Shown: piece by piece, positions 1 through 64,000 of the stretch | Layout: the number at the start of each line of letters is the position of its first letter | How positions within the stretch are numbered: position 1 is the stretch's first letter | Virus record (IMG/VR): IMGVR_UViG_2724679359_000002 | Location: 8,398 to 72,397 of that record | Length of the DNA stretch: 64,000 bases | Source: a virus | Taxonomy: Duplodnaviria > Caudoviricetes | Strand: one strand, 5' to 3' | Translations under genes and position numbers: made by a program | The notes under the pieces: model-generated | Told to the model about the DNA's origin: nothing | Databases searched by the model: none | Seen by the model: the letters and a program-made list of their open reading frames with translations, nothing else

Positions 1-657
1 ATCACCAACCTGTATGATGTAATTTATCGCCGCTTTTAGTTGATCTTCTGTAGTGTAACCACTTGCTATCAGCATGACCAGTTGATCCGATAATTCGGAT
101 AGGTCACGTTGACGAATGTGTTTCTGCAACAGCTCCAGAATGGCGACATGCTTATGTGTCATGATTTCGTCATCGGGGATAACGGTCACATCAATCAACG
201 GAAAGTTGCCGCCATATAGCTGTCCGGCAAGTGTGGGTACGCTGAACGCTTGTAACCAGCTCATGGGATACGGATACGGCGTGACCCTCCCATGATAGAA
301 CAATATGGGAATGACCAGCGGCAACTGGTCGTTCCCCGCTTCCAAGTGGCTCTGCATGGCAGCAATAGCGTAGCGCATCAGGCGAAAAGCCATATGTTTA
401 TCAGGGGAACTTTGATGTTCAATGAGGGCGTAAACATAACCGTCCCCCGCAGTTGTTTTGAGCGAGTAGAGCACGTCCGAGTAGCAAGCGCGCAGGTTGT
501 TTTCAATAAAACTGCCCGATTCCAGCCGTAAGGTGCTCAGGTCACAAAGTTGCCGCAATTCAGGCGGTAAATGGAACTCCAGCAGGTCACACGCCGTCGC
601 GGGCTGGGTCATAAAATTCTTAAAAAGTGCATCATGGGGGGTAGGGGTCGTTTTCAT
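1..657 (-). CDS. rpn: Rpn/YhgA-like (Transposase_31, PD-(D/E)xK) nuclease, 3' end outside window
   Basis: Manual translation from ATG 657: MKTTPTPHDALFKNFM...LRLESGSFIE...SDVLYSL...LIEHQSSPDKHMAFRLMRY; not in the ORF track because it runs off the edge. Confidence 0.9.
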   Translation of the reverse strand, partial: MKTTPTPHDALFKNFMTQPATACDLLEFHLPPELRQLCDLSTLRLESGSFIENNLRACYSDVLYSLKTTAGDGYVYALIEHQSSPDKHMAFRLMRYAIAAMQSHLEAGNDQLPLVIPILFYHGRVTPYPYPMSWLQAFSVPTLAGQLYGGNFPLIDVTVIPDDEIMTHKHVAILELLQKHIRQRDLSELSDQLVMLIASGYTTEDQLKAAINYIIQVGD

Positions 658-846
658 CGGGCGATAATAGTCATGGTGATCAGTGTGAGCAATCACTCCG
701 CACCACTTTAGGACAAACATTTTTTCTATTTAAAATAATGAGTTATCGATATGAATAAGAAAGAACAAACAATCACAGCGAGGAATAAATAAGGTACGAA
801 AAATAGCAGAAATAAGGCGACATCAACGCGACATCGCCCGTTAAAA

Positions 847-1458
847 TTATGGTTTTTCCGGCCAGTCAATCTCTGGCGCGGCGTTTGAGTCAATGCGCAT
901 TAGCGCGACGCGGTACTGTTTGAGTGCCGCCAATTGCTGAATATCAGTTGGTTGATTATCCATTGCAATGGCGTCGAGTAGGATGTTGATGTGCTCCGAA
1001 ACCTGCTTTATCAGTGCGGTTTTCTGTTGGGCGGCGGTGGCGATATGGCGGGCTTTTAATGCCTGTTGATCGACTTCCCAGGCGGTTCCTGTCCATATAT
1101 CAAATTCATGCATTGGCTGAATCAGTGTTTTATTTTTGGGGATTGGCCCCAGTGCAAAAATGATGGATTCATTTTTTGTTTCAATGTCATACACCGTTTG
1201 ATGGCGATGGTCTGCCACTGTCACCCACTGGTTAGCAGTTAAATCCCTGACCAATGCCATGCCGGTTTTAGGTTGAATGATGGGCGCGTCAGCCACCGAG
1301 TGAGCCGGTAAGCCGACGCCGAGCGGCAAGTACTCCATGCCCGCGCTGGCATATTCAAGACTCTCCGCATCATAGTGATAAAGCGTTACCCATCCCGCCT
1401 GGCTGGCGAGTTGATGGTCATCCAAGATGGCCTGTTGAACGGTAAAGTTATATTTCAT
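847..1458 (-). CDS. G: Tail fibre assembly protein (Tfa/gpG-like)
   Basis: GVGLPAHS, DHR..TVY and C-terminal YRV.L.RID...APEIDWPEKP motifs; start coupled to H stop (TAATG). Confidence 0.88.
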   Translation of the reverse strand: MKYNFTVQQAILDDHQLASQAGWVTLYHYDAESLEYASAGMEYLPLGVGLPAHSVADAPIIQPKTGMALVRDLTANQWVTVADHRHQTVYDIETKNESIIFALGPIPKNKTLIQPMHEFDIWTGTAWEVDQQALKARHIATAAQQKTALIKQVSEHINILLDAIAMDNQPTDIQQLAALKQYRVALMRIDSNAAPEIDWPEKP

Positions 1459-3005
1459 TAGATTGCCCTCAAAATATAGCAAAATGAGATGTTGCGTGGT
1501 CGGGTTTCGGCGGCGGTGCGCACCACGCGAGAGGCGTCAAAATCAAAGCTGCCACAATGGGTGATGTCGGTATGGTGCGGAGTATTGTCGTTGCCGACAG
1601 AGTGCGTTTTCGCGAAAGCACCAGTGAAATTGCTCTCTGCTGCGCTGCCGAGGCTTTCCGATACGCCACGGATGCCACCGGTGATATTTTGCAGTGCGTC
1701 GGCTTGCTCGCTTAACAGGGTACGACCCGTATCAATGCCGCGCCCGTCATCAAATCCGCGAATAAACTCGCCACGCAAATCGGGTAATTTTTTGTCTGGA
1801 TATAAGGTTGCCAGCGCGGGGTAGTGGTGGGCATAGAATGATGCGCCGTTACATTTTAAATATCCCGCCGGTGGCGTGGTACCTGGGTAGGGCAGTGGGA
1901 TGCCTATGGGGGTTAATGCCTGGCTGCGGCTGGTGACGATATCTATCCATTCTCGCCATTGACCATAAGAGTGCAGGCGGTAAGCTATTTTTGCTGCGGT
2001 GTGGGTATTATTGGTGGAGAAAATAAATTGGTGGGCGGTTAACGCATCATTCTGAATATGCTGAATGGTCGCATCACTAAAGCCCTCGGGCTTATTGGGG
2101 GCGTATTGATTGACACAGTACATGCCGGTTTTTGTCAGCGCATTGATCCCCGCCGAGGCAATAATGCAGGGGCCACCCCAGCCAAAGGCCCCGACCGCCA
2201 TGAGTTCATCGCGCTCATCACCCACATTCCGCGTCGCAGCAGAGCCGAGTTGCAGGTTAATTCGTGCGGCCTCTGTATCGTTAAGATCGAATAAATTTTT
2301 GCTGGCGAGAAGATATTGCGAATGAGGATAGGGGGTATCGAGATGGTTGCTCATCAATGCCACCGCAGCATTTACCGCTTTTTGTACCGCTTTGGGCGTG
2401 GCGGCTTCGGTCTCAATATGACTATCGATGTCGTTATTTAATCGCGTGAAACCTTTGGCGTATAAGCTGGCATCGGGATGGTTACATGAGTTTTCATGAG
2501 CAATCATCAACTCATCGATATAGGTTTTGACCTCAATAGCTTTATCATCCGCATAGTTTCGCGCGGTCAGTACCGCTGATGGGATAATTTTCAGCATCAC
2601 TGACGCCGTGCTGCTAACCATGAATATCATACGAATCAGTTGGGTACGGCCACTGCCTTCCTGCATTTGTGGCTTATAGCTTTCCGGACAATTGGCGATG
2701 GCAATTAACTCTCCGGCTTTATTCAGCAAGCCAATCTCCCGAATCCACCACCCGCCCTCAGTTTCAGAGATAATCTGCTCCGCAATAATCTGATGGGGAT
2801 TGCTCGGGTCAATGGTCAGGGCATTAAGGGTGGCGCGGCGCTGTTCGTTCACCAGTTGGGTTTGTGCCGGGCTAGGGGTTGGCAGGGTGCCGCCGCCATC
2901 CCCAACCACCATGTGAGTTATCTCTAAACGGGTGCCGAGCGCGGTGGCGCTTGCCAGTCTGGCCGTGCCGATATGGGTTAATAAGGCAAAGTATTTATTC
3001 GTCAT
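1458..3005 (-). CDS. H: Tail fibre protein
   Basis: P2 gpH N-terminus (YFALLT.IG...GDGGG...EGSGRTQ); collar domain PIGIPLPYP...LPDLRGEFIRG...ETRPRNI. Confidence 0.93.
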   Translation of the reverse strand: MTNKYFALLTHIGTARLASATALGTRLEITHMVVGDGGGTLPTPSPAQTQLVNEQRRATLNALTIDPSNPHQIIAEQIISETEGGWWIREIGLLNKAGELIAIANCPESYKPQMQEGSGRTQLIRMIFMVSSTASVMLKIIPSAVLTARNYADDKAIEVKTYIDELMIAHENSCNHPDASLYAKGFTRLNNDIDSHIETEAATPKAVQKAVNAAVALMSNHLDTPYPHSQYLLASKNLFDLNDTEAARINLQLGSAATRNVGDERDELMAVGAFGWGGPCIIASAGINALTKTGMYCVNQYAPNKPEGFSDATIQHIQNDALTAHQFIFSTNNTHTAAKIAYRLHSYGQWREWIDIVTSRSQALTPIGIPLPYPGTTPPAGYLKCNGASFYAHHYPALATLYPDKKLPDLRGEFIRGFDDGRGIDTGRTLLSEQADALQNITGGIRGVSESLGSAAESNFTGAFAKTHSVGNDNTPHHTDITHCGSFDFDASRVVRTAAETRPRNISFCYILRAI

Positions 3006-3543
3006 ATTGAGTCCATTCATAGGGGTAAATGGTCATTTCGTCGCAGTCATAACTGGCGGCACTGATGGGGATTGCTCCGTTAACAGCCAAATTAATCGAC
3101 AGGCCATTCAGATGGCGACTGCACGGCTTGGCGTCGTCTATTAACCGCTCCAGTTCGGGATACATTTCCTCGGTAATACCGGTTTCCAGCACACCCACAT
3201 CAAGGCGAAAGGTACCGGGCGTTTCGTTGGTTTTCCACCATTCGATCACCCGAATAAGGTAGCCGAGCGGCTCAACTACCCGACGAATTGCGCCAATGGT
3301 GCCTTTGTGTTTGTGGACGTACTGCGAGGACTTCACCACCGCGCGCTTGGTGGCTTGCGGCCAGTCCTCATCCCAGCGATCCACCGACCACGCCCAGGCT
3401 AAATAAGGCAGCAATACCAGCGGGCAGGTATCGGCATTCCACAGCTTGCTTAATGGCACCTCAATATCCGCCATACGTGCACAGGCTTGTGCGGCGGCGA
3501 TCTCCAACGTGGTAGAGCCAACCGGCAATAAGCGTTTATTCAT
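2995..3543 (-). CDS. I: Tail/baseplate protein I
   Basis: LLPYLAWAWSVDRWD, HKHKGT, AKPCSRH. Confidence 0.93.
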   Translation of the reverse strand: MNKRLLPVGSTTLEIAAAQACARMADIEVPLSKLWNADTCPLVLLPYLAWAWSVDRWDEDWPQATKRAVVKSSQYVHKHKGTIGAIRRVVEPLGYLIRVIEWWKTNETPGTFRLDVGVLETGITEEMYPELERLIDDAKPCSRHLNGLSINLAVNGAIPISAASYDCDEMTIYPYEWTQYDE

Positions 3544-4444
3544 CAGAGCCGCCCACCGTCAAGGTATAACCGGTGCAGTGAGCGGCTTGCGTTCTATCCA
3601 GCACCACATCCGCTAGCGGCGCGACCAACTCTACCCGCTGCACCCCCTCAACATGCAGCGCGGCGTAAATGGCAGATTGGCGAATATCGCGACCTAAGCG
3701 GCGTTGGGTGCTGATATAGGTGTTTAGCCTGGCTTCGGCTGCTGTACGAATGGGTTCGGTTTCTGGCCCCGGATAAAAATAGAGCGTGACGTCAATCTGG
3801 TATTCCACGATAGCGGCAGAATTAACCGTTAACCGATCCGCCACTGGCCGCACGTTCTCATCGTTCAGCACGGTAAAAACTTTATCCAATAAATCTTGTG
3901 CGGCCACGCCGTTCCCCTCGCGAGAGAGCACAGTAACGGTAACGCAAGCGGGAGATGGACTAATGGCGGAGGCGTCAGCAATCCGGCCATCCGCACTGCG
4001 GGCGTGATATTCGTAAGCACCGGTTGGCCCGGCCACGCTCAAGCCCTCAAAAGCCTGCGGGATACGTACCCGGAAATCGTCGTCAGACTCCATCACTGCG
4101 GCAGTGGGGGGGATGGTGTCGGGATTGGCCGCTGTGATGGTCAACCGCGCAATACCATTGTTTGCGCCGAGGTGATCTAAATCACTGCCGATAGCATGAG
4201 CCACCATCACCGCCTGCGCCCCCTCATTGACACGCTGACGCAACAGCAATTCACGGTAGGTACTCTCCTGCAACAGCTTCACAATGGGTTCCGACTCAAA
4301 TGACAACGTTAGGCGCACCGCGTCTTGTTGGTCAGCCGGATATAAGGCAATAAATGCCTCTTTGCGCACGGCAAACAGGCTGTCAAAATCCAGTGCTTCA
4401 ATCACCAGCGGGGCCGGTAACTGGCTTAAATCAATGATTGCCAC
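3536..4444 (-). CDS. J: Baseplate assembly protein J
   Basis: IDLSQLPAP, SVAGPTGAYEYHA, RPVADR; synteny. Confidence 0.93.
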   Translation of the reverse strand: MAIIDLSQLPAPLVIEALDFDSLFAVRKEAFIALYPADQQDAVRLTLSFESEPIVKLLQESTYRELLLRQRVNEGAQAVMVAHAIGSDLDHLGANNGIARLTITAANPDTIPPTAAVMESDDDFRVRIPQAFEGLSVAGPTGAYEYHARSADGRIADASAISPSPACVTVTVLSREGNGVAAQDLLDKVFTVLNDENVRPVADRLTVNSAAIVEYQIDVTLYFYPGPETEPIRTAAEARLNTYISTQRRLGRDIRQSAIYAALHVEGVQRVELVAPLADVVLDRTQAAHCTGYTLTVGGSDE

Positions 4445-4800
4445 TATTGGCCTCCTATTGGCACTGCCAAACTCAACCGGCTTTCGCTATCAGTGCGACT
4501 ACCGGTTAAATCCACAATCATCTGGCCGTCAATCTGGGTGGTGATACTGATGGCATTTAAGGTCACGCGTGGCTCCCAGCGCATCACTGCGCCATACACC
4601 GCAGCCATCATTTTGAGACGCAGTGCGGGATTTTGTGGCTGGTCGATCAGGGTGGATAACAGTGAGCCATAATCACGGCGCATTACTCGCGTACCTTGCG
4701 GGGTGGTCAGAATGTCGCTGATTGACTGGCGAATATGGTCAATATCGTCGATGTGTAAACCGCTGTTGCGGTTCATGCCGCTATATTTATCGCTGGTCAT
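4444..4800 (-). CDS. W: Baseplate protein W (gp25-like)
   Basis: HIRQSI.DILTTP.G.RVMRR.YGS...WEPR. Confidence 0.92.
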   Translation of the reverse strand: MTSDKYSGMNRNSGLHIDDIDHIRQSISDILTTPQGTRVMRRDYGSLLSTLIDQPQNPALRLKMMAAVYGAVMRWEPRVTLNAISITTQIDGQMIVDLTGSRTDSESRLSLAVPIGGQ

Positions 4801-5432
4801 TTAACCCCCTGAGTCCAATCACCGCCGCGCTGCACGCCACCGTGGTGATGATCGTCAACCACCACACCATTAGATGAGAACTGGCCGCCGGAATGCTCAA
4901 TATCACCGCTCATTTTGCCGCCTTGCATCACTTGTAAGGTGGCGGTAGTTAGGTTATTGGTGCATTCCACTTCCGGTGTATCCAGTGTGATTTTGACCGA
5001 GGCAGTACAGGTAATATTGGGGGCGGTTACACTAACTGATTCACTGGCTTCAATCACTGCCGTGGCTATGCCGGTAATAGCCAGGTGGCTGGTTTCCGGT
5101 TCATATTCAAAACGGGCACCATCAGGAAAAGTGATCACCATGGCGTCAGGCGATTGTGACGGCGCGGAATTAGCATCAGAAAAAATGGCAGGCAGCACAA
5201 AGCCGGTGGTGAGTTCACCGCCAATACTCAACACCATCACTTGTTCACCTTTGGACGGCGCAGACCAAAAACGTACCCGACCGGCGCGCAGAGTGAGCCA
5301 ATTGAGCCAATCGGTTTCAAGGTTGCCTATTTTAACCCGGCACAGTCCGTTGGCGAGATCGACGTCTGAGACGATGCCAATGCGGATAATGTTAGCCAAC
5401 AGGCGTTTAAGGCCAGCAATAAGGATATTCAT
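4797..5432 (-). CDS. V: Baseplate spike protein V
   Basis: IRIG.V..VD, WSAPS.GEQV, C-terminal HxH motif; start trimmed to MNILIAG. Confidence 0.92.
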   Translation of the reverse strand: MNILIAGLKRLLANIIRIGIVSDVDLANGLCRVKIGNLETDWLNWLTLRAGRVRFWSAPSKGEQVMVLSIGGELTTGFVLPAIFSDANSAPSQSPDAMVITFPDGARFEYEPETSHLAITGIATAVIEASESVSVTAPNITCTASVKITLDTPEVECTNNLTTATLQVMQGGKMSGDIEHSGGQFSSNGVVVDDHHHGGVQRGGDWTQGVK

Positions 5433-5478
5433 GCGGTCAGTGTGCCGTCTACGGGCGCGCGCGGCATGTGATGGGTTT

Positions 5479-5496
5479 TGTGTGGGGGATGGCACA
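5479..5496. promoter_or_regulatory. Ogr-family late activator site upstream of V (prophage 1)
   Basis: TGT-GTGGGGGATGGC-ACA = TGT-N12-ACA. Confidence 0.65.
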
Positions 5497-5565
5497 AGAG
5501 ATGTATTTATATAGTAAACTGTGAAAGTTTATTACATTATCGTTTAAATAGAAGGAAGAATCGTA

Positions 5566-6486
5566 GTGGATAATTCTATTGATACCAAGATTTATAAATT
5601 AGACAAAAAATATGCACGAGATGGTATCCCATTTCATCAACGGCCATTAAAGGCAGCAATGGATATTTTGGACATATCGTCAGTGATTGATGCTATTGAA
5701 CACCCCAAATTTAATTATATTATTAATAGATATGGAAAGATAATTCCTGAGACCGTAACTACATGGCCTGGAATGGGGACAGGAATAGTTGCGTCAATTG
5801 ATCAAGTAAAAAAATTCACCGTAGGTGTAGCTTATGGTAATCCACGAATTGATATTTATCGTGGGTTGGGTTTCGACAGCGACGAAAAATGGTTTAGTTG
5901 GTGCAGAAAGGATATGAAAATTGCAGCTGAATCAGCTTTTGCATTTGTAGATATATTTGACTTTGTTTATGGCACCGATAGTCTTAGCCATGAAACTAAT
6001 CCTGATGTAATAGCATTTTTGAACTTGGCGACTTCTAACCTAGAGCTTGTCGCTCATGCATTACCTAATACATATAATAGTGACACAGTCATACAACCAA
6101 TTTGTATGACTGTGGAGTTGGTGCTTAAAGGAATATTAATTCATTTAGGTTTATCAATTGATGAAATAAAAAACCTTGGACATGATCATTTAGCCTTGTT
6201 TAATAAATTAACATCTAAAGTTGAACATAGAGATGATGAACTAATCAAAACTATAATTAATCGCATCCCTGATTATGTCGACTCTCGCTATAGAGGGGCT
6301 GAACTTACCCGTATACAAACAGTTAAACTCGCCCTCGGAGTTCAGTTTATTGCTGCATCGGCATTAAGACGTGTAACTCAATGTGATTTAGCATTACAAA
6401 TGGAACAAGATGATTTCCCTGGGTATGCAATACGTCAAAAATTTGCAAACTCATTTTTAAAGGGGGCATGGCAGCCTAGCAACTAA
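5566..6486 (+). CDS. AT-rich cargo protein with C-terminal HEPN-like domain
   Basis: ELVLKGIL...GHDHLALF...YVDSRY fits the HEPN E..LK / H.L..L / Y...RY pattern; antisense to tail operon. Confidence 0.6.
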   Translation: MDNSIDTKIYKLDKKYARDGIPFHQRPLKAAMDILDISSVIDAIEHPKFNYIINRYGKIIPETVTTWPGMGTGIVASIDQVKKFTVGVAYGNPRIDIYRGLGFDSDEKWFSWCRKDMKIAAESAFAFVDIFDFVYGTDSLSHETNPDVIAFLNLATSNLELVAHALPNTYNSDTVIQPICMTVELVLKGILIHLGLSIDEIKNLGHDHLALFNKLTSKVEHRDDELIKTIINRIPDYVDSRYRGAELTRIQTVKLALGVQFIAASALRRVTQCDLALQMEQDDFPGYAIRQKFANSFLKGAWQPSN

Positions 6487-6554
6487 ATAGCTCTATATCA
6501 TGTAAATGCTGATATCGCTTGCATTGCTCCATTTATTGGGGGTACATTAAATGC

Positions 6555-6827
6555 ATGGACATATCTTACGACCCAACCAAAAACGAAAAAAATATTGCTG
6601 AACGTAAATTGTCCTTTGAGATGGCGCGTGATTTTGAAGTTGCCACCGCGCTAATTGTTGAGGATCTGCGTAAGGAATATCCAGAGCGGCGCTTTCAGGC
6701 ACTGGGCTACATTGAAGAGCGGTTACATATGTTGGTATTCACACCACGTAACGGCAAGGTGCATGTTATCAGTCTGCGTAAGGCAAATTCCCGTGAGGTA
6801 AAGCGATATGAACAAAAAAATCAGTAA
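6555..6827 (+). CDS. brnT: BrnT-family RNase toxin
   Basis: YDPTKNEKN...LSFE...YPERRFQALG...VISLRKAN.RE. Confidence 0.9.
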   Translation: MDISYDPTKNEKNIAERKLSFEMARDFEVATALIVEDLRKEYPERRFQALGYIEERLHMLVFTPRNGKVHVISLRKANSREVKRYEQKNQ

Positions 6828-7098
6828 AGTCACTGTGACAGATAACCCTGAGTGGGGTGAGGCAGAGTTTGCCCGCGCACGTCCAGCCACCGAGGTATTT
6901 ACCGAGTTGTTTGGTAAAGAGGGCGCGGAAAAGGTGATAAAAACCCGTGGTCGGCCAAAACTGGCAAATCCGAAAGAGCCGGTTAAGCTACGAATTGATC
7001 ACGATGTGGTAGACGCCTATCGGGCGCAGGGCGATGGATGGCAAACCAAAATGAACGAAGCGTTGCGCGATTACGCTAAAACTCATGGGATGCTGTGA
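6808..7098 (+). CDS. brnA: BrnA-family antitoxin
   Basis: RGRPK...K..V.LRID.DVV..YRA.G.GWQT.MN.ALR; overlaps brnT. Confidence 0.9.
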   Translation: MNKKISKVTVTDNPEWGEAEFARARPATEVFTELFGKEGAEKVIKTRGRPKLANPKEPVKLRIDHDVVDAYRAQGDGWQTKMNEALRDYAKTHGML

Positions 7099-7164
7099 TT
7101 TATTAGGCGTTATTTTTCAATAACCAGTCAAAACTTACTCAGAGAAGCCGCTAAGAGGGACATT

Positions 7165-8226
7165 ATGGCAAGCTGCATTCCCCCCAAAGTTCCCGGATAC
7201 TTACAAAGAATTCGGGAACAATATAAGGAAAGTGAACCTATTATTTATAAAGTTCTTAGTCATGCAAAAATATTTGTTCGCGAAGATTACCATGTTGATC
7301 CTAATTATGATGCTGTTGGTCATGATATCTGTCTTTTCTTGCCAATGGAGATATTGAGAGGCATACATATTTCTAAACAAGAAGAATATACAAATGTAAT
7401 TAAAAACGACCTCAATCTTTTGACAAAATCTGTGCATGGTGAATGGATAGGCGAAGTTGCATTAGAACTGAATTCTGAGTTAGATCCTGAATATCAGCAA
7501 GCTATCAGTATCAATGAAGTAGTCAACGAGGTGCTGAATCCTGATGAGTTATCCATTTGGAAGCCAAACTTAATTCGAGTTTTTATTAGCCATAGAGACA
7601 AATACAAGCGTGAAGCGCAAGAATTAGCAAATTCCTTAGAGGAGTACGGTTTCAGTTGTTTTGTTGCCCATGAGACTATCGAACCACTCAAAGAGTGGAG
7701 AAATGAGATCGTTAACGGGCTGAAAACAATGGAAGTGATGTTGGTTTTACTAACGGATGATTTCAATGACAGTATCTGGACGTGCCAAGAGGTTGGCTAT
7801 GCTCTCGGTGCAAATAAACCAGTTGTAACCCTAAAAGTTGGCAAAGTCGATCCTGCTGGATTTATTAGTCATTTACAAGCAGTAAAAGGGAGCCTCGACA
7901 CTCCCACGCATAATGCCGAGTTGTTGAATATGCTTTTGGCTGACAGCATCGGTAAAGCAGAAAGAATACAACAAGCACTAATTTCTACATTCATAGCATC
8001 CCAGAGTTTTGATGAATCTAAGCATCGATTCAATCGTATGAATAAGAGCATCAAAAAACTTACGGAAGAAAATGTAAGCACCCTAGTGGATGGTTTCCGA
8101 AGAAATAGACAATTGAATCAGTGTATCTATCTAAATAATAACTACAACAGACTTAAAACTTTTATTGAACGGACAACAGGCAAGAACGTAATAACAAATG
8201 AAAACGAAATAGTTTTATCTGATTAG
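7165..8226 (+). CDS. TIR-domain protein (candidate anti-phage)
   Basis: VFISH...A..LA..L...GFSCFVAH.TIEP...W...S.WT.QEVGYALG (TIR with conserved Glu). Confidence 0.85.
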   Translation: MASCIPPKVPGYLQRIREQYKESEPIIYKVLSHAKIFVREDYHVDPNYDAVGHDICLFLPMEILRGIHISKQEEYTNVIKNDLNLLTKSVHGEWIGEVALELNSELDPEYQQAISINEVVNEVLNPDELSIWKPNLIRVFISHRDKYKREAQELANSLEEYGFSCFVAHETIEPLKEWRNEIVNGLKTMEVMLVLLTDDFNDSIWTCQEVGYALGANKPVVTLKVGKVDPAGFISHLQAVKGSLDTPTHNAELLNMLLADSIGKAERIQQALISTFIASQSFDESKHRFNRMNKSIKKLTEENVSTLVDGFRRNRQLNQCIYLNNNYNRLKTFIERTTGKNVITNENEIVLSD

Positions 8227-8264
8227 TTAAATGTCAATACTGAAACTAACTCCAGCATTTGAAA

Positions 8265-8711
8265 TTACTTCCCTATCCACTCCAACGCCAGATCCCCAAT
8301 CCATTCACTGTCGCCGTCAGTAAAGCCTAGCAACTGGCGGCGCTCGTATTTCACCGTTGGCCCGTTCTTTGTGACTTTATCCCGTAAGCCGTAGTGATGC
8401 ACTCGCACCAGATTATTGACCTTACCGGTAAAGGTGACGGCGGCCTCATCGGCGTTGGATTCATTTTTGATATAACGGGCGGTGCGCAGCTTGGTAAACA
8501 TCTTGCGCTTGATGCGGCCTTGTTTATCGCGGCGTTTCTTCTTGCGCGGCACAAAGGGCGATCCGTCTGGGTTTTGCTGCGACTGAATATGCTTTTGCTG
8601 CCGCTGGCGTAGCTCTTTGGCTACCTGACGCATAAACGCGCCACGTGCCTGTGGGGATAATTGCGCCAGTAAAATTGATAGGGTTTGGTCTAGCTCATGC
8701 AGGTCATTCAT
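8265..8711 (-). CDS. S: Tail completion protein S
   Basis: QQNPDGSPF.PRK, MF.KLRTARY, VHHYGL, RQLLG. Confidence 0.9.
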   Translation of the reverse strand: MNDLHELDQTLSILLAQLSPQARGAFMRQVAKELRQRQQKHIQSQQNPDGSPFVPRKKKRRDKQGRIKRKMFTKLRTARYIKNESNADEAAVTFTGKVNNLVRVHHYGLRDKVTKNGPTVKYERRQLLGFTDGDSEWIGDLALEWIGK

Positions 8712-9175
8712 GCGACCCACTCCGCCACGGTTTTACCGTCAACATTCACTTTGTAACTTTTGACAAAATGCTCCGGTGGCACTGGCTCATCAAGATGGGT
8801 AACGTTTAATGTTCCGTCCTGCTCTTTGACAATCACCCGCTCAGTGAGCTTGATATCAATACTGATATCGCGCAGTTTGTTATCAAGATAATCCGCTTCA
8901 AAGGTGAAGCAATCCTGACGCTTATCAGGATTTGCCATAATATCTGGCTGATGAGTGCGCAACCAATGCAGAATAGGGACAACAATCAAATCCATGCTCT
9001 CGGCGTAATCGGTCACCACCAGATTTAAGGTGTATTGATATTCAAAAGAGAGTGATGGGGCCAGCGTGGCAATAATCGCCCCTTTATCAATAAACACATG
9101 TAAGCAATCTGGATTTTGCTTGATATACGGCACCGCCTTTAAAATAGCGCTACGCAGCGAATCAGGCTTTAACAT
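8708..9175 (-). CDS. R: Tail completion protein R
   Basis: MLKP.SLR, SLSFEYQYTL, QPDIMA, LTERVIV. Confidence 0.9.
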   Translation of the reverse strand: MLKPDSLRSAILKAVPYIKQNPDCLHVFIDKGAIIATLAPSLSFEYQYTLNLVVTDYAESMDLIVVPILHWLRTHQPDIMANPDKRQDCFTFEADYLDNKLRDISIDIKLTERVIVKEQDGTLNVTHLDEPVPPEHFVKSYKVNVDGKTVAEWVA

Positions 9176-9425
9176 TGACAGCCCCTTGCTGGCAAGTCAG
9201 CACTGTATCAACTTGCGCCGCGCAAGCGTGTAAAGCCGCTTCCAACTGGTCAATGTCGTCGTTTAAATCACCGTTAGTGTGCGGTTCCGCTGCTGGAAAT
9301 TGGCACTGCGCCACTCTCGGACAGCCATTGACGGTAATCTGCGGCCCCGGTGATGGCGGGGCGTCGGCGCAACCGGATAATATCATCAGGCAGGGGAGTA
9401 TCAGCCCAGCGGCGTAAGGTTTCAT
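9162..9425 (-). CDS. lysC: o-spanin lipoprotein (LysC/Rz1-like)
   Basis: Lipobox LSGC, CP...C, NGDL..DI..LE.AL..C; overlaps lysB. Confidence 0.82.
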   Translation of the reverse strand: MKPYAAGLILPCLMILSGCADAPPSPGPQITVNGCPRVAQCQFPAAEPHTNGDLNDDIDQLEAALHACAAQVDTVLTCQQGAVNVKA

Positions 9426-9699
9426 TTTCACGATATAACCTCTTGATTTGATTATTACGTTGCGCCAATAACTGATCTGTACTGGCAACCTGTTGGCGTA
9501 AATGCGCCTGTGCCTGATTGTTGGCATTGGCGGTCAGCGCAAGGGCAATGAGTTGGTCGTTTTTACTGGACGAATCGGCCGCTTGTTGGTCAATCAATGT
9601 CTGACGGGCCTCGGCTAACCGGTGGGTCTGTACGCCACTGATAACCAGTAACGCGCCGACAATCGGCCAGACCAACGATGCTGTATTGAAGATTGGCAT
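9274..9699 (-). CDS. lysB: i-spanin LysB
   Basis: N-terminal TM, coiled coil, EN..LR.WA.T.LP.D.IRL. Confidence 0.85.
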   Translation of the reverse strand: MPIFNTASLVWPIVGALLVISGVQTHRLAEARQTLIDQQAADSSSKNDQLIALALTANANNQAQAHLRQQVASTDQLLAQRNNQIKRLYRENETLRRWADTPLPDDIIRLRRRPAITGAADYRQWLSESGAVPISSSGTAH

Positions 9700-9703
9700 G
9701 GTG

Positions 9704-10099
9704 TCAGCCCGGATATTGACGGGCGGGCAATTGAAAATGCGGGCCGTCTTTAAAGGTTGTCCAGTTACCGCCCCATTCCACAGCGATCCCCAGCTCGGCG
9801 GCGGCCTGTTTCATTGCGTCAGCCATCGGATAAAAATACTTCCATTCCCAGCTCATCTTGCCATCAGGCAGCGGCACAATATCGACCGCATGGCCGGTTA
9901 AGTGGCGGCTGTTTAGGGTTTGGCTGGCTCCGGCCTTGACTAGTTCGCGCTGGCGCTCGATTGTGCGGCGGCCCTCGATCACTTTAAAATCAATCGGGGT
10001 CAATTCCAGCGCGCGGCGCACCACTTTCACCAAATCAGGATGCACGCCGATCAGATTGGTTTCGCTGGTTTTGCCGAAAATAAATTTATTGCTTGGCAT
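9704..10099 (-). CDS. Endolysin, M15-family L-Ala-D-Glu peptidase
   Basis: GVHPDL, EG.RT..RQ, SRHLTGHAVD, WGGNW..F.DGPHFQ. Confidence 0.88.
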   Translation of the reverse strand: MPSNKFIFGKTSETNLIGVHPDLVKVVRRALELTPIDFKVIEGRRTIERQRELVKAGASQTLNSRHLTGHAVDIVPLPDGKMSWEWKYFYPMADAMKQAAAELGIAVEWGGNWTTFKDGPHFQLPARQYPG

Positions 10100-10472
10100 C
10101 AGTGGTTCCCGTCTTTTTGTTAACAATTTTAAATACCAGCTCGCGGATGGTCTGCAAGCCGATCAGCCCGATAAGACAACTGACAAATATCTCCACTTTC
10201 CCGGCGGCAACTTCGGTTAACGCGCCATTTAGCCAGGGAGTGGCATCAATCAGGTGGATTAGCATCGGGGAAATTACCGGGCCGATATTGACGCCGACCA
10301 GCCCACACACCACGCCCTCGCCAATGCCCTCACGCAACTTACCGCCGCCCCACACTACGCGGCGAAACGCCACAATAAAGGCGACGAGAAAGCCGTTTAT
10401 CACGGTTGAATGGGTAGAATAAAAGGCCAGTACCACCCCCACCCAACTTGGATCTTTTTCTGGCATTTTCAT
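10086..10472 (-). CDS. Holin, lambda-S-like with Met-Lys-Met dual start
   Basis: Starts MKMPEK like lambda S; several TM segments; directly upstream of endolysin. Confidence 0.82.
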   Translation of the reverse strand: MKMPEKDPSWVGVVLAFYSTHSTVINGFLVAFIVAFRRVVWGGGKLREGIGEGVVCGLVGVNIGPVISPMLIHLIDATPWLNGALTEVAAGKVEIFVSCLIGLIGLQTIRELVFKIVNKKTGTTDAKQ

Positions 10473-10502
10473 GTCCGTTACCCCCTGTGGGGAATTGTGC
10501 AA

Positions 10503-10706
10503 TTAGTCCCAAAGTTGCAGGGTTTGCGTCGTTGTGGCGGCGCTGACTTCCGGCATTTCCACCGGAAAACCGTGCGGTAACACTGGCCCGATATCCGCTA
10601 AACCCGGATTGGCCGCCAACACTTGTTCAGTCACGCCCTCGGTGCGGCCGTAGTAGCGCCAACACATGGCGTCAAGGGTGTCGTACTGCTGGGCCAGAAT
10701 GCGCAT
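10503..10706 (-). CDS. X: Tail protein X
   Basis: DTLDA.CWRYYGRT...NPGL...LPHG..V...LWD. Confidence 0.92.
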   Translation of the reverse strand: MRILAQQYDTLDAMCWRYYGRTEGVTEQVLAANPGLADIGPVLPHGFPVEMPEVSAATTTQTLQLWD

Positions 10707-11197
10707 TAAATCAATTCCACTGTCATGCGGTTGATGGCCTGAATATCGTTAATTGCCCAGGCAGCATCACGGCGCAAATTATCAATGGTGGGTTCCAGTG
10801 AATCGGCCCGCTTGCCGCCAGTGCCGGTAGTATCAAAGCCACGAAAACGATCAGTTAAACGGGCTTGCATCAGGCAAAACACCGCCGTGCGGTACAACTG
10901 AATACGGGTACTTTCCTCATTCAGTTTTTCCGCCGGTACCTCCGCCGCTGACCGATAACCCTGTTTTTGCTGGGTTAAGCGCCAGACTGTCAGCCGATCA
11001 TTAACTTCATTGATGGCAAACAGCGCCGCCTCAATAACGCGCGGCTGGGTGATGGTGCCGTCTTGACGTGATTCTTCGCGGTACTGATTCAGGTCGATAT
11101 CCGGCCAGAAACCATCATTTTTGATAACGGCTTTTCCTGTTGGCTCCACCGGTTCTGGTGCCTCTTCTGTCTGATTGGTGTTGATGACGATTTCCAT
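10706..11197 (-). CDS. L: Head completion protein L
   Basis: FWPDIDL, AI.EVN..L, FDTT..G.KRA; synteny. Confidence 0.88.
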   Translation of the reverse strand: MEIVINTNQTEEAPEPVEPTGKAVIKNDGFWPDIDLNQYREESRQDGTITQPRVIEAALFAINEVNDRLTVWRLTQQKQGYRSAAEVPAEKLNEESTRIQLYRTAVFCLMQARLTDRFRGFDTTGTGGKRADSLEPTIDNLRRDAAWAINDIQAINRMTVELI

Positions 11198-11218
11198 GCT
11201 GACACTCGCAAAATAAAC

Positions 11219-11280
11219 GGGCGGTGGACACTGGCCTTGCCAGGGTAAAAAAATATCCTGACGCGGCTAGCGTGCCGCCC
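11219..11280. other. Conserved M-L intergenic stem-loop (prophage 1)
   Basis: GGGCGGTGGAC...GTGCCGCCC outer stem with inner stems; equivalent at 47170-47225. Confidence 0.5.
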
Positions 11281-11296
11281 TCGCCGGGGCGTAGGG

Positions 11297-11953
11297 TTAT
11301 GAGGCTGCTTTAATCAGCTTCTCAAGATTCTTGATATCGGTTTTCACACCGCTGTTATCGTCCAGTTGTAGCGCTGTTTTCAGGTTTGCCAGTGCGAGAA
11401 CGCTGTCGCCGTCCTGACGCAGGGCATAACCAACAAACTTATGCAGCCGGGCGCAAACCATATCGGGCATATCCTGACCGGTTAAAATTTGCTGTGCGCG
11501 TAATAACTGCTGAGTATCCAGCGGCTTTTGGTCGGTCAAGGTACGCTGTGCAATGGCGGCGACTTCCTCGGCAATCAGGCACGCGGTGGTGCGCTTAAAG
11601 CTATCCGGCGTCACCAAATCATGCTTGATGGCATACTCCGCAATATCCAGAGCGCGGGTGATATCGCCCACATCCAGATGCCAAATCAACATACGCATCA
11701 GAATGTCGTCCTGTTCGCCGCTATCTTTCGCCAGCACACCCGCCACCCACGGTTGATAAGTGGGCAACATGCCTTGTTTAACCTCGGCTTTGCGGGCTAT
11801 TGATTCAATACGGCCCAATTGGGCCATATCCTGTTGCAGCTTGAACAACAACAGCTCGTAGTTGCTGGCGTGGCTCAGGTTGGCCGCCTCGCTCAGTGAA
11901 TCCGATTGCTGAGCCGCCACGAATAGCCGGTGGCGGCGAACGGGGTTAGTCAT
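11297..11953 (-). CDS. M: Terminase small subunit M
   Basis: P.RRH, Y.PWV.GVL, QDDI....IW.LD.GD, DMPD.V.A.LHK, GVK.DI. Confidence 0.9.
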   Translation of the reverse strand: MTNPVRRHRLFVAAQQSDSLSEAANLSHASNYELLLFKLQQDMAQLGRIESIARKAEVKQGMLPTYQPWVAGVLAKDSGEQDDILMRMLIWHLDVGDITRALDIAEYAIKHDLVTPDSFKRTTACLIAEEVAAIAQRTLTDQKPLDTQQLLRAQQILTGQDMPDMVCARLHKFVGYALRQDGDSVLALANLKTALQLDDNSGVKTDIKNLEKLIKAAS

Positions 11954-11958
11954 AGGAA

Positions 11959-13014
11959 TTAACCCTCTTTTGGCACGGAGAAATCACCGAATTCAATGTT
12001 TTCAATCAGCGCCACGCCGTCAAAATCTTCAACCACATAGGCTTCATTGACTGACTCATAGTTTTCAATGCGATCGCGTTTTGGATTGTCGATAATGTGG
12101 CGGCGGCGGGTGCCGTCTTGCCAATAAATAGACAGGTTATCCAGCCGGGTGATCAAGATGGCATTAGCCGGGAAAGAGGGCGCACGCACTGCGGGCAAAC
12201 CGCCAATACGTTTTTGACTGATAATTAAATCAGCGGCCAGTGCTTCGGTGTTCGGCTGTTCCTGATTGACGATCGGGAAGTATTTATCCGCCAACAGTTG
12301 ACGGCCAACAATCACCACCAGTTCAGTATCGTCCTGGTACCACGGCTGAATCAGCTCATCAGTGGCGGCCATCACCAGCGCGTCAAGATTATGGAAGTCG
12401 CCACCCTTGCCGATGCGGATTTTTGGCGAAATGACACTGCCTTGCTCATCAACCACTTTATCCATCACCTGACCTGGCGCATCTTCACGAATGCCTTGTA
12501 GCCAGCCACGGCTTACATCTTCCAGTAGCTTATTAACGGTATGATCAGAGGTTTTTGCGCGGTGAGTACCGTTGAAACCAATCATGATGCGATCAAGTGC
12601 CTGACGCTTCACAATGGCATCACGGATACGGGTTTGAAAATCAGGGAATTTAGCCCACATATCCAATTTGATATAAGCCAGTGCGGTATCAAAGTTAGTC
12701 TGAGTACAGTTGTATTTTGTCCCATCCAGACCGCTTGGATCGGAGGCTTCACGTTCTTGCTTCGAGGTGTCAGTAGTGCTGGCAATCGGGCGATCAATGC
12801 TTAAGCCAACCTTTTCACCCTCTTTTTCATCCACTGGATATATGTTGATTTTTGACAGAAAAACGCTGCTTTCCTGTTGTTTAGTTTCCAGTTTTTGCGC
12901 AATAGATGGCTCAACGGTAAATTTCGCGCTGATATCCTCTTTATTGTCCAAATTGTTCAGTTTGGCGACTTGCTGCAAAAACTGGTTGTACTTAAATCGG
13001 GTGGTTTTTTTCAT
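11959..13014 (-). CDS. N: Major capsid protein N
   Basis: F.VEPS, RQALDRIMIGFNG, NLDALV, LDNLSIYWQ, NEAYVVED. Confidence 0.95.
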   Translation of the reverse strand: MKKTTRFKYNQFLQQVAKLNNLDNKEDISAKFTVEPSIAQKLETKQQESSVFLSKINIYPVDEKEGEKVGLSIDRPIASTTDTSKQEREASDPSGLDGTKYNCTQTNFDTALAYIKLDMWAKFPDFQTRIRDAIVKRQALDRIMIGFNGTHRAKTSDHTVNKLLEDVSRGWLQGIREDAPGQVMDKVVDEQGSVISPKIRIGKGGDFHNLDALVMAATDELIQPWYQDDTELVVIVGRQLLADKYFPIVNQEQPNTEALAADLIISQKRIGGLPAVRAPSFPANAILITRLDNLSIYWQDGTRRRHIIDNPKRDRIENYESVNEAYVVEDFDGVALIENIEFGDFSVPKEG

Positions 13015-13050
13015 TTGAAATTAAATCCTTAGCATAGCAAGCAGAATGAC

Positions 13051-13863
13051 TTAGCAATCAGTCAGAATGGCACTGTCGCTACCGGTTGAGCGCTCGCGCT
13101 GGGAGAAGTTGCGATCTGTTTTACTGAGTGTGGTTTTAAGCTCGGCAAGCTCTTGATTCGTTGCATCACTGGCGATTTTCAGCTCAGAAAACTGCTGCTC
13201 CAGTGCGGTAAGGGCGCTAAATTTCCCCTCAACTTGTTGCGCGACCAATTCAACCGCCTGATGCACATCATTAAGACGTGCGTCATCACCGGTTTGCTTT
13301 TTAGTAAACATGGCTTTAATGGTGGTAAGCAGGTTGGTTTTCGATTCCTGCTCGGCTTCAAATTCCAGATTGATTTCGGTGGCTTCGGTAAAAATAGCGT
13401 CCGACTGACTTTTGCGCGATGCCAGCGGGCTGTGTTCGATTTGTGCGCAGAATGTCAGCATTTCAGCCCCCAATGAGGCGGGGGTGTCAGTAAAACCAAT
13501 GCCGGTCAAATAGGCTTTGCCGGTATCCGCGAATTTCTCAATATATTCAATGCTGGAGTAGACCTTTTGCCGCGCCTGACGCAGTTTCACCAAATCGTCA
13601 GTGGCATCGACCTGGACAAGCAGCGCTAATTTGCCTTTCAGTGGCCCGTCACTGATTTCTTCATATTTAACTGCCGCGATATCGCCATAGGCGCGAAACA
13701 GGCTATCGGGCAAAACACTCTTGATATGTTCCAGATTGGCACGCGAGCCACGGAATGCCGGGTTATAGCTTTCGGCCATTTCAATGATGTGTGCGCGGGG
13801 AACATGGCGGCCATCACTGGTGGCACCCTCCACCACGGCACGGAAAAACTTGGATATTGGCAT
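13051..13863 (-). CDS. O: Capsid scaffolding protein O
   Basis: SKFFR..VEGATSDGR, NLEH, YLTG...TD.PASLG, C-terminal LTDC. Confidence 0.92.
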   Translation of the reverse strand: MPISKFFRAVVEGATSDGRHVPRAHIIEMAESYNPAFRGSRANLEHIKSVLPDSLFRAYGDIAAVKYEEISDGPLKGKLALLVQVDATDDLVKLRQARQKVYSSIEYIEKFADTGKAYLTGIGFTDTPASLGAEMLTFCAQIEHSPLASRKSQSDAIFTEATEINLEFEAEQESKTNLLTTIKAMFTKKQTGDDARLNDVHQAVELVAQQVEGKFSALTALEQQFSELKIASDATNQELAELKTTLSKTDRNFSQRERSTGSDSAILTDC

Positions 13864-13939
13864 GTGATTGATTCCGGTTTGATTCGATAGTAGTGACCTA
13901 TGTTGGCGACCGGCGGCAAACGGAACAATCAGGCGCTGT

Positions 13940-13957
13940 TGTGCCATGGCTGGCACA
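13940..13957. promoter_or_regulatory. Ogr-family site in divergent O/P late promoter region (prophage 1)
   Basis: TGT-GCCATGGCTGGC-ACA = TGT-N12-ACA. Confidence 0.7.
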
Positions 13958-14031
13958 AGGTGTAATGCGGGATGGAGGCGGTGCGGATAGGTAGCCTTGC
14001 TGCAATTAAGCAATAAAACAGGCTATTTAAC

Positions 14032-15795
14032 ATGGAAAGCGTTGCTATCAATGCCGATTTAGACCCCCGCCGTCAAGCCATGTATCTGTATTGGCAAGGG
14101 CTGCGTATCGCCCGAATTGCGGAAATGATCGGTGAGAAAGCCGTCACGGTACACAGTTGGAAGCGCCGCGACAAGTGGGACGCGTACGGGCCATTGGATC
14201 AGATGCAGCTGACCACGGCAGCGGAATATTGCCGCCTGATAATGAAGCCTGTCAAGGAGCCGAAAGACTACAAAGAGATTGATTTGCTGGGCCGACAAGC
14301 CGAGCGTCACGCTCGCATTGGTAAATACAATGATGGCGGCAACGAGGCCGATCTCAACCCCAATATTGAGAAGCGCAACAGCGGAACACGCAAGGCACCG
14401 CAGAAAAATATATTCAGTGAGGCGCAAGTTGCCAGGCTGAAAGATATTTTCAATGAATCCATGTTCGACTATCAGCGCAACTGGTATGAGGCTGGTTTAT
14501 CGCCTGATTTCCGCATTCGTAACTTTTTAAAATCGCGCCAAGTCGGTGCAACCTACTTTTTCTCATGGGAAGCGCTGCTCGATGCGCTCGACACTGGCCG
14601 CAACCAAATGTTTGTTTCGGCCTCAAAAGCGCAGGCGCACCAGTTTAAAAATTATATTGTGGCGGCGGCGCGTCAAGTGGATGTTGATTTGCGCGGTGAG
14701 GTAATTATTTTGCCCAATGGCGCTGAAATGCACTTTCTCGGCACTAACGCCAGCACCGCACAGGGCCGCCCCGGCAATCTCTATCTGGATGAGTATTTTT
14801 GGATACCCGGCTTTCAGAAGTTACGTCGTGCCGCATCGGGTATGGCCTCGCAGAAAAAGTATCGCGCTACCTATTTTTCCACCCCGTCCAGCACCTCACA
14901 TGAGGCTTACCCGTTCTGGGCTGGCACCCTATTTAACAAAGGTAAAGCAAAAGATAAACGCATTGAAATTGATGTCAGCTACCCCCGATTGGCGGCTGGC
15001 CGGTTGTGTGAGGATAAGCAGTACCGGCAGATTGTCACTATTGAGGACGCACTGAAAGGCGGCTGCGACCTGTTTGATATTGATGAATTACGCAATGAAA
15101 ACAGTGATGAAGATTTTGAAAACCTGTTTATGTGCGGCTTTATTGATGATAACGCCTCCACGTTCAAACTGGCCGAAATGCAGCGTTGCATGGTGGATAG
15201 CTGGGAAAAATGGACAGACGTCAAACTGCTGGCGCTACGCCCGTTTGGTGATAGGCCGGTGTGGATTGGCTACGACCCGGCCAGCACCGGTGATAGTGCC
15301 GGTTGTGCGGTGATTGCGCCGCCAGTGGTGGCGGGCGGTAAATTCAGGGTATTGGAGCGCCATCAGTGGAAAGGGATGGATTTTGCTGACCAGGCCAGCA
15401 ATATCAAAAAAATCACCGAGCGCTATAACGTCACTTACATCGGTATTGATGATACCGGGCTGGGCCGCTCCGTGACGCAATTAGTACGGCAATTCTTCCC
15501 GGCGGTTAACGCCATTCACTACAGCTTAGAAATGAAAGCTGACCTGATTTATAAGGCCAAAAATATTATTCATGGCGGCCGTCTGGAGTTTGACGCGGGC
15601 TGCATTGATATTGCCACCGCGTTTATGTCTATCCGCAAAACCATGACCGCCACCGGCCGCAACGCCACTTTTGTCACTGACCGCTCAAAAGACGTCAGCC
15701 ACGGTGATGTGGCCTGGGCCATTATGCACGCCTTATTCCATGAGCCTCTTGAGGGCATTAACAGCAATAACACCAGTGTGATGGAGATATATTAA
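14032..15795 (+). CDS. P: Terminase large (ATPase) subunit P
   Basis: DPRRQA..LYWQG, KSRQVGAT, LYLDEYFW, GYDP, HGDVAWA. Confidence 0.95.
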   Translation: MESVAINADLDPRRQAMYLYWQGLRIARIAEMIGEKAVTVHSWKRRDKWDAYGPLDQMQLTTAAEYCRLIMKPVKEPKDYKEIDLLGRQAERHARIGKYNDGGNEADLNPNIEKRNSGTRKAPQKNIFSEAQVARLKDIFNESMFDYQRNWYEAGLSPDFRIRNFLKSRQVGATYFFSWEALLDALDTGRNQMFVSASKAQAHQFKNYIVAAARQVDVDLRGEVIILPNGAEMHFLGTNASTAQGRPGNLYLDEYFWIPGFQKLRRAASGMASQKKYRATYFSTPSSTSHEAYPFWAGTLFNKGKAKDKRIEIDVSYPRLAAGRLCEDKQYRQIVTIEDALKGGCDLFDIDELRNENSDEDFENLFMCGFIDDNASTFKLAEMQRCMVDSWEKWTDVKLLALRPFGDRPVWIGYDPASTGDSAGCAVIAPPVVAGGKFRVLERHQWKGMDFADQASNIKKITERYNVTYIGIDDTGLGRSVTQLVRQFFPAVNAIHYSLEMKADLIYKAKNIIHGGRLEFDAGCIDIATAFMSIRKTMTATGRNATFVTDRSKDVSHGDVAWAIMHALFHEPLEGINSNNTSVMEIY

Positions 15796-16835
15796 TGAGT
15801 AAACGCAACAGGAAAAGCCGCCCGATCAAAGTAACAGCGGCCATAGCGGGCAATAGCACACCACAAGCCGAGACGTTTACGTTTGACGACCCGATCCCGA
15901 TGATGGATCAGCGCGATATTCTGGATTATCTGGAATGTGCAGTAATGGATCGCTGGTATGAGCCGCCGGTATCATTCAACGGTCTGGCTAAATCATTCCG
16001 CGCGGCGGTGCATCATAGCTCGCCTATCTATATGAAACGTAATGTACTGGTTAGCCTGTTTGAGCCGCACCGGCTGCTATCAAAGCAGGATTTTAGCCGC
16101 TATGCGCTGGATTTTTTGGTGTTCGCCAACTCATTTTTAGAGGTCCGCTATAACCGGCTGGGTGGTATTATGAAACTGGTTCCCAGCCCGGCAAAATATA
16201 CCCGCCGAGGCGTGGAGACTGACACCTATTGGTATGTCTCATCCTATGCCAACCCACACCCTTTTGAAGCAAACAGCGTTTTTCACCTGCTAGACCCGGA
16301 TATTAACCAAGAGATCTACGGCGTTCCTGAATATCTCGCCTCGCTAAATTCGACCTGGCTTAATGAAGCCGCAACGCTATTTCGCCGTAAATATTATCTG
16401 AATGGTAGTCATGCCGGATTTATCCTGTATATGAACGACGCCGCCCACAAACAGGAGGATATCGACGCCTTACGCAAGGCGCTGAAAGAATCCAAAGGGC
16501 CGGGCAATTTCCGCAATCTGTTTATGTACGCCCCAGCCGGTAAAAAAGACGGGATACAGGTGATCCCATTAGCAGAAGTGGCGGCGAAAGATGAATTCGC
16601 CAGTATTAAGAATGTCACCCGCGACGACCAGCTCGCTATGCAGCGAGTACCACCGCAATTGATGGGTATTTTACCCAACAACACCGGCGGATTTGGTGAT
16701 GTGGAAAAGGCCGCGCGAGTATTCGCCATTAACGAACTGGCCCCCTTGCAGGAGCGGCTGATGGAAATTAATGACTGGGTAGGGGAGGAGGTGGTGAGGT
16801 TCCGCCCCTATGATTTATTGGTTTCTGCGGGCTAA
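15795..16835 (+). CDS. Q: Portal protein Q
   Basis: WYEPP, HHSS, NQEIYGVPEY, NGSHAGFI, GGFGDVEK. Confidence 0.95.
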   Translation: MSKRNRKSRPIKVTAAIAGNSTPQAETFTFDDPIPMMDQRDILDYLECAVMDRWYEPPVSFNGLAKSFRAAVHHSSPIYMKRNVLVSLFEPHRLLSKQDFSRYALDFLVFANSFLEVRYNRLGGIMKLVPSPAKYTRRGVETDTYWYVSSYANPHPFEANSVFHLLDPDINQEIYGVPEYLASLNSTWLNEAATLFRRKYYLNGSHAGFILYMNDAAHKQEDIDALRKALKESKGPGNFRNLFMYAPAGKKDGIQVIPLAEVAAKDEFASIKNVTRDDQLAMQRVPPQLMGILPNNTGGFGDVEKAARVFAINELAPLQERLMEINDWVGEEVVRFRPYDLLVSAG

Positions 16836-17522
16836 CTAGTTCGGGGATATTTCAGCACTATCTAGCTCTGTGCTGATAGATGATTCATTCTCGATAGGGC
16901 TGTGAAGTTCATTGGGCTGGTTGTTGAAGTGTTTAATGAAATTTTCAGCCATAGAGATACTATTTCCTATATATAAGCTCCAGAATGCGAGCGCAAGAAA
17001 AAGTAGTGATATAAATATCCAGACTATAATACGACCAAGTTCATTAATTAGAGTTGAGTTTGAATGGAAGATCTCAGGATTAGTTATTATTTCATTGCTG
17101 ATTATGAATGTATATGCCATTACCAGTACAGCGCAACAGAGAAGATATGAAATAAAATAACCTATCTTTTTTATATTTCTTTTGGTTTTAGATTCGAAAC
17201 CATCTGCATAGATAGCTAGGTTTTCATTGACTACATAGCAAACTTTTGAATGGCAATTAGCATGTTCAAAAAACAAGATAGATCTTGATGGATGGGTAGA
17301 ATTTAATAGTAAACTAATTTCATCGAAAGTAGTATTTTGACATTTTGTTAGCCAGAAAAATAACTTTTCAACAAGATATTTATTACATGGTTTTTTTTCA
17401 TATTCAGCAATTAATTCGATGTCTAATTTGTATTTATCTTTCCACACTGTGTGTCGATAAACAACAAAAGGTACAATAGTTCCTACAAGTACGCCTAAAA
17501 GTGAAAGTAGTATTGATGCCAT
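16836..17522 (-). CDS. AT-rich 3-TM membrane cargo protein
   Basis: N-terminal TM plus two further hydrophobic segments; convergent on Q, stops abut. Confidence 0.7.
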   Translation of the reverse strand: MASILLSLLGVLVGTIVPFVVYRHTVWKDKYKLDIELIAEYEKKPCNKYLVEKLFFWLTKCQNTTFDEISLLLNSTHPSRSILFFEHANCHSKVCYVVNENLAIYADGFESKTKRNIKKIGYFISYLLCCAVLVMAYTFIISNEIITNPEIFHSNSTLINELGRIIVWIFISLLFLALAFWSLYIGNSISMAENFIKHFNNQPNELHSPIENESSISTELDSAEISPN

Positions 17523-17611
17523 TTTTCACATTCCTTTTAAAATAATAATTACCCAACATTTTATACTAAGTGTTCCCGAACTGCCTGTCACATCCCACGG
17601 ATTTTACTTTC

Positions 17612-17625
17612 TGTGACATGTCACA
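17612..17625. repeat. Perfect palindrome TGTGACATGTCACA with nearby half-sites
   Basis: Read directly; related palindrome at 54709-54722. Confidence 0.75.
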
Positions 17626-17862
17626 AGGCTCTTGATTTTGTTTCTATGCCATGTCACGTTTTTAAAAGAGCAAGCCGCAACGACCACCTCGAAAATCTGT
17701 GATAATTGCTCAAATTGTTTAGTAAGCTGACCACTACAGCCCTGCAAGTTCAAGACGCAACAATCCGCATTATTCTATTCACCTCTTAATCATTATCTAA
17801 GCCGTGCCAGCACTGGGTTTTTAACTACTTTCTAACTGCATAAAAACTGAATATTTAGTCAC

Positions 17863-17888
17863 GCAAAGCGCGGGCGGGGGGAGCGCAC
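17863..17888 (+). other. Candidate cos/packaging site of prophage 1
   Basis: GCAAAGCGCG-GGCGGGGGGA-GCGCAC; shares GCAAAGCGCG and GGCGGGG with prophage 2 cos but on the opposite strand relative to Q. Confidence 0.45.
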
Positions 17889-18341
17889 GGAAAGAGGTGT
17901 GAGCGGTACTTCAATCCTCCTCATATATGCCCGAAATCACCCCCTGAATGCATGTGCGGCACCCTGCCTTTTTGGCTCGAAACGATTCGTTATGAGAAGG
18001 TGAAATAAAAACGCGCCTCTCTGTGTAGTGTAGAGGCGCTTTTGTGTGGGGTAATTTGGGGGGGGTAAATTAGATGTGATTTTTATTCTATTCAAATTGA
18101 CGCATATCTATTCATTTTCATATCTTATCCAATATTGCCGTGGTACACTATTAGCACCCGCTATAGGTTTTTTAACATCAGTTTCTTATAGTTTTGCGTC
18201 TATATACTCATGAGCTACAACGCTTAAAAGAAGCAGCTCAAACCTCTTTAGCCTCAAAAACACATTGTTATTGTGTGATTTATCTTCATCCTTGTGTAGC
18301 ATGTACATAAAAATTGAATACTTAAAGGCTAAGACGGCAGA

Positions 18342-19208
18342 ATGCTATATAAATTTTTCACTTTAAATGATAATTCTCTATCCTCCTTATATAATTCTTC
18401 TCTCTGGTTTTCAAAGGTCTGCGATTTCAATGATCCGTTTGAGGGTCAGGTTAAAATAATAGATGGAGAATTGACAGATTCTAATATGGTTAAATTGATT
18501 AAAGCTATGAATTCATCAGGAGAGTTGAATAGGTTTCTGAATTTAAAAAACTCTAATGAAACATTAGATGTACTCGCAAAAATAATGATACTGAATAAAG
18601 GTGAAACACTTAAGAATGAAATTCTTAGAATAGCTAGGCATGCCTTTAATACTGTTGTTGAGAGCTACACAAATGGCGGAGCTTGCTGCTTTGTTTCTGA
18701 TGGAAATCCATCTGACGATTCGCTAAGCCCTTTAACAAGTAGACTTATGTGGGGACATTACGGTAACGGCCTTCGTGGGTTTGCATTGAAATTTAGAGAT
18801 GACATATTCTGTGATGTAAATAGCGAGCTAAAAAAAGAAATTATTTCTGGGCCATATAAAATAGATTATATAAATGATTATCCTGTTGTTAATTTAATTG
18901 AGTTATCTAACCAACTTTATGTCGAAAAAAACGAACTTAAGGTGTTTAAACACATCGGTAAGTTAACTTCATCTAAAAATAAAGACTGGGAGTATGAGCA
19001 AGAAGTTAGATATATCTCAATGGAGGGGAACAGGCTTTTCAAGTACAGTCCTGAGCATATTGAATTACTTTGCATTGGTGAAAAAATGCCTAATTATCAA
19101 GTTAAGTGTTTATTATCAATTGCAAAGGAATTAGGAATAAAGAAAATTTGCAGAACAACGCTATCAAATGATAGTTATACAATAGGATTAGATTACCAAA
19201 TTTCTTAG
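18342..19208 (+). CDS. DUF2971-like cargo protein
   Basis: LYKF, FNDPFEG, LMWGHYG...G, K..DWEYEQEVR. Confidence 0.8.
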   Translation: MLYKFFTLNDNSLSSLYNSSLWFSKVCDFNDPFEGQVKIIDGELTDSNMVKLIKAMNSSGELNRFLNLKNSNETLDVLAKIMILNKGETLKNEILRIARHAFNTVVESYTNGGACCFVSDGNPSDDSLSPLTSRLMWGHYGNGLRGFALKFRDDIFCDVNSELKKEIISGPYKIDYINDYPVVNLIELSNQLYVEKNELKVFKHIGKLTSSKNKDWEYEQEVRYISMEGNRLFKYSPEHIELLCIGEKMPNYQVKCLLSIAKELGIKKICRTTLSNDSYTIGLDYQIS

Positions 19209-19242
19209 ACACATTTTTAATTTACTTGGCTGCGGGTAAACT

Positions 19243-20190
19243 ATGACTATTACAGACTTCCTCATTATGAACCAAAATACTGATGCGATAGTTGAAGCTA
19301 TCGAGTCACTTCGGCCTACAACCGACTATGCGAAAGATTATCTTTTTCCTGTAGCGTTAGCGTTCGGTTCAGCCTTTTTTGGGGGCTTATCTGCCGTATA
19401 TATCAACAAAATACAGGGTCTGCAAAGAATCGCCAGAGACAATCTTGTTACATCCATACAGGCCGTAGCTCTTGCTCAAGACTGTATCAGTCACTTGGTT
19501 TCTATCAAGGCCAACTATATTGACATTGATAGCGATGAACCGCTAGCAAGAGCTATGGCTTTCGCTACGATAGTTACCAAGTTTGAGGATGTAACATTCA
19601 GCACTAACGGTCTATATTTTATACGATCCATACCTACAGCAAACAAAACATGCTTCGAGTCTATCGCATGGAAAATCAAGCATCGCATCTTGAAGATGAA
19701 GGTCAAAACTCCATCCCCCGAAGAGCTGAGGAAAACATGGAGAAACAGCGTTAGAGTTGGCGCTATGTTCGGTAACTATAACGAGGCAATGGGCTTGCTT
19801 CGGTTCAGAAATGAATTGAGTGAACAAGTTAAAGAAAAGATTCCTCTTGATAGTAATGGATTAACGCTTGAAAAGTTCCAGATTATTCTTGGCCACAAAC
19901 TTTGTGGCGGATATGTGGACATAACAGAATCTTCTATCGCACTTATAGACAATCTGATAGTTGAGTTTCATCACTTCCTGTTAGAGTTTCCCGCCATTGC
20001 TGCGAGTAATATTGAGTTAAGCAGGATCAGAGAGTGGGGAGGGATTCCAACCTATGAGAATAAGCAGGAATCATATTTGAAATGCTTGGAGCCTATAATC
20101 AAACCAGATTTTTCAAAGTTTTCAACTTACACAGGAATGTCAGAACAAGATGCGAAAAAACGGTACATGTTCAAATCATGGTATGACTAA
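19243..20190 (+). CDS. Hypothetical cargo protein with one N-proximal TM helix
   Basis: 315-aa ORF; YLFPVALAFGSAFFGGLSAVYI; 34 bp after the DUF2971-like gene. Confidence 0.7.
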   Translation: MTITDFLIMNQNTDAIVEAIESLRPTTDYAKDYLFPVALAFGSAFFGGLSAVYINKIQGLQRIARDNLVTSIQAVALAQDCISHLVSIKANYIDIDSDEPLARAMAFATIVTKFEDVTFSTNGLYFIRSIPTANKTCFESIAWKIKHRILKMKVKTPSPEELRKTWRNSVRVGAMFGNYNEAMGLLRFRNELSEQVKEKIPLDSNGLTLEKFQIILGHKLCGGYVDITESSIALIDNLIVEFHHFLLEFPAIAASNIELSRIREWGGIPTYENKQESYLKCLEPIIKPDFSKFSTYTGMSEQDAKKRYMFKSWYD

Positions 20191-20315
20191 AAGTGTTAGT
20201 TATCGTGTGTAAAGGGCTACTAGATTGGATAATATGTATTAGCTCAAACATGGCCTGATAGCCGTCTATGAGCCACAACGAAAATATGTGGCTTTTTTAC
20301 ACATTTATCAGTCAG

Positions 20316-20660
20316 CTAAATTGTATCCAACATCAGTTTCTTATACCCCAACGTCTGCCAACACTCCGTGTCCCCCTGCAAACAGCAACCAGCCTTATCA
20401 CCCGGCAATGTGTCACCGCACCGCTTACAACTACCTTTCCTCAACTCATTAAGCTGCTTGTGTAGCAATTTATTGTCTTGGCGAAGCAAGCCGATCAAAT
20501 ACTCGGCCCGCTCATAAGGCCCGCGAGCAATGCGGCGCTGTTCGCAGCCCTCCAAAAGCATTGCCATTTCTGCGGTATCTATACGCAAAGTAAGCTCGGT
20601 GATGCCTAACTCTTTATCGCGCTGGCGCTGGGCGCGTTTACGTTCGCTTACTGCTGTCAT
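20316..20660 (-). CDS. Conserved phage protein, RHH-like N-terminus plus Cys-rich C-terminus
   Basis: ERKRAQRQRDK...C..CGD.LPGD..GCC..G...CWQT.G; homologue at 54718-55077. Confidence 0.75.
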   Translation of the reverse strand: MTAVSERKRAQRQRDKELGITELTLRIDTAEMAMLLEGCEQRRIARGPYERAEYLIGLLRQDNKLLHKQLNELRKGSCKRCGDTLPGDKAGCCLQGDTECWQTLGYKKLMLDTI

Positions 20661-20673
20661 AATCAGCCACCTT

Positions 20674-20994
20674 TTAAAATTTAATCCGTATAAATCGATT
20701 TGAATACCAGCGCCCCAGGCCAATAATTTCTATTTTTGAGGTGAAATGTTTATAGCTTTCCTCGTCTTCTTTAAATGTTTTTAACGCCGCAATCCGGTGA
20801 AGCAATGCGATTTCTGCAAAAACATCGACAATGCCATTCTCATGAAATTTCAGGGTTTGGTTTTTAAAGTCGCCAAAGACTAACCGGGCCGCAAGGTAGC
20901 TATTGACGAAACAAACAGCTCTAACTGCAACCATTTCAACTCTGCGGCGTTCCATTTCTTCATCAAATAAAAACTGAATATCTGCTTTGAGCAT
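20674..20994 (-). CDS. Hypothetical protein
   Basis: 106-aa ORF in the early operon downstream of A. Confidence 0.55.
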   Translation of the reverse strand: MLKADIQFLFDEEMERRRVEMVAVRAVCFVNSYLAARLVFGDFKNQTLKFHENGIVDVFAEIALLHRIAALKTFKEDEESYKHFTSKIEIIGLGRWYSNRFIRIKF

Positions 20995-21017
20995 TTCATT
21001 CTCCTAATAAGATATGG

Positions 21018-21248
21018 CTATTTTTTATATCCCTGCCCTTTTTCAGCCAGCCCACGGATTGCCGGGCGGGCCAATATGATCCTCTGGCAATCGTGAATGG
21101 CTCGGCAGAACTCGTCACGTTCACAAGGATGTTCAATCGAAAGCTGTAAATATTGATTCCATACATCGCCAAGCATTTGAGCAATTTGTTGCTCATCGGC
21201 TAACAATGTGCAAATGGTGTCGGTGTAATTAATGCGGGTGACTTTCAC
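21018..21248 (-). CDS. Hypothetical phage protein
   Basis: Overlaps A stop; LGDVWN.Y..L..EHP....EFC.AIH.CQRI. Confidence 0.6.
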   Translation of the reverse strand: MKVTRINYTDTICTLLADEQQIAQMLGDVWNQYLQLSIEHPCERDEFCRAIHDCQRIILARPAIRGLAEKGQGYKK

Positions 21249-23853
21249 GGTTTGCTCCCTCTCGTAATTTTGCCACGCGGCTCATGACGCTAAATACCCG
21301 CTGGGCGGTGGTTGGTTGGCACTGGTACAAACAATAATCCTCTCTTGCCCGCCAGTTCTGGCCGCCGATGGTCAACGTTGCGCCACAAGCCAGTGATTGC
21401 GCTTGCTGTTTGCTGATGGAAAGCCCGATTGACTCGGCAAAATCGCGGATTTTTGTTGTCACTGGTGCCAGTTGTACGGTTTTTTCTTGCCGCTGGACGG
21501 CCTTTTCGGCTGATACCTGGCGTGATAACTCCTCGGCTGGCGTCAATGGATTAGTTTTAATCGTTGCTACCGGCGCGTTTTTAATCCTGCGCAATAAGGC
21601 CCGGCGTTCTGCATCGGTGAGTGCGGTGAAATCGATTATTTTTTCTTCTAATATTCTGTCTATGGCCTCCTCCGGTTCGCGTATTTTTTGCTCTACCGGA
21701 GAGTTATTGACAGAACTCCAAGGGACGGCGGGGCCGTCCTGAAAAACATCAACCCCCACGGCAACGGCGGGTTTCGCCTTTTTACGGGCGACAATCTTCC
21801 AGCTTTTTAGACGGGTGCATATGCGCGACGCCTCGCCCAAAAGCGGGGAATAGATGCCGTAAATCTTCTCGGTGGTTTCGCCGTAGGCGTTGGGCTGCTC
21901 GTTGTCCTGATAGGCGATACGCACGGTGTATTCTTCGCGGGGGATTAAGACGCCACCCTGTTGCATGATGTAAGTAGCAAAACAACTGACATCAGCCGCC
22001 GACATAACCGCATCCATAGCCGGATCAAGTAATAGCTTTTTCCCTCGCATTGCAGCCACTTTCGCTGCAATGTCTGCGGGGTCAGTTTCTTCATCAATCA
22101 GGTGCTGTATGGCTAACTTAAATTCATCTGATTTAATCAGGTCATTGAGTAGCTTGTTATTCAGCTTGCGCAGCTCTCGCCAGACAGTCACCGGCGGGGT
22201 GCCTATTGGCTGATATTGGCGGATTCGGTGGCGTGATGCCCAGGCCATAGCAAAGCGGGCCGTCTCTTTCATCGGCTTGCCGGTTTCATTGTCTAATTCG
22301 CCATCCAGCGCGTAACCATCAATATTTTTACTGATGTATTTAGCAATATAGGCGGTGGCGCTGCCTTTCTTCGGATCCAGCCGCTTGGCGGTAAACCGGG
22401 CGCTGGTGCGCTTACCTAATTCTGCACGATCCTCTTTTACGGCATAGGTGCGTATGATCTCAGTGATGGCGTGGCATTCTTGCGGTTTCATGAATAACAG
22501 TAAGTGCCAGTGCGGCGTACTGTCATGATGCGGCTCAGCGACACGAAAACCGTAGACGCGCAGATTTTCACGGCCCAGTTTGGAAGTAATGTTGCGCCAT
22601 AACTTGGTGAGATAGGCTTGCGCTTGTGGTGGCGTGGTGTAGTTCCATTTTGGGTTAGCGTGGCCGCTTTGGTTGTTAGCGTGATTTTTGGATGGGCAAG
22701 TAATGGTATAGAACATGCCCACATCATCACGCGACTGAGCGACCAGTTCGATCCCTTTCATGCGCGCCATCAACTCATGGCGGCGAATAGTCGGATTACT
22801 GATACTGGCGTCCACCATTGCCTCTAAAGAAACGGTGTTGCCCTCATCATCAACTAATTCATGTCGCTTGAAGAATTCACGGTTGCGGCGCTTTTGCTCC
22901 ATCCAGTCGGCCAGCGCTTCTTTGCTGATGTAAGGTGCGGCACGCTTATGGATCAAGCCAGCGGCGCGCAACTGGCTTTCTCGCCAATCATTACGCAGCC
23001 GCCACAATTTACTCTCCCACCAATCCGCATTAATCAGTCGGGCAATAGCAGAATGATAAACTGCACGATCCACTGGTTCATCTGGTTGGTTGGGCTTCGG
23101 CCCCAGCTCGCGCCAGTGCGGTGGCTTGACCCGTAAAGATCGCACTTCAAGCGCAATATTGCGATAAATGGTTAATAACTCGGCATCAGATAAGGTGCGG
23201 GTTTCGTCGGTGGGTGTTGATACCTCAGTGCAAAACATTTCATTAATGCGGCCAGCAACATCATTCGCCAGCGACTTAACCCGGCGCTTGTTTAGCTCGG
23301 CAAGGTGGCTGTAAATCCCCTGAAAATAAGCCATTAACTCAGATTTGCGGCCCTTGCTCACTCCCTGATATTCGCGCACAGCATCCAGACGTAACAATGC
23401 ATTCTTGCCGGTGCCGGTTAAGAATGCATTGGTATGTTTATCGCCATGGTTTTCACGTAACCATCTAATTTTATTTTGAAAGTGTGACTTAATAAAAATA
23501 GGCTGCTGATCAATGCGGGCCTCGACACCTTGCGGTGAATCAGCCCATTGCTGTTTCTCACGCAAATAGACTTGGCGCTCAAGCTCGGCGCGTTCCCTGC
23601 GCATTTTAAGTAAGGTTTGATTAGGCTCGCGTAATTCGGTATATCCCAATGCATTCAGGCGTTTCACATAGCGAATAACCAGCGGGTGAGATTTTGGTTT
23701 TGCTACCACTGCGACCGGTGCTAAAGATTGGTAGCCACCAATGGCAGGGCGCGGGGCATTCCATGAGTGCTCCCATTCAATAGAAACATCACCGCTGCCC
23801 GGATAAGGCAGCGGTGGTACTGGGGTGATGCGGCTTCGTGAATGCTCGGTCAT
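21229..23853 (-). CDS. A: Rolling-circle replication endonuclease A
   Basis: EPHHDSTPHWH (HUH), YIAKYISKNIDG, WSSVNN. Confidence 0.94.
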   Translation of the reverse strand: MTEHSRSRITPVPPLPYPGSGDVSIEWEHSWNAPRPAIGGYQSLAPVAVVAKPKSHPLVIRYVKRLNALGYTELREPNQTLLKMRRERAELERQVYLREKQQWADSPQGVEARIDQQPIFIKSHFQNKIRWLRENHGDKHTNAFLTGTGKNALLRLDAVREYQGVSKGRKSELMAYFQGIYSHLAELNKRRVKSLANDVAGRINEMFCTEVSTPTDETRTLSDAELLTIYRNIALEVRSLRVKPPHWRELGPKPNQPDEPVDRAVYHSAIARLINADWWESKLWRLRNDWRESQLRAAGLIHKRAAPYISKEALADWMEQKRRNREFFKRHELVDDEGNTVSLEAMVDASISNPTIRRHELMARMKGIELVAQSRDDVGMFYTITCPSKNHANNQSGHANPKWNYTTPPQAQAYLTKLWRNITSKLGRENLRVYGFRVAEPHHDSTPHWHLLLFMKPQECHAITEIIRTYAVKEDRAELGKRTSARFTAKRLDPKKGSATAYIAKYISKNIDGYALDGELDNETGKPMKETARFAMAWASRHRIRQYQPIGTPPVTVWRELRKLNNKLLNDLIKSDEFKLAIQHLIDEETDPADIAAKVAAMRGKKLLLDPAMDAVMSAADVSCFATYIMQQGGVLIPREEYTVRIAYQDNEQPNAYGETTEKIYGIYSPLLGEASRICTRLKSWKIVARKKAKPAVAVGVDVFQDGPAVPWSSVNNSPVEQKIREPEEAIDRILEEKIIDFTALTDAERRALLRRIKNAPVATIKTNPLTPAEELSRQVSAEKAVQRQEKTVQLAPVTTKIRDFAESIGLSISKQQAQSLACGATLTIGGQNWRAREDYCLYQCQPTTAQRVFSVMSRVAKLREGANRESHPH

Positions 23854-25007
23854 TCAGTGACGCCAGCCAGATCAATAGCTATCCACAGGGGCGTGGCTAA
23901 ATATGCCCTAATGAATGCTTCTGTCGTCGGAGCATTAATGGCGTTTCCGTAGGCGCGCAGTCGTCCCACGCGATTGGTAATCCCATCAACCAACGGGAAT
24001 GTGCCGGATTCAGCTGGCCGCCACTTTCCATCCCTGCACAGGAGCCAGTCAGCATCTCGCCAGAAGCCATTAACCGCGCCGCCTGATGCAACGGAAGATG
24101 GTCTCGGCTCCCAATTGAATTGATCACTACTGTCGTGAGGCTTTCCTGAGTTCCTTTCTTGCCCGTGTTCCGGTTCTGATACCCCAGTCGGGCCTCTGTT
24201 GCTAACGGTGTCGGCCATCCCGCTAAAAGAACCTGCCCGTTCAATGTCATGCCGCCCTGCCTCAACGGCGGTGTCTTGCTGCCTTTCCCATTTCCCGCTG
24301 TTGGCGTTGTCCATCCCGACAAGGTAGCTGCTAGCGTTAAAGGCATTCCACCCTGCGCATAGGGCTTCGTTCGTTGGGCTGTATCGCAAGTCGGTGTCGG
24401 CCAGCCCGCTATGGCTGACGCATTCGCCAGCGTGTCCGTGAAATTCCCTTTCCGCATTTGTCTGCCCAACCCCGACACCCCCTTGTAATCTCTGGTCGTC
24501 GGTGTCGGCCACCCAGAAGAGGCGCTGCCTGATGTTCGGCGCACCGAAGCCCGCAGCGCAAAGATCGACCGCTGTTGGGGAGTAATTCGCACTTTCCAAG
24601 TCAGCTTGTACAAGGTCGAGCCATGTAAGGCCGTCTTTGCTTGCAACCTGCTCACCAAAAATTGTTGGTGGCCGGCGCTGTTGGATGAGGTGAAAGAATG
24701 CGGGCCACAGGTGCCGCTCATCATCAAACCCGCCGCCTTTGCCTGCCGCGCTGAAAGGCTGGCAAGGGCAAGAGCCTGTCCAAACTGGCTCGTCGTCAGG
24801 CCATCCAGCTTGTCGCAAGGCATATGACCAGACGCCGATTCCTGCAAAGAAATGGCACTGAGTGAATTCTCGTAAGTCGTCGGGTTTGACATCTTCAATA
24901 CTCCGCTCATCAACATAGCCGGGGGCAATATGACCGGCTTTAATAAGGTTTCTCAGCCACTGGGCTGCATAGGGATCAATCTCGTTGTAATAGGCGTTTG
25001 TGGTCAT
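23850..25007 (-). CDS. DNA cytosine-C5 methyltransferase, alpha chain (no motif IX)
   Basis: FFAGIG (I), SCPCQPFS (IV), GEQV (VI), PNIRQR (VIII), RAYGNAI (X); YNEID and SIEDV (II/III-like) precede motif I. Confidence 0.88.
23897..24928 (-). CDS. Nested alternative-frame ORF, putative MTase beta chain (WPTP repeats, motif IX-like end); true start may be 24724
   Basis: 343 codons open inside the MTase gene; four GW(P/T)TP repeats; [16 protein letters not shown]. Confidence 0.65.
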
Positions 25008-25822
25008 ATTGCCGCCCCCAAGGTCGCAATGATTTCACCTACAGCTTTACGACCATCGGCTTTACAACTGGCAGAGCGGGGGGCGGTGATGCTGTGAATA
25101 TCGAAACTTTCGTAAAGATACCGGCCGTGTGGAGTATCGCTGTTCGATGCAATAACATGGCAACCCTGACCTGCGGTGATCGTGAGTATTTCCGACAACC
25201 AAAATTGCTCATTAGAACCAAAGCCGCTGGTGTGGTAACTGGTAAAATCTGCGGTCGTGGATGTAGGGATATAGGGCGGATCGCAATAAACCACGTCGCC
25301 CGGCATGGTCATTGTTAATGCTTCGGAAAAATCACAGCATACAAACGTGGCCTTTTGGGCTTTTTCAGCGAAATAGCGGATCTCGGTTTCGGGGAAATAA
25401 GGCGCTTTATATCTTCCGTAGGGAACGTTGAATTCGCCTTTTTGGTTATAGCGGCAAATACCGCCATGGCAATGACGGTTTAAATATAAAAACATGGCGG
25501 CGTTGAATTCGTCGCTAAATTCACGCTCATTAAAAGATTGGCGATTAAAATAATAATCAGCCTCGTTGTTATCTAATCTGAAAAGCTCTTCCGCAAGAAC
25601 AATGACGGTTTTATAATCTTTTTGTAATTGCTGATAGAAATTAATTAAATCGCCGTTAATGTCAGCAATTAAATATTCGTCATAATCAGTATTCAGCATA
25701 ATTGAGCATGACCCGGCGAACGGCTCTACCAGCCGTTTACCTGCGGGTAGATGCTGGCGCAAGATTGGCATAATACGGCCTTTGGAACCGGCCCATTTCA
25801 GCGGGGAGAAAATACGTTTCAT
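25004..25822 (-). CDS. dam: Dam-family DNA adenine methyltransferase
   Basis: LKWAGSK, VEPFAGS, YN.KGEFNVPYG, YCDPPY. Confidence 0.93.
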   Translation of the reverse strand: MKRIFSPLKWAGSKGRIMPILRQHLPAGKRLVEPFAGSCSIMLNTDYDEYLIADINGDLINFYQQLQKDYKTVIVLAEELFRLDNNEADYYFNRQSFNEREFSDEFNAAMFLYLNRHCHGGICRYNQKGEFNVPYGRYKAPYFPETEIRYFAEKAQKATFVCCDFSEALTMTMPGDVVYCDPPYIPTSTTADFTSYHTSGFGSNEQFWLSEILTITAGQGCHVIASNSDTPHGRYLYESFDIHSITAPRSASCKADGRKAVGEIIATLGAAI

Positions 25823-26457
25823 GATTTCACCCCCGCCATGGCACGGATAACACCTAGCGTTGTTTTGCAATCGGCAAGTGCGCGGTGCGGCGTTCCATCA
25901 ATAACAACGCCTTGTTGTTCGGCTGCATTACTCAGCCTTTGCCATTTAAATTTATTCCGCTTCTCATCCCGCTGGCCGTAATACTCAGCATAATTGCGCA
26001 TGGCGCATTCGGCGTTAAGCTCAAGAGAACCAAAGCCGCAGCCGTTTATTCCCGCTGTTTGCAGAATTAACCGGACATCAAAATCAACGTTGTAAATAAC
26101 TAGTATTCTGGTGTGGATGAGCGCCATGAGTTGCCAATGAATATCACGCCATGTTGGGGCGGCGGCGACCATTTCATTCGTAATACCATGAATCGCAGTT
26201 ACCTCGGCTGGGATGGGATTGTGTGGCTTAACCAACGTATTGAGCAATACCTTACCGGTGCAATCGATAATGCATATTTCTATAATCTCGGCATCTTTGC
26301 CAAGGCCCGTGGTTTCGGTATCCAGAATAAGACAGTTATCTTTTAGCCATTTTTTGGCTCGGCGCTTTGCAATTAACTTGCAACACAACTTTCCGGCCTT
26401 ATTAATGAGTCGGAAGAAAGAACAGATCAATGGAGGGAGCGAATTATTAGTATTCAA
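25819..26457 (-). CDS. DEDDh 3'-5' exonuclease
   Basis: LDTETTG, IHGIT, YN..FD, HRALADC. Confidence 0.9.
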   Translation of the reverse strand: MNTNNSLPPLICSFFRLINKAGKLCCKLIAKRRAKKWLKDNCLILDTETTGLGKDAEIIEICIIDCTGKVLLNTLVKPHNPIPAEVTAIHGITNEMVAAAPTWRDIHWQLMALIHTRILVIYNVDFDVRLILQTAGINGCGFGSLELNAECAMRNYAEYYGQRDEKRNKFKWQRLSNAAEQQGVVIDGTPHRALADCKTTLGVIRAMAGVKS

Positions 26458-27110
26458 AATGGGATACCTTCGTCAGAACCATCACGGTAACAATCTATAG
26501 AATCAATTCCATCAAATGAGAGCATGACGTAGTTGGGTATAGCGAAATCACATGGAGTCACGTGCGTAACTTCAACTACAATACTCCGCCCTGAATATCC
26601 GGCGTTTAATTCCCACTCATTTAAAATTAAACAATCTCCGACAGAATAATCACGGTCATTCAGTCGCAATTCAGCTTTTTTATATCCGATGAATACGGCG
26701 TCGAAATACTCCGGGATTATTTTTAATGCATGAAATGCTGGTACCCCCCGCATATCCAACGCTTCCCTGTAGGCTGATTCGGTTTTACTAATGGCTGAAA
26801 TAACATTAATCACAGTCTGGTGTGCGTAATTAGTGGTGCAGCCTTTGCCGTGCGTTGTTGCTTCAATCGCCGCTACTATCGAATCCAAGTAGCCTGATAC
26901 TTTCATTGCAGCACCGGAAACTATTTCCACCTGTTTTCTCAATGCATCTATAGTGACTGATTGTTTATTGATCGCGCGCTCTAGGTAGGCAAGATCAGCA
27001 AGGGCCTTATCTTTCTCCCCATGAGTAAGGCCATGCTCCGGACGTCTGTTAATAAAATTTCGTAAATATATAATTGCTGGAATGTCTGTATTTTCTTTCT
27101 GCTTTTCCAT
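26454..27110 (-). CDS. Protein with C-terminal ASCH/DUF3850 domain
   Basis: HALKIIPEYFDAV..G.KKAELRLNDRDY.VGD.LIL.EW. Confidence 0.8.
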   Translation of the reverse strand: MEKQKENTDIPAIIYLRNFINRRPEHGLTHGEKDKALADLAYLERAINKQSVTIDALRKQVEIVSGAAMKVSGYLDSIVAAIEATTHGKGCTTNYAHQTVINVISAISKTESAYREALDMRGVPAFHALKIIPEYFDAVFIGYKKAELRLNDRDYSVGDCLILNEWELNAGYSGRSIVVEVTHVTPCDFAIPNYVMLSFDGIDSIDCYRDGSDEGIPF

Positions 27111-27192
27111 ATCACATCACCTTATTTTAGATAATAGGAATCCCGGCACGATAAATGCGCCATTTTTAATAGCCCGCTAAAACGCTATTTAT

Positions 27193-27501
27193 TTACAACA
27201 AGTCTTTCGGGATTGAATTTAAATCAACCCATAAATCTAAAGCTGCTTTACGCACTGCTTTTCTTTCGTGAAATTCCAATTCCCTGAATTTTCTATCATG
27301 GCTGTCTTTCTTTATCCCAGCCGCATAATAAATAATGCCTTTTGTTTTACCCTTGCTTAATAATTCCAGACGCCGTTCAAACTCTTCATCTGGATCCTTT
27401 TTAAACAATTCCTTTATGCGGTCTAAATGCCGTAAACCTACTTTCTGATTCCACTCCTGCATTGAAAGTGGTGACTCATCCGAATTAATTTGCTCCATCA
27501 T
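27193..27501 (-). CDS. P2 B/DUF5347-like early protein
   Basis: IYYAAGI...H...F.EL...ER; resembles 57704-58030. Confidence 0.55.
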   Translation of the reverse strand: MMEQINSDESPLSMQEWNQKVGLRHLDRIKELFKKDPDEEFERRLELLSKGKTKGIIYYAAGIKKDSHDRKFRELEFHERKAVRKAALDLWVDLNSIPKDLL

Positions 27502-27545
27502 TCACCTCACGGTGTGACTTATCAGAAAAAATAAATTAAAGCCGG

Positions 27546-27806
27546 TTAGTGATGTAAAGGTTTGGGAATATCACCGCCATTACACTGAGTGACCAGTTGC
27601 TCTAATTCCTGAGCGCTATCTTGATCCCCGGATGCGTGCGCGGCACTTAACAAACCCTCCAGACCAACACTCAGACGAAAGGCATAATCATTCAGCGAAA
27701 ACATTCGCACCTCGTCGGCAACAGCGGAAGCGATGCGCATGTTTTCGGCCTTGAAGTGGTATTGCTGCAACAGGTCGTTAATTAATGTGGAATATGCTTG
27801 TTTCAT
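27546..27806 (-). CDS. Hypothetical early protein
   Basis: ORF with RBS in early operon. Confidence 0.6.
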   Translation of the reverse strand: MKQAYSTLINDLLQQYHFKAENMRIASAVADEVRMFSLNDYAFRLSVGLEGLLSAAHASGDQDSAQELEQLVTQCNGGDIPKPLHH

Positions 27807-27843
27807 TACCGCCCCTTAAATGTCCATTTATAAATAGAAACTA

Positions 27844-28125
27844 TCAGACTGCTTTTCCATCAAATTTTGTGCCGCAAAATGGACAATGCTTAATCACTAT
27901 ATAAACATCTGAATTGGTGATTCTTTGTTCATTGGTGCCGTCTTTTTTCTTGCGGTAATAACGGAAAATATAATTAAGAGAAACAGGGCAATAATCGCCA
28001 CGGCTAAAGGAAAGCATTTCGCGGTCAAAGCGTGATTCGTCAACTTTACCGATTGAATCAGCGTTCTTTTCCCGTAATGCAGAGTCCGCTTTAGCGGCGA
28101 CATCGTTAAAACAAGTACAAGCCAT
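27844..28125 (-). CDS. Small Cys-motif protein (CxC ... CPFCG)
   Basis: MACTCF ... HCPFCGTKF. Confidence 0.65.
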   Translation of the reverse strand: MACTCFNDVAAKADSALREKNADSIGKVDESRFDREMLSFSRGDYCPVSLNYIFRYYRKKKDGTNEQRITNSDVYIVIKHCPFCGTKFDGKAV

Positions 28126-28166
28126 TTAATTCACCTTAAATAAACGTGAGTGGAGCCTTGTCAAAA

Positions 28167-28319
28167 TTACTGACGTGCTTTGCGCTCTGCTGCTCTTTTG
28201 ATACTGGTGCGGCGGCGGTGATCGCGGATCACAGCGCGGGCAGACAAAACAGCAACCCAGATCAGAAACACCAGCACGGCCAATACACCGCTGGTCAATT
28301 CAATTAGTTGCCCTGGCAT
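28167..28319 (-). CDS. 50-aa single-TM protein
   Basis: Manual translation MPGQLIELTSGVLAVLVFLIWVAVLSARAVIRDHRRRTSIKRAAERKARQ; GAGGTG RBS. Confidence 0.55.
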   Translation of the reverse strand: MPGQLIELTSGVLAVLVFLIWVAVLSARAVIRDHRRRTSIKRAAERKARQ

Positions 28320-28618
28320 GTCGGCACCTCTTCATTAAACGGAGGAGGAAGCGCGCCAGATTCACGGAATTGCTGTGTTGCTGCATTTAGTTGGTGAAAA
28401 GTGGCCAATTCGTTTTCACGCAACTGCCATGCTATGGCGGTAATCATGCTCAAACCTGCCAATGTGTTGCTGGTGATGGCTTTCTTTTCACGTGCATGGA
28501 GACTTGTTCTTAATGAATAAATGCCATCTTTCCCTACTTGGCGATTGATTAGCTCGGCCATATCAGCGCTGTGCGTTTGCAGTATGGCGTTAGCTATCTG
28601 TAGGCAAGGTGATTTCAT
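28304..28618 (-). CDS. Hypothetical early protein
   Basis: Coupled to the upstream ORF (ATGA overlap). Confidence 0.6.
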   Translation of the reverse strand: MKSPCLQIANAILQTHSADMAELINRQVGKDGIYSLRTSLHAREKKAITSNTLAGLSMITAIAWQLRENELATFHQLNAATQQFRESGALPPPFNEEVPTCQGN

Positions 28619-28821
28619 GCTGCGGCTCCTGTCTCACGCTCGTCGTGTAACTGATCGATAAATCCGGTGGCGAGTGCTTGCGCGTCAAACAAGCCGAAAG
28701 ACTGCTCACCCAAGAAAACCTCATACCGATTAAGTAAGTTAATGGCCGTTCTGCGACGAAAATTAATTACAAACCCGCGATAAATTGACGTGTTACGGCT
28801 GATGGCGGTTAAGGTATGCAT
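28615..28821 (-). CDS. Hypothetical early protein (DUF4761-like)
   Basis: YRGFVI...RY.V......GLFD..A.A. Confidence 0.55.
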   Translation of the reverse strand: MHTLTAISRNTSIYRGFVINFRRRTAINLLNRYEVFLGEQSFGLFDAQALATGFIDQLHDERETGAAA

Positions 28822-28832
28822 TGTATTTTCCC

Positions 28833-29036
28833 CTAACTATTGGCAATGGCATCTTTCAACATAGCGACCAAGTTAACTTCAACTTTGTCTCCGGCTTTAA
28901 TTTTCGGACGAATAATAATCCGGCCATCGCGCACCATTCCCCGGCAGGTAGCGAAAGGGATACCAGTCATTACGGCATATTCTTTCAGAGAGACATAGCC
29001 CGTGGGTACGGTGATATTAATGGTGACATTACCCAT
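28833..29036 (-). CDS. cox: Cox/Apl-like repressor-excisionase
   Basis: YVSL.EYA..TGIP..TCRGMV.DGR..IR.K; homologous to 58786-58983. Confidence 0.8.
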   Translation of the reverse strand: MGNVTINITVPTGYVSLKEYAVMTGIPFATCRGMVRDGRIIIRPKIKAGDKVEVNLVAMLKDAIANS

Positions 29037-29048
29037 AATTTCCCCTTA

Positions 29049-29240
29049 TCAATCAGCCTGAATAGCAGCGATCCCGCGCAAGTAAACCAGGCGGGCCATA
29101 CTGGAAATTGAACGACTTTCTTTTGCTGCAAGTGCTTCTAATTCAGAGCGTTCACCATCAGATAAACGCATGGGGGTAGGATTTTTTGAGGCGATTCCTT
29201 TCGGTAATCGCGAGCGTTGATCATGTTCGACTTGTTTCAT
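29049..29240 (-). CDS. Small ribbon-helix-helix regulator, first gene of early operon
   Basis: PMRLS..ER..LE.LAA.E.RS.SSM.R. Confidence 0.7.
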   Translation of the reverse strand: MKQVEHDQRSRLPKGIASKNPTPMRLSDGERSELEALAAKESRSISSMARLVYLRGIAAIQAD

Positions 29241-29300
29241 AATGATATATTGTGATCCACTAAGTTCCTGTACAACACAATTTAAGGAAGTATTGTTCCT

Positions 29301-29669
29301 ATGTCAAATAAAAAAGAGGAATTATTATTCCTAATTGGCGCGCGACTGCGTGAAGAAAGGGAAAAAACGGGTGAAAGCCAAGAGGCTATGGCGACAAATT
29401 TTGGTGTTTCAACCAGAACATGGGGTAAATACGAGAGAGGGGAAACTGTACCTGATGCAGCCACACTCGCATTGTTGAATGCTCAGTATGGTTTAGACGT
29501 CATGTATATACTGACTGGGAAACGAACCCCTCCAGATACTATCTCTACAGAAGAGCTGAAATTAGTAGAGAATTACCGAGCAATGGATGACTCGGCAAGG
29601 CTAAATATACAGGCGGTTGGCGATGCGTTCGCGCAATCGAAGCCGAATAAATTAGCTAACAATAAATAG
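29301..29669 (+). CDS. XRE-HTH immunity repressor
   Basis: IG.RLREER...SQ..MA...GVS..T...YERG...PD; divergent from early operon. Confidence 0.85.
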   Translation: MSNKKEELLFLIGARLREEREKTGESQEAMATNFGVSTRTWGKYERGETVPDAATLALLNAQYGLDVMYILTGKRTPPDTISTEELKLVENYRAMDDSARLNIQAVGDAFAQSKPNKLANNK

Positions 29670-29709
29670 TGAATAAGCATTATTTTTACGAATATGGAGA
29701 TTTTTTATA

Positions 29710-30249
29710 ATGAATCTAATCAATAAGTTAATTTTTGCATCCACTGTGATTTTTTCCAGTATCGTCTATGCCGATGGTCCGACAAAATTCCCATCTGTTC
29801 CAGATATGGTTCAACAGTTTAATGATTTTTCTACTGACAATGGCACTTTTAAAGTAATTTCAAAAAAACCTCTTCATATCCAATTATCTCCAGAAGTATT
29901 TCCGAATGATCTAAAAATAGTGATTTCTGAACAAACAGAAAGAGCAGCGATCTATGGCATATATCGTAGCTTCATTCACACGGGTGTAGATAAAATCACC
30001 GTAACTGCCATGCCTAAAATTTATAGTAAAAATGATTATTTGATTGCAGATAAAGTGACTATTACAAAAACTCGGGCACAAGCATTAAAAGATATTCAGA
30101 AATTTATACCCGTTACTGATTTTTCTGAACTCACTATATCTGATGAGTATGGACATGATGAGACGTCTAAAGAATACAAGCAGATTTATTATAATGATCA
30201 GGGCGGAGCTGGCCTTAATGAATTTTTTAAATATATATCTAAAAAATAA
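29710..30249 (+). CDS. Exported protein in the lysogenic operon
   Basis: Signal-peptide-like N-terminus ending VYA; between repressor and int. Confidence 0.7.
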   Translation: MNLINKLIFASTVIFSSIVYADGPTKFPSVPDMVQQFNDFSTDNGTFKVISKKPLHIQLSPEVFPNDLKIVISEQTERAAIYGIYRSFIHTGVDKITVTAMPKIYSKNDYLIADKVTITKTRAQALKDIQKFIPVTDFSELTISDEYGHDETSKEYKQIYYNDQGGAGLNEFFKYISKK

Positions 30250-30264
30250 ATAGGGGCATTAATT

Positions 30265-31272
30265 TTGGCTGTTCGTAAATTAACCACTGGCAAATGGATT
30301 TGTGAGTGTTATCCCAATGGACGGCGTGGTGAACGGCTTCGCAAGCAGTTTGCCACTAAGGGTGAGGCTCTCTCATTTGAGCGCCGCATGATGCAGAAAG
30401 ATCAGGTTGTTGAGGCTTCGGTTGGTAATACATTGAAACTCAGCAATTTGGTTAGTCGTTGGTACGAGATGCACGGGCAAACTCTAACATCGGGCGAAAC
30501 CCGAAAGGTAAAGTTAGAGGCTATCTGTGAACGGTTGGGTGACCCACTTGTCACGGATTTTGATAAGAATGCTTTTGCTGTTTATCGGGAACAGCGGCTT
30601 AACGGTAAATGGCAAGCTAAGGGCAGGGCGGCTCCGAAACAAGCAACGGTTAACCGTGAATATTCTTATCTTCGGGCGGTATTTTCCGAGTTAAAACGGC
30701 TAGGGGAGTGGGAGGGTGATAATCCTCTGGATGGCTTACGCCAATTTAAAGAGGGTGATCAGGAGCTGGCATTTCTCTATCCTGACGATATAAAGCGGCT
30801 ATTGGCTGCTTGTGACGAGTCGGAAAATAAAGACCTGGGTAATGTGGTTCGCTTATGCCTGGCTACCGGTGCAAGATGGAGTGAGGCACAAGGGCTTTCT
30901 CAGTCTCAACTTATGCCGAATCGTGTCACATTTACTCAGACTAAAAGTAAGCGTAATCGTACAGTTCCCATATCCAAACGTTTATATGACCGCTTGCCTA
31001 AACGGCGCGGGCCAATGTTTTCATCCTGTTATGATGCTTTCAAAAATGCACTAAAAAGGGCGGGGATAGAACTGCCTAAAGGACAGCGTACTCACGTACT
31101 GCGGCACACATTTGCCAGCCACTTTATGATGGGGGGCGGCAACATTCTGGTACTGCAACAAATCCTTGGTCACAGCACTATCGTGATGACTATGCGTTAC
31201 TCACATTTCGCCCCGGATCATCTGGATGCAGCACTAACATTAAATCCCTATGACAAGCTCGAAAATGACTAA
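30265..31272 (+). CDS. int: Tyrosine integrase (prophage 1)
   Basis: TGARWSE, K, HVLRHTFASH, GH, MTMRYSH. Confidence 0.95.
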   Translation: MAVRKLTTGKWICECYPNGRRGERLRKQFATKGEALSFERRMMQKDQVVEASVGNTLKLSNLVSRWYEMHGQTLTSGETRKVKLEAICERLGDPLVTDFDKNAFAVYREQRLNGKWQAKGRAAPKQATVNREYSYLRAVFSELKRLGEWEGDNPLDGLRQFKEGDQELAFLYPDDIKRLLAACDESENKDLGNVVRLCLATGARWSEAQGLSQSQLMPNRVTFTQTKSKRNRTVPISKRLYDRLPKRRGPMFSSCYDAFKNALKRAGIELPKGQRTHVLRHTFASHFMMGGGNILVLQQILGHSTIVMTMRYSHFAPDHLDAALTLNPYDKLEND

Positions 31273-31379
31273 TTTTTAATGGCGGCGCAAACTAACCCTG
31301 CGCAAATATAGCCAAACATACTCACAATTAACCAATTGATATAACTTAACTTTATGTTTTCATTGGTTATGTTTTATTT

Positions 31380-31433
31380 TTTAAAATCCCTCGGCTTATG
31401 GCTGTGCGGGTTCAAGTCCCGCCCCGGGCACCA
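31380..31433 (+). repeat. leuZ: att core: 3' half of tRNA-Leu(TAA), junction between the prophages
   Basis: TTTAAAATCCCTCGGCTTATGGCTGTGCGGGTTCAAGTCCCGCCCCGGGCACCA covers anticodon loop to CCA; 5' half absent; follows int. Confidence 0.88.
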
Positions 31434-31477
31434 TGGAAAATAGTATAAGTAAAACAAAGTAGTATGAGTATGTCGTT

Positions 31478-31500
31478 AACCGCCGTGAGGCGGTTTTTTT
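31478..31500 (+). terminator. Intrinsic terminator after att core
   Basis: AACCGCC-GTGA-GGCGGTT followed by T run. Confidence 0.8.
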
Positions 31501-31518
31501 GTGCCTGAGATTTGGTAA

Positions 31519-31562
31519 GTGGCAGCAGAGTGACTACAAAATGACTACATTGTGTCTACGGC
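31519..31562. repeat. Four 11-bp tandem repeats, likely integrase arm-type sites
   Basis: GTGGCAGCAGA / GTGACTACAAA / ATGACTACATT / GTGTCTACGGC. Confidence 0.55.
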
Positions 31563-31654
31563 ACTTTTCTCACCTTAAAAGCTGCACCCCGCAGCAAGCA
31601 CGATAAACCGCCAGTTATCCCCAATAAGATACGAATTACACAGAATTTTGATAT

Positions 31655-31678
31655 AAAAAAACCTGCAATTCGCAGGCT
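31655..31678 (-). terminator. Terminator after ogr
   Basis: CCTGC-AATTC-GCAGG hairpin with A7 on the + strand. Confidence 0.6.
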
Positions 31679-31685
31679 TCTTCAA

Positions 31686-31901
31686 TTACATCCACAACAC
31701 GCCTTGATTCCCTTTAGGGTGGGGCGGTACAGCATTAATTATTCCCGGTTCCATTATCGTTTCAACGATAGTTTCATGGGTCTTAAAGGTTTTACCGCAA
31801 TTAATATTGGTGCACTGGTGATAGCGTTCTTTCGTTTCGTCACTAAGGTAACGGCTGGATCTCGCGTGTGCTGCAAATTTACAACGTGGGCAATGCATCA
31901 T
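31686..31901 (-). CDS. ogr: Ogr/Delta zinc-finger late activator
   Basis: CP.C..AAH.RSSRYL...KERY.QC.N..C. Confidence 0.93.
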   Translation of the reverse strand: MMHCPRCKFAAHARSSRYLSDETKERYHQCTNINCGKTFKTHETIVETIMEPGIINAVPPHPKGNQGVLWM

Positions 31902-31992
31902 ATTTACCTCCGAAACTGCATATTCAGTAATTATGCTGATCTTATCACCAGTATTCGCATTTGTGAAATAAATATCAATTAGTTGAATGTGG

Positions 31993-33159
31993 TTACTCTA
32001 AGGCCTCATAAGTGACATCCGACAACAACACTTCGAGAGATAACTGGGTGGTGTAGCCGCTGTTACTCAGGCTGTGCGTTACCTTGCTGATTATCCAGCT
32101 CTGTTGGTCTATCACCGATTTAAAACCATTGACCGCAACAGGGGTTTCAGGAAATAAATCAGCGCGGCCCATGGCTAAGGTGATAGAAAACTCCGCAACA
32201 CCGCGCTGTAACTTCTCCCATTTAGATTGAGCGGCGCGCATAGCGGCTTTTTGCGTGGCGTAAACTGTCGTGATAGCAAAAACGTTATCTTCTGACCCCA
32301 CCAGATAATCCCCTTGTTTTTCCTCCACCGGCTTTTTCACTGCGGCCGCTTTGGTGCGGGTCGGTTTGGCTTTGGGGTGTTCCAGTGCGCGGAGCTGCTT
32401 AAACTTTGGCTTACGCTGCAACTTAACCTTTTTCGGCTTGGCCGGTTTGGGGTCTTTGGTGTGTAACCAACTGGCACTGACACCGGTATACGCGCCCCGG
32501 TCAGCAATACTAAAGCTGTGCTGGTCGCCATCTTGCCGGGTGATCGTCATCTGCGGAATGGGTTTCCCGCTGGCCGTGACACCACTGCCCGGCTTGATAA
32601 ATAACAATCGCCCAGCTTTGACGGCGGCTACCGCGCCATTCAGTGAAGCTAACCGGGTGATAAATTTGGCGTCAGTCTCTTGGGTCTGGTCGATATGAGA
32701 AATAGCGATATCCGCCAGACCGTCAGCCAGCATCGCTTTCAGGTTGTTGCGCTCGGCCACTTGCGCCACCACTTTACCCAGTGTTGTCTCATGATAAGAG
32801 ACTTCTCGCCGGGCATTGAGTGAGCCGCGAAAATCCGCACTGCGGGCGCGAATGGTCAGCGTGTCCGGCGCGCCATGGTGTTCGACCTCATCCACGGTAA
32901 AATCACCTTTACCAATCAGGCTCGCCCCTTTCCAGCCCAAGAACACCGACAGCACCGCGCCCCGCTCTGGCATGGCGAGCTGGCCGTCAGCGTCATCAAG
33001 TTCGATATCAAGCTGGTCAGCCTCAAAGCCGCGGTTATCGGTCAGACTCATAGATAACAGCCGGTCACGAATATTCTGCGTAATATCTTTCTGGTTTATG
33101 GTCAGCATAAAGTCCGGGGCCATATCCGCACCCGCCGGTAGTGCCATGCCGGTCATCAT
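31993..33159 (-). CDS. D: Tail protein D
   Basis: LTDNRGFEADQLDIELDD, ARSADFR, GVAEFSI.LA.GR. Confidence 0.93.
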   Translation of the reverse strand: MMTGMALPAGADMAPDFMLTINQKDITQNIRDRLLSMSLTDNRGFEADQLDIELDDADGQLAMPERGAVLSVFLGWKGASLIGKGDFTVDEVEHHGAPDTLTIRARSADFRGSLNARREVSYHETTLGKVVAQVAERNNLKAMLADGLADIAISHIDQTQETDAKFITRLASLNGAVAAVKAGRLLFIKPGSGVTASGKPIPQMTITRQDGDQHSFSIADRGAYTGVSASWLHTKDPKPAKPKKVKLQRKPKFKQLRALEHPKAKPTRTKAAAVKKPVEEKQGDYLVGSEDNVFAITTVYATQKAAMRAAQSKWEKLQRGVAEFSITLAMGRADLFPETPVAVNGFKSVIDQQSWIISKVTHSLSNSGYTTQLSLEVLLSDVTYEALE

Positions 33160-33641
33160 GAGAATAATCCCCCGATAGCGGCCTGCGCTTTGCCGGTAAT
33201 TTCTGTTGCCTTACCCAGTAACTCGTCAGCCTGTTGTTGCAGGTCGCCGAACATGGCCGTTAACGACTCATCCACCCGCAACAGATTGAGGGTGAATTCA
33301 ATGCGCCGTGCGCTACCGTCTTCAAAAAACACACTGCGGGTCAGGCTCAGGCTTTCAACCACAAACATCCCGTAAATCATGCCACTGCCCTCAATCAGCG
33401 GCCACGCTTTGCCTTGGTCAGCCATGACTTCCAGCGCCAGCAGCGAGATACGGCCACCCGTCAACTCTGGCAACAACACGCCAGATAAGGTGATTTTCTC
33501 ACTGTCGACACCAAGAAATTGCGCAGCCGGGCGCAGGCCCACCCGGCTGTTAGTGGGCCAGCGGTAATCAATATTGCGCCCCATGCTTTGGTAAGGGGTG
33601 GTCTGTAACATAAAGACAAATAAACCCAGTGATAACATCAT
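33156..33641 (-). CDS. U: Tail protein U
   Basis: MM.LG.FVF...T.PYQ, QFLG, ITLSG.L.PE.TGG. Confidence 0.92.
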   Translation of the reverse strand: MMLSLGLFVFMLQTTPYQSMGRNIDYRWPTNSRVGLRPAAQFLGVDSEKITLSGVLLPELTGGRISLLALEVMADQGKAWPLIEGSGMIYGMFVVESLSLTRSVFFEDGSARRIEFTLNLLRVDESLTAMFGDLQQQADELLGKATEITGKAQAAIGGLFS

Positions 33642-33643
33642 GA

Positions 33644-36073
33644 TTAATTCTCCATTTGGCCGCGCTGACGGACGCGCTTATCCCGTTCGTTCTTTGCCAG
33701 CGCATCGGTCATCATTCGCTCGGCATCTTGTCGGCTCATGCCTGGCGGGATAGTTATCTTGATATCGTTAGTGGTCACACTGCTATCAACGATAGTGGTG
33801 CCAGCATTCGCAGTCACCGGCTGATAACCGCCATATAACACGCCGCCACTGGGTGAGTATCCGCCCGCGTAAGGGTTATCTTTCGGGACTTTATCGGCCA
33901 GCCCGTCAGACTTGGTGTCGATAATGCCGAGTTTTTCCAGCACCCAGTCAATGCCACTGCGCAGAGCATTCAGCGCGTTCATCGGCAGACTGAGCGCCGC
34001 CGCCAGACCCTCACCAAATAACTTGCCCGCATTGGTGGCTACGTCCAAGGTTTCTTGCGTGGCTTTCACCGGTTTAATCAGGTCAGCGAACCAGTTCGAA
34101 AGCTGTTTCACCTTGTCACTAAACCAGTTAAACACCGGTTTAAGCGGCTCAAAAGCGGCACTGATTGGCCCCATGGCCGCAGTAAAGCCCTCGGCCACAC
34201 CCGCAATAAAGGCGCTGATAGGTTCCCAGTATTTACGGATAAGCAGACCACCGGCCACAATGGCCGCGACCACTGCCACTATTGGCCATGTCAGCGCCGT
34301 GAGTGCGGCAGCAATGGTTCCGGCCATCAATGAAAAGCCGGTACTCAACAGACTGGCCCCGGCCAATAGCAGGTTAAACCCGGCCATGACCGGCCATGCC
34401 ATCAGCCCCAGCGCACCCAACCCGGCGACCAGTGCCAGCGCTCCGCCGGTCACTTTGGTAATAGTGGCGACCAGCTCCGGGTTTTTCTTGGCCCACACCG
34501 CGACATTGACCAGCCAGTCTGTCGCGGTCACGGTCAGTTGGCGCAGTGCAGAGTCCTGTTTCTCAAACACTTCAATCTCTAAGTCTTCCCATGCCGAACT
34601 CAGGTTTTTCAGGTCGCCGTCGAGGTTGTCCATTCTGACCGTGGCGATAGATTGCGCGGTGCCATCAGCATTTTTTAGCTTACTTTGCTTCTCCGCCAGC
34701 TTGCCGTTACCGGCTGCGGCCACCAGTTTCACCGCGCCTTTCATCGCTTCATCACCAAAGATCACTTTCAGGTATTCGGCTTGCTGTGCGGTGCCTAACT
34801 TGTTCTTTTTAAACGAGCGGTCAATATCTTTGAGGATTTTCTCCACCGGCAACATATTGCCTTTGCCGTCGCGGGTGGTTATCCCCAGTTCGCGCAAGGC
34901 TTCCGGTGCTTTGCCGATAGGAGCCTGTAAGCGGCTAAATACCGCACTGGTACTGGTACCGGCCATACTGCCTTTTATGCCGTTATCGGCCAGAACACCG
35001 AGTAGCGCGGTAGTGTCTTCGATGCTGGCCCCGGCGGCCTCGGCAATCGGGGCGACATATTTCATCGCCTCGCCCAGCTCTAACAGGTTGGTGTTTGAAC
35101 TGGTGAAGCCTTTCGCCATCACGTCCGACACGCGTTGAATCTGGTCTAATGGCAGGTTAAACGCCGATTGCATGTTAGTGACAATATCGGCCGCCTCGGC
35201 AATATCCACACCGGATGCCAGCGACAGGTTAACCGTCGGTTCAGTGGCGGCCAGAATGGCGTCAGCGTCATAGCCTGAGCGGGCCAGCGTGTCTTGGGTT
35301 CGTGCCACATCGGTTGGAGAAAAGGCGGTTGAGCCGCCAATGTCACGCGCCTGCTGACGAATGGCGGCCAGCTTGGTGTCGTTTTTATCCAGCCCCAAAA
35401 TCGCCTGAGTGCCGGACATCTGGCTGTCGAACTCGATACCCGGCGCAATCAGTTTCGCCGCGCCGTACAGCCCGGCGGTGGCTATGCCCAGACTGGCCGC
35501 GCTGGTATTACGCACCGCACTGGTGGCGGCTTTGCCTTTCTGGTAACGGTTGCTAATACGGTTGAGCTGTTCCTGTTTCATACTCAGGCGTTGCAGCTCT
35601 TGCCGTTGGCGACTCAGGGCGACAGTCGCCTCGGCGGCACTGCTGCGTAACCGGCGCTGTTCACTGCTCAGGTTTTTGGTCGCTATGCCGTCAGCGTTGA
35701 GCGCATCGCGCTGGCGCTGTACCGATGTACGCAACCCGTTGTACTTGGTTTGCAGTTCAGCCGCTGCGCGCTTGGCTCCCTCCATCAGCCGGGCTTGTTG
35801 GGCGGTGGGTTTCTCAGTGTTTTTAAACGCAATCGCCAGCGCCGCCGCGTCTTCTTTGGCTTTTTTTAATGCCTGCCCGGTGACCGCCAGTTGGGCGCTG
35901 GCCTTGCGGAAACCGTCAATTTTCGCCGCCTGCGCATCAAGGGATTTGATGCTGCTTTGCGTATTGCGAATGTCGCCAGTGAGAGATTTACTGGCGGTTT
36001 GAATGGCTTTAAACGGGCGGGTAGCTTGGTCTACGGCTTTGAGCAATACCTGTAACTGTAAGCTCTTACTCAT
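33644..36073 (-). CDS. T: Tape measure protein T
   Basis: LQVLLKAVDQATRP, TP901-type core, Ala-rich. Confidence 0.93.
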   Translation of the reverse strand: MSKSLQLQVLLKAVDQATRPFKAIQTASKSLTGDIRNTQSSIKSLDAQAAKIDGFRKASAQLAVTGQALKKAKEDAAALAIAFKNTEKPTAQQARLMEGAKRAAAELQTKYNGLRTSVQRQRDALNADGIATKNLSSEQRRLRSSAAEATVALSRQRQELQRLSMKQEQLNRISNRYQKGKAATSAVRNTSAASLGIATAGLYGAAKLIAPGIEFDSQMSGTQAILGLDKNDTKLAAIRQQARDIGGSTAFSPTDVARTQDTLARSGYDADAILAATEPTVNLSLASGVDIAEAADIVTNMQSAFNLPLDQIQRVSDVMAKGFTSSNTNLLELGEAMKYVAPIAEAAGASIEDTTALLGVLADNGIKGSMAGTSTSAVFSRLQAPIGKAPEALRELGITTRDGKGNMLPVEKILKDIDRSFKKNKLGTAQQAEYLKVIFGDEAMKGAVKLVAAAGNGKLAEKQSKLKNADGTAQSIATVRMDNLDGDLKNLSSAWEDLEIEVFEKQDSALRQLTVTATDWLVNVAVWAKKNPELVATITKVTGGALALVAGLGALGLMAWPVMAGFNLLLAGASLLSTGFSLMAGTIAAALTALTWPIVAVVAAIVAGGLLIRKYWEPISAFIAGVAEGFTAAMGPISAAFEPLKPVFNWFSDKVKQLSNWFADLIKPVKATQETLDVATNAGKLFGEGLAAALSLPMNALNALRSGIDWVLEKLGIIDTKSDGLADKVPKDNPYAGGYSPSGGVLYGGYQPVTANAGTTIVDSSVTTNDIKITIPPGMSRQDAERMMTDALAKNERDKRVRQRGQMEN

Positions 36074-36248
36074 GGTTTACGGCTCCACTTCGTAGCAGGG
36101 CTTTATGACGCCAGCGCACCAGCTCGGTGAGGCTCAACCCCCAAAGCTCCGACGGCGGCCAGTGAAAAATGGCGGCAATATCCGCCATCAGGTCATCCAC
36201 TTCCAGTTTCGGGTCGAGCGTTACACCCCCCGTTTCGGTGATAAAAAA
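36066..36248 (-). CDS. E': E' extension of tail chaperone, reached by -1 frameshift
   Basis: T6 run at 36243-36248 near end of E; the shifted frame reads DDLMADIAAIFHWPPSE...WR.KA..RSG. Confidence 0.8.
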   Translation of the reverse strand, partial: FFITETGGVTLDPKLEVDDLMADIAAIFHWPPSELWGLSLTELVRWRHKALLRSGAVNHE

Positions 36249-36532
36249 CCAACCACCTTACCGGCCAGCGCCACTAAATCGGGTAACTCCAGACGGTTGC
36301 ATTCTGCGGCGGTCAGTGTCGGTGAGGTGATACGGGGCAACACAATAATCAGCGCATCGACATCAGCATTGGCTACATCAAGCAGCCTCACCCCGCGCAA
36401 CGACCCAGCATTGGGGCGGTAAACTTCAATTTCAGTAATCAGGCTATCGCCGCGTTTTAATGGGGTATCCAGTACCACCACATTCTCGTTAATCTCGGCG
36501 ACAGGTTCAGTTTTAGCAGTCACTTTTTTCAT
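36221..36532 (-). CDS. E: Tail assembly chaperone E
   Basis: LDTP.KRG, P.AG.LRG, LPRIT.P.L, VVGFL. Confidence 0.88.
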   Translation of the reverse strand: MKKVTAKTEPVAEINENVVVLDTPLKRGDSLITEIEVYRPNAGSLRGVRLLDVANADVDALIIVLPRITSPTLTAAECNRLELPDLVALAGKVVGFLSPKRGV

Positions 36533-36587
36533 GGTTTTTTCCAGTTCAGTCAGGGAGGGCCAGCGGATTAACACTGGCCGTCAGGGG

Positions 36588-37103
36588 TTAGCGGCCAATG
36601 GCCTTGCGTTGGGCTTCCAGCAGGTCTACGCCGTTAACCATTTCAATCAGGTTAACCACGTCAATCTCCATCACTACCTTGCCGTCAATGGTCAGCTTGT
36701 AATAAGTACACTGGGTGGATACCTTGGTTTCGGTGTCTTCCCCTTGTTTGGATTCGCCACCATCAATCTCTTTATGACGGCCACGGATTTCGACCTCTAC
36801 CGCAGTGACCTCGCCAGTGTCATCACGCTGATAAGCCCCGGCAAAACGCAGCGGAACCGCGTCAACTTTGGGCGTCCCCCATTGCTGCAATACCAGCTCG
36901 TCAATGCCGCCCATCGACCACTCCATGGAAAGCGCATCGTCATCCAGACCCAAATCAATCGGCGCAACACCATTCATCCCACCGCCTCGGTAGTTCTCCA
37001 GCTTGCGGGTGAGTTTCGGCAGGGTGATTGAGGACACGATCCCCATGTAATCCCGGCCATCGTTAAACAGGTTCATCAATTTCAGCTTACGTGGCAGTGC
37101 CAT
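36588..37103 (-). CDS. FII: Tail tube protein FII
   Basis: MALPRKLK, YRGGGM.G, YQRDDTG. Confidence 0.95.
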   Translation of the reverse strand: MALPRKLKLMNLFNDGRDYMGIVSSITLPKLTRKLENYRGGGMNGVAPIDLGLDDDALSMEWSMGGIDELVLQQWGTPKVDAVPLRFAGAYQRDDTGEVTAVEVEIRGRHKEIDGGESKQGEDTETKVSTQCTYYKLTIDGKVVMEIDVVNLIEMVNGVDLLEAQRKAIGR

Positions 37104-37116
37104 AAGTCAGGTTTCC

Positions 37117-38286
37117 TTAGCTGTTGACGGCAGCGGCAAAGTTCACCAGATATTTATCGGTGATACGCTGGCGCAGGGTTAAATCTTCCAGTGGTGGCAC
37201 TGGGGTGTAGTCGTAATCGATAAACAGCTTGCCCGCTTTCAGGGTGTCTTTATCGTTGGCGCTGTCGTCATACCAGCAACTGCCGTCAATAATCAGCCCG
37301 GCAGATTTCATTTCGCGGAATTTGGCATTGATGCTGCCAATCATGTCTTTAACCAGCGTCGGGTGCATCGGGCGGTCAATCGCCCACAACTGCGCCTCGG
37401 CCATGGTGTCAGCCAGAATTTGTGCGGTGCGGGTGTAGTTCTCAAAGGCGAATAGCGGGTCATCAGAACAGGTGCGCGAACCCCAAAACTTGAAGCCGTC
37501 TTTACGGATGAGCGTGGTGACGCAGGCTTGGTTTAGCAGGTCGGCGTCTGTGCCAACGGTTTGCAAATCCCAGTAGACGCTGGCAGAGATACCGGTCACG
37601 CCATTCACCCCAACATTAGATAGGGTTTTATGCCAGCCCGTCTCTTGGTCAATCTTGGCGCGCAGACCCAGCGCGCGGGCAGTGGCATAAGCAATATCAG
37701 TGCTGTTGGCGGTGGTGTTCCAGTTCAGGAAGTCCGGCCAAATCAACATCAGCTCGCGCTGGCTGAAATTGTCACGGTACAAAATGGCTTCGGAAAGGGT
37801 CTTGCAACCGTAGGCGCTGATATAGCCAAAGGCGCGCAACTGCTGGCAGATACTCGCCAGTGCGGTAGACACCTGCTGATTATCCAGCCCCGGCACACCC
37901 AAAATACGCGGGCGCACACCGGTGACAGACTGCGCATCTAACAGCGCTTTCATGCCGGTGTAGCGGCCGTTCTCGTCAGCGCCGCCGATAATATTGGAGG
38001 TAGTTTCAGCCTCATCTTTACCGCTAGCCACCCGCACCACAATGGTAACCGGGCGGGCTTGTTCCGCAATCGCCAGCAATGACGCGGCCAGCGTGCCTTT
38101 TTTTCCGGCTTTGCCAGCGGCGGCCAGCACATTGGTAATCAGTACCGGGGTATCGAGAGGAAAGGTTGCCGCGTCGGCATCCTCGGCGGTGCAGACCATG
38201 CCGACAATGGCGGTGGAAATAGTGGAAATGACGCGCGTCCCCTCGTTGATTTCGATGACACGGACGCCGTGATGGTAATCACTCAT
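37117..38286 (-). CDS. FI: Tail sheath protein FI
   Basis: YHHGVRV.E, PRILGVPG, FWG.RT, YTPVPPLE. Confidence 0.95.
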   Translation of the reverse strand: MSDYHHGVRVIEINEGTRVISTISTAIVGMVCTAEDADAATFPLDTPVLITNVLAAAGKAGKKGTLAASLLAIAEQARPVTIVVRVASGKDEAETTSNIIGGADENGRYTGMKALLDAQSVTGVRPRILGVPGLDNQQVSTALASICQQLRAFGYISAYGCKTLSEAILYRDNFSQRELMLIWPDFLNWNTTANSTDIAYATARALGLRAKIDQETGWHKTLSNVGVNGVTGISASVYWDLQTVGTDADLLNQACVTTLIRKDGFKFWGSRTCSDDPLFAFENYTRTAQILADTMAEAQLWAIDRPMHPTLVKDMIGSINAKFREMKSAGLIIDGSCWYDDSANDKDTLKAGKLFIDYDYTPVPPLEDLTLRQRITDKYLVNFAAAVNS

Positions 38287-38358
38287 AGATTAACTCTCTG
38301 TTGGTTGAGGGTGAGAGTATGGTGACGGGTTAGCGCGTGGGGGGCGATTGATAGGGGA

Positions 38359-38376
38359 TGTGTGGTGGATGGCACA
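38359..38376. promoter_or_regulatory. Ogr-family site upstream of FI
   Basis: TGT-GTGGTGGATGGC-ACA = TGT-N12-ACA. Confidence 0.7.
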
Positions 38377-38432
38377 ATATAATTTTGAGGTTTATGGCCG
38401 CCAACTGGCGCGGCCAATGAATCGTTACATTA

Positions 38433-38615
38433 TCATTCCGGCACAGGTAACCCATGGCGGGAGGATTCAGGAATAGCGTCATAAAACTCGGCCCATAATG
38501 GATCGTTTGATTCAATTTCACCTAAAAAATCATGAGTTTCTGTGTCTTGCGGCCCTGAAAAGTAACTGACTATCTTTGTTTTTTTCTTATCTGAAAACTG
38601 AACGTTAATCATCAT
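38433..38615 (-). CDS. Small protein downstream of tail fibre (possible chaperone)
   Basis: VQFSD...I.SYF..PQD......G.I..ND..W..FY; occupies the G position. Confidence 0.6.
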   Translation of the reverse strand: MMINVQFSDKKKTKIVSYFSGPQDTETHDFLGEIESNDPLWAEFYDAIPESSRHGLPVPE

Positions 38616-38621
38616 ATATCC

Positions 38622-40052
38622 TCAGAATGTATAGCCAACAATGTCAATTGTGACTGAAGAGGTTGAAAGGTTTGATCCACACTCGTAATAAATGACGCCG
38701 GGCGTTGATATTTCTGCGACTAAAGTTGATACCAGATTTGTTGATGTGCCGTTTGATGCATTTCGCCCCAATCTGCCAGATGAGGCGTACAGTGACGATG
38801 AAAGATTGCCCGATGCACCACCGGAAGACATTGAGACAATTGCAGTGACTGATTTTGCATTGAGTGACACTAAGCTCGTAACAGATAGCGCCGTTACCGC
38901 GCCCACCATCGCTGTTGAAGTAAGAGCATTTGTTTGAATACCGGAAAATACCCTATCACGTAGAAATCCAGCAACAAACTTACTACCATCAACTCGCCAT
39001 ACACTCACCAGCGCTGATGCGGTGTAATTGGCGGGCATAGCTCCAGCGCAAATTTCAGGCATTGCGGCCGATGTTGCATTAATAGCGAGCAATGCTGACG
39101 CATTGTTGATTGGATTATAAATTGCGTATAAAGCAACAAATCCGGCCGCCGGTACAGCGCCAGTATTCATGCCTCCCGCACCAGATTTTGCAAGATTGAT
39201 TACATTATTAAAATTCGCAAGCTTGTACTGTTCCCCACCAATCGCCGTCTGAACAATCAATTCATCTGCGGTGAAAGTGGCTGTTGCTGATGCTGCTGTA
39301 ACACTCATTCGAGCATTGCACGCCGCGCCAACCACGCCGGTTAATTGCGACATCTGCAAATATTGAGAGTGTGGGTTTTCTGCTTTGCCATGGTCATCCA
39401 CTGCTTTGGTTGCTGCGTCGGCGACTGTTTTAACCGCTTTCGGCGTAGCGGCTAATACTTCGCTATCACTGGTTGTGGCGCTGCTTAATTTCACAAAGCC
39501 TTTTTCGGTCTTGCTGGCATCGGGATGATTGCGTGATTTTACATGTTCAGCCAACAGGTCATCAGCATAGGCTTTAACCTCAATCACCCTATCATCCACG
39601 TATTTACGCGTCGCCAATACCACCGACGGGTCGATTTTCAACGTAACCGCCGCCGTGCTGCTGACAATCAAAATCACCCGAATGGTTTGGGTGCGGCCGC
39701 TGCCCTCTTGCAGTTGCGGTTTATAGGTTTCGGCGCAGTTGGCAATGGCAATCAAATCACCGTCTTTATCCAACAAGCCAATCTCCCGAATCCACCACCC
39801 GCCCTCGGTTTCAGGGATAACCTGTTCCGCAATAATCTGGCTGGTGTTGACTGGGTCAACGGTCAGCATATTAAGAGCCGCCCGGCGTTGCTCGTTCACC
39901 AGTTGGGTTTGTGCTGGGTTCGGCGTTGGCAGGGTTCCGCCACCATCCCCGACCGCCATGTGGGTAATCTCTAAGCGGGTGCCGAGGGCGGTGGCGTTCG
40001 CCAGCTTGGCCGCGCCGATGTTGGTCAGTAAAGCAAAAAATTTTGCGGTCAT
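38622..40052 (-). CDS. H: Tail fibre protein (distal part unrelated to prophage 1 fibre)
   Basis: P2 gpH N-terminus; Ser/Ala/Thr-rich C-terminus. Confidence 0.9.
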   Translation of the reverse strand: MTAKFFALLTNIGAAKLANATALGTRLEITHMAVGDGGGTLPTPNPAQTQLVNEQRRAALNMLTVDPVNTSQIIAEQVIPETEGGWWIREIGLLDKDGDLIAIANCAETYKPQLQEGSGRTQTIRVILIVSSTAAVTLKIDPSVVLATRKYVDDRVIEVKAYADDLLAEHVKSRNHPDASKTEKGFVKLSSATTSDSEVLAATPKAVKTVADAATKAVDDHGKAENPHSQYLQMSQLTGVVGAACNARMSVTAASATATFTADELIVQTAIGGEQYKLANFNNVINLAKSGAGGMNTGAVPAAGFVALYAIYNPINNASALLAINATSAAMPEICAGAMPANYTASALVSVWRVDGSKFVAGFLRDRVFSGIQTNALTSTAMVGAVTALSVTSLVSLNAKSVTAIVSMSSGGASGNLSSSLYASSGRLGRNASNGTSTNLVSTLVAEISTPGVIYYECGSNLSTSSVTIDIVGYTF

Positions 40053-40657
40053 GGGTTCACTCTCAGGTTATCAATAATATGGACGGCGGCGCTGGCATAA
40101 TCCTCGCCGGTCACGGTTATAGTTTCAGGTAAATAGGGGTAAATGGTCAGCTCATCACCGCTGTAACTGGCGGCGGCGATATGCAGCGGGCCACGGCTGT
40201 CGAGATTGATGGACAGGCCGACTAAATGGCGGCTGCATGGCTTGGCGTCGTCTATCAGTCGCTCAAGCTCTTGATACATTTCTTCGGTAATACCGGTTTC
40301 TAATACACCCACATCAAGGCGAAAGGTGCCGGGGGTTTCGTTGGTCTTCCACCATTCAATCACCTTGATGAGATAGCCCAGCGGCTCGACCACGCGACGA
40401 ATCGCGCCGATGGTGCCTTTGTGTTTGTGGACGTACTGCGAGGACTTCACCACCGCGCGCTTAGTGGCTTCCGGCCATTTCTCATCCCAGCGGTCAACCG
40501 ACCACGCCCACGCCAGATAGGGCAACAGGGACAACGGGCAAGTGTCGGCGTTCCACAGCTGGCGGATCGGAACAGGGGTGTTTTCCAGTTCGGCGCAGGC
40601 GCTCGCGGCGGCCACTTCCAGCACCGACGAACCGACAGGCAGTAAACGGTCAGTCAT
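40049..40657 (-). CDS. I: Tail/baseplate protein I
   Basis: LLPYLAWAWSVDRWD; near-identical core to 2995-3543. Confidence 0.93.
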   Translation of the reverse strand: MTDRLLPVGSSVLEVAAASACAELENTPVPIRQLWNADTCPLSLLPYLAWAWSVDRWDEKWPEATKRAVVKSSQYVHKHKGTIGAIRRVVEPLGYLIKVIEWWKTNETPGTFRLDVGVLETGITEEMYQELERLIDDAKPCSRHLVGLSINLDSRGPLHIAAASYSGDELTIYPYLPETITVTGEDYASAAVHIIDNLRVNP

Positions 40658-41558
40658 CCGTACCCCCGACAGTGATAGTGCTGCCGGTGCAATACGCGGC
40701 TTGGGTTTTATCCAGCACCACGTCGGCCAATGGGGCATTAATCACCGCCCGTTGGACGCCCTCAACATGCAGCGCTGCATACAGCGCCGACAGGCGAATA
40801 TCGCGGCCGAGGCGGCGCTGTGTGGTGACAAAGGCGGTCAGTTTTTTCTCGGCGGCCACGCGCACCGGTTCCGCCTCTGGCCCCGGATGCAGATAGAGCA
40901 CCGCGTCAATCTCATAATCTTCAATCCGGGCGGATTGCACCGTCACCCGGTCAGCCACTGGCCGCGTGTTCTCATCATTCAGCGCGGCTTCCACCACCGC
41001 CAGCAGTTCGGCCGAGGCTTCGCCATTACCTTCACGCGATAGCACCGTGACCGTGACACAGGCGGGTGTCGGACTAATGGCCGAGGCATCGGCCACCCGG
41101 CCGTCGGCACTTTTGGCGTGATACTCATATGCACCGGTTGGCCCCGCCACACTCAAGCCCTCAAAGGCTTGCGGGATACGCACACGGAAATCACTGTCAG
41201 ATTCCATCACCGCCTCAATCGGAGGAATGGCGGTGAGGTCTGCTGGGGTAATCACCAGCCGCGCAACGTTGTTATTCGCGCCGAGCTGGTCTAAATCGCT
41301 GCCGACGGCATAAGCCACCATCACCGCGCGGGCCGCATCATTGACACGCTGGCGTAATATCACCTCGCGGTAAGTGTTTTCCTGCAATAGCTTGACCAGC
41401 GGCTCCGATTCCAGCGAAAGGGTGCGGGCCACGGCGGCGCGCTGTTCTTCTGGATACAGAGAAATCAGCGTGGCTTTGCGTTCCGCCAACAGGGTTTCAT
41501 AATCCAGTTCTTCCACCACAAAAGGCGGGGGTAACAGGCTCAGGTCAATGGTTGCCAT
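40650..41558 (-). CDS. J: Baseplate protein J
   Basis: SVAGPTGAYEYHA; synteny. Confidence 0.93.
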   Translation of the reverse strand: MATIDLSLLPPPFVVEELDYETLLAERKATLISLYPEEQRAAVARTLSLESEPLVKLLQENTYREVILRQRVNDAARAVMVAYAVGSDLDQLGANNNVARLVITPADLTAIPPIEAVMESDSDFRVRIPQAFEGLSVAGPTGAYEYHAKSADGRVADASAISPTPACVTVTVLSREGNGEASAELLAVVEAALNDENTRPVADRVTVQSARIEDYEIDAVLYLHPGPEAEPVRVAAEKKLTAFVTTQRRLGRDIRLSALYAALHVEGVQRAVINAPLADVVLDKTQAAYCTGSTITVGGTDD

Positions 41559-41562
41559 AGGG

Positions 41563-41913
41563 TTAGCTCACAGGAATGGTGAATGAGAGTGGGGCCGCGC
41601 TATCGGTGCGGGTGCCGGTGATATCGACCACCATTTTGCCGTCAAAGGTGGTTTCAAAGGTGATATCCGTCAGCTTGACCCTCGGCTCCCAGCGCAAAAT
41701 GGCACTGTAACTGGCGGCCATAATTTGCAGGCGCAGGGCCGGATTTTGTGGCTGGTCAATCAGCTCCGAGAGCAGCGAACCATAAGCGCGACGCATCACC
41801 CGCGAACCGACGGGCGTAATCAGAATGTCGGCGATGGACTGGCTGATATGGTCAGCATCGGTAATGGTCTGCCCGGCGTTGCGGCTCATGCCGAGGTATT
41901 TGGCCGTTGTCAT
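41563..41913 (-). CDS. W: Baseplate protein W
   Basis: DIL.TP.GSRVMRR.YGS. Confidence 0.92.
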   Translation of the reverse strand: MTTAKYLGMSRNAGQTITDADHISQSIADILITPVGSRVMRRAYGSLLSELIDQPQNPALRLQIMAASYSAILRWEPRVKLTDITFETTFDGKMVVDITGTRTDSAAPLSFTIPVS

Positions 41914-42551
41914 TTAATCCCCTCCGTATAGCTGCCACCGCGCTGCACTCCGCCGTGGTCATGCTTATCAACCACTACGCCATTGGATGAAAGTTTCCCG
42001 CCGGTATGCGTGATATTGCCGCTCATCTTGCCGCCTTGGGTCACATTCAAGGTGGCGGTGGTCAGGTTGTTGGTGCATTCCACTTCGGGTGTATCCAGCA
42101 GGATTTTGACCGAGGCGGCACAGGTGATATTGGGGGCAGTGGCGTTTATCGATTCACTGGCATTGATAACCGCTGTTTTGATGCCATCCGCCAGCAATTC
42201 GCCACTATCAGGTTCATAGTGCAACGTGGCACCGTCAGGAAAGGCGAGATACAGACCATTCGCCGAGGCCGACGGGGGCGGGAAGTCATCAGAGAAAATG
42301 CCCGGCAGCACAAAGGCGGTATCCAGCTCACCACCGAGAGACAATATCAATACTTGCTCACCCTCGGACGGTGCCCACCATGATCGCGATTGACCGGCGC
42401 GCAACGTCAGCCAGTTAAGCCAGCCGGTGGTATTGTCTCCCGTCGCCACGCGGCACAGGGCTTGGTCGAGATCGACCTCGGCCACCGTACCAATGCGGAT
42501 AAGGTTGCGCAGCAGGCGCAGAATTTCAGTTATTTGGGTTTGAGTGTTCAT
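41910..42551 (-). CDS. V: Baseplate spike protein V
   Basis: LIRIGTV.EVD, WWAPS.GEQV, C-terminal HDH. Confidence 0.93.
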   Translation of the reverse strand: MNTQTQITEILRLLRNLIRIGTVAEVDLDQALCRVATGDNTTGWLNWLTLRAGQSRSWWAPSEGEQVLILSLGGELDTAFVLPGIFSDDFPPPSASANGLYLAFPDGATLHYEPDSGELLADGIKTAVINASESINATAPNITCAASVKILLDTPEVECTNNLTTATLNVTQGGKMSGNITHTGGKLSSNGVVVDKHDHGGVQRGGSYTEGIK

Positions 42552-42752
42552 GCAGAAAGGATGCCGCCGAATGGGTCAGGCGGCAATTTGTGCGGGTTTG
42601 TTCATCGACAGGACAACAGAAGTAATTCATTACAACGGGTAATCAACAAATACAGACACTGTTACTTTATTAGCGAAGCTGACTGTGTATTCGTGGGTAT
42701 TGATTTTAAAAAGGTTTAGCCGTATCTCTTCTCAAACCGATACTGCCGGACT

Positions 42753-43181
42753 TTAAAAGGCAGTTATATGCTTGTCGATTGACATAAATATGAATCCAAG
42801 CACCAGAAAAATAAACCCTAGGTTATTGAGAATAAGATAGTATCTCATCCATCCTGTAAGTTCTTTGGGCAGTTGTTTGATAAACTCATAGCATTTTGGC
42901 GAGAAATACTTACGTGCTTTCCCATTTATTCTTTTTTCATTGGCGGTTAAAAGGAAATGAAAAAACAGTACAACTTGACTACTTCCTAAAAAACCAGAAA
43001 AGGTCAAATAATTATATAGAGCAGGCATGAAAAGACCTTCCGATCTATACAATGATATTATTTTGTTGTATTTTTCCTTGTTTACACTGTAATAAATGAA
43101 CGAAACCAACCATTCTAGGATAAATAACAGGGCAAATGTAATTGCAATATGTTGTATCGTTATTCTCATTACTAGTACCAT
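42753..43181 (-). CDS. Small membrane protein, putative immunity protein
   Basis: 2-3 TM segments, AT-rich, 8 bp after the toxin-like gene. Confidence 0.6.
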   Translation of the reverse strand: MVLVMRITIQHIAITFALLFILEWLVSFIYYSVNKEKYNKIISLYRSEGLFMPALYNYLTFSGFLGSSQVVLFFHFLLTANEKRINGKARKYFSPKCYEFIKQLPKELTGWMRYYLILNNLGFIFLVLGFIFMSIDKHITAF

Positions 43182-43189
43182 TAATATAA

Positions 43190-44182
43190 TTAGTTAACTA
43201 ATACATCACCCAATTTATTACCAATTTCTCCGCCCAGCCACCCACCCGCCGCCGAACCTACGATCACGCAAGCAATACCGCCAGCACCTGCTGTGGCAAT
43301 ACCCGCCGCCACGCAGACACCCCCCATAATGCTAGCACCTAACAGGCCACCGCGAATAGCTAACCCTGTACTCAAGCCAAATTTAGTATATTCTTTTACT
43401 GCCACTTTCGAGCATTCACTTTCTCGCCCGGTAGTGCACGCATCATAAACCGTATTGGTGGTATTTAATCCACCAATACCAATAGCGACCCATCCACCAA
43501 CTTTCATCCATTTAACTATCTTGGCGCTTCTTTCTATGGTGGAAGAATAACCTTTAATAGCGCCAACGCCTGCTGTATTCCATTCATGGACTATTGATTT
43601 ACTTGATAATTGCAATGTACGCTTTAAATTTGAATGTTCAGGAATAGCTAAACTGACTTTAGATAATTTAGTCAGGATGCCGTTTAGGCTAAGAAGTAAC
43701 ATTCTGCGCTCTTGTAAGAATGCCTGAGTGTTGAGTTTGCCGTGAAGCATATATTGACGCTGATAAAGTAATTCTATCTGTTTCATTTGCCTATTGATTT
43801 CAACGAAATACTTCTCACCCGCATCTGCCGCAAACCCGACTAAACCGCCACCATAACTTGTTAGAGCATCAATAGCACCGTGGTTTTTTTGCAAAAAGTT
43901 GGCTTCATTGTGATCCATATCCGCCATAGCGCGATTTACTTGCTGCTTTGCTTGATTCATAGCTTGCAATGCATAAGGTGGATTGTAAGACAGGGGGTCG
44001 GCAATTATCAGTATCTGGCCCGCTTTCAACCACTGTGTATCGGCATTGAGTGCCATAAAATATCGAGCAGCATCACTATCGGTATTATTGAATAGCAAAC
44101 TGACTTGAAAATTAAGCGTACCTGATTGTTGTACAATGCAGTAACCCGGAGATACATTCCTTTCCATATGACCCTCTTTCAC
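43190..44182 (-). CDS. Putative membrane-active toxin (LysM-like N-terminus, Gly-zipper C-terminus)
   Basis: F.ALN....LKAGQILII; GLAIRGGLLGASIMGGVCVAAGIATAGAGGIACVIVGSAAGGWLGG. Confidence 0.55.
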   Translation of the reverse strand: MKEGHMERNVSPGYCIVQQSGTLNFQVSLLFNNTDSDAARYFMALNADTQWLKAGQILIIADPLSYNPPYALQAMNQAKQQVNRAMADMDHNEANFLQKNHGAIDALTSYGGGLVGFAADAGEKYFVEINRQMKQIELLYQRQYMLHGKLNTQAFLQERRMLLLSLNGILTKLSKVSLAIPEHSNLKRTLQLSSKSIVHEWNTAGVGAIKGYSSTIERSAKIVKWMKVGGWVAIGIGGLNTTNTVYDACTTGRESECSKVAVKEYTKFGLSTGLAIRGGLLGASIMGGVCVAAGIATAGAGGIACVIVGSAAGGWLGGEIGNKLGDVLVN

Positions 44183-44345
44183 GATCCTGTAAAAATAACT
44201 TTGTTTACAAAAAACTTGAGGTTAATTTACATTAACTCTCAATTAACATTCAATTAATTAATGCGATTTATAAAAATTAGCGGGAGGTTAAATATAAGAC
44301 GTTTCTTATTTTTGTACTTTATTGATATATGGTTCACTAGGATAA

Positions 44346-44801
44346 TTAAAAATTATCTCTATATATATCAAGTAAAACACTTTCCACAATGGCAATATCT
44401 TGCTGACTGAAACCCAGCAACGGCCGCTCGTCATACTGCACATCTTTGCTGTGCACGTTCGGGCGGTCACGCAGGCCAAAATGATGCACTGCCGCCATTC
44501 GTTCCACGCGCCCGGCAAACTCGACCACCGCCTCATCGGGGCTACTGTTGGCTTTCATATAGCGCGCGGTGCGTAACTTGGCGAACATTTCACGCTTAAT
44601 CCGGCCTTTGGGTTTACGCAGCGGTTGAGATTTACGGGCGGCATACGGGGTGCCGTCTGGCGCTTGCTGGCGTTTAATGCGTTGCTGCTGACTGGCGCGC
44701 AGGCGTTTAGCAACCGTCACCGCCAGCGCTTTGCGGGCTTTGGGCGTCAGACTGGCAATCAGTCCGGCCAGCGCATCGTCAAAGGGTTTCAGCTCATTCA
44801 T
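44346..44801 (-). CDS. S: Tail completion protein S
   Basis: QQAPDGTPY..RK, MF.KLRTARY, VHHFGL. Confidence 0.9.
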   Translation of the reverse strand: MNELKPFDDALAGLIASLTPKARKALAVTVAKRLRASQQQRIKRQQAPDGTPYAARKSQPLRKPKGRIKREMFAKLRTARYMKANSSPDEAVVEFAGRVERMAAVHHFGLRDRPNVHSKDVQYDERPLLGFSQQDIAIVESVLLDIYRDNF

Positions 44802-45253
44802 TGGATCACTTCGCCGTTAAAGTAAATTGCTGTTGGCCGTGTTGCTGCTCCCGGCCAAGTCGGCTCCAGCGCATGGTTAACATGCAGTGCACCGTCTACC
44901 TCTTTCACAATGGCCCGCTCAGTCAGTTGCAAGTCGATACGGATATCACTCAGCACATCGCTCATCACATCGACCTTATGAATAAAGCCGGTGCGGCGCT
45001 TTTCTTCTGTCGCCATGATGTCCGGTTGATGCTCCCGCAGCCATGCCAGTATCGGCACAAAGAGATAATCAACATCATCGGGGAAATCCTCAATAAACAG
45101 CGTCAGCGTATATTGATTTTCAAAAGAGAGCGACGGGGCCAGCGTCGAGACAATGCGCCCGCCATCAACAAACATTTTCAGCCGCTCCGGGTTAGTCTGG
45201 AACAGTTGCAGACTGTCGGTTAAGGCTTGGCGTAACAGTTTGGGTTTTAACAT
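44798..45253 (-). CDS. R: Tail completion protein R
   Basis: MLKP..LR, SLSFE.QYTL, QPDIMA. Confidence 0.9.
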   Translation of the reverse strand: MLKPKLLRQALTDSLQLFQTNPERLKMFVDGGRIVSTLAPSLSFENQYTLTLFIEDFPDDVDYLFVPILAWLREHQPDIMATEEKRRTGFIHKVDVMSDVLSDIRIDLQLTERAIVKEVDGALHVNHALEPTWPGAATRPTAIYFNGEVIQ

Positions 45254-45506
45254 GGTGTTGTTCCTGACACTGTTTAACAGCTTCCACTTGCAGCCCACAG
45301 GCCACCAGTGCGGTTTCTAACTGGCGGATATCGGCACTTAAATCACCGTTAACCGCCGGTGTGCTGCCCGGCAGCGGGCAACTGCTCACCGTCGGACAGC
45401 CAACGTAAATAATCGTTGGGGCTGGCGAACGCGGGGCGCTGGTGCAGCCGGATAACATCAGCAGGCAAAGCAGTAGCGAACCAATCACGCAAGACTTTAT
45501 TTTCAT
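45192..45506 (-). CDS. lysC: o-spanin LysC
   Basis: Lipobox LSGC, CP.V..C.LP, NGDLSADI..LE.AL..C. Confidence 0.85.
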   Translation of the reverse strand: MKIKSCVIGSLLLCLLMLSGCTSAPRSPAPTIIYVGCPTVSSCPLPGSTPAVNGDLSADIRQLETALVACGLQVEAVKQCQEQHHVKTQTVTPSLNRQSATVPD

Positions 45507-45765
45507 TGAGTAACCTTTGAATTTTCTGTTCACGAGATAATGACAAGGTGCTGGCGTGGCTCAGTGATTGCCGTAATGCCCGCTCATTGTCTGCCTGTTG
45601 CCGGGCCTCATCTTGCAAGCGGGTGATCGCGTTGTCCCGGCTCTCAATCCCGGCCGATAAAGTGCCAATAATTCGGTTAGCGCTGTCGATATCGTGGTTC
45701 AGGCGGTTGGCATACCACCCCAGTGCAACCAGTAACGCGACTATCACCATCATTGCTATGCGCAT
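45349..45765 (-). CDS. lysB: i-spanin LysB
   Basis: N-terminal TM, RLLNEN..LR.W....LP.DV.RL. Confidence 0.87.
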   Translation of the reverse strand: MRIAMMVIVALLVALGWYANRLNHDIDSANRIIGTLSAGIESRDNAITRLQDEARQQADNERALRQSLSHASTLSLSREQKIQRLLNENKVLRDWFATALPADVIRLHQRPAFASPNDYLRWLSDGEQLPAAGQHTGG

Positions 45766-45766
45766 C

Positions 45767-46273
45767 TCAGACCCCACTCAGGCAGTGTGTTTGTTCGGTG
45801 GTGCGGCGACGCTCTAACCCTTTGGTTTTCACGCCATTGACATACACCCAGCGCGGCAACTGATTGCAGGCGCTGCGCCAGTCGCCCTTGTTGACATAAA
45901 AGGCCAGTGTCGAGCGACAGGCCGCGCCGGTGCCGACGTTAAAGGCAAACGACACTACCGCGTCATACACCGGTTGCGGCATAACAAGCGGCATACACAC
46001 CGCTATTGCCCGCTCAACCCGCTGCACGTCAGCCACCAGATTGACCGCCACCTGTCGCTCACTGATAACACTGCCCGGCTTCACTCCGGCGGTGTGACCG
46101 ATGCCATTTGTCCAGACGTTGGCGCTGCATTGGTAGGCGTTGAGCTGGCAGCCCTCATAATCGGCAATCAGTTTTAGCCCGGCGGCCGATGTTTTTAAGG
46201 TTTGGTAGTTTGGCAAGGTGGCGGCCAGTGCCAGAATGACCCCGACCAGACAGCGCTTAACGATTGAGTTCAT
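45767..46273 (-). CDS. Endolysin, phage lysozyme (GH24), SAR-like N-terminus
   Basis: IADYEGC...YQC.A.VWT.GIGHT, FNVG.GA, GL..RR. Confidence 0.9.
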   Translation of the reverse strand: MNSIVKRCLVGVILALAATLPNYQTLKTSAAGLKLIADYEGCQLNAYQCSANVWTNGIGHTAGVKPGSVISERQVAVNLVADVQRVERAIAVCMPLVMPQPVYDAVVSFAFNVGTGAACRSTLAFYVNKGDWRSACNQLPRWVYVNGVKTKGLERRRTTEQTHCLSGV

Positions 46274-46466
46274 CGAACACCTCCCGCCTGATAACCACTT
46301 CTTTCAGCAAGAAATAGCTCTTGCGCCGGTAGTACCAGTTGATAAGACAGGTGGCAGCAGCGGCCACCGCCGCAACATAAAACGCGATATCTTGCGGACT
46401 CAGTGCGCCAATAAACGCCAACAGTAGCGCAAAAACATAGGCTACCGCAGAGCTGAATTTCTCCAT
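46257..46466 (-). CDS. Holin (HP1-like)
   Basis: MEK..S..AY...TM...T.L.NWYYRRK. Confidence 0.85.
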   Translation of the reverse strand: MEKFSSAVAYVFALLLAFIGALSPQDIAFYVAAVAAAATCLINWYYRRKSYFLLKEVVIRREVFDELNR

Positions 46467-46468
46467 TT

Positions 46469-46672
46469 TCAATCCCATAATTGAACGGTTTCACGTTGGG
46501 CCGCCGGTGCCATGTCGGGCAACTCCACCGGATAACCATGGGGCAGAATGGCCCCCAGTTCCGACAGCCCCGGATTCGCGTCATAGACTTGCTCAACCAC
46601 CTCTTGTGTGCGGCCGTAATAGCGCCAGCACAGTGCGTCGAGCGTGTCGCCTTGCAACGCGTTGACCTGCAT
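46469..46672 (-). CDS. X: Tail protein X
   Basis: QGDTLDALCWRYYGRT...LWD. Confidence 0.92.
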   Translation of the reverse strand: MQVNALQGDTLDALCWRYYGRTQEVVEQVYDANPGLSELGAILPHGYPVELPDMAPAAQRETVQLWD

Positions 46673-47145
46673 CAGATAAGGCCAATAATGTTGTGCGGCT
46701 TACCGGCAATGTTGCGAATGCTAATTCGCGCGTCACGCCACAACTCATCAACGGTACTTTCAATGGCCTCCGCGCGTTTATCACCGCGCGCACTGGCGTC
46801 ATAGCCGCGATAACGCTCGGCCAACAGTGCAGCCGTAATGGCACAGACCGCGCGCTGGTACTCGGCCAACTGGATGCTCTCGCCGTCCAGTTGCTCGGCC
46901 TGCACCTCGGCCAGTGTTTTAAAGCCTGCCGCCATCTGGTCACGGCGGTACTCGTACAGTTCGGCGTTAACCTCGGCAATAGCGCTTTTGATGGTGAAGC
47001 GCAGGCGCTCGGCGGTGACTGTTCCCTCAAGGCGCAACAGCTCGCGCAGCTTTATCGGGTCAACCGCAGGCCAGAAAAAGGTATTTTCAATCACCGGTTC
47101 GGCCGTTTTGTCAGGCCGTGGCGCGGGGATAACAACAGTGGTCAT
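46672..47145 (-). CDS. L: Head completion protein L
   Basis: I.NTFFWP, AIAEVNAEL, YRGYDAS..G. Confidence 0.9.
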   Translation of the reverse strand: MTTVVIPAPRPDKTAEPVIENTFFWPAVDPIKLRELLRLEGTVTAERLRFTIKSAIAEVNAELYEYRRDQMAAGFKTLAEVQAEQLDGESIQLAEYQRAVCAITAALLAERYRGYDASARGDKRAEAIESTVDELWRDARISIRNIAGKPHNIIGLI

Positions 47146-47169
47146 GGCAACCTCAATAGCAGAATGGGT

Positions 47170-47225
47170 GGGCGGTGGACGATGGCGTTAACAAGGTAAA
47201 CCCTGTTGCGGCCATCGTGCCGCCC
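47170..47225. other. Conserved M-L intergenic stem-loop (prophage 2)
   Basis: GGGCGGTGGACGATGGC...GCCATCGTGCCGCCC. Confidence 0.5.
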
Positions 47226-47244
47226 GGCTCGGGGAGCGTTCGGT

Positions 47245-47904
47245 TTAGCGGCTGGCGGCGTTCTTTAATTTCACGGCCAGTCGCTCAATGTCTTTTTTGA
47301 CGCCACAACCGGTATGCAGTTGGAGTGCGCGGTGAAGATGGGACAGGGCCAACTCGCCCCGACCACTGTCACGCAGCACATAACCGGTGATTTTGTGCAG
47401 TTTGGCCCGCACTTGATCGGGCATGTCTTCATCTTCCATCAGCTCAATGGTTTGCAGCAGAGGCTCAATATCAATCGGCTTACCGGTGGCATAGGCGCGC
47501 GCCGCAGCGTCCGCGACTTCCTCGGCAATCAGGTAGGCGGTAGAGCGGGTAAAGCGGTCAGTTGGCACTAGCTGATAACGCAGGGCATAACGGGCGATAT
47601 CCAGTGCACCGGGGATATCCCCGGCATCCAGCCGCCAAATCATGATGGTCATGACAATGGCGTCCTGCGCGCCTTTCCCCTCACTCAACACGCCAGAGAT
47701 CCACGGCAGGTAGTCCGGCAATAACTGCCGCTTCAGCTCGGCTTTGCGCTCTTGTGAACGCACCTGTTTCAGCTTGCGCTTATCTTCATTGAGCTTGAGC
47801 AACATCAACTCGTAGCCGGTGGCGTGGCGCAGCGGGTTATCCCGCAGTTGTGAGGCAGTAATAGCCGACTGCCTCAGAAAGTGGCGGCGCGCAGGACTGG
47901 TCAT
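47245..47904 (-). CDS. M: Terminase small subunit M
   Basis: SPARRH, GAQD, WRLDAGD, DMPDQVRAKLHK. Confidence 0.92.
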   Translation of the reverse strand: MTSPARRHFLRQSAITASQLRDNPLRHATGYELMLLKLNEDKRKLKQVRSQERKAELKRQLLPDYLPWISGVLSEGKGAQDAIVMTIMIWRLDAGDIPGALDIARYALRYQLVPTDRFTRSTAYLIAEEVADAAARAYATGKPIDIEPLLQTIELMEDEDMPDQVRAKLHKITGYVLRDSGRGELALSHLHRALQLHTGCGVKKDIERLAVKLKNAASR

Positions 47905-47907
47905 GGC

Positions 47908-49137
47908 TTATTTGCTCCCTTTGGCGGCCGGTGCTTCTTCTGTGGTTTCCGGGGGAGTCTCAGTAGCGGTTTCCGCTGTGACATCCTCCGGGTTCGACGC
48001 CACTTTCACCGCTGCCATGATCGCGGCGGCAAGACCGTCATAGTTTGGGGCTTCCGATACCATCAATGCGGCCGCAGCCGGTGCCGAGGCGATGTCTTTT
48101 TTCGCCGGTAAGATTTCGATGTTTTCCACCAGACAGCCACAGGCGTAATCTTCCACCACATAATCCTGTTTAATGGATTCGTAGTTTTCGATACGGTCTC
48201 GCTTGGCGTTCTCATCAATATGGCGGCGGTGTGAGTCTTCCAGCCAGTAAATAGACAGGTTATCGAGGCGGGTGATAAAGAACGCGTTAGCCGGGAAGAA
48301 CGGCACACGGACAGCCGGTAAATTGCCGATACGCTTCTGGCTGATAATCAGGTCAGCGGCGAGGGTTTCGCTGTTTTCCTGCTCCTTGTTGACGATAGGG
48401 AAATATTTATCCTGCATCAACTGACGGCCAGTGATAACCACCAGTTCAGGGTCTTCCTGATGCCATTCAGCAATCATGGTATTGGTAGCATCCATCACCA
48501 GCGCATCCAAGTTGGCATAATCGCCACCATGGCCGACACGGATTTTTTCCGATACTACCGTGCCATCTTCGCCAACGACTTTGCTCATCACGCGGATTGG
48601 CGCGTTGAGGCGGTATTTTTGCAACCAACCCGGCGCGATATCCTGCAACAGTGGGTTTAGTGCGCGGTTGGATGTCTTGGCGCGGTGGGTACCATTGAAG
48701 CCCGCCATAATGCGGTCAAGAGCCTGCCGCTTGATAATGGCGTCGCGTAAACGGGTCTGGAAGTCCTGATAACGCGCCCACAGGTCGAGGGTGTTATAGC
48801 GAATGTGGAAATCGTAGTTCACCTGTTCACAGAAATATTTCTCACTGTCCAGTGAGGCAAATTCGGCAGTTTCGCGTTCGTCGCCGCCGTCAGTATCGGT
48901 GGTGCTGGCAACCGAACCATTGACGCCAAGGCCGACCTTTTCGGCGGTCAGCTCGGCGACTGGCACAATATTGATGCGGCTCAGAAATTCTGAGGACTCT
49001 TGCACGCGGGTCATGATGGTTTGCGTAACGGAGGGTTCAACGCTGAATTTTTTATTCAGGTCGCCAGTTTCTACCCCGTTCAGCTCGGCTTGACGGGTTA
49101 GATAGGCATTAAATTTAAAACGGGTTGCTGGGCGCAT
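47908..49137 (-). CDS. N: Major capsid protein N with Ala/Thr/Glu-rich C-terminal extension
   Basis: RQALDRIM.GFNG, NLDALV, LDNLSIYW. Confidence 0.95.
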   Translation of the reverse strand: MRPATRFKFNAYLTRQAELNGVETGDLNKKFSVEPSVTQTIMTRVQESSEFLSRINIVPVAELTAEKVGLGVNGSVASTTDTDGGDERETAEFASLDSEKYFCEQVNYDFHIRYNTLDLWARYQDFQTRLRDAIIKRQALDRIMAGFNGTHRAKTSNRALNPLLQDIAPGWLQKYRLNAPIRVMSKVVGEDGTVVSEKIRVGHGGDYANLDALVMDATNTMIAEWHQEDPELVVITGRQLMQDKYFPIVNKEQENSETLAADLIISQKRIGNLPAVRVPFFPANAFFITRLDNLSIYWLEDSHRRHIDENAKRDRIENYESIKQDYVVEDYACGCLVENIEILPAKKDIASAPAAAALMVSEAPNYDGLAAAIMAAVKVASNPEDVTAETATETPPETTEEAPAAKGSK

Positions 49138-49213
49138 AATAATCCTGATTCAGTTAAATAACGTGTTAATGAAATAGCAAGCGGGCCGCACAACCGGCGG
49201 CCAGTGATCCCGA

Positions 49214-50068
49214 TTAGCAGTCGGTCAATACATCGTTCTGGTTGTTGCCGCCGGTGGATTCCGGGCGTTTGGTCTGGCTAAAGTTTTCAGTGATAGAAAG
49301 TTTGGTTTCTAGCGACGTAACCCCTTGTTTTCCCTTTTCAATGCTCTGTTTCAGCTCCACCACTTGGTCTGCAAATTGCTTCTCAATGGTCGTAAAGCGG
49401 GCTTCAATGGTTTCTTCCTGCTCCTGCACATGCACTGCCACGGCATTCACCGCCTCATGCACATCATTAAAACGGGCGTCGTCGGTTGCTTGCTTGCGGC
49501 TGAATACTGACTTCACCATGTTGAGTAAGGTGACACCCGGCTCGGCCACGTCTTCAAATTCCAGTTGCACTTCAACTGCCGCCGAGAAAAAGTTATCCGG
49601 GTTGGATTTACGCGAGGCCAGTGGGTTGTGTTTGGCTTTGACGCTGAACTCTAAAATTTCCGTGCCAAGACTATTAGGGTCATCGGTCACCGCCAGACCG
49701 ACCAGATAGGCTTTACCGCTGTTGGCAAAGTTCGGACTAATCTCCATCGAGGTGTAAACTTTTTGGCGGCTTTTATTCAGTAGTACCAGTTCGTCTGTTG
49801 GGTTGATTTGGGCAAAAAGTGCGCGCTTACCCTTCAGTGCTGAATCATCTTCAATAGTTTCAGCTTTCAGACCAACGACATCGCCATAACGGCGGAATGA
49901 GCTGTCAGGTGACACACTTCTTATGTGTTCCAGATTGATGCGGCAACCGTAGACGCGCGGGTCAAAGGTTTCGGCCATTTGGTTGATATCGTTAACGTCA
50001 ATCACTCGCCCGTCGCAGGTATCACCCTCAACGCCGATACGAAAATACTTAGAAACTTTCTTAGCCAT
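49214..50068 (-). CDS. O: Capsid scaffolding protein O
   Basis: FRIGVEGDTCDGR, INLEH, GLAVTDDP.SLG, LTDC. Confidence 0.93.
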   Translation of the reverse strand: MAKKVSKYFRIGVEGDTCDGRVIDVNDINQMAETFDPRVYGCRINLEHIRSVSPDSSFRRYGDVVGLKAETIEDDSALKGKRALFAQINPTDELVLLNKSRQKVYTSMEISPNFANSGKAYLVGLAVTDDPNSLGTEILEFSVKAKHNPLASRKSNPDNFFSAAVEVQLEFEDVAEPGVTLLNMVKSVFSRKQATDDARFNDVHEAVNAVAVHVQEQEETIEARFTTIEKQFADQVVELKQSIEKGKQGVTSLETKLSITENFSQTKRPESTGGNNQNDVLTDC

Positions 50069-50153
50069 GAGCGGCTCCATTCAGTGTGATTATGGTTATT
50101 CGGTTCGGGGCTTAGTTTCCTGATGTAAGGCGGCAGCAACAACGAAAGCCAGT

Positions 50154-50171
50154 TGTGACGGGGCTGGCACA
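50154..50171. promoter_or_regulatory. Ogr-family site in O/P promoter region (prophage 2)
   Basis: TGT-GACGGGGCTGGC-ACA = TGT-N12-ACA. Confidence 0.7.
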
Positions 50172-50218
50172 ACAGCGAGGACGCGCAGAGGGTCGGGCTG
50201 GTCGCGTAGCCTAATGGC

Positions 50219-51991
50219 ATGAATACGACACCGAGCACCATCATCAGCGACCCACGGCGACAGGCGGCCTTGCTTTACTGGCAGGGCTTCTCTGTGCGCC
50301 AAATCGCAGACCAGCTAGCCCTTAAATCGCCGACTGTGCAGAGCTGGAAGAAGCGCGACGGGTGGGATGCGATTGCGCCCATTTCCCGCGTGGAAACCAG
50401 CATGGAAGCGCGGTTGATTCAACTCATCATGAAAGACGCCAAAGAGGGGCGGGACTTTAAAGAGATTGACCTGTTAGGCCGTCAGATTGAACGGCTGGCG
50501 CGGGTGAACCGCTACAGCCAGACCGGCAGCGAAGCTGATTTAAATCCGAACGTAGCGAACCGCAACAAAGGGGAGCGCAAGCCCCCGGATAAAAACCTGT
50601 TCAGTGAATCCGCGATTGAAAAACTGGAATCTATTTTTCACGAAAATATCTTTGATTATCAGCGCAACTGGTTTGATGCCGGGCTACAACACCGTATCCG
50701 CAATATCCTGAAATCGCGCCAGATTGGCGCAACGTTCTTCTTTGCCCGCGAAGCGCTATTGGATGCCATCACCACCGGGCGTAATCAGATTTTCTTATCT
50801 GCCAGTAAAGCACAGGCGCATGTGTTCAAAAGCTACATTATCGACTTTGCCCGCATGGTTGACGTTGACCTGAAAGGTGACCCGATGGTGCTACCCAACG
50901 GGGCGCGCCTGTTCTTTCTCGGCACGAACGTGCGCACCGCGCAGAGCTACACCGGCAATCTCTATCTTGACGAGTATTTCTGGATACCCAAGTTTCAGGA
51001 ACTACGCAAAGTCGCCAGCGGCATGTCATTACACAAAAAATGGCGTACCACCTATTTCTCCACGCCGTCGAGTCTGGCGCACAGCGCCTATCCGTTCTGG
51101 TCTGGTGAGTTGTTCAATAAAGGCCGCCGCAATAAATCCGACCATATTCAACTGGATTTAAGCCACAGCCATTTAGCCCGTGGTGCGCTGTGTGCTGATG
51201 GTCAGTGGCGGCAGATTGTCACGGTTGAAGATGCACTGGCGGGCGGCTGTAACCTGTTTGACCTCAACCAGCTCTCACTGGAATACGGCCCGTCAGAATA
51301 TCAAAACCTGTTGATGTGCGAGTTTGTCGATGACCAGGCGTCAGTGTTCCCGTTCGCCGAGTTGCAGGCTTGCATGGTCGACAGTTTGGAAGAGTGGGAA
51401 GACTACAACCCGTATTCGTTGCGGCCGTTTGGGCATCGCCCGGTGTGGATTGGTTACGACCCGTCCGAGGCCAACGGCGGCGACAGTGCCGGGTGTGCGG
51501 TGATCGCGCCGCCAATGGTGCCGGGCGGCAAGTTCCGCGTATTGGAGCGCCACCAGTGGAAAGGGATGGATTTTGAAGCGCAGGCCAAACATATCGAAGA
51601 GCTGACGCAGAAGTATTGTGTGGAATATATCGGTATCGATGCGACTACCGTCGGCCAAGGCGTTTTCCAGTTGGTGCGCCAGTTCTTCCCGGCAGCAAGG
51701 GAAATCAAATACACCCCTGAAATCAAAACCGCCATGGTGCTGAAAGCCAAGCACACCATTAATAACGGCCGTCTGGAATATGACACTGGCCACACCGATA
51801 TCACCCAGTCATTTATGGCCATTCGCAAGACTATGACCGCCAGCGGCAAGAGTTCGACTTATGTTGCCAGCCGCAGTGAAGAAGCCAGCCACGCCGATGT
51901 GGCGTGGGCGATTATGCACGCCCTGTTAAATGAACCCCTTACCGCGACATATGGCGGTCACAGCCCTAACTTCTTGGAGTTTTACGGATGA
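50219..51991 (+). CDS. P: Terminase large subunit P
   Basis: KSRQIGAT, LYLDEYFW, GYDP, HADVAWA. Confidence 0.95.
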   Translation: MNTTPSTIISDPRRQAALLYWQGFSVRQIADQLALKSPTVQSWKKRDGWDAIAPISRVETSMEARLIQLIMKDAKEGRDFKEIDLLGRQIERLARVNRYSQTGSEADLNPNVANRNKGERKPPDKNLFSESAIEKLESIFHENIFDYQRNWFDAGLQHRIRNILKSRQIGATFFFAREALLDAITTGRNQIFLSASKAQAHVFKSYIIDFARMVDVDLKGDPMVLPNGARLFFLGTNVRTAQSYTGNLYLDEYFWIPKFQELRKVASGMSLHKKWRTTYFSTPSSLAHSAYPFWSGELFNKGRRNKSDHIQLDLSHSHLARGALCADGQWRQIVTVEDALAGGCNLFDLNQLSLEYGPSEYQNLLMCEFVDDQASVFPFAELQACMVDSLEEWEDYNPYSLRPFGHRPVWIGYDPSEANGGDSAGCAVIAPPMVPGGKFRVLERHQWKGMDFEAQAKHIEELTQKYCVEYIGIDATTVGQGVFQLVRQFFPAAREIKYTPEIKTAMVLKAKHTINNGRLEYDTGHTDITQSFMAIRKTMTASGKSSTYVASRSEEASHADVAWAIMHALLNEPLTATYGGHSPNFLEFYG

Positions 51992-52752
51992 AATCAATGA
52001 CTTTTACTGCTGGTCAAGTTGACGGCCTGCGCGAACATTTCGAAAACGCGGCCTTTGACTATCAAAAGACGTGGTATCGGGTGGGGCAGACCGGCGTAGC
52101 CCGAAATATCACCAAGTCGCGCCAGATTGGGGTCGACTGGCTTTTTGCTTTTGAAGCGTTACTGGATTCCCTCACCACCGGGCGCAATCAGCATTTTTTA
52201 ACCTGCACCAGACCAAGCGCCTTGAATACCCGCGCTTATATTGCCGAGTTCTGTCGGGTCGTTGGGGTAAACGTGAACCCATGTTCGCTGAATAATATTC
52301 TGTTAGGTAATGGCGCACTTATCGCCTTTCACGGTGAAAACAGTCACGCCGCTGCTCATGCCGGGAATGTGTACCTGGGTGAATATGCATGGGCTAAAAA
52401 CCCACGTTCAATACTGCTCATGGCTAAGGGGATGGCAATGCACAAAAATCATCGTTTAACACTCTATACCACGCCCTCCCGCTCACATACCGCGTTCAAG
52501 ATTTGGAACGGCTCACTGGGCCATCCACGAAAAGTCGCACCGGTGATACACACCGATAACGGCGTTTTTTGTGCTGATGGCGTATTCCGTCAATCGGTTA
52601 CGGCTGATGATGCTACTCAGCAAGGCGGCATGTTATGGGGAAAAAATTGGGATAAAGATTGGCTGAAAAAACACATGACGGCGGATGATTTCAAGCTCTT
52701 ATATTTGTGCGACTGGTCACAAGCGGCAAACAATGCAGAGGAAGTAAAATGA
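51988..52752 (+). CDS. ATPase-domain-only terminase paralogue with degenerate Walker B
   Basis: FDYQ..W, KSRQIG, TTGRNQ, VYLGEYAW, TTPS, CADG..RQ; ATGA overlaps with P and Q. Confidence 0.85.
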   Translation: MKSMTFTAGQVDGLREHFENAAFDYQKTWYRVGQTGVARNITKSRQIGVDWLFAFEALLDSLTTGRNQHFLTCTRPSALNTRAYIAEFCRVVGVNVNPCSLNNILLGNGALIAFHGENSHAAAHAGNVYLGEYAWAKNPRSILLMAKGMAMHKNHRLTLYTTPSRSHTAFKIWNGSLGHPRKVAPVIHTDNGVFCADGVFRQSVTADDATQQGGMLWGKNWDKDWLKKHMTADDFKLLYLCDWSQAANNAEEVK

Positions 52753-53786
52753 GTAAGCGCAAAGGCCGCAAGGCATTAAGTCGCCCGGCAACTAATCACA
52801 CCGCCAGCCAACAGCAGCCGGTGGAGGCTTTCACCTTTGGCGAACCCTCCGCCGTTCTCGACAAGCGGGAAATACTGGATTACATCGAATGCACCGGCAA
52901 CGGTAAATGGTATGACCCGCCGATTAGCTTTGACGGGCTGGCGCGCAGTTTCCGGGCGGCGGTGCATCACAGCTCACCGCTGTATGTGAAACGCAACATA
53001 CTGGCAAGCACATTTATCCCGCATGCAATGCTCAGTCAGCAAGCCTTTAGCCGCTATGCGCTGGATTATCTGGTGTTCGGCAATGCGTTTTTAGAGGTGC
53101 GCCGTAACCAACTGGGCGCACCACTGCGCCTCGACCCCAGCCCGGCCAAGTACACCCGCCGGGGACTTGAAAAAGATTGCTATTGGTTTGTCCAGAACTG
53201 GAAAGATGAACACCTGTTCGAAGCCGGGAGCGTTTTTCACCTGATAGAACCGGATATCAATCAGGAGCTTTACGGCCTGCCGGAATATCTCAGCGGCTTA
53301 AATTCGGCTTGGCTCAATGAAGCGGCCACGCTGTTCCGTCGCAAGTATTACCAGAATGGCGCTCACGCGGGATACATCCTGTATATGACTGACGCCGCGC
53401 AAAGTAGCAGCGATATTGAGGCAATGCGTAAAGCGATGCGCGACACCAAAGGGTTAGGCAATTTTCGCAACCTGTTTATGTACGCGCCCAACGGTAAAAA
53501 AGACGGCATCCAGATTTTACCGTTGAGCGAAGTCGCCACCAAAGATGACTTTTTTAATATCAAGAACGCCACCCGCGACGACCTGCTTAGTGTTCACCGG
53601 GTGCCGCCGCAGATGATGGGGATTATTCCCAACAATACCGGCGGATTCGGTGACGTGGCGAAAGCCTCACAAGTGTTTGTCCGTAACGAGTTAACGCCGT
53701 TGCAAGAACGATTGAAAGAGGTGAATGACTGGATAGGGCAAGAGGTGATCCGGTTCAAGCCTTATGAACTGATAAGTGAGGAATAA
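52749..53786 (+). CDS. Q: Portal protein Q
   Basis: MSKRK start, HHSSP, NQELYGLPEY, GGFGDV. Confidence 0.95.
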   Translation: MSKRKGRKALSRPATNHTASQQQPVEAFTFGEPSAVLDKREILDYIECTGNGKWYDPPISFDGLARSFRAAVHHSSPLYVKRNILASTFIPHAMLSQQAFSRYALDYLVFGNAFLEVRRNQLGAPLRLDPSPAKYTRRGLEKDCYWFVQNWKDEHLFEAGSVFHLIEPDINQELYGLPEYLSGLNSAWLNEAATLFRRKYYQNGAHAGYILYMTDAAQSSSDIEAMRKAMRDTKGLGNFRNLFMYAPNGKKDGIQILPLSEVATKDDFFNIKNATRDDLLSVHRVPPQMMGIIPNNTGGFGDVAKASQVFVRNELTPLQERLKEVNDWIGQEVIRFKPYELISEE

Positions 53787-53787
53787 A

Positions 53788-53967
53788 ATGGGACGTAAAG
53801 CGCCAACACCACCGCCATATAAACCCGGCGACACAGTGAAGAGGCCCGCGCCACCGCCGCAGCCGCCCAAAAAATGCGAGTGTACAGGCTGCTATCGTCG
53901 GCGAATGGGATTAGGCGGATATCAGCCGCATAGCTGCGGTGTGAGTATTGCGGTTTCAAATAGTTAA
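53788..53967 (+). CDS. Small Pro-rich/Cys protein after portal
   Basis: GAGG RBS, start 1 bp after Q stop; MGRKAPTPPPYKP...PAPPPQPPKKCECTGC. Confidence 0.5.
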   Translation: MGRKAPTPPPYKPGDTVKRPAPPPQPPKKCECTGCYRRRMGLGGYQPHSCGVSIAVSNS

Positions 53968-53987
53968 TTGATATTTTTGAACATCAT

Positions 53988-54011
53988 AGCCGCCGAACCG
54001 GGCGGCTTTTT
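53988..54011 (+). terminator. Intrinsic terminator of the P-Q operon
   Basis: AGCCGCC-GAACCG-GGCGGCT-TTTT. Confidence 0.75.
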
Positions 54012-54174
54012 CATGCCTGAAAAGTAGCGATTCCAACCCCACGTGCCATACGCCACCAGACGCCCATCACGCCCTCACACCCCATGAACACGCATTGACT
54101 CCCGACTCAACCGAACGCAGCACCACGGCCCGCTCAAGATCGATAAATAAGGGTATCAAAACCCTTTGCGCGCA

Positions 54175-54193
54175 ATGCTATCCCCGCCACGCC
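54175..54193 (-). other. cos: cos site (19-nt cohesive end)
   Basis: Minus strand GGCGTGGCGGGGATAGCAT, close to the P2/186 cohesive end, flanked by GCGCGCA inverted repeats. Confidence 0.85.
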
Positions 54194-54327
54194 TGCGCGC
54201 TTTGCAGGTCGCTTTTCATGCACTTGCATGATCCATTGAGATCCGCGCCGGAACTGGGGCTAGCTGGGATTTTCTGGCTCAGGTTCATCATGCAAAATCA
54301 TGCACTATATGCATGCAGTGCTAAAAA

Positions 54328-54513
54328 TCAGCGCAAAGAATGTAAACAGGACTCCCCTGCCCCGTCTAAATAGATATTTTTTGCTTCTACAACTAATTCA
54401 GATATCCACACCAGTGCCACTTCCCGGTCTCTATTTTTCATCTCATCACCGGCTGACATTCTAGCTATGAGGTCTATACGTTCAAGCAAAACTAGCCCAT
54501 CTAAATCCATCAC
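54328..54513 (-). CDS. tum: Tum-like (TumA) SOS antirepressor
   Basis: LERIDLIAR...DREVAL.WI.EL; LexA box immediately upstream; same position as in 186. Confidence 0.75.
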   Translation of the reverse strand: MMDLDGLVLLERIDLIARMSAGDEMKNRDREVALVWISELVVEAKNIYLDGAGESCLHSLR

Positions 54514-54540
54514 TTAATAATCTCCCAGCACTTATGCATA

Positions 54541-54556
54541 CTGTGTTTATATACAG
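54541..54556. promoter_or_regulatory. LexA (SOS) box upstream of tum
   Basis: CTGTGTTTATATACAG = CTG-N10-CAG. Confidence 0.85.
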
Positions 54557-54708
54557 TATACTATGCACTTTTTAAGAAAACTTCTATATAAATATATGGT
54601 TTTACTTAAGTAAAAAATCTTAGATTAAAAAGCATCCTGTTGAACAACAAACCTTTTATGCATAAAAGCAGTGAACACAGTGCGTCACACTACATATTTA
54701 ATTTTCAG

Positions 54709-54722
54709 TGTGACGCGTCACA
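54709..54722. repeat. Perfect palindrome TGTGACGCGTCACA
   Basis: Read directly; half-site GCGTCACA at 54682. Confidence 0.75.
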
Positions 54723-55077
54723 ACGGTTTAATTTCGCTAATCAATAGACTGTTGATACCTTTGGTCTGCCAGCAAGCCGCCTCACCCCGCAAACAACATC
54801 CATTTGGATCGCCCGGCAAGGTATCGCCACATTTTCCGCAACGTTGTTTACCCAGTTCGGCCAGTTGCTCTTTTAGTCGCTGGTTATCTTGCCGAATAAG
54901 TAGCGCGATATATTCTGGTAAATCATAGGCAGGCCGGAACAGACGCCGGGCGGCCATACCCTCGGTCAGCATGGCGTGTTCTTCTGGCTCAAGCCGGGCG
55001 CGAATTTCATTGATACCGGCGGATTTATCACGCTGGCGCTGTGCCTGTTTGCGGGTAGTGGCGTCGGTTTTAGTCAT
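54718..55077 (-). CDS. Conserved phage protein, RHH-like plus Cys-rich domain
   Basis: RKQAQRQRDK...CGKCGDTLPGD..GCC..G...CWQT.G; homologue of 20316-20660. Confidence 0.75.
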   Translation of the reverse strand: MTKTDATTRKQAQRQRDKSAGINEIRARLEPEEHAMLTEGMAARRLFRPAYDLPEYIALLIRQDNQRLKEQLAELGKQRCGKCGDTLPGDPNGCCLRGEAACWQTKGINSLLISEIKPL

Positions 55078-55096
55078 GGTTTCTCTCTCAGGTAGA

Positions 55097-57379
55097 TTAA
55101 TCATCGAATTCCGGCCAGTCGGACAAGGCCGGATATTGAATAACAGTGTCATCGAACGTCATTGAAGCCCCACGGGCTAACGATTCCAGCTCCCAGCGCT
55201 GGACGCTGATATCTTTCAGCAGTAAATCATTGCGAATTTGGGAGATGCGCTGGCGTTCTTCGCGGGTTAAGCGGGCAGATGGCGCAATAATTCGGCCCTT
55301 GGTGGGGTCATAACTGCGTTGTATCTTGCTTATCGTTGGCTGTTTCTCTTTAACGCGGGCCACAATCGCCCTCACGGCGGCAGTGTCCGACCAGTCAATA
55401 ACGGCGTCCGGTGGGTATTCCATCGCCACCACAGGCGTTTCAGCCTGCCCGCTGGGGTCATTTGGCGCTTGGGTGTTTTCACCTAACCCACAGTTATTGA
55501 CAGGACTCCGAGGCGCGCCAGAGGCGCTTTTCAAAGTCAAAAGCTCAACGTCAACGGCACCAGCAACGATGCGCCATTGGGTTGTGCGGGTTTCATGAAT
55601 ATGGTCAGCGCCCAAATGCGGTGCGTAGATACCGACGACTTTCTGTACTTCTTCATCGTAGGCGTTGAGTTCATCGGCGACGCGCTTGGCTAACCGGACG
55701 GTCTGATTGCCGCAATTGGTGCCACCTTGCGCCATGATGTAGGCAGCAAAATCACCCTCATCAGCCGCATGACGCACAGCTTCTACGGTTTCGTCGAAAG
55801 TCTCGGCCAGACTAATAGAACGGATACGGCGACACTCGCGATAGACTCCCATGGAGGGAAGCCCAATCGGGCGAAACTGAGGGATGCGCCACGTTGCCGC
55901 CCACGCTGTTACCGCCGCAGCGGAGTCAGTCAGCAGTTCACCGGTTTCATGATCACGTTCACCCTCAAGCGCATAGCCGTCGATATTCTTGGCAATGTAT
56001 TTAGCGATGTAGCCAGCGGCCCCGCCTTTGTTCATGTGCTTACACTCAAAGCGGTATTTAGCGGCTCCGCGCTCGTCACCGTCTTCTTTCAACGCATAGC
56101 GGCGCATGATGTCGATTACCTGCTGGCGCTGGCGGCGTTGGCAAAACAGCATCATGTGCCAGTGCGGTGTACCGTCATGGTGTGGCTCAACTACGCGCAT
56201 TCCGTAGACGCTTAATTCGTTGTCTTTAAAGGCGGTGCGCATTTTGCTCCAAATCTTGCAGAGATAGCGCTGGCCGTCTTTGGGTGAATAGGCTTCATCA
56301 TTCCACTTATGATTAAGCTGGACTTTCTCATTGTCGCCTTTCCCCACAACGCGAGTCGGGTGATATTTTGACGGGGTGGTGATGGTCAGGAACATACCGA
56401 CGTGCTTTTGCCCGGCAGCATATTTTTCCGTGAACGCGATGGTGTTCATTAACTCCATGCGGCGAATTTCTGGATTAGAAATACTCGCCATCACCTTATC
56501 AATCAGGTCGATGCGCTCACCGGTTTCAATGTTTTCTAACTGGCAGCTTTTGAGATATTCCAGATTAGACTGGCGACGCGCAAACACCTCACGGATAGCC
56601 TGCTTACTGGCATAAGAAGACGCTGACTTATCACGGCTGACATTACCGACAGCAATCAATAACGCCTCCCGCCAGCGTGTTCTCTGCGCTTTGAGTTTGC
56701 GCTCCCACCACTCAGGGTTAACCAGCCGTGACAGACTGGCGATAGCAGACGTGATATCTAACCGGCCTTTCAGATATTTGCGCCAGTGCATTGGGGTGAT
56801 ATTAAAAGCGCGCGCCATTCTGGCAAGATCGCCGAATATCCGTACCTGCGTATCGGCCTGCAATAAAACGGCCCTGTCCCCCTGATTAGCCTTAATGCAT
56901 TCATCACAGTGATGGTTGTACGCCACCATTAGCTCATCACCGATTTTGCGGGCAAAGCGGCGCAGCTCTTTATCATGCATACCCGCTAGGCTGGCATAGG
57001 TTGAGGCATCAGTGGAAAAGCTCATTGACGCACTGAGGCGCATAACATTTTTACTATTGACCACCTGAATGCGCGGCCAGATACGCTGGTCAAAGACAAA
57101 TACCAGCCATTTATTAGCGTCGTTTAGCCCTTGATTGGCTAACAGGTATTGATAGCGAGAAATAAACTGGCTACGCAGGAAGTGAGGCAGATTATTAATA
57201 TTGGCTAAAACAGCTTGCCCCTGAATCAGTTGTTCACGGGTAAGCGGTCTTGATGGTGCAAGGGTTTGGCGCGGTTTGCTGCCGGGGTAGGCATAAGCAG
57301 GAACAGCAGCGCCGCTGCCCGGATAAGGCAACGGCGGAGTTGGGGCAATGCGGCCACGCATATTATTAATGCTGGTCAT
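55097..57379 (-). CDS. A: Replication endonuclease A
   Basis: PSKYH, EPHHDGTPHWH, YIAKYIAKNIDG, RSPVNNC. Confidence 0.94.
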   Translation of the reverse strand: MTSINNMRGRIAPTPPLPYPGSGAAVPAYAYPGSKPRQTLAPSRPLTREQLIQGQAVLANINNLPHFLRSQFISRYQYLLANQGLNDANKWLVFVFDQRIWPRIQVVNSKNVMRLSASMSFSTDASTYASLAGMHDKELRRFARKIGDELMVAYNHHCDECIKANQGDRAVLLQADTQVRIFGDLARMARAFNITPMHWRKYLKGRLDITSAIASLSRLVNPEWWERKLKAQRTRWREALLIAVGNVSRDKSASSYASKQAIREVFARRQSNLEYLKSCQLENIETGERIDLIDKVMASISNPEIRRMELMNTIAFTEKYAAGQKHVGMFLTITTPSKYHPTRVVGKGDNEKVQLNHKWNDEAYSPKDGQRYLCKIWSKMRTAFKDNELSVYGMRVVEPHHDGTPHWHMMLFCQRRQRQQVIDIMRRYALKEDGDERGAAKYRFECKHMNKGGAAGYIAKYIAKNIDGYALEGERDHETGELLTDSAAAVTAWAATWRIPQFRPIGLPSMGVYRECRRIRSISLAETFDETVEAVRHAADEGDFAAYIMAQGGTNCGNQTVRLAKRVADELNAYDEEVQKVVGIYAPHLGADHIHETRTTQWRIVAGAVDVELLTLKSASGAPRSPVNNCGLGENTQAPNDPSGQAETPVVAMEYPPDAVIDWSDTAAVRAIVARVKEKQPTISKIQRSYDPTKGRIIAPSARLTREERQRISQIRNDLLLKDISVQRWELESLARGASMTFDDTVIQYPALSDWPEFDD

Positions 57380-57638
57380 AAGATTGAGTGATTATGTGCT
57401 CAGCGATTTGATTAAGTAGTTCAGCAGCTTCTACACCACTCAATTCTCGGTTTAGAATTTGATTAGCAATCTCATCCAAACGAAAGGAAACCAGCGCGGC
57501 CTGATTCTTTCTTTCATCCATGCGCGCTTCATTGAGCATTAGCTCCATTGATTCAACTGACGTCATTGTTACTGAGCGGTCACTGCCCGGCTTGCCGGGG
57601 TCTACGCCCATCCATATATTTTGTGTTGTATTCTGCAT
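57366..57638 (-). CDS. DUF2732-like early protein
   Basis: LNEARMDERK......RL..IA..I....L...EAAELL. Confidence 0.7.
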   Translation of the reverse strand: MQNTTQNIWMGVDPGKPGSDRSVTMTSVESMELMLNEARMDERKNQAALVSFRLDEIANQILNRELSGVEAAELLNQIAEHIITQSYDQH

Positions 57639-57703
57639 AGATAATTCCTGTTTTTAGGCAATACGAAACCCGGCGAGTAAAACGCCATATATTTCGGATT
57701 CGG

Positions 57704-58030
57704 TTAATTAATAATATTCAGTGTGCAGTCATCATTACTGACAAATGACGGCAACGAACGAGTAAACTCAATTAAGTAATTCAACGTTTCAACAACAGAT
57801 TCTCTTTCTGCTGGCGTTAATTCTGAAAACTGCATATTCACATGACGGCTTTTTAACCCAGCATGAAAACAGATTGTTTTACGCAAATGTGCCGGTGATT
57901 TATCAAAAGCCTCCAGAGCAACATTCTTTCTATTACGGAAATGCGTTTCTTTTAATTCAGCAATACGAGCAATACCCGTCATTCTTAATTTTTCAGCTTC
58001 CGTTAATTGCAGCATATAACCCCCAATCAA
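57704..58030 (-). CDS. P2 B/DUF5347-like early protein
   Basis: TICFHAGLK.RH....FSEL...ER. Confidence 0.6.
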   Translation of the reverse strand: MIGGYMLQLTEAEKLRMTGIARIAELKETHFRNRKNVALEAFDKSPAHLRKTICFHAGLKSRHVNMQFSELTPAERESVVETLNYLIEFTRSLPSFVSNDDCTLNIIN

Positions 58031-58212
58031 CGTCCGAACAGACGACGTAATATTGGCGTCTTCATTGCAGAGGACAATTCTTGTAAAAGCGCCTTTTGAT
58101 TACTTCCCGGCTTCCAGCGCTGGCCGCTCTTCAATTCCAGCACACCGTTACCGAAATGGCGCAGGTTTACCGGGCTTTGCTGTTTCAACAATGGGGCAAT
58201 AGAAATAATCAT
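58027..58212 (-). CDS. fil: Fil-like protein
   Basis: S.A.LL.QQSP....FG.G......G.RW.P, following cII as in 186. Confidence 0.65.
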   Translation of the reverse strand: MIISIAPLLKQQSPVNLRHFGNGVLELKSGQRWKPGSNQKALLQELSSAMKTPILRRLFGR

Positions 58213-58221
58213 AAAGACACC

Positions 58222-58731
58222 TCAACTCAAACCAGCGACAGCACTCAAGCCGCTAATAACATCAACGGTTGAAGCTAACGCGGGGGTTGACTGAATGCGC
58301 GCCTGCACTGTCAGGCCAATTAGTGACAGGTGGCGAATCGCAGTATTAACGCTATCCAGCAGAGCAGATTTGCTGAATGCTGTTTTATGGTTGCCTTGTA
58401 CCGCAGCGGCAGCAATAGAACCCACGGCGGCTGTAGCATGTAGCGCATAAGTCGGGATATTGCCGGGGCAGGCTTCATTGACTGGCACTGACGGCATGCA
58501 ATTGATTTGTGACAGCAGGCCGTCTAATAACGTTGGGTCTTCGGTCAGGTCGGTGATGTACAGTAGTTCGTCAACGGTCAGGCGGTGTGGCTGGTCAGGA
58601 TTCAATTTGTTACGCAACACTTGCGCCGAGATCCCTGCGTTTGCTGCCAACTCGACTAAATTGTGCTTTAAAGCAAACTGACGGCAGGCGTTGTCAAAGT
58701 GCGGATGTTTGGACACTGAAAAATCAAACAT
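58222..58731 (-). CDS. cII: CII activator (186-type)
   Basis: MFDF.VSKHPHFD.AC, LRNKLNPDQPH.LT, TED.TL.DG. Confidence 0.9.
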   Translation of the reverse strand: MFDFSVSKHPHFDNACRQFALKHNLVELAANAGISAQVLRNKLNPDQPHRLTVDELLYITDLTEDPTLLDGLLSQINCMPSVPVNEACPGNIPTYALHATAAVGSIAAAAVQGNHKTAFSKSALLDSVNTAIRHLSLIGLTVQARIQSTPALASTVDVISGLSAVAGLS

Positions 58732-58785
58732 GGCTTACTTCCTCACATATGCCGACAATTAGTTGGCAAATTTGAATATCGAACA

Positions 58786-58983
58786 TTACTGGTTTGCCGC
58801 TTCTTTAGTGAGAGCGATCATATTTACGAGTACCTTTTCCATTTTGCGAACTTTCTGGCGGATAGGTAAACGACCATCTTTCACCATGCCACGGCAGGTT
58901 TCATAAGGGATTCCGCTCAATTTTGAGAACTCGGGCAGGGATAAATAAGGAGAGGTTACTGTGATTGCAAGGTTTTGCATCAT
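58786..58983 (-). CDS. apl: Apl/Cox regulator
   Basis: PYLSL.EF....GIP..TCRGMV.DGRLPIR.K. Confidence 0.82.
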   Translation of the reverse strand: MMQNLAITVTSPYLSLPEFSKLSGIPYETCRGMVKDGRLPIRQKVRKMEKVLVNMIALTKEAANQ

Positions 58984-59095
58984 GGTGCATCCTGTAATGT
59001 GTGGTTAATGCGGGTTAATTTGTGTCTACGTACAACAATGAGGAATTTAATCCTCAAATGTGTACTAGTCAATATTATTTCGGCGGGAATATTGA

Positions 59096-59665
59096 ATGAT
59101 TTTTAGTGGCGGACAGGCTGTTGTTGATAGGTTATTGAAAGCCTACGGTTTTTCAACGCAACGTGAGCTTGTAGGAAAAATAGGTGTTGGTCATGGAACA
59201 GTAAGCACGTGGATTAAACGTGGGTATTTTCCCGGCAAAGAAATTGTTCAGTGCGCTCTTGAAACGGGTGCATCTTTACAATGGTTAGCAACTGGGGAGG
59301 GTGAACCGTGGGAAGCCGACAAAGCTACTAATGAAAAAGAACACGCTAAATTAATTCAGCACAGAAAGTTGGTTGATGGATTGTTAACCGATGCCAGCCC
59401 CGTATTACTTGACCCTGAATTACTTCCAGTACAGATAGATGAACCTGAGTTGATTTCTTCACCTAATGCCAAGAGTTCATTTCTGGTTGAGCATCAATTC
59501 AAGAAAATCACTGATGGCCTGTGGCTTATTGAAAAAGCGGGAGTTGTATCTGTCAGTGAGCTTACCCGTTTACCCGGTGATGTATGGCGTATCAATGATG
59601 TCAATTGGCCGGTTAGTGAAGTCAGCATATTGGCGAAAGTTGTTGGTGAAATTACTGGCTATTAA
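59096..59665 (+). CDS. cI: 186-type CI repressor
   Basis: GGQ.V.DRL..AYGF, W..R..FP, CALETG.SL.WLATG.G. Confidence 0.9.
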   Translation: MIFSGGQAVVDRLLKAYGFSTQRELVGKIGVGHGTVSTWIKRGYFPGKEIVQCALETGASLQWLATGEGEPWEADKATNEKEHAKLIQHRKLVDGLLTDASPVLLDPELLPVQIDEPELISSPNAKSSFLVEHQFKKITDGLWLIEKAGVVSVSELTRLPGDVWRINDVNWPVSEVSILAKVVGEITGY

Positions 59666-59689
59666 TCTTACGTGACTTATTAAGGATGA

Positions 59690-60964
59690 ATGATGAAGTT
59701 AAAAAGTTTAACTGTTAGTAAATTATTTGATAGGTTGGACTATAGTTTATATCTTGATCAAGATATTATCACTATAATAACTGGCCCTAATGGTTATGGA
59801 AAAACCATTTTATTAAAAATAATAAATAATTTCATGACCAAAAACTTGCAGTTCTTTTTTCAAATAAAGTTTGAATATATAGAAATTGAGTTTGCTGATT
59901 ACACTCTGAAATTAGAGGTGATTGACAACATTTTATATATAGAGAAAACATATCTTATAATAAACAAGATTGAAAGTTTCACTTACCAGAATGACTCGAT
60001 AAAAAATAGTGAATTTCTAGTTGGCTTTGAACTTGAAGATGGACAATTAATAAAAAAGAATTATTTAAAGTCAAAGTATAAAAATAAATTTTTTCTAAAA
60101 GAATCAAATGACACTGATATATATTCTAGTAAAGCTCTTGAGTGGCTAGATGAAGTAATAGGGAAAACTGAAATCACTTTTATAAAAGCGCAACGACTAG
60201 AAACGTTAAATGAAAATAGTGATATGGGAATGTCGACAGAGTTGACAATAAAAAAATTCTCTAAAGATTTATCAAGGAAAATAAGAAAGGCATCTGAAGT
60301 GTCTTCGAGTATAGCACAACGCTTAGATTCAACTTTTCCACGTCGACTCTTTGAATTTAGTCATGTTGATAGTTCTCCTGAGTTTATCAAAGACCGCTTG
60401 TTAGGTTTACAAGACACTAGAAGTAATTTTATAAAATATGGCCTTCTTGAATTTGATGAAGAAAATGATTCTTTAATATTTAGAAAGAACTCTATAGAAA
60501 AGGCATATACTAATGTTCTTAATCTTTATATTGAAGATGCTTTAGAGAAACTTAGTGCTTATGATGAATTGTATAGCAAGGTTGAGTTATTTGTTTCATT
60601 ATTAAATGAAAAAATGTTGGCTTTTAAAAATATAAAAATAAACCAGGAACGTGGCTTTTATTTTGTAAGTGATTTTGGTGATGAAATAGAGCTGGAAAAT
60701 TTATCATCAGGAGAACAAAATCAAATAGTATTGTTTTATGACATGATTTTTAACACAAAAGAGAATTCGATTGTACTTATTGATGAACCAGAAATTTCAC
60801 TTCATGTAGCGTGGCAAAAGGAATTTCTAGATAGCTTACAGAAGATATTAAAAGTTAATCATATTGATAAAGTTATAATTGCAACCCATTCACCACAGGT
60901 TATTAATGGTAAATGGGGACTAACTATTGATTTATTTAAAATAATCAATGGTGAAAGTAAATGA
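59690..60964 (+). CDS. ariA: ABC-type ATPase, PARIS AriA-like
   Basis: GPNGYGKT, LSSGEQ, LIDEPE.SLH..WQ, ATHSP; very AT-rich. Confidence 0.82.
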   Translation: MMKLKSLTVSKLFDRLDYSLYLDQDIITIITGPNGYGKTILLKIINNFMTKNLQFFFQIKFEYIEIEFADYTLKLEVIDNILYIEKTYLIINKIESFTYQNDSIKNSEFLVGFELEDGQLIKKNYLKSKYKNKFFLKESNDTDIYSSKALEWLDEVIGKTEITFIKAQRLETLNENSDMGMSTELTIKKFSKDLSRKIRKASEVSSSIAQRLDSTFPRRLFEFSHVDSSPEFIKDRLLGLQDTRSNFIKYGLLEFDEENDSLIFRKNSIEKAYTNVLNLYIEDALEKLSAYDELYSKVELFVSLLNEKMLAFKNIKINQERGFYFVSDFGDEIELENLSSGEQNQIVLFYDMIFNTKENSIVLIDEPEISLHVAWQKEFLDSLQKILKVNHIDKVIIATHSPQVINGKWGLTIDLFKIINGESK

Positions 60965-61839
60965 GCTCATTGCAAGATTCATTATCAATTGATGATTGGG
61001 TTGATACTATCGTATTAGTATTTCAACATCCGAAATACAATAATAAAGCTTTTTTCATAGTTGAAGGTGAGAGCGATGTAGGTTTCTTTAAAGGTATATT
61101 TTCTAGTAAAGAATTATATTTTGATTCCCCTTGTAGTGGAAAGCCAGAAGTAATAAAGGCAGTGTACAGATTGCGTGGGTATAGTCATGAAAATGTATAT
61201 GGTATTTGTGACTCTGATTTTGATCTTGTTAGTGGAAAAATTCATGACTACCAAGGGAAGGGATTAGTTTTCACTGACTGCCATGATGTTGAAATGATGC
61301 TGGTAAACTCGAATGCATTTGATAAGTTTTATCATGAATTTACTCGTTTAGATATAGCAAGAAAAATTAATGCTAATAGTGAAGAAGTTAAAAATAATAT
61401 TTTTGATGCGGCTTATAAAATAGGCATATTAAAATGGATTAATTATGATTTTGGCTTGTCCCTCAATTTTAAAAGAATGAGATATGCTGACTTTATTAAA
61501 GTTAATAATTTTAATGTAGTGTTTGATTATGAGCGTTTAATTCAAACTATTTTAAATAGAAGTCCAAACTTTACAAATGGTCTAACTAAGTTAGAAATTA
61601 AAGATAAATACAATGAATATGAAAGCAGAAATGAGAGTAAGTTACATATTTGCAATGGTCATGATTTCTCAAATATTCTAGCATTAGTCTACAAGCAAGA
61701 ACTATCGAGAGATAGGAATATGAGTCATGACAGAGTCGAGTCTCACCTAAGAATGGCTTATCCCAAAGAGATATTTTATGGGACGTGTCTTTATCGTGAT
61801 ATGAAACAAATCTTCTCCGCATATGGGGTAGAAGATTAG
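60961..61839 (+). CDS. ariB: DUF4435/TOPRIM protein, PARIS AriB-like
   Basis: IVEGESD, GK..V, GICDSDFD, HDVEMM, NGHD; ATGA-coupled to the ATPase. Confidence 0.82.
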   Translation: MSSLQDSLSIDDWVDTIVLVFQHPKYNNKAFFIVEGESDVGFFKGIFSSKELYFDSPCSGKPEVIKAVYRLRGYSHENVYGICDSDFDLVSGKIHDYQGKGLVFTDCHDVEMMLVNSNAFDKFYHEFTRLDIARKINANSEEVKNNIFDAAYKIGILKWINYDFGLSLNFKRMRYADFIKVNNFNVVFDYERLIQTILNRSPNFTNGLTKLEIKDKYNEYESRNESKLHICNGHDFSNILALVYKQELSRDRNMSHDRVESHLRMAYPKEIFYGTCLYRDMKQIFSAYGVED

Positions 61840-61889
61840 AAGTTTTATCGTTATAAACAATATTGTGTTTAAAAGTACAAAATCAAACA

Positions 61890-61914
61890 TTGACTACTGT
61901 TTTTATATACAGTA
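61890..61914 (+). promoter_or_regulatory. TTGACT -35 and LexA box upstream of int
   Basis: TACTGTTTTTATATACAGTA (CTG-N10-CAG at 61897-61912). Confidence 0.8.
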
Positions 61915-61949
61915 AATAAGCCCAAGGGATTATTCTTGAGGACTTATTT

Positions 61950-62999
61950 ATGGCAGTACGGAAGTTACCCAACGGGAAGTGGGTCTGTGATTTTTACTCA
62001 GATGGCCGTGACAGTAAGCGGGTTAGGAAAACCTTTGTTACTCGCGGCGAGGCGTTGCGCTTTGAACGTGAGCAGTTAGCGCAACGTGGTGATCTGGATA
62101 TTGACTACACACCGGCAGAGACTGCCGCGCAGAGGTTAAAAACATTGGTCGGTCAGTGGTATGAACTCCACGGGCGCTCTTTGAGTGACGGCAAAGCAAG
62201 ATTAGATAAACTCAATATCCTGTGTGATAACTTGGGCGATCCTGCTGTTGTCGATTTTGACCGGGAAGTGTTCGCCAATTACCGCAAGCAGCGTTTAGCC
62301 GGTGAGTTTAGTCCTAAACCCAAACATGGAATTGTTAAGCCGCCAAAGGAGGCAACGGTTAACCGTGAACATGCCTATCTACGAGCCGTGTTTAATGAAT
62401 TAAAAAGGCTAGGACATTGGAATCATGCTAATCCACTGGATGGCATTAGGCTATTTCGTGAAAGTGAAAACGAGTTAACTTTCCTTTATGAAGACGATAT
62501 TAAACGTCTGCTGCATGAGTGTGACAACTCCAGTAATAAAGATCTCGGTATTATCGTTCGTATCTGCCTGGCTACCGGCGCGCGTTGGAGTGAAGCGGAG
62601 CAGCTAAGACAAGCTCAGGTGATGCCAAATAAAATTACTTATATCAACACCAAGAGTAAAAAGAACCGTACAGTCCCTATTTCTGCGGAACTGCATAAAC
62701 TCATTCCAAAGATTAAAGGGCGCTTATTCGCTAATGCCTATGATGCATTTGGTCAAGCTATCGACCGGGCTAAACTGGTGCTACCTACCGGCCAGTTAAC
62801 CCACGTTCTACGCCATACTTTCGCCAGCCATTTTATGATGAACGGCGGTAACATATTAGTACTGCAACAAATCCTCGGGCACTCCACTATCCAAATGACC
62901 ATGCGCTATAGCCACTTTGCACCGGATCATTTAGAAGCGGCAGTGAGTTTGAATCCATATGACCGCATTTCTAAAATTAATAATGTGAGAATAGAATGA
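61950..62999 (+). CDS. int: Tyrosine integrase (prophage 2)
   Basis: TGARWSE, HVLRHTFASH, MTMRYSH; homologous to 30265-31272. Confidence 0.95.
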   Translation: MAVRKLPNGKWVCDFYSDGRDSKRVRKTFVTRGEALRFEREQLAQRGDLDIDYTPAETAAQRLKTLVGQWYELHGRSLSDGKARLDKLNILCDNLGDPAVVDFDREVFANYRKQRLAGEFSPKPKHGIVKPPKEATVNREHAYLRAVFNELKRLGHWNHANPLDGIRLFRESENELTFLYEDDIKRLLHECDNSSNKDLGIIVRICLATGARWSEAEQLRQAQVMPNKITYINTKSKKNRTVPISAELHKLIPKIKGRLFANAYDAFGQAIDRAKLVLPTGQLTHVLRHTFASHFMMNGGNILVLQQILGHSTIQMTMRYSHFAPDHLEAAVSLNPYDRISKINNVRIE

Positions 63000-63031
63000 C
63001 GACTAAAAGGGATGACATCAGAAAATTATGA

Positions 63032-64000
63032 TCAATTTGTGAACTGTAAGTAATGACGTGACTTAAAGTCCTTCATATGTGTTAAGAGTGCCTCATTACT
63101 GGATCCAAATATGGTATTGCCAGAGTGATAGGCTATCTTTGAATTAAGCATAATAACGTCTTCATTACATAATTCATGAGGGTCTAAATAAAGATTATCG
63201 CTGGTCAATATAAGCAAAGCTCTGCGAGTTGATAATGGATAGTAGTAGTCAATGTATTCACCAGTATGGCCTTCGGGGTTCAAGTTTATAACGGGTTGAT
63301 CAGATGTTATAAAATCAATATTTGTATTGTTATTAATAAGGATAACCTTTCTATTGCTATTCAATGACATGTCATAAGAAAGATTGGTTGCCATAAATGA
63401 GCACATAAACCACCAATTTCTTTCATAAAAGTCTTCGAGCCTTTTTCGGACATCTATTGGGCTTTCATTAGCATATAAAGAAAGTGTTAAAAGTTTCTTC
63501 ATTTTAATTGTCCTTGTACACTGATAACCGAGAAAATAGCAAAAATCGTAATAAATACTATTATCTTCAAGGTGTGCTAGATTGCCTGCTCTTAAGTGAT
63601 TTAATATATCTATAGCACTTGATTCTTGTTGTGATAGATAGTTTTCAAAAAGGTTGCTAGACATTAATTCGTTAAAATCCACACCGAACTTATCAAAAAT
63701 TTCAGGTGACATTTTTGAAAATAATTTTTGCGCATTAAAAATCATTTCAGCGAAATCCCAGTGAAGTTTTTTTAAAGTATCATGACAATTTTTTGTCATC
63801 ATCAATATGATTTCCTTATCTTCCTCTCTTAGCATACCCATTTTATAAAAGTCTTTTTCAAATCCAAGTCCCCTGACACTATCACAAGCGACATTGTCCC
63901 TTTTAGTAATATAATGAATATTAGTTCCATCAAGAGTCCAGTCTCTTAGATAGTGTGCCCAGACATAATGGTGTCTTGTTTTCTTCTCAAAAATCTTCAT
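63032..64000 (-). CDS. DUF4238-like protein (candidate anti-phage)
   Basis: HHYV...YL..W, FITSDQPVI, YPLS; ATG at the window edge, may start further right. Confidence 0.78.
   Translation of the reverse strand: MKIFEKKTRHHYVWAHYLRDWTLDGTNIHYITKRDNVACDSVRGLGFEKDFYKMGMLREEDKEIILMMTKNCHDTLKKLHWDFAEMIFNAQKLFSKMSPEIFDKFGVDFNELMSSNLFENYLSQQESSAIDILNHLRAGNLAHLEDNSIYYDFCYFLGYQCTRTIKMKKLLTLSLYANESPIDVRKRLEDFYERNWWFMCSFMATNLSYDMSLNSNRKVILINNNTNIDFITSDQPVINLNPEGHTGEYIDYYYPLSTRRALLILTSDNLYLDPHELCNEDVIMLNSKIAYHSGNTIFGSSNEALLTHMKDFKSRHYLQFTN

Follow-up and report, generated by a model that had tools for sequence, protein, structure and literature searches.

A selected gene nested in the +1 frame of an orphan phage C5 cytosine methyltransferase gene

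If a phage gene for a C5 cytosine methyltransferase is devoid of the region expected to recognize DNA, is that region supplied by a second reading frame running through the same nucleotides? The question is raised by a locus on the minus strand of a 64,000-nucleotide stretch of viral DNA, the whole of which is referred to below as the window. The DNA at the locus is from a prophage. The first-pass annotation had placed two overlapping open reading frames at this locus, and both were found there on the minus strand: a frame of 385 amino acids, here called alpha, and a second frame open from 24928 to 23897 (343 codons counted from a TTG), in which the nested gene called beta lies. The beta frame is the +1 frame of alpha, each beta codon being composed of alpha positions 2 and 3 and the next position 1. 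The features are as follows.

23850–25007, minus strand: alpha gene, the catalytic chain of a C5 cytosine methyltransferase (open reading frame of 385 aa plus stop)
24507–25007, minus strand: alpha catalytic core, codons 1–167, with motifs II/III-like, I, IV, VI and VIII (from motif coordinates)
24072–24506, minus strand: alpha linker, codons 168–312, unconstrained and kept open only (from codon variability, pLDDT and stops)
23853–24071, minus strand: alpha C-terminal block and motif X helix, codons 313–385 (alpha conservation 0.76–0.88)
23897–24892, minus strand: beta gene, the nested +1-frame chain (open frame of 331 aa plus stop, entirely within alpha)
24890–24904, minus strand: beta start, GGAG at 24904–24901, an 8-nt spacer and ATG at 24892–24890 (conserved in relatives)
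24533–24685, minus strand: beta helix and beta-hairpin, residues 70–120, dual-coded with alpha motifs VI–VIII (pLDDT 78–86)
24089–24511, minus strand: four beta GW(P/T)TP modules, residues 128–268 (from anchors and the beta-type codon pattern)
24511–24500, 24403–24392, 24313–24302 and 24217–24206, minus strand: module anchors (from sequence search)
23954–24076, minus strand: beta C-terminal block, residues 273–313, with a motif IX-like segment at 23966–24016 (from conservation)

The catalytic chain

All five motifs attributed to alpha in the first-pass annotation were located, namely motif I (FFAGIG, codons 53–58), motif IV (SCPCQPFS, codons 79–86), motif VI (FGEQV, codons 117–121), motif VIII (RQRLFWVA, codons 160–167) and motif X (YGNAI, codons 353–357; DNA 23937–23951). 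With the catalytic Pro-Cys of motif IV, motifs VI and VIII and the large-domain fold, alpha belongs to the C5 methyltransferases. Residues C80, P81, C82, Q83, E119, R160 and R162 are invariant across 35 alpha sequences. The match of alpha to the Pfam family PF00145 is restricted to residues 77–177 (E 6e-14), phrog_363 matches alpha with E 2e-90, and the alpha profile aligns to residues 76–174 of M.HhaI (E 4e-15). The AF2 model of alpha has an ordered core over residues 1–170 and is related by Foldseek to M.HhaI (E 4e-8). A VIA-align superposition of the two gave a Z score of 11.5 and an rmsd of 3.3, with 153 of 327 residues aligned and an extent of 3–378 in the model on 34–327 of the M.HhaI chain. 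The FFAGIG motif is also invariant and sits after a motif II/III-like segment; its own alignment to M.HhaI 13–32 is below significance. That motifs II and III precede motif I, as first proposed, is supported by the profile alignment to M.HhaI together with the fold match.

The target-recognition region and motif IX, which belong between motifs VIII and X, are not on alpha. Codons 168–312 are unconstrained and modelled as disordered (pLDDT about 30 in AF2), in agreement with the earlier claim that alpha is without a target-recognition domain, and no family profile spans them. Beyond the linker, a helix at residues 359–371 was modelled with a pLDDT of 83. The short Pfam match, the partial fold match to M.HhaI and the modelled disorder of the linker support the view that alpha by itself represents the large domain only.

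Selection on both frames and the start of the inner gene

The longest open stretch in the +1 frame of the alpha gene is 351 codons; the corresponding values for E. coli K-12 dcm and seven further genes from the window are 35–89 codons. When the codons of alpha were shuffled among synonyms, none of 500 shuffles reached 351 codons and the largest value was 277. The first-pass annotation had proposed that homologues be inspected for stops in the second frame, and the frame stays open in them. In a viral set of 82 loci plus the window gene (L002, which would have been the 83rd locus, is broken and was excluded), the +1 frame is open over 265–641 codons in 83 of 83 genes; the +2 frame is open over 36–118 codons in the 79 entries with the alpha frame correctly picked. 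An independent set from bacterial genomes gave 249–604 codons for the +1 frame in 79 of 79 genes and 34–237 for the +2 frame. Among 39 non-redundant genes subjected to alpha-synonymous shuffling, the observed length was reached by 0 of 500 shuffles in 25 genes, and in none of the others did more than 20 of 500 reach it. The stop-count test took 25 of these 39 genes and skipped 14; no stops were seen in the middle of alpha, where 75 were expected from beta-synonymous shuffles, and the beta stretch over the alpha core had 4, with 37 expected.

The frame to which codon-position variability points changes along the gene. The alpha third position is the most variable in codons 1–75 (0.51–0.58) and its diversity is 0.34–0.38 over beta residues 70–120, compared with 0.51–0.58 upstream. 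In codons 166–240 the beta third position varies most (0.61 vs 0.43 and 0.36); this beta-type pattern answers the question, raised with the original observation, of which frame is constrained at the repeats. Alpha first positions vary most throughout codons 168–312 (0.58–0.64), the beta third position is again the most variable in codons 311–345 (0.25 vs 0.15 and 0.15), and the alpha third position takes over once more in codons 346–362 (0.41). Amino-acid conservation shifts frame in parallel with codon-position variability. Both frames are under selection, each within its own segments: one segment is constrained in alpha only, one in beta only, two are doubly constrained, and one is a linker selected just for openness. 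The conservation of beta over the alpha core could be in part hitch-hiking on alpha.

The inner gene has a translation start of its own. An ATG occupies the beta-start column in 34 of 39 rows of the alignment and is accompanied by GGAG in 33 of those 34; four rows have neither, and the alignment of the fifth row that does not show the ATG (L025) is faulty at this column, its ATG standing one codon further. In the replicate set from bacterial genomes both elements occur in 48 genes, neither in 11, the ATG only in 7 and GGAG only in 0. GGAG and ATG disappear together among relatives, and both occupy sites where the choice is synonymous in alpha (Arg xGG, Ser AGy, Asp GAT). The starts suggested earlier, at 24928 (TTG) and 24724, are not conserved and give way to the ATG at 24892–24890. 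Three lines of evidence mark the hidden frame as a genuine nested gene under selection: it is kept open, it takes over the codon-position pattern, and it possesses its own Shine-Dalgarno sequence and ATG. The best explanation of the locus is a single mRNA region with two genes, alpha and the nested beta.

The nested chain and its probable role

The phage families phrog_1008 (E 7.5e-34) and phrog_31772 (E 3e-39) match beta. The helix-hairpin at residues 70–120 is the sole confidently modelled part of the chain, and structure comparison gave it no meaningful match (best Z 3.7). The four GW(P/T)TP repeats and the motif IX-like end that had been described for the second frame are indeed present in the +1 frame, the repeats being modelled with low confidence (pLDDT below 50). 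Exact copies of the anchor CGGTGTCGGCCA stand at 24206, 24392 and 24500, where its coding strand gives WPTP, and a WTTP variant lies at 24302–24313; allowing up to two mismatches, the 64-kb window contains 16 anchor matches vs a shuffle mean of 4.49. The anchor spacings of 108, 90 and 96 bp are as first recorded, and the (V/L/M)ADT reading of the alpha frame holds at the three exact anchors as VADT, LADT and MADT.

Conservation in beta is highest in the C-terminal block (0.81–0.91). The resemblance of this block to motif IX, also pointed out at the outset, holds in position and pattern, but no counterpart was found in solved structures (beta profile, nothing at E up to 10) or in E. coli Dcm (hhalign, only a spurious match with probability 0.09). 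One weak alignment by hhalign relates it to the segment before motif X of Gordonia phage Gudmit gp58 (E 0.0028, probability 11%). The catalytic chain of Gudmit itself contains similar modules and an IX-like block, the latter in frame and about 12 residues ahead of motif X. A BLASTP comparison on the same question with cyanophage beta was likewise weak (E 0.026), and PF00145 had no match among the 35 beta sequences scanned. Since neither a structure nor Dcm was matched, we name the block motif IX-like from its position, its pattern and one alignment, and the name is tentative.

We propose that the locus probably encodes an orphan phage methyltransferase made of two chains, comparable to M.EcoHK31I but with the entire recognition region on the nested chain. 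Alpha would be the large catalytic domain, contributing the motifs for AdoMet binding and for catalysis as well as the closing motif X helix, its halves connected by a linker of about 145 residues that may have any sequence so long as it is free of stops. Translation of beta would begin in the +1 frame 115 nt inside alpha, with a Shine-Dalgarno sequence and ATG of its own, to give a free N-terminal leader, then the folded helix-hairpin, the four GW(P/T)TP modules and the conserved C-terminal block. Beta lies exactly at the position where single-chain enzymes have the target-recognition region and motif IX, and it is most likely the small domain that recognizes DNA, produced as a chain of its own. 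The two chains are predicted to bind each other and join into the active enzyme. It would be an orphan methyltransferase of a P2-like prophage early replication operon (exonuclease, Dam, the methyltransferase gene and gpA), and may mark phage DNA against host restriction.

A bolder version of this proposal treats beta as a detachable cassette of recognition units shuffled by recombination, such that one catalytic chain methylates several targets and phages retune or widen their protection from restriction by swapping GW(P/T)TP modules, with the alpha linker carried along as a passenger that has only to remain open. Thirty-nine relatives have 2–5 anchors per gene (one false anchor included in 7 genes) and differ in the number and type of modules, and module types reappear at other positions. 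Identical anchors, seen in 25% of within-gene pairs vs 11% of between-gene pairs, point only weakly to recombination between anchors. We regard this version as unlikely.

Beta might instead be a real nested protein that is not a methyltransferase subunit and has its own role, for example in DNA binding, regulation or counter-defence. It has no curated family and no detected sequence or fold relation to solved methyltransferase domains, and in some relatives it is fused in frame with an N4/N6 methyltransferase (PF01555) rather than a C5 domain. Such fusions, however, still link beta to DNA methylation. Moreover, the constrained parts of beta fall exactly between alpha motifs VIII and X, where single-chain enzymes keep the recognition region and motif IX that alpha does not have; the alpha-beta pairing is kept in phages of several bacterial phyla; and the Gudmit catalytic chain has the same kind of modules and IX-like block. 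We consider a role outside the enzyme distinctly unlikely.

Programmed frameshifting could in principle yield one polypeptide by a +1 shift into beta after motif VIII and a −1 shift back to alpha before motif X, and the parts under constraint in each frame, when joined in order, do give the colinear canonical C5 layout (I–VIII, target recognition, IX, X). Yet frameshifting needs no openness outside the joined segments, whereas the alpha middle is free of stops and beta is open for about 127 codons upstream of the first module, with the stop deficit given above; beta also has a conserved start of its own. No conserved slippery site was found at either junction: 0 of 39 genes have an X XXY YYZ heptamer in the interval from the IX-like block to the beta stop, runs of at least five identical bases near the alpha-to-beta crossing occur in 3 of 33, and no element other than motif VIII coding is conserved at that crossing. 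We know of no precedent for two efficient shifts within one gene, and hold this reading to be highly improbable. An untranslated second frame, open only as a result of nucleotide composition and of the residues that make up alpha, is scarcely credible: the +1 frame is intrinsically stop-poor (3–10 stops per gene and a mean longest open stretch of 107–254 codons in synonymous shuffles), but in every gene set the open stretches are longer than in the shuffles, a non-coding frame cannot give rise to the beta-type codon-position pattern of the middle, motifs and start signals are conserved in the beta frame, and gene callers choose that frame in thousands of contigs.

Distribution and comparison with known systems

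The beta profile matches 20,774 representative clusters (50% identity) and 286 of 50,697 phage records. Nesting in the +1 frame was also seen in phages of Paenibacillus, Lactobacillus and Synechococcus, and the hosts of the layout include Proteobacteria, Firmicutes, Actinobacteria and Cyanobacteria. The expectation that standard annotation would miss the inner gene is borne out by Pfam and NCBIfam, neither of which has a model for beta, but several GenBank phage records do annotate the inner ORF. As beta is without such a model, annotation either omits beta or calls beta and omits the catalytic chain, and studies of methylomes and restriction evasion in these phages overlook half of the proposed enzyme. 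As an example of dual coding on a single strand the locus is unusually long and clear-cut, which makes it useful for studying the evolution of overlapping genes. An enzyme divided naturally in this way, with recognition predicted to reside on a chain of its own, would be of practical interest for targeted-methylation tools, toward which M.EcoHK31I was used according to the excerpt available (PMC2836561). Should the shuffled-cassette version prove true, then, taken with the cluster count and host range above, no other known family of prokaryotic virus genes in which one partner lies entirely within the other on the same strand and works together with it would come near this one in size, and its members would form a natural toolkit of split cytosine methyltransferases that can be programmed.

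Circularly permuted C5 methyltransferases of the M.BssHII type have a motif order other than I to X, and in the natural cases covered by the excerpt motifs IX and X are ahead of I–VIII (PMC5944983). In our locus, by contrast, motif I alone is displaced, to between III and IV. This displacement is confined to the branch of proteobacterial phages, and relatives from Firmicutes and cyanophages are canonical. A phage precedent for nesting is Rz1, which lies in the +1 frame of Rz; the two products form one complex. One of these lambda spanin genes is wholly embedded in the other, as the available part of the source states (bioRxiv 10.1101/2022.06.14.493971). Their proteins and function are unrelated to those described here, and Rz1 is short, whereas about 330 codons are nested in alpha, and parts of the overlap are truly constrained in both frames.

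The multispecific C5 methyltransferases of Bacillus phages (SPR, phi3T and rho11s type) are orphan, phage-borne single chains with several short tandem recognition units between motifs VIII and IX, each of which was shown by experiment to confer one specificity. Here the four tandem units are on a separate nested chain and are putative recognition units.

The closest layout is that of M.EcoHK31I, the small chain of which has about 61 amino acids. As described in the parts of the sources available (Lee, Kam and Shaw 1995; PMC2836561, PMC3404938), this alpha/beta C5 methyltransferase of E. coli HK31 (YGGCCR) has its smaller chain encoded wholly inside the gene of the larger one in another frame; the large chain carries motifs I–VIII together with X, and activity needs both chains. 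Methylation was lost when the starts of the nested chain were silenced (PMC2836561, in part). The first-pass annotation was right to cite this enzyme as the precedent. Both systems have two polypeptides, the second nested in the other frame with its own internal start, a likeness of layout drawn from published descriptions. The M.EcoHK31I large chain, however, retains a predicted target-recognition domain and its small chain has only motif IX (PMC3404938, in part), whereas the VIII–X region of our alpha is unconstrained and disordered in the model, and the nested chain of 331 aa carries the helix-hairpin, all the constrained modules and the IX-like block. M.AquI (CYCGRG) also has two subunits, being split inside the variable region, and its second chain contains the distal variable region and motifs IX and X (PMC3404938, in part). 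Like M.AquI, the enzyme proposed here is predicted to rely on its second chain for DNA recognition. In M.AquI, as far as the excerpt describes it, that chain is not nested across the whole first gene in another frame and bears motif X, whereas here beta is fully nested and motif X stays on alpha. M.AquI and M.EcoHK31I are presented in the available part of PMC3404938 as the two exceptions among C5 methyltransferases; with 20,774 clusters, the nested two-chain layout described here is a very large and widespread phage family rather than the rare exception of the literature.

The gene and its second open frame

The P2-like prophage carries on its minus strand, from 25007 to 23850, a gene for a 385-aa C5 cytosine methyltransferase (alpha) in which motifs I, IV, VI, VIII and X are present. 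The Pfam PF00145 match on alpha is limited to residues 77–177, and the NCBIfam dcm superfamily model aligns its positions 25–191 with alpha 6–199 at a score under the cut-off of the model. The +1 frame of alpha has an open stretch from 24928 to 23897 (minus strand), whose predicted chain (beta) carries four module anchors and, beyond them, a conserved C-terminal block. A search of the window found the DNA anchors, 12-mers reading WPTP in the beta frame, and their spacings exactly as listed in the first-pass annotation. The alpha/beta gene is present in one copy in the provirus record of 72,397 bases, and a 97% identical copy was found on a Yersinia thracica contig.

Features of the alpha/beta gene and its operon
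25819–25822, minus strand: probable ATGA overlap of exonuclease and Dam genes, if the Dam start is the ATG at 25822
25004–25007, minus strand: ATGA stop/start overlap, Dam to alpha
24904–24901, minus strand: GGAG of the beta start
24892–24890, minus strand: ATG of the beta start, giving a 331-aa beta
24511, minus strand: module anchor, WPTP in beta
24403, minus strand: module anchor, WPTP in beta
24313, minus strand: module anchor, WTTP in beta
24217, minus strand: module anchor, WPTP in beta
23850–23853, minus strand: ATGA stop/start overlap, alpha to gpA

The early genes follow in the order DnaQ-like exonuclease, D12-class Dam methylase, alpha/beta gene and replication protein gpA, and the ATGA overlaps between them suggest a translationally coupled operon with two orphan methyltransferases. 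No restriction enzyme was found among the genes near alpha in the window. Upstream of the exonuclease lies a 218-aa protein (26454–27110, minus strand) with an N-terminus similar to phrog_32803, of unknown function, and a C-terminus matching phrog_986, which is named 'RNA-binding protein'.

In homologues the second frame is kept open. The viral set comprised 82 loci and the window, and in all 83 genes the +1 frame is open for 265–641 codons (median 316) and its open stretch spans at least 77% of alpha; the +2 frame is open for at most 36–118 codons in the 79 entries for which the alpha frame was correctly picked. An independent sample of 80 loci from bacterial and archaeal genome contigs, 79 of them with motif IV, gave +1 stretches of 249–604 codons in 79 of 79 genes and +2 stretches of 34–237 codons. 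The +1 stretches are just 35–89 codons long in seven other window genes and in E. coli K-12 dcm. When 39 non-redundant genes were each subjected to 500 alpha-synonymous codon shuffles, the observed +1 length was never reached in 25 genes and was reached in at most 20 of 500 shuffles in the other 14, gene counts that are not independent events, as related genes share ancestry. The second frame is thus more than chance.

A further locus, from Pseudomonas phage PACT201 (L002), entered none of the counts; the homologous gene there is fragmented into several parts in either frame, and the record places the DNA methyltransferase annotation on the C-terminal fragment only. At three viral loci (L012, L024 and L048) the beta frame is open for 617–641 codons and extends far upstream of the alpha start, as if continuous with an upstream gene.

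The beta frame also has a conserved start of its own. In the beta alignment an ATG occupies one column in 34 of 39 rows, written within alpha Asp-Val as GAT Gxx, and in 33 of these 34 it is preceded 8 nt upstream by GGAG, written within alpha Arg-Ser as xGG AGy. Four of the rows lacking this ATG (L001, L007, L011 and L012) also lack the GGAG, and the fifth, L025, is misaligned at the start column and has an ATG one codon further on. The genome set has both elements in 48 genes, neither in 11, the ATG only in seven and the GGAG only in none, with 13 not evaluable. Many database proteins of the beta family start exactly at this position. The starts proposed earlier, 24928 and 24724, are not conserved, and the ATG at 24892–24890 takes their place.

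Constraint along the two frames and the alpha fold

Selection was followed as per-column nucleotide diversity by codon position along the gene alignment. Over alpha codons 1–75 the third position is the most variable (0.51–0.58 vs 0.14–0.20), and constraint here is on alpha only. Over codons 76–165 the alpha third position falls to 0.38 and then to 0.34, with positions 1 and 2 at 0.17–0.28; alpha-synonymous sites are thus held more tightly here, as would be the case if beta were constrained too. Over codons 166–240 the alpha first position, which is the beta third, becomes the most variable (0.61 vs 0.43 and 0.36), which is the signature of beta-only coding. The beta pattern is seen at low diversity over codons 311–345 (0.25 vs 0.15 and 0.15), and the alpha pattern again over codons 346–362 (0.41 vs 0.19 and 0.16). 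Amino-acid conservation agrees with this switching between the frames.

The unconstrained parts of both frames are still kept open. Stops were counted in 25 of the 39 genes, the other 14 being skipped where the landmark patterns failed: the middle of alpha has none, vs 75 in total from beta-synonymous shuffles, and beta over the alpha core has four, vs 37 expected from shuffles.

In the alpha model the core (residues 1–170) is ordered, pLDDT is about 30 over residues 176–319, and the last helix (359–371) is confident. The model resembles M.HhaI, M.HaeIII, DNMT1 and DNMT2 over the large domain only, with a Foldseek match at E 4e-8. VIA-align superimposed alpha 3–378 on M.HhaI 34–327 (Z 11.5, rmsd 3.3, 153 residues). 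Alpha residue 3 falls on M.HhaI residue 34, so that the structural alignment begins past M.HhaI motif I; dcm position 25 likewise falls on alpha 6, and FFAGIG (alpha 53–58), which aligns weakly with M.HhaI 13–32, lies nine residues ahead of motif IV. Together these offsets support the permuted order noticed in the first-pass annotation, in which a motif II/III-like beta-alpha-beta unit (24834–25007, alpha codons 1–58) stands ahead of motif I. In Paenibacillus, Lactobacillus and Synechococcus phages the relatives have the motifs in canonical order. The known natural permutations of C5 methyltransferases are of a type other than that of alpha (PMC5944983).

Relatives of beta, its modules and its C-terminal block

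Modeled alone, beta has a mean pLDDT of 50 and is confident just at residues 70–120, a helix and hairpin in the stretch dual-coded with alpha motifs VI–VIII. A wide structure search with this model gave a best Z of 3.7, and the beta profile had no match among sequences of solved structures at E up to 10. Pfam returned only noise, without PF00145, on 35 beta sequences, the NCBIfam search gave no match and the ESM Atlas search no usable one. The only family matches of beta are PHROG families named 'DNA methyltransferase'. The family is nevertheless large: 7,457 of 8,000 scored candidates match at E up to 1e-3 (no Pfam domain in any of the best 120), the profile matches 20,774 clusters (50% identity), with E of 1e-30 or lower for 7,911 of these, and a tblastn search places beta in 286 of 50,697 phage records. 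Among 11 fused forms longer than 580 aa, two have PF01555, one PF12705 and PF10926, and one PF00476; PF00145 is in none, a weak negative.

In the two proteins P0269 (877 aa) and P0271 (660 aa) the PF01555 N4/N6 DNA methyltransferase domain lies in frame C-terminal to the beta-type chain, which in P0269 is a tandem pair of beta units. The closest database relative of beta, P0001 (317 aa, 69% identity), is a hybrid of about 29 alpha residues, the beta frame and then the alpha C-terminus, which includes motif X. The catalytic motifs and the IX-like block are both missing from it, and an indel or a faulty assembly probably accounts for its make-up.

The number of GW(P/A/T)TP units varies, with 2–5 anchors per gene in the 39 genes and visibly 1 to 8 or more units in other family members. 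Unit types recur at differing positions and alignment gaps begin and end at anchors, a pattern consistent with units being gained, lost and shuffled. Single-linkage clustering proved too coarse for typing the modules and was used solely for the recurrence of unit types: of 140 modules, 69 fell into a single cluster, and a false anchor within the hairpin made up one 'type' (7 genes). The proposal of recombination between anchors gains something from the excess of identical anchors within genes (25% of 61 within-gene pairs vs 11% of 3260 pairs), but this excess is modest. The 12-mer shared by three window anchors is the commonest anchor overall, and their identity is a poor sign of recent recombination. 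That each unit reads another DNA sequence, making the enzyme multispecific, appears to us improbable.

The nested +1 layout was also found beyond proteobacterial phages. It is present in Paenibacillus phage Rani, whose record notes 'g50 Internal gene', E. coli phage K1H, with an inner ORF named 'Mte8-like', Lactobacillus phage Lc-Nu, cyanophage S-H1, and Xanthomonas phage PhiXhv-18, in whose record both frames carry annotation. Gordonia phage Gudmit divides the recognition region differently between the two frames: the catalytic frame, gp58 (784–2169 of locus L088), has two PTP modules, an IX-like block and motif X, whereas the +1 ORF (1067–1576, 169 aa) has a hairpin and three LLPTP modules and lacks the IX-like block. 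Gp58 is an informative intermediate. The IX-like block of the window family aligns with that of gp58 by hhalign (E 0.0028), and BLASTP of the window beta against gp58 gave no significant match. The likeness of the end of beta to motif IX, noticed earlier, is therefore tentative, being one of position and, weakly, of statistics; it finds no counterpart in solved structures or in E. coli K-12 Dcm, where hhalign gave only a spurious match at the motif IV region (probability 0.09).

A probable two-chain enzyme and the M.EcoHK31I precedent

The constrained pieces run in the order alpha I–VIII, beta modules with the IX-like block, and alpha X. Their order is that of a canonical single-chain enzyme, as it would be if one chain were made through two ribosomal frameshifts. 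Such a chain is argued against by the openness of both frames outside the constrained pieces and by the start that beta has of its own, and neither a slippery heptamer nor a conserved shift site was found in the genes of relatives. Frames open past their constrained pieces and a separate beta start fit two polypeptides, and we consider it likely that alpha and beta form a two-chain enzyme. No description of the phage family as a two-frame enzyme was found in the literature searched; supplementary tables on Paenibacillus and K1 phages may mention the inner ORF.

Of the characterised enzymes, M.EcoHK31I comes closest: its beta likewise lies within alpha in a different frame, and silencing of the internal starts is reported to abolish methylation (PMC2836561). 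Its recognition domain is described as staying on alpha, with beta bearing motif IX only (PMC3404938). The window enzyme differs in that its entire VIII-to-X region appears on the nested chain.

Follow-up and report, generated by a model that had tools for sequence, protein, structure and literature searches.

Within the stretch of viral DNA analysed here (64,000 nucleotides, hereafter the window) two P2-like prophages lie in tandem, and one alone carries a further open reading frame between its large terminase gene P and its portal gene Q, the product of which corresponds to the terminase ATPase domain and to nothing else. To our knowledge, every account of a viral DNA-packaging motor has a ring built from a single type of large-terminase subunit, and the locus raises the question of what a stand-alone ATPase fold does at this site. 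Our analysis places the ORF in the gene W family of coliphage 186, and we put at about even the chances that W, an old ATPase-domain duplication held in a coupled P-W-Q arrangement, is a pseudo-ATPase and serves the packaging machinery as an accessory subunit without catalytic activity. The features concerned are collected in Table 1.

Table 1. Features of the P-W-Q region and of the second P2-like prophage; nucleotide positions are those of the window, motif positions are residues of W.
Feature	Position	Strand	Basis or remark
gpP, large terminase, 590 aa	50219..51991	+	Pfam Terminase_5 + Terminase_6N + Terminase_6C
GGAG Shine-Dalgarno-like element, ~8 nt before W start, within P end	51970..51987	+	read from sequence
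W-type gene (254 aa, ATPase-domain-only paralogue of large terminase)	51988..52752	+	ORF list, ATG start
W Walker A	K43-S-R-Q-I-G-V-D50		W residues
W Walker B	V128-Y-L-G131-E132		W residues
W motif C	T161-T-P-S164		W residues
gpQ, portal, 345 aa from ATG 52749	52749..53786	+	alternative GTG 52707 in ORF list
Comparison locus without W in the second P2-like prophage: P, 587 aa; Q, 346 aa	14032..16835	+	

Homology to the terminase was established by BLASTP against the adjacent gpP, which paired gpP residues 128-369 with W residues 6-243 at 36% identity (E 1e-45), closely matching the original prediction of an ORF aligning to roughly residues 125-370 of gpP; the paired blocks include FDYQ, KSRQIG, TTGRNQ, TPS, CADG..RQ and the final L.C(D/E). 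Terminase_6N is the sole Pfam domain in the ORF (residues 40-204, E 3.6e-17), so that W has neither the N-terminal HTH region nor the nuclease domain, as had been proposed by eye, and the C-terminus of W falls at the ATPase-nuclease hinge of gpP in the alignment. The fold is likewise that of a terminase ATPase domain: the AF2 model of W (pLDDT 86) found its best PDB matches in the T4 gp17 ATPase (2o0h/2o0j, TM 0.67) and in the TerL ATPase domains of D6E and P74-26, with 8dgc_E (Avs3 bound to terminase) also among the fold matches. By sequence, the W family profile gave a chance match only against the PDB (E 0.65).

The gpP motifs are canonical (KSRQIGAT and LYLDE), whereas both residues that hold Mg are replaced in W. 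The change in Walker B, from GNLYLDEYFW in gpP to GNVYLGEYAW in W, had been picked out from the letters and is seen in the alignment; the last residue of Walker A, overlooked at that stage, is altered as well, KSRQIGAT of gpP becoming KSRQIGVD. With D50 and G131 in the places of the Walker A Ser/Thr and the Walker B Asp, and with no Terminase_6C, W lacks what defines a TerL. Because the two Mg-holding residues are replaced W is most likely a pseudo-ATPase, and the window protein is plausibly catalytically dead. Apart from these changes W retains the Lys, Arg and Gly of its P-loop as well as the Glu, and the Walker A Asp could still hold Mg.

The junctions read ggATGAaa at 51988 and aaATGAgt at 52749, so W overlaps both the stop of P and the start of Q by ATGA, just as first described; upstream of the two starts stand GGAG for W and GAGGA for Q. 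In the second prophage, by comparison, P (14032..15795) joins Q (15795..16835) directly via TAATG and W is absent, in keeping with the earlier observation.

Searches with tblastn showed that the arrangement is widespread. An ORF between P and Q is present in phages 186, Midge, EtG, PSP3, SI22, SW9 and BIS20 (42-47% identity to the window protein), in the Yersinia phages vB_YenM_56.17 and 201.16 (86-89% identity), and in dozens of IMG/VR contigs. In the 186 record U32222 the ORF at 1215..1961 is labelled ‘W protein; similar to Orf12’ and stands in the order Orf12 (the P2 P homologue), W, Orf2 (the P2 Q homologue). The W proteins of 186 (AAC34147.1 / NP_052250.1), PSP3 (gp2), EtG, Midge, SW9, SI22 and BIS20 are, like that of the window, about 250 aa long and limited to the ATPase domain, and 186-type W occupies the same P-Q slot, is read from the same strand and likewise overlaps its neighbours at stop and start. 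The window protein is 44% identical to 186 W versus 36-39% to any gpP, and the two fall in the same clade in both trees described below. The window ORF is thus best read as an orthologue, in the Yersinia lineage, of 186 gene W, which has been annotated since the 1990s and is hence not new. The original prediction had called it an extra paralogue, a description that holds relative to P2 only, the gene being standard in 186-like phages. Gene W of 186 was reportedly defined by Hocking and Egan in 1982 and by Portelli et al. in 1998. Our searches of the literature available to us (186 gene W, P2-like terminase paralogues, second TerL-like terminases, Avs decoy) returned no paper on the W gene and no experiment on W, and an essential role in 186 is at most suggested by the GenBank product name. 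No NCBIfam family was matched by three W proteins.

Closest to the window gene are those of vB_YenM_56.17 and 201.16 (YP_010664280.1, NC_070915), which encode 254 aa with the GAD and LGE motifs in the same P-W-Q layout, with only allelic differences from the window W. Both phages form plaques (PMC9224151); in 56.17, W with GAD and LGE is therefore carried by a plaque-forming phage. The NC_070915 record labels W ‘terminase large subunit / terminase, ATPase subunit GpP’, yet W alone cannot be a terminase subunit, having neither the nuclease nor the N-terminal domain. Set against P2 gpP-type TerL, W shares a homologous ATPase domain with the fold of the T4 gp17 ATPase, and differs in missing the N-terminal HTH region and the nuclease and in the replacement of both Mg ligands.

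Membership of the W clade is well supported. FastTree separated 30 short W rows from 102 others by a single branch with support 100, and IQ-TREE (LG+C20) likewise split off the 23 W rows in its tree, with an SH-aLRT of 99. Full-length gpP representatives all keep K..R..G.[T/S] and DE (78/78), whereas only 9 of the 30 W rows are canonical (the 186 type, with KSRQIGAT and YLDE) and the remaining 21 combine G-x-D with [G/S/P/A]E. The window protein has KSRQIGVD and YLGE and is accordingly not of the 186 type; judged from the motifs, its GVD/GE state marks a sub-type and not an exclusion from the 186 W clade. The substitution of the Walker B Asp, for which a survey had been suggested, is thus a feature of 21/30 W rows and is not shared by the canonical 9/30. 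In the window's branch of the clade the changes run from Thr to Asp in Walker A and from Asp to Gly, Ser or Pro in Walker B. The two could not be treated as independently covarying, because all 21 Asp rows (21/21) trace to one change on the tree, which leaves 1 independent pair. W lineages are 26-45% identical to each other, and a 32-sequence family alignment shows no variation in the Lys, Arg and Gly of the P-loop or in the catalytic Glu. Exceptions appear among individual copies: the W of locus L016, 99% identical to that of the window, has Ala for the catalytic Glu, and 3 of 27 Yersinia-clade copies carry Lys or Asn in place of the Walker A Asp.

W was present in all 25 Yersinia-clade IMG/VR loci, with none of the patchiness of a hotspot among close relatives, and was intact in 23 of the 23 complete ones. 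Mean dN/dS in this clade was 0.032 for P, 0.244 for W and 0.024 for Q at similar dS (0.25-0.34), and codon bootstrap gave 0.257 for W (0.190-0.352). With dN/dS at 0.24-0.26 versus 0.03 for P and Q, W is under purifying selection yet evolves about 7 times faster than its neighbours. The suggested dN/dS comparison of homologues therefore yielded neither neutral evolution nor broken frames in the 23 complete Yersinia-clade loci, and W is a real, selected gene and not debris; the original view of a maintained, co-translated gene was supported. A similar relation was seen in four Pectobacterium 186-type loci (W 0.149, P 0.024); the value for Q there (0.59) was dropped, as the four Q genes are of unequal length and not codon-aligned. 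None of the 30-codon windows of W had a dN/dS above 0.38, which excludes pervasive positive selection on that scan, and the most constrained part is the core at residues 106-165 (0.06-0.16).

A broad IMG/VR sample (scan with P0144) yielded 74 P-Q and 6 P-only loci, all with full-length gpP and none with W. Among the gpPs that we compared, those lacking W came no closer than 78% identity to a W-bearing one. Since P2, the second prophage of the window and 74/74 P-Q loci lack W, the packaging motor does not need W in general. No gpP signature could be tied to the presence of W, with only 1 disjoint column (gpP position 230) among 13 W-bearing versus 27 W-less gpPs. We also noted 24 short ATPase-only representatives outside the W clade, some of them perhaps fragments; the P0144 scan recovered full-length gpP loci only.

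How these observations fit together can be outlined as follows, where we infer that W has lost hydrolysis, has a binding partner and plays a part in packaging. A single old duplication of the ATPase domain of a P2/186-type TerL would have given rise to a stand-alone W, which would have stayed wedged between P and Q and translationally coupled to both. On the Yersinia branch the Mg2+-holding residues then changed, from Thr to Asp in Walker A and from Asp to Gly in Walker B, and W would at most bind nucleotide, translocation not being driven by it. W would probably be produced together with gpP and gpQ late in infection and act by binding, helping to assemble or regulate the terminase-portal packaging complex. 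Of the two ideas in the original prediction, a motor-modulating subunit is thus the one that we favour as a candidate, while our analysis turned up no evidence on either side for a restriction of satellites. Non-catalytic paralogues are found in other ATPase assemblies, such as the clamp-loader delta-prime and F1 alpha subunits, which have kept the fold, lost catalysis and become structural or regulatory partners and which offer an analogy for W; unlike theirs, the entry of W into a ring with gpP is only putative. A heteromeric machine, in which pseudo-ATPase W has a fixed place next to gpP, either at the portal or within the complex that cleaves cos, and serves there as a stator or regulator without catalysis, strikes us as unlikely in this specific form; its Mg site would have been rewritten because a non-hydrolysing subunit is free to lose ‘immutable’ ATP-Mg features read by Avs-type sensors. 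The roughly sevenfold faster evolution of W without matching changes in P and Q is not what a tight obligate interface predicts, and would also be compatible with a role in conflict.

Other explanations of the same data were weighed. Altered catalytic motifs, together with a broken W copy in the decaying prophage of a symbiont genome (L015), might suggest that W is a functionless relic, left by a partial tandem duplication within P and now decaying, but P and Q of that prophage are also truncated, and the 23/23 intact complete loci, the dN/dS of 0.26 (upper bound 0.35) and the conservation of the family across lineages 26-45% identical make this highly improbable; neutral debris is ruled out by intactness and dN/dS. 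The opposite view, that W is an active second ATPase and catalytic partner of gpP, its Walker A Asp replacing the lost Walker B Asp for Mg, draws on the invariant P-loop and catalytic Glu residues, on the Walker A Asp kept in 21/21 deeply diverged type-2 representatives and on the fully canonical motifs of 186-type W. We nevertheless hold it to be unlikely: that Asp becomes Lys or Asn in the 3/27 Yersinia-clade copies, L016 has exchanged the Glu for Ala, the Walker B position drifts through G, S, P and A, and the pair of changes is one event on the tree, a swap without independent replication. W could instead be a competition factor, an ATPase-fold protein with a dominant-negative effect: it would enter or cap the terminase assemblies of competing P2-like phages or P4-type satellites and poison their packaging, its own gpP being tolerant of it. 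A ring poison would be expected to look like this, an ATPase-only protein that lacks the Mg ligands; W also evolves fast, and of the tandem P2-like prophages in the window one alone carries it. Against this, all close relatives keep W, with or without a second prophage, the canonical motifs of 186-type W are unlike those of a poison, and 186 itself serves as helper for P4, all of which makes this quite improbable.

The original prediction had leaned towards a catalytically dead decoy that titrates terminase-sensing immunity, that is, a W which binds or soaks up Avs1-3 and Upx without triggering them and thereby shields gpP. The fold of W is the one read by Avs2 and Avs3 (8dgc_E is among the matches), and its dN is about 7 times that of P and Q. 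In a recent preprint (bioRxiv 10.64898/2026.04.30.721860), EcAvs2 and Upx recognise the terminase ATPase domain alone, and EcAvs2 contacts the ATP gamma-phosphate and the Mg hydration shell, features altered in the window W. That work also contains the only published test of comparable proteins known to us, in which terminase ATPase domains on their own, and likewise the ATPase-only T4 paralogue vs.8, switch EcAvs2 on and do not inhibit it. W is also only 36% identical to its own gpP, dN/dS exceeds 0.38 in none of its windows, there is no presence/absence polymorphism among close relatives, and the gene lies within the late packaging operon, coupled to P, and the GenBank product name of 186 W is that of a late gene known from genetics. 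PADLOC returned no match for the three W proteins, its library holding defence families and no anti-defence ones. In view of the late-gene name, the constant presence and the activation described for comparable proteins in the preprint, the decoy claim was not supported and we consider it rather improbable.

T4 vs.8, like other stand-alone TerL-ATPase-like proteins of other phage families, resembles W in being a separate ATPase-like relation of the large terminase of its own phage without an assigned function. Its gene is not found between those for terminase and portal but at another place in the T4 genome, and its Walker motifs are reported to be canonical. A relationship between the two was rejected (hhalign probability 0.2%), making vs.8 an independent case, and vs.8 itself gave sub-threshold matches only against Pfam.

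An accessory role in packaging, if correct, would make W the first non-catalytic TerL partner known to us, while a W that counters terminase-sensing immunity would represent a new counter-defence principle; under either reading the public label ‘terminase large subunit’ is misleading. In either event a classical model phage, 186, and many prophages of enterobacteria carry, at the junction of their terminase and portal genes, a conserved, selected paralogue consisting of the ATPase fold only. In 186 it has been left without an assigned function for decades, and that phage offers a ready genetic system for the question. In RNA libraries X5 and X9, contigs span the whole of P-W-Q in one piece with 184 differing letters, and in X1 in two pieces, although spanning of this kind is no proof of transcription. 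The raw reads of X21 match P and Q in places, with low similarity, and W not at all, a pattern indicating that this run holds a different prophage.

The large terminase paralogue W was found to have every attribute first read from the sequence. It is homologous to the neighbouring terminase gpP (36% identity across gpP residues 128-369, E 1e-45), possesses the Terminase_6N ATPase domain alone (gpP has Terminase_5, Terminase_6N and Terminase_6C), and overlaps both P and the portal gene Q by ATGA, with Shine-Dalgarno-like elements 5' of each, while in prophage 1, the first of the two P2-like prophages in the window, P directly abuts Q with nothing between. Among PHROGs, W matches phrog_3746 ('terminase large subunit') best, at E 1e-112. 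The two prophages lie in tandem, and W is present only in the second, 186-like one. The ORF list begins the portal at GTG 52707 (359 aa; 52707-53786), which falls within W; from ATG 52749 (345 aa) the portal matches the PHROG profile starting at residue 1, the upstream GTG frame is missing from several related loci, and ATG 52749 is likely the actual start.

Coordinates of the features discussed (in the window, except for the related loci)
Feature	Coordinates	Strand	Basis or remark
Prophage 1	1-31500		P2-like
P, prophage 1	14032-15795		
Q, prophage 1	15795-16835		
Second prophage	31500-64000		P2-like
L, M, N, O	46672-50080	minus	second prophage
gpP, 590 aa	50219-51991	plus	ORF list; Pfam Terminase_5 + Terminase_6N + Terminase_6C
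W, 254 aa	51988-52752	plus	ORF list; Pfam Terminase_6N only
Portal gpQ (likely start)	ATG 52749 to 53786	plus	ORF list
gpA-type replication gene	55097-57379		second prophage, called 186-like
Locus L014	2234-4001		Erwinia tracheiphila contig
Locus L015	4001-4750		Candidatus Symbiopectobacterium contig
Locus L016	4001-4765		
Locus L033	4850-6320		Yersinia-clade contig
Locus L038	4001-5128		same contig as L106
Short ATPase-only gpP-like representatives outside the W clade			P0118, P0125, P0129, P0132, P0138, P0144, P0171, P0181 and others (about 24)

An AF2 model of W (32-sequence alignment; pLDDT 86, pTM 0.85) has the fold of a TerL ATPase domain, its top PDB matches being the T4 gp17 ATPase with ATP or ADP (2o0h, 2o0j), D6E TerL and P74-26 TerL, and also the terminase chain in 8dgc, a complex with Avs3. 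Motif names were assigned after the SRQLGKT / IYIDE / TTS pattern, which we take to be that of T4 gp17 and which agrees with the Pfam match beginning at residue 40. On this assignment there is a second motif change that the original prediction overlooked, at the final residue of Walker A (KSRQIGAT in gpP, KSRQIGVD in W).

The gene family has in fact been in GenBank since the genome of coliphage 186, where ORF 1215..1961 (248 aa; U32222) is labelled 'W protein; similar to Orf12' and is flanked by Orf12 ('P2 P homologue') and Orf2 ('P2 Q homologue') within the B-dependent p12 operon, with terminator tW at the operon end. Going by this product name, we take it to be the 186 late gene W defined by conditional-lethal mutants. 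A tblastn search of 50,697 phage records with the W protein matched 488, nearly all via their own gpP; a second match place in 16 top records (nine phages) was the same short ORF between P and Q homologues. These counterparts are 86-89% identical to the window's W in Yersinia phages vB_YenM_56.17 and 201.16, and 42-47% identical in 186, Midge, EtG, PSP3, SI22, SW9 and BIS20. The Yersinia type is present in two published phage genomes. Genes of this kind are annotated by RefSeq and PGAP as 'terminase large subunit' or 'terminase large subunit domain-containing protein', and our literature searches found nothing in print on W function or on its rewired motif state.

Locus counts across our scans indicate that W is common in certain P2-like lineages of enterobacteria and missing from most of the family. 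A search of 5.8 billion proteins gave 34 relatives (139-445 aa), with intact 245-254-aa forms in Yersinia, Hafnia, Enterobacter, Pectobacterium and Edwardsiella, and a genome scan found the P-W-Q layout in 9 of 9 loci. When IMG/VR was scanned with the window's W, all 25 Yersinia-clade loci (close relatives of the window's W) carried the gene, and four further, distant loci had P directly joined to Q. Scanning with an alignment of diverged members yielded 80 loci, of which 58 (L064-L121) were analysed, the other 22 being mostly Yersinia contigs fetched again; the 58 comprised 46 P-W-Q and 11 P-Q loci plus one that shows W-Q where its contig ends, in a sample skewed towards W through the search patterns used and with 2 of the 47 W-bearing loci on contigs already in earlier sets. 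No locus of a broad sample caught via a gpP-like pattern had W (74 P-Q, 6 P only). A 241-aa type occurs in phages vB_YpM_MLG42 and Escherichia 500465-1, and by megablast 17 of 5,426 complete E. coli genomes contain it, while 8 contain the 186 type.

Searched with a profile, a set of 1.84 billion representatives gave 555 matches, the best 150 of which were full-length gpPs mixed with about 50 short ATPase-domain-only proteins. FastTree was run on the 132 ATPase-domain rows left after 16 near-duplicates were removed from the 148 that covered at least 190 profile positions. One branch (support 100) split off 30 short rows, namely the Yersinia clade, the canonical-motif 186 type and a diverged type 2, and in a set of 67 chosen rows IQ-TREE, under a site-heterogeneous model, again set the 23 W rows apart (SH-aLRT 99). 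K..R..G.[T/S] and DE were kept by all 78 full-length representatives. The D-to-G change is conserved within the Yersinia clade, where Gly131 is fixed in 27 copies, but not across the W clade: in 21 of the 30 W rows Walker A ends in Asp and the Walker B Asp is Gly, Ser, Pro or Ala, and the other 9 (186 type) have canonical motifs. One change on the tree suffices for the Asp state, and the paired motif changes are therefore a single, long-maintained event and no case of replicated covariation. A further 24 short forms lie outside the W clade, several missing the P-loop Lys or catalytic Glu, and may be fragments in some cases and independent pseudo-ATPase paralogues in others.

That W is a maintained gene rather than debris, as was first argued, is borne out by its intactness in every close relative and by its mean Nei-Gojobori dN/dS of 0.244 (P 0.032, Q 0.024). 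These means come from 23 loci in which all three genes are complete; loci cut by the end of a contig (three), with Q broken (one) or with W duplicated (one) were set aside. Mean dS was alike (P 0.27, W 0.25, Q 0.34), codon bootstrapping of 18 distinct alleles gave 0.257 for W (0.190-0.352), 0.031 for P and 0.026 for Q, and the P ATPase domain by itself gave 0.027; in four Pectobacterium loci the values were 0.149 for W and 0.024 for P. The gpPs encoded next to members of the W clade share 82-86% identity with the window's gpP, their W partners just 35-45% with its W. Across 21 alleles, 99 of the 254 residues vary; constraint is strongest in the core (residues 106-165; dN/dS 0.06-0.16) and weakest in helices 61-105 and the C-terminal lid (about 0.35), and no 30-codon segment of W comes near 1. 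Asp50 is replaced in three of the 27 Yersinia-clade copies (Lys in L039 and L038, Asn in L024), and the closest relative (L016, 99% identical) has Ala for catalytic Glu132. Selection thus acts on W, yet its sequence is far freer than those of the neighbouring genes, and its 'catalytic' residues are partly replaceable.

Operon position and coupling, intactness among close relatives, the late-gene name in 186 and the lost Mg ligands together suggest a non-catalytic, ATPase-fold accessory subunit, a reading to which we give an even chance. Position and translational coupling tie W to the packaging operon; stripped of both Mg ligands in the window's branch, it would be non-catalytic and would act by binding gpP and/or the portal. 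Against this, most P2-like phages manage without W, and its fast evolution is not mirrored by changes in either P or Q. The alternative originally proposed, a decoy for terminase-sensing immunity, is weak and was not borne out. In a 2026 preprint (10.64898/2026.04.30.721860), an isolated terminase ATPase domain suffices to activate EcAvs2 and Upx, and vs.8 of T4, a terminase look-alike that has only the ATPase part, proves toxic together with EcAvs2, so that such proteins act as triggers where tested there; W and vs.8 have no detectable relation. The preprint also reports that EcAvs2 touches the terminase ATP and Mg hydration shell. Although speculative, an altered Mg site might be a way for a non-catalytic accessory subunit to escape sensing.

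In L015, one of the nine genome-scan loci, W is frameshifted beyond about residue 38, P and Q are truncated (492 and 169 aa), and the entire packaging module of that prophage is in decay. The W of IMG/VR locus L038 (375 aa) repeats about residues 62-182 as an in-frame 121-aa tandem duplication with the frame open, which may be genuine or may stem from the assembly. In L033 the portal is divided between a 199-aa and a 274-aa ORF, with additional DNA between them, and W is intact; in L014 gpP is in three ORFs (218, 132 and 222 aa) adjoining an intact W (248 aa) and Q (340 aa).
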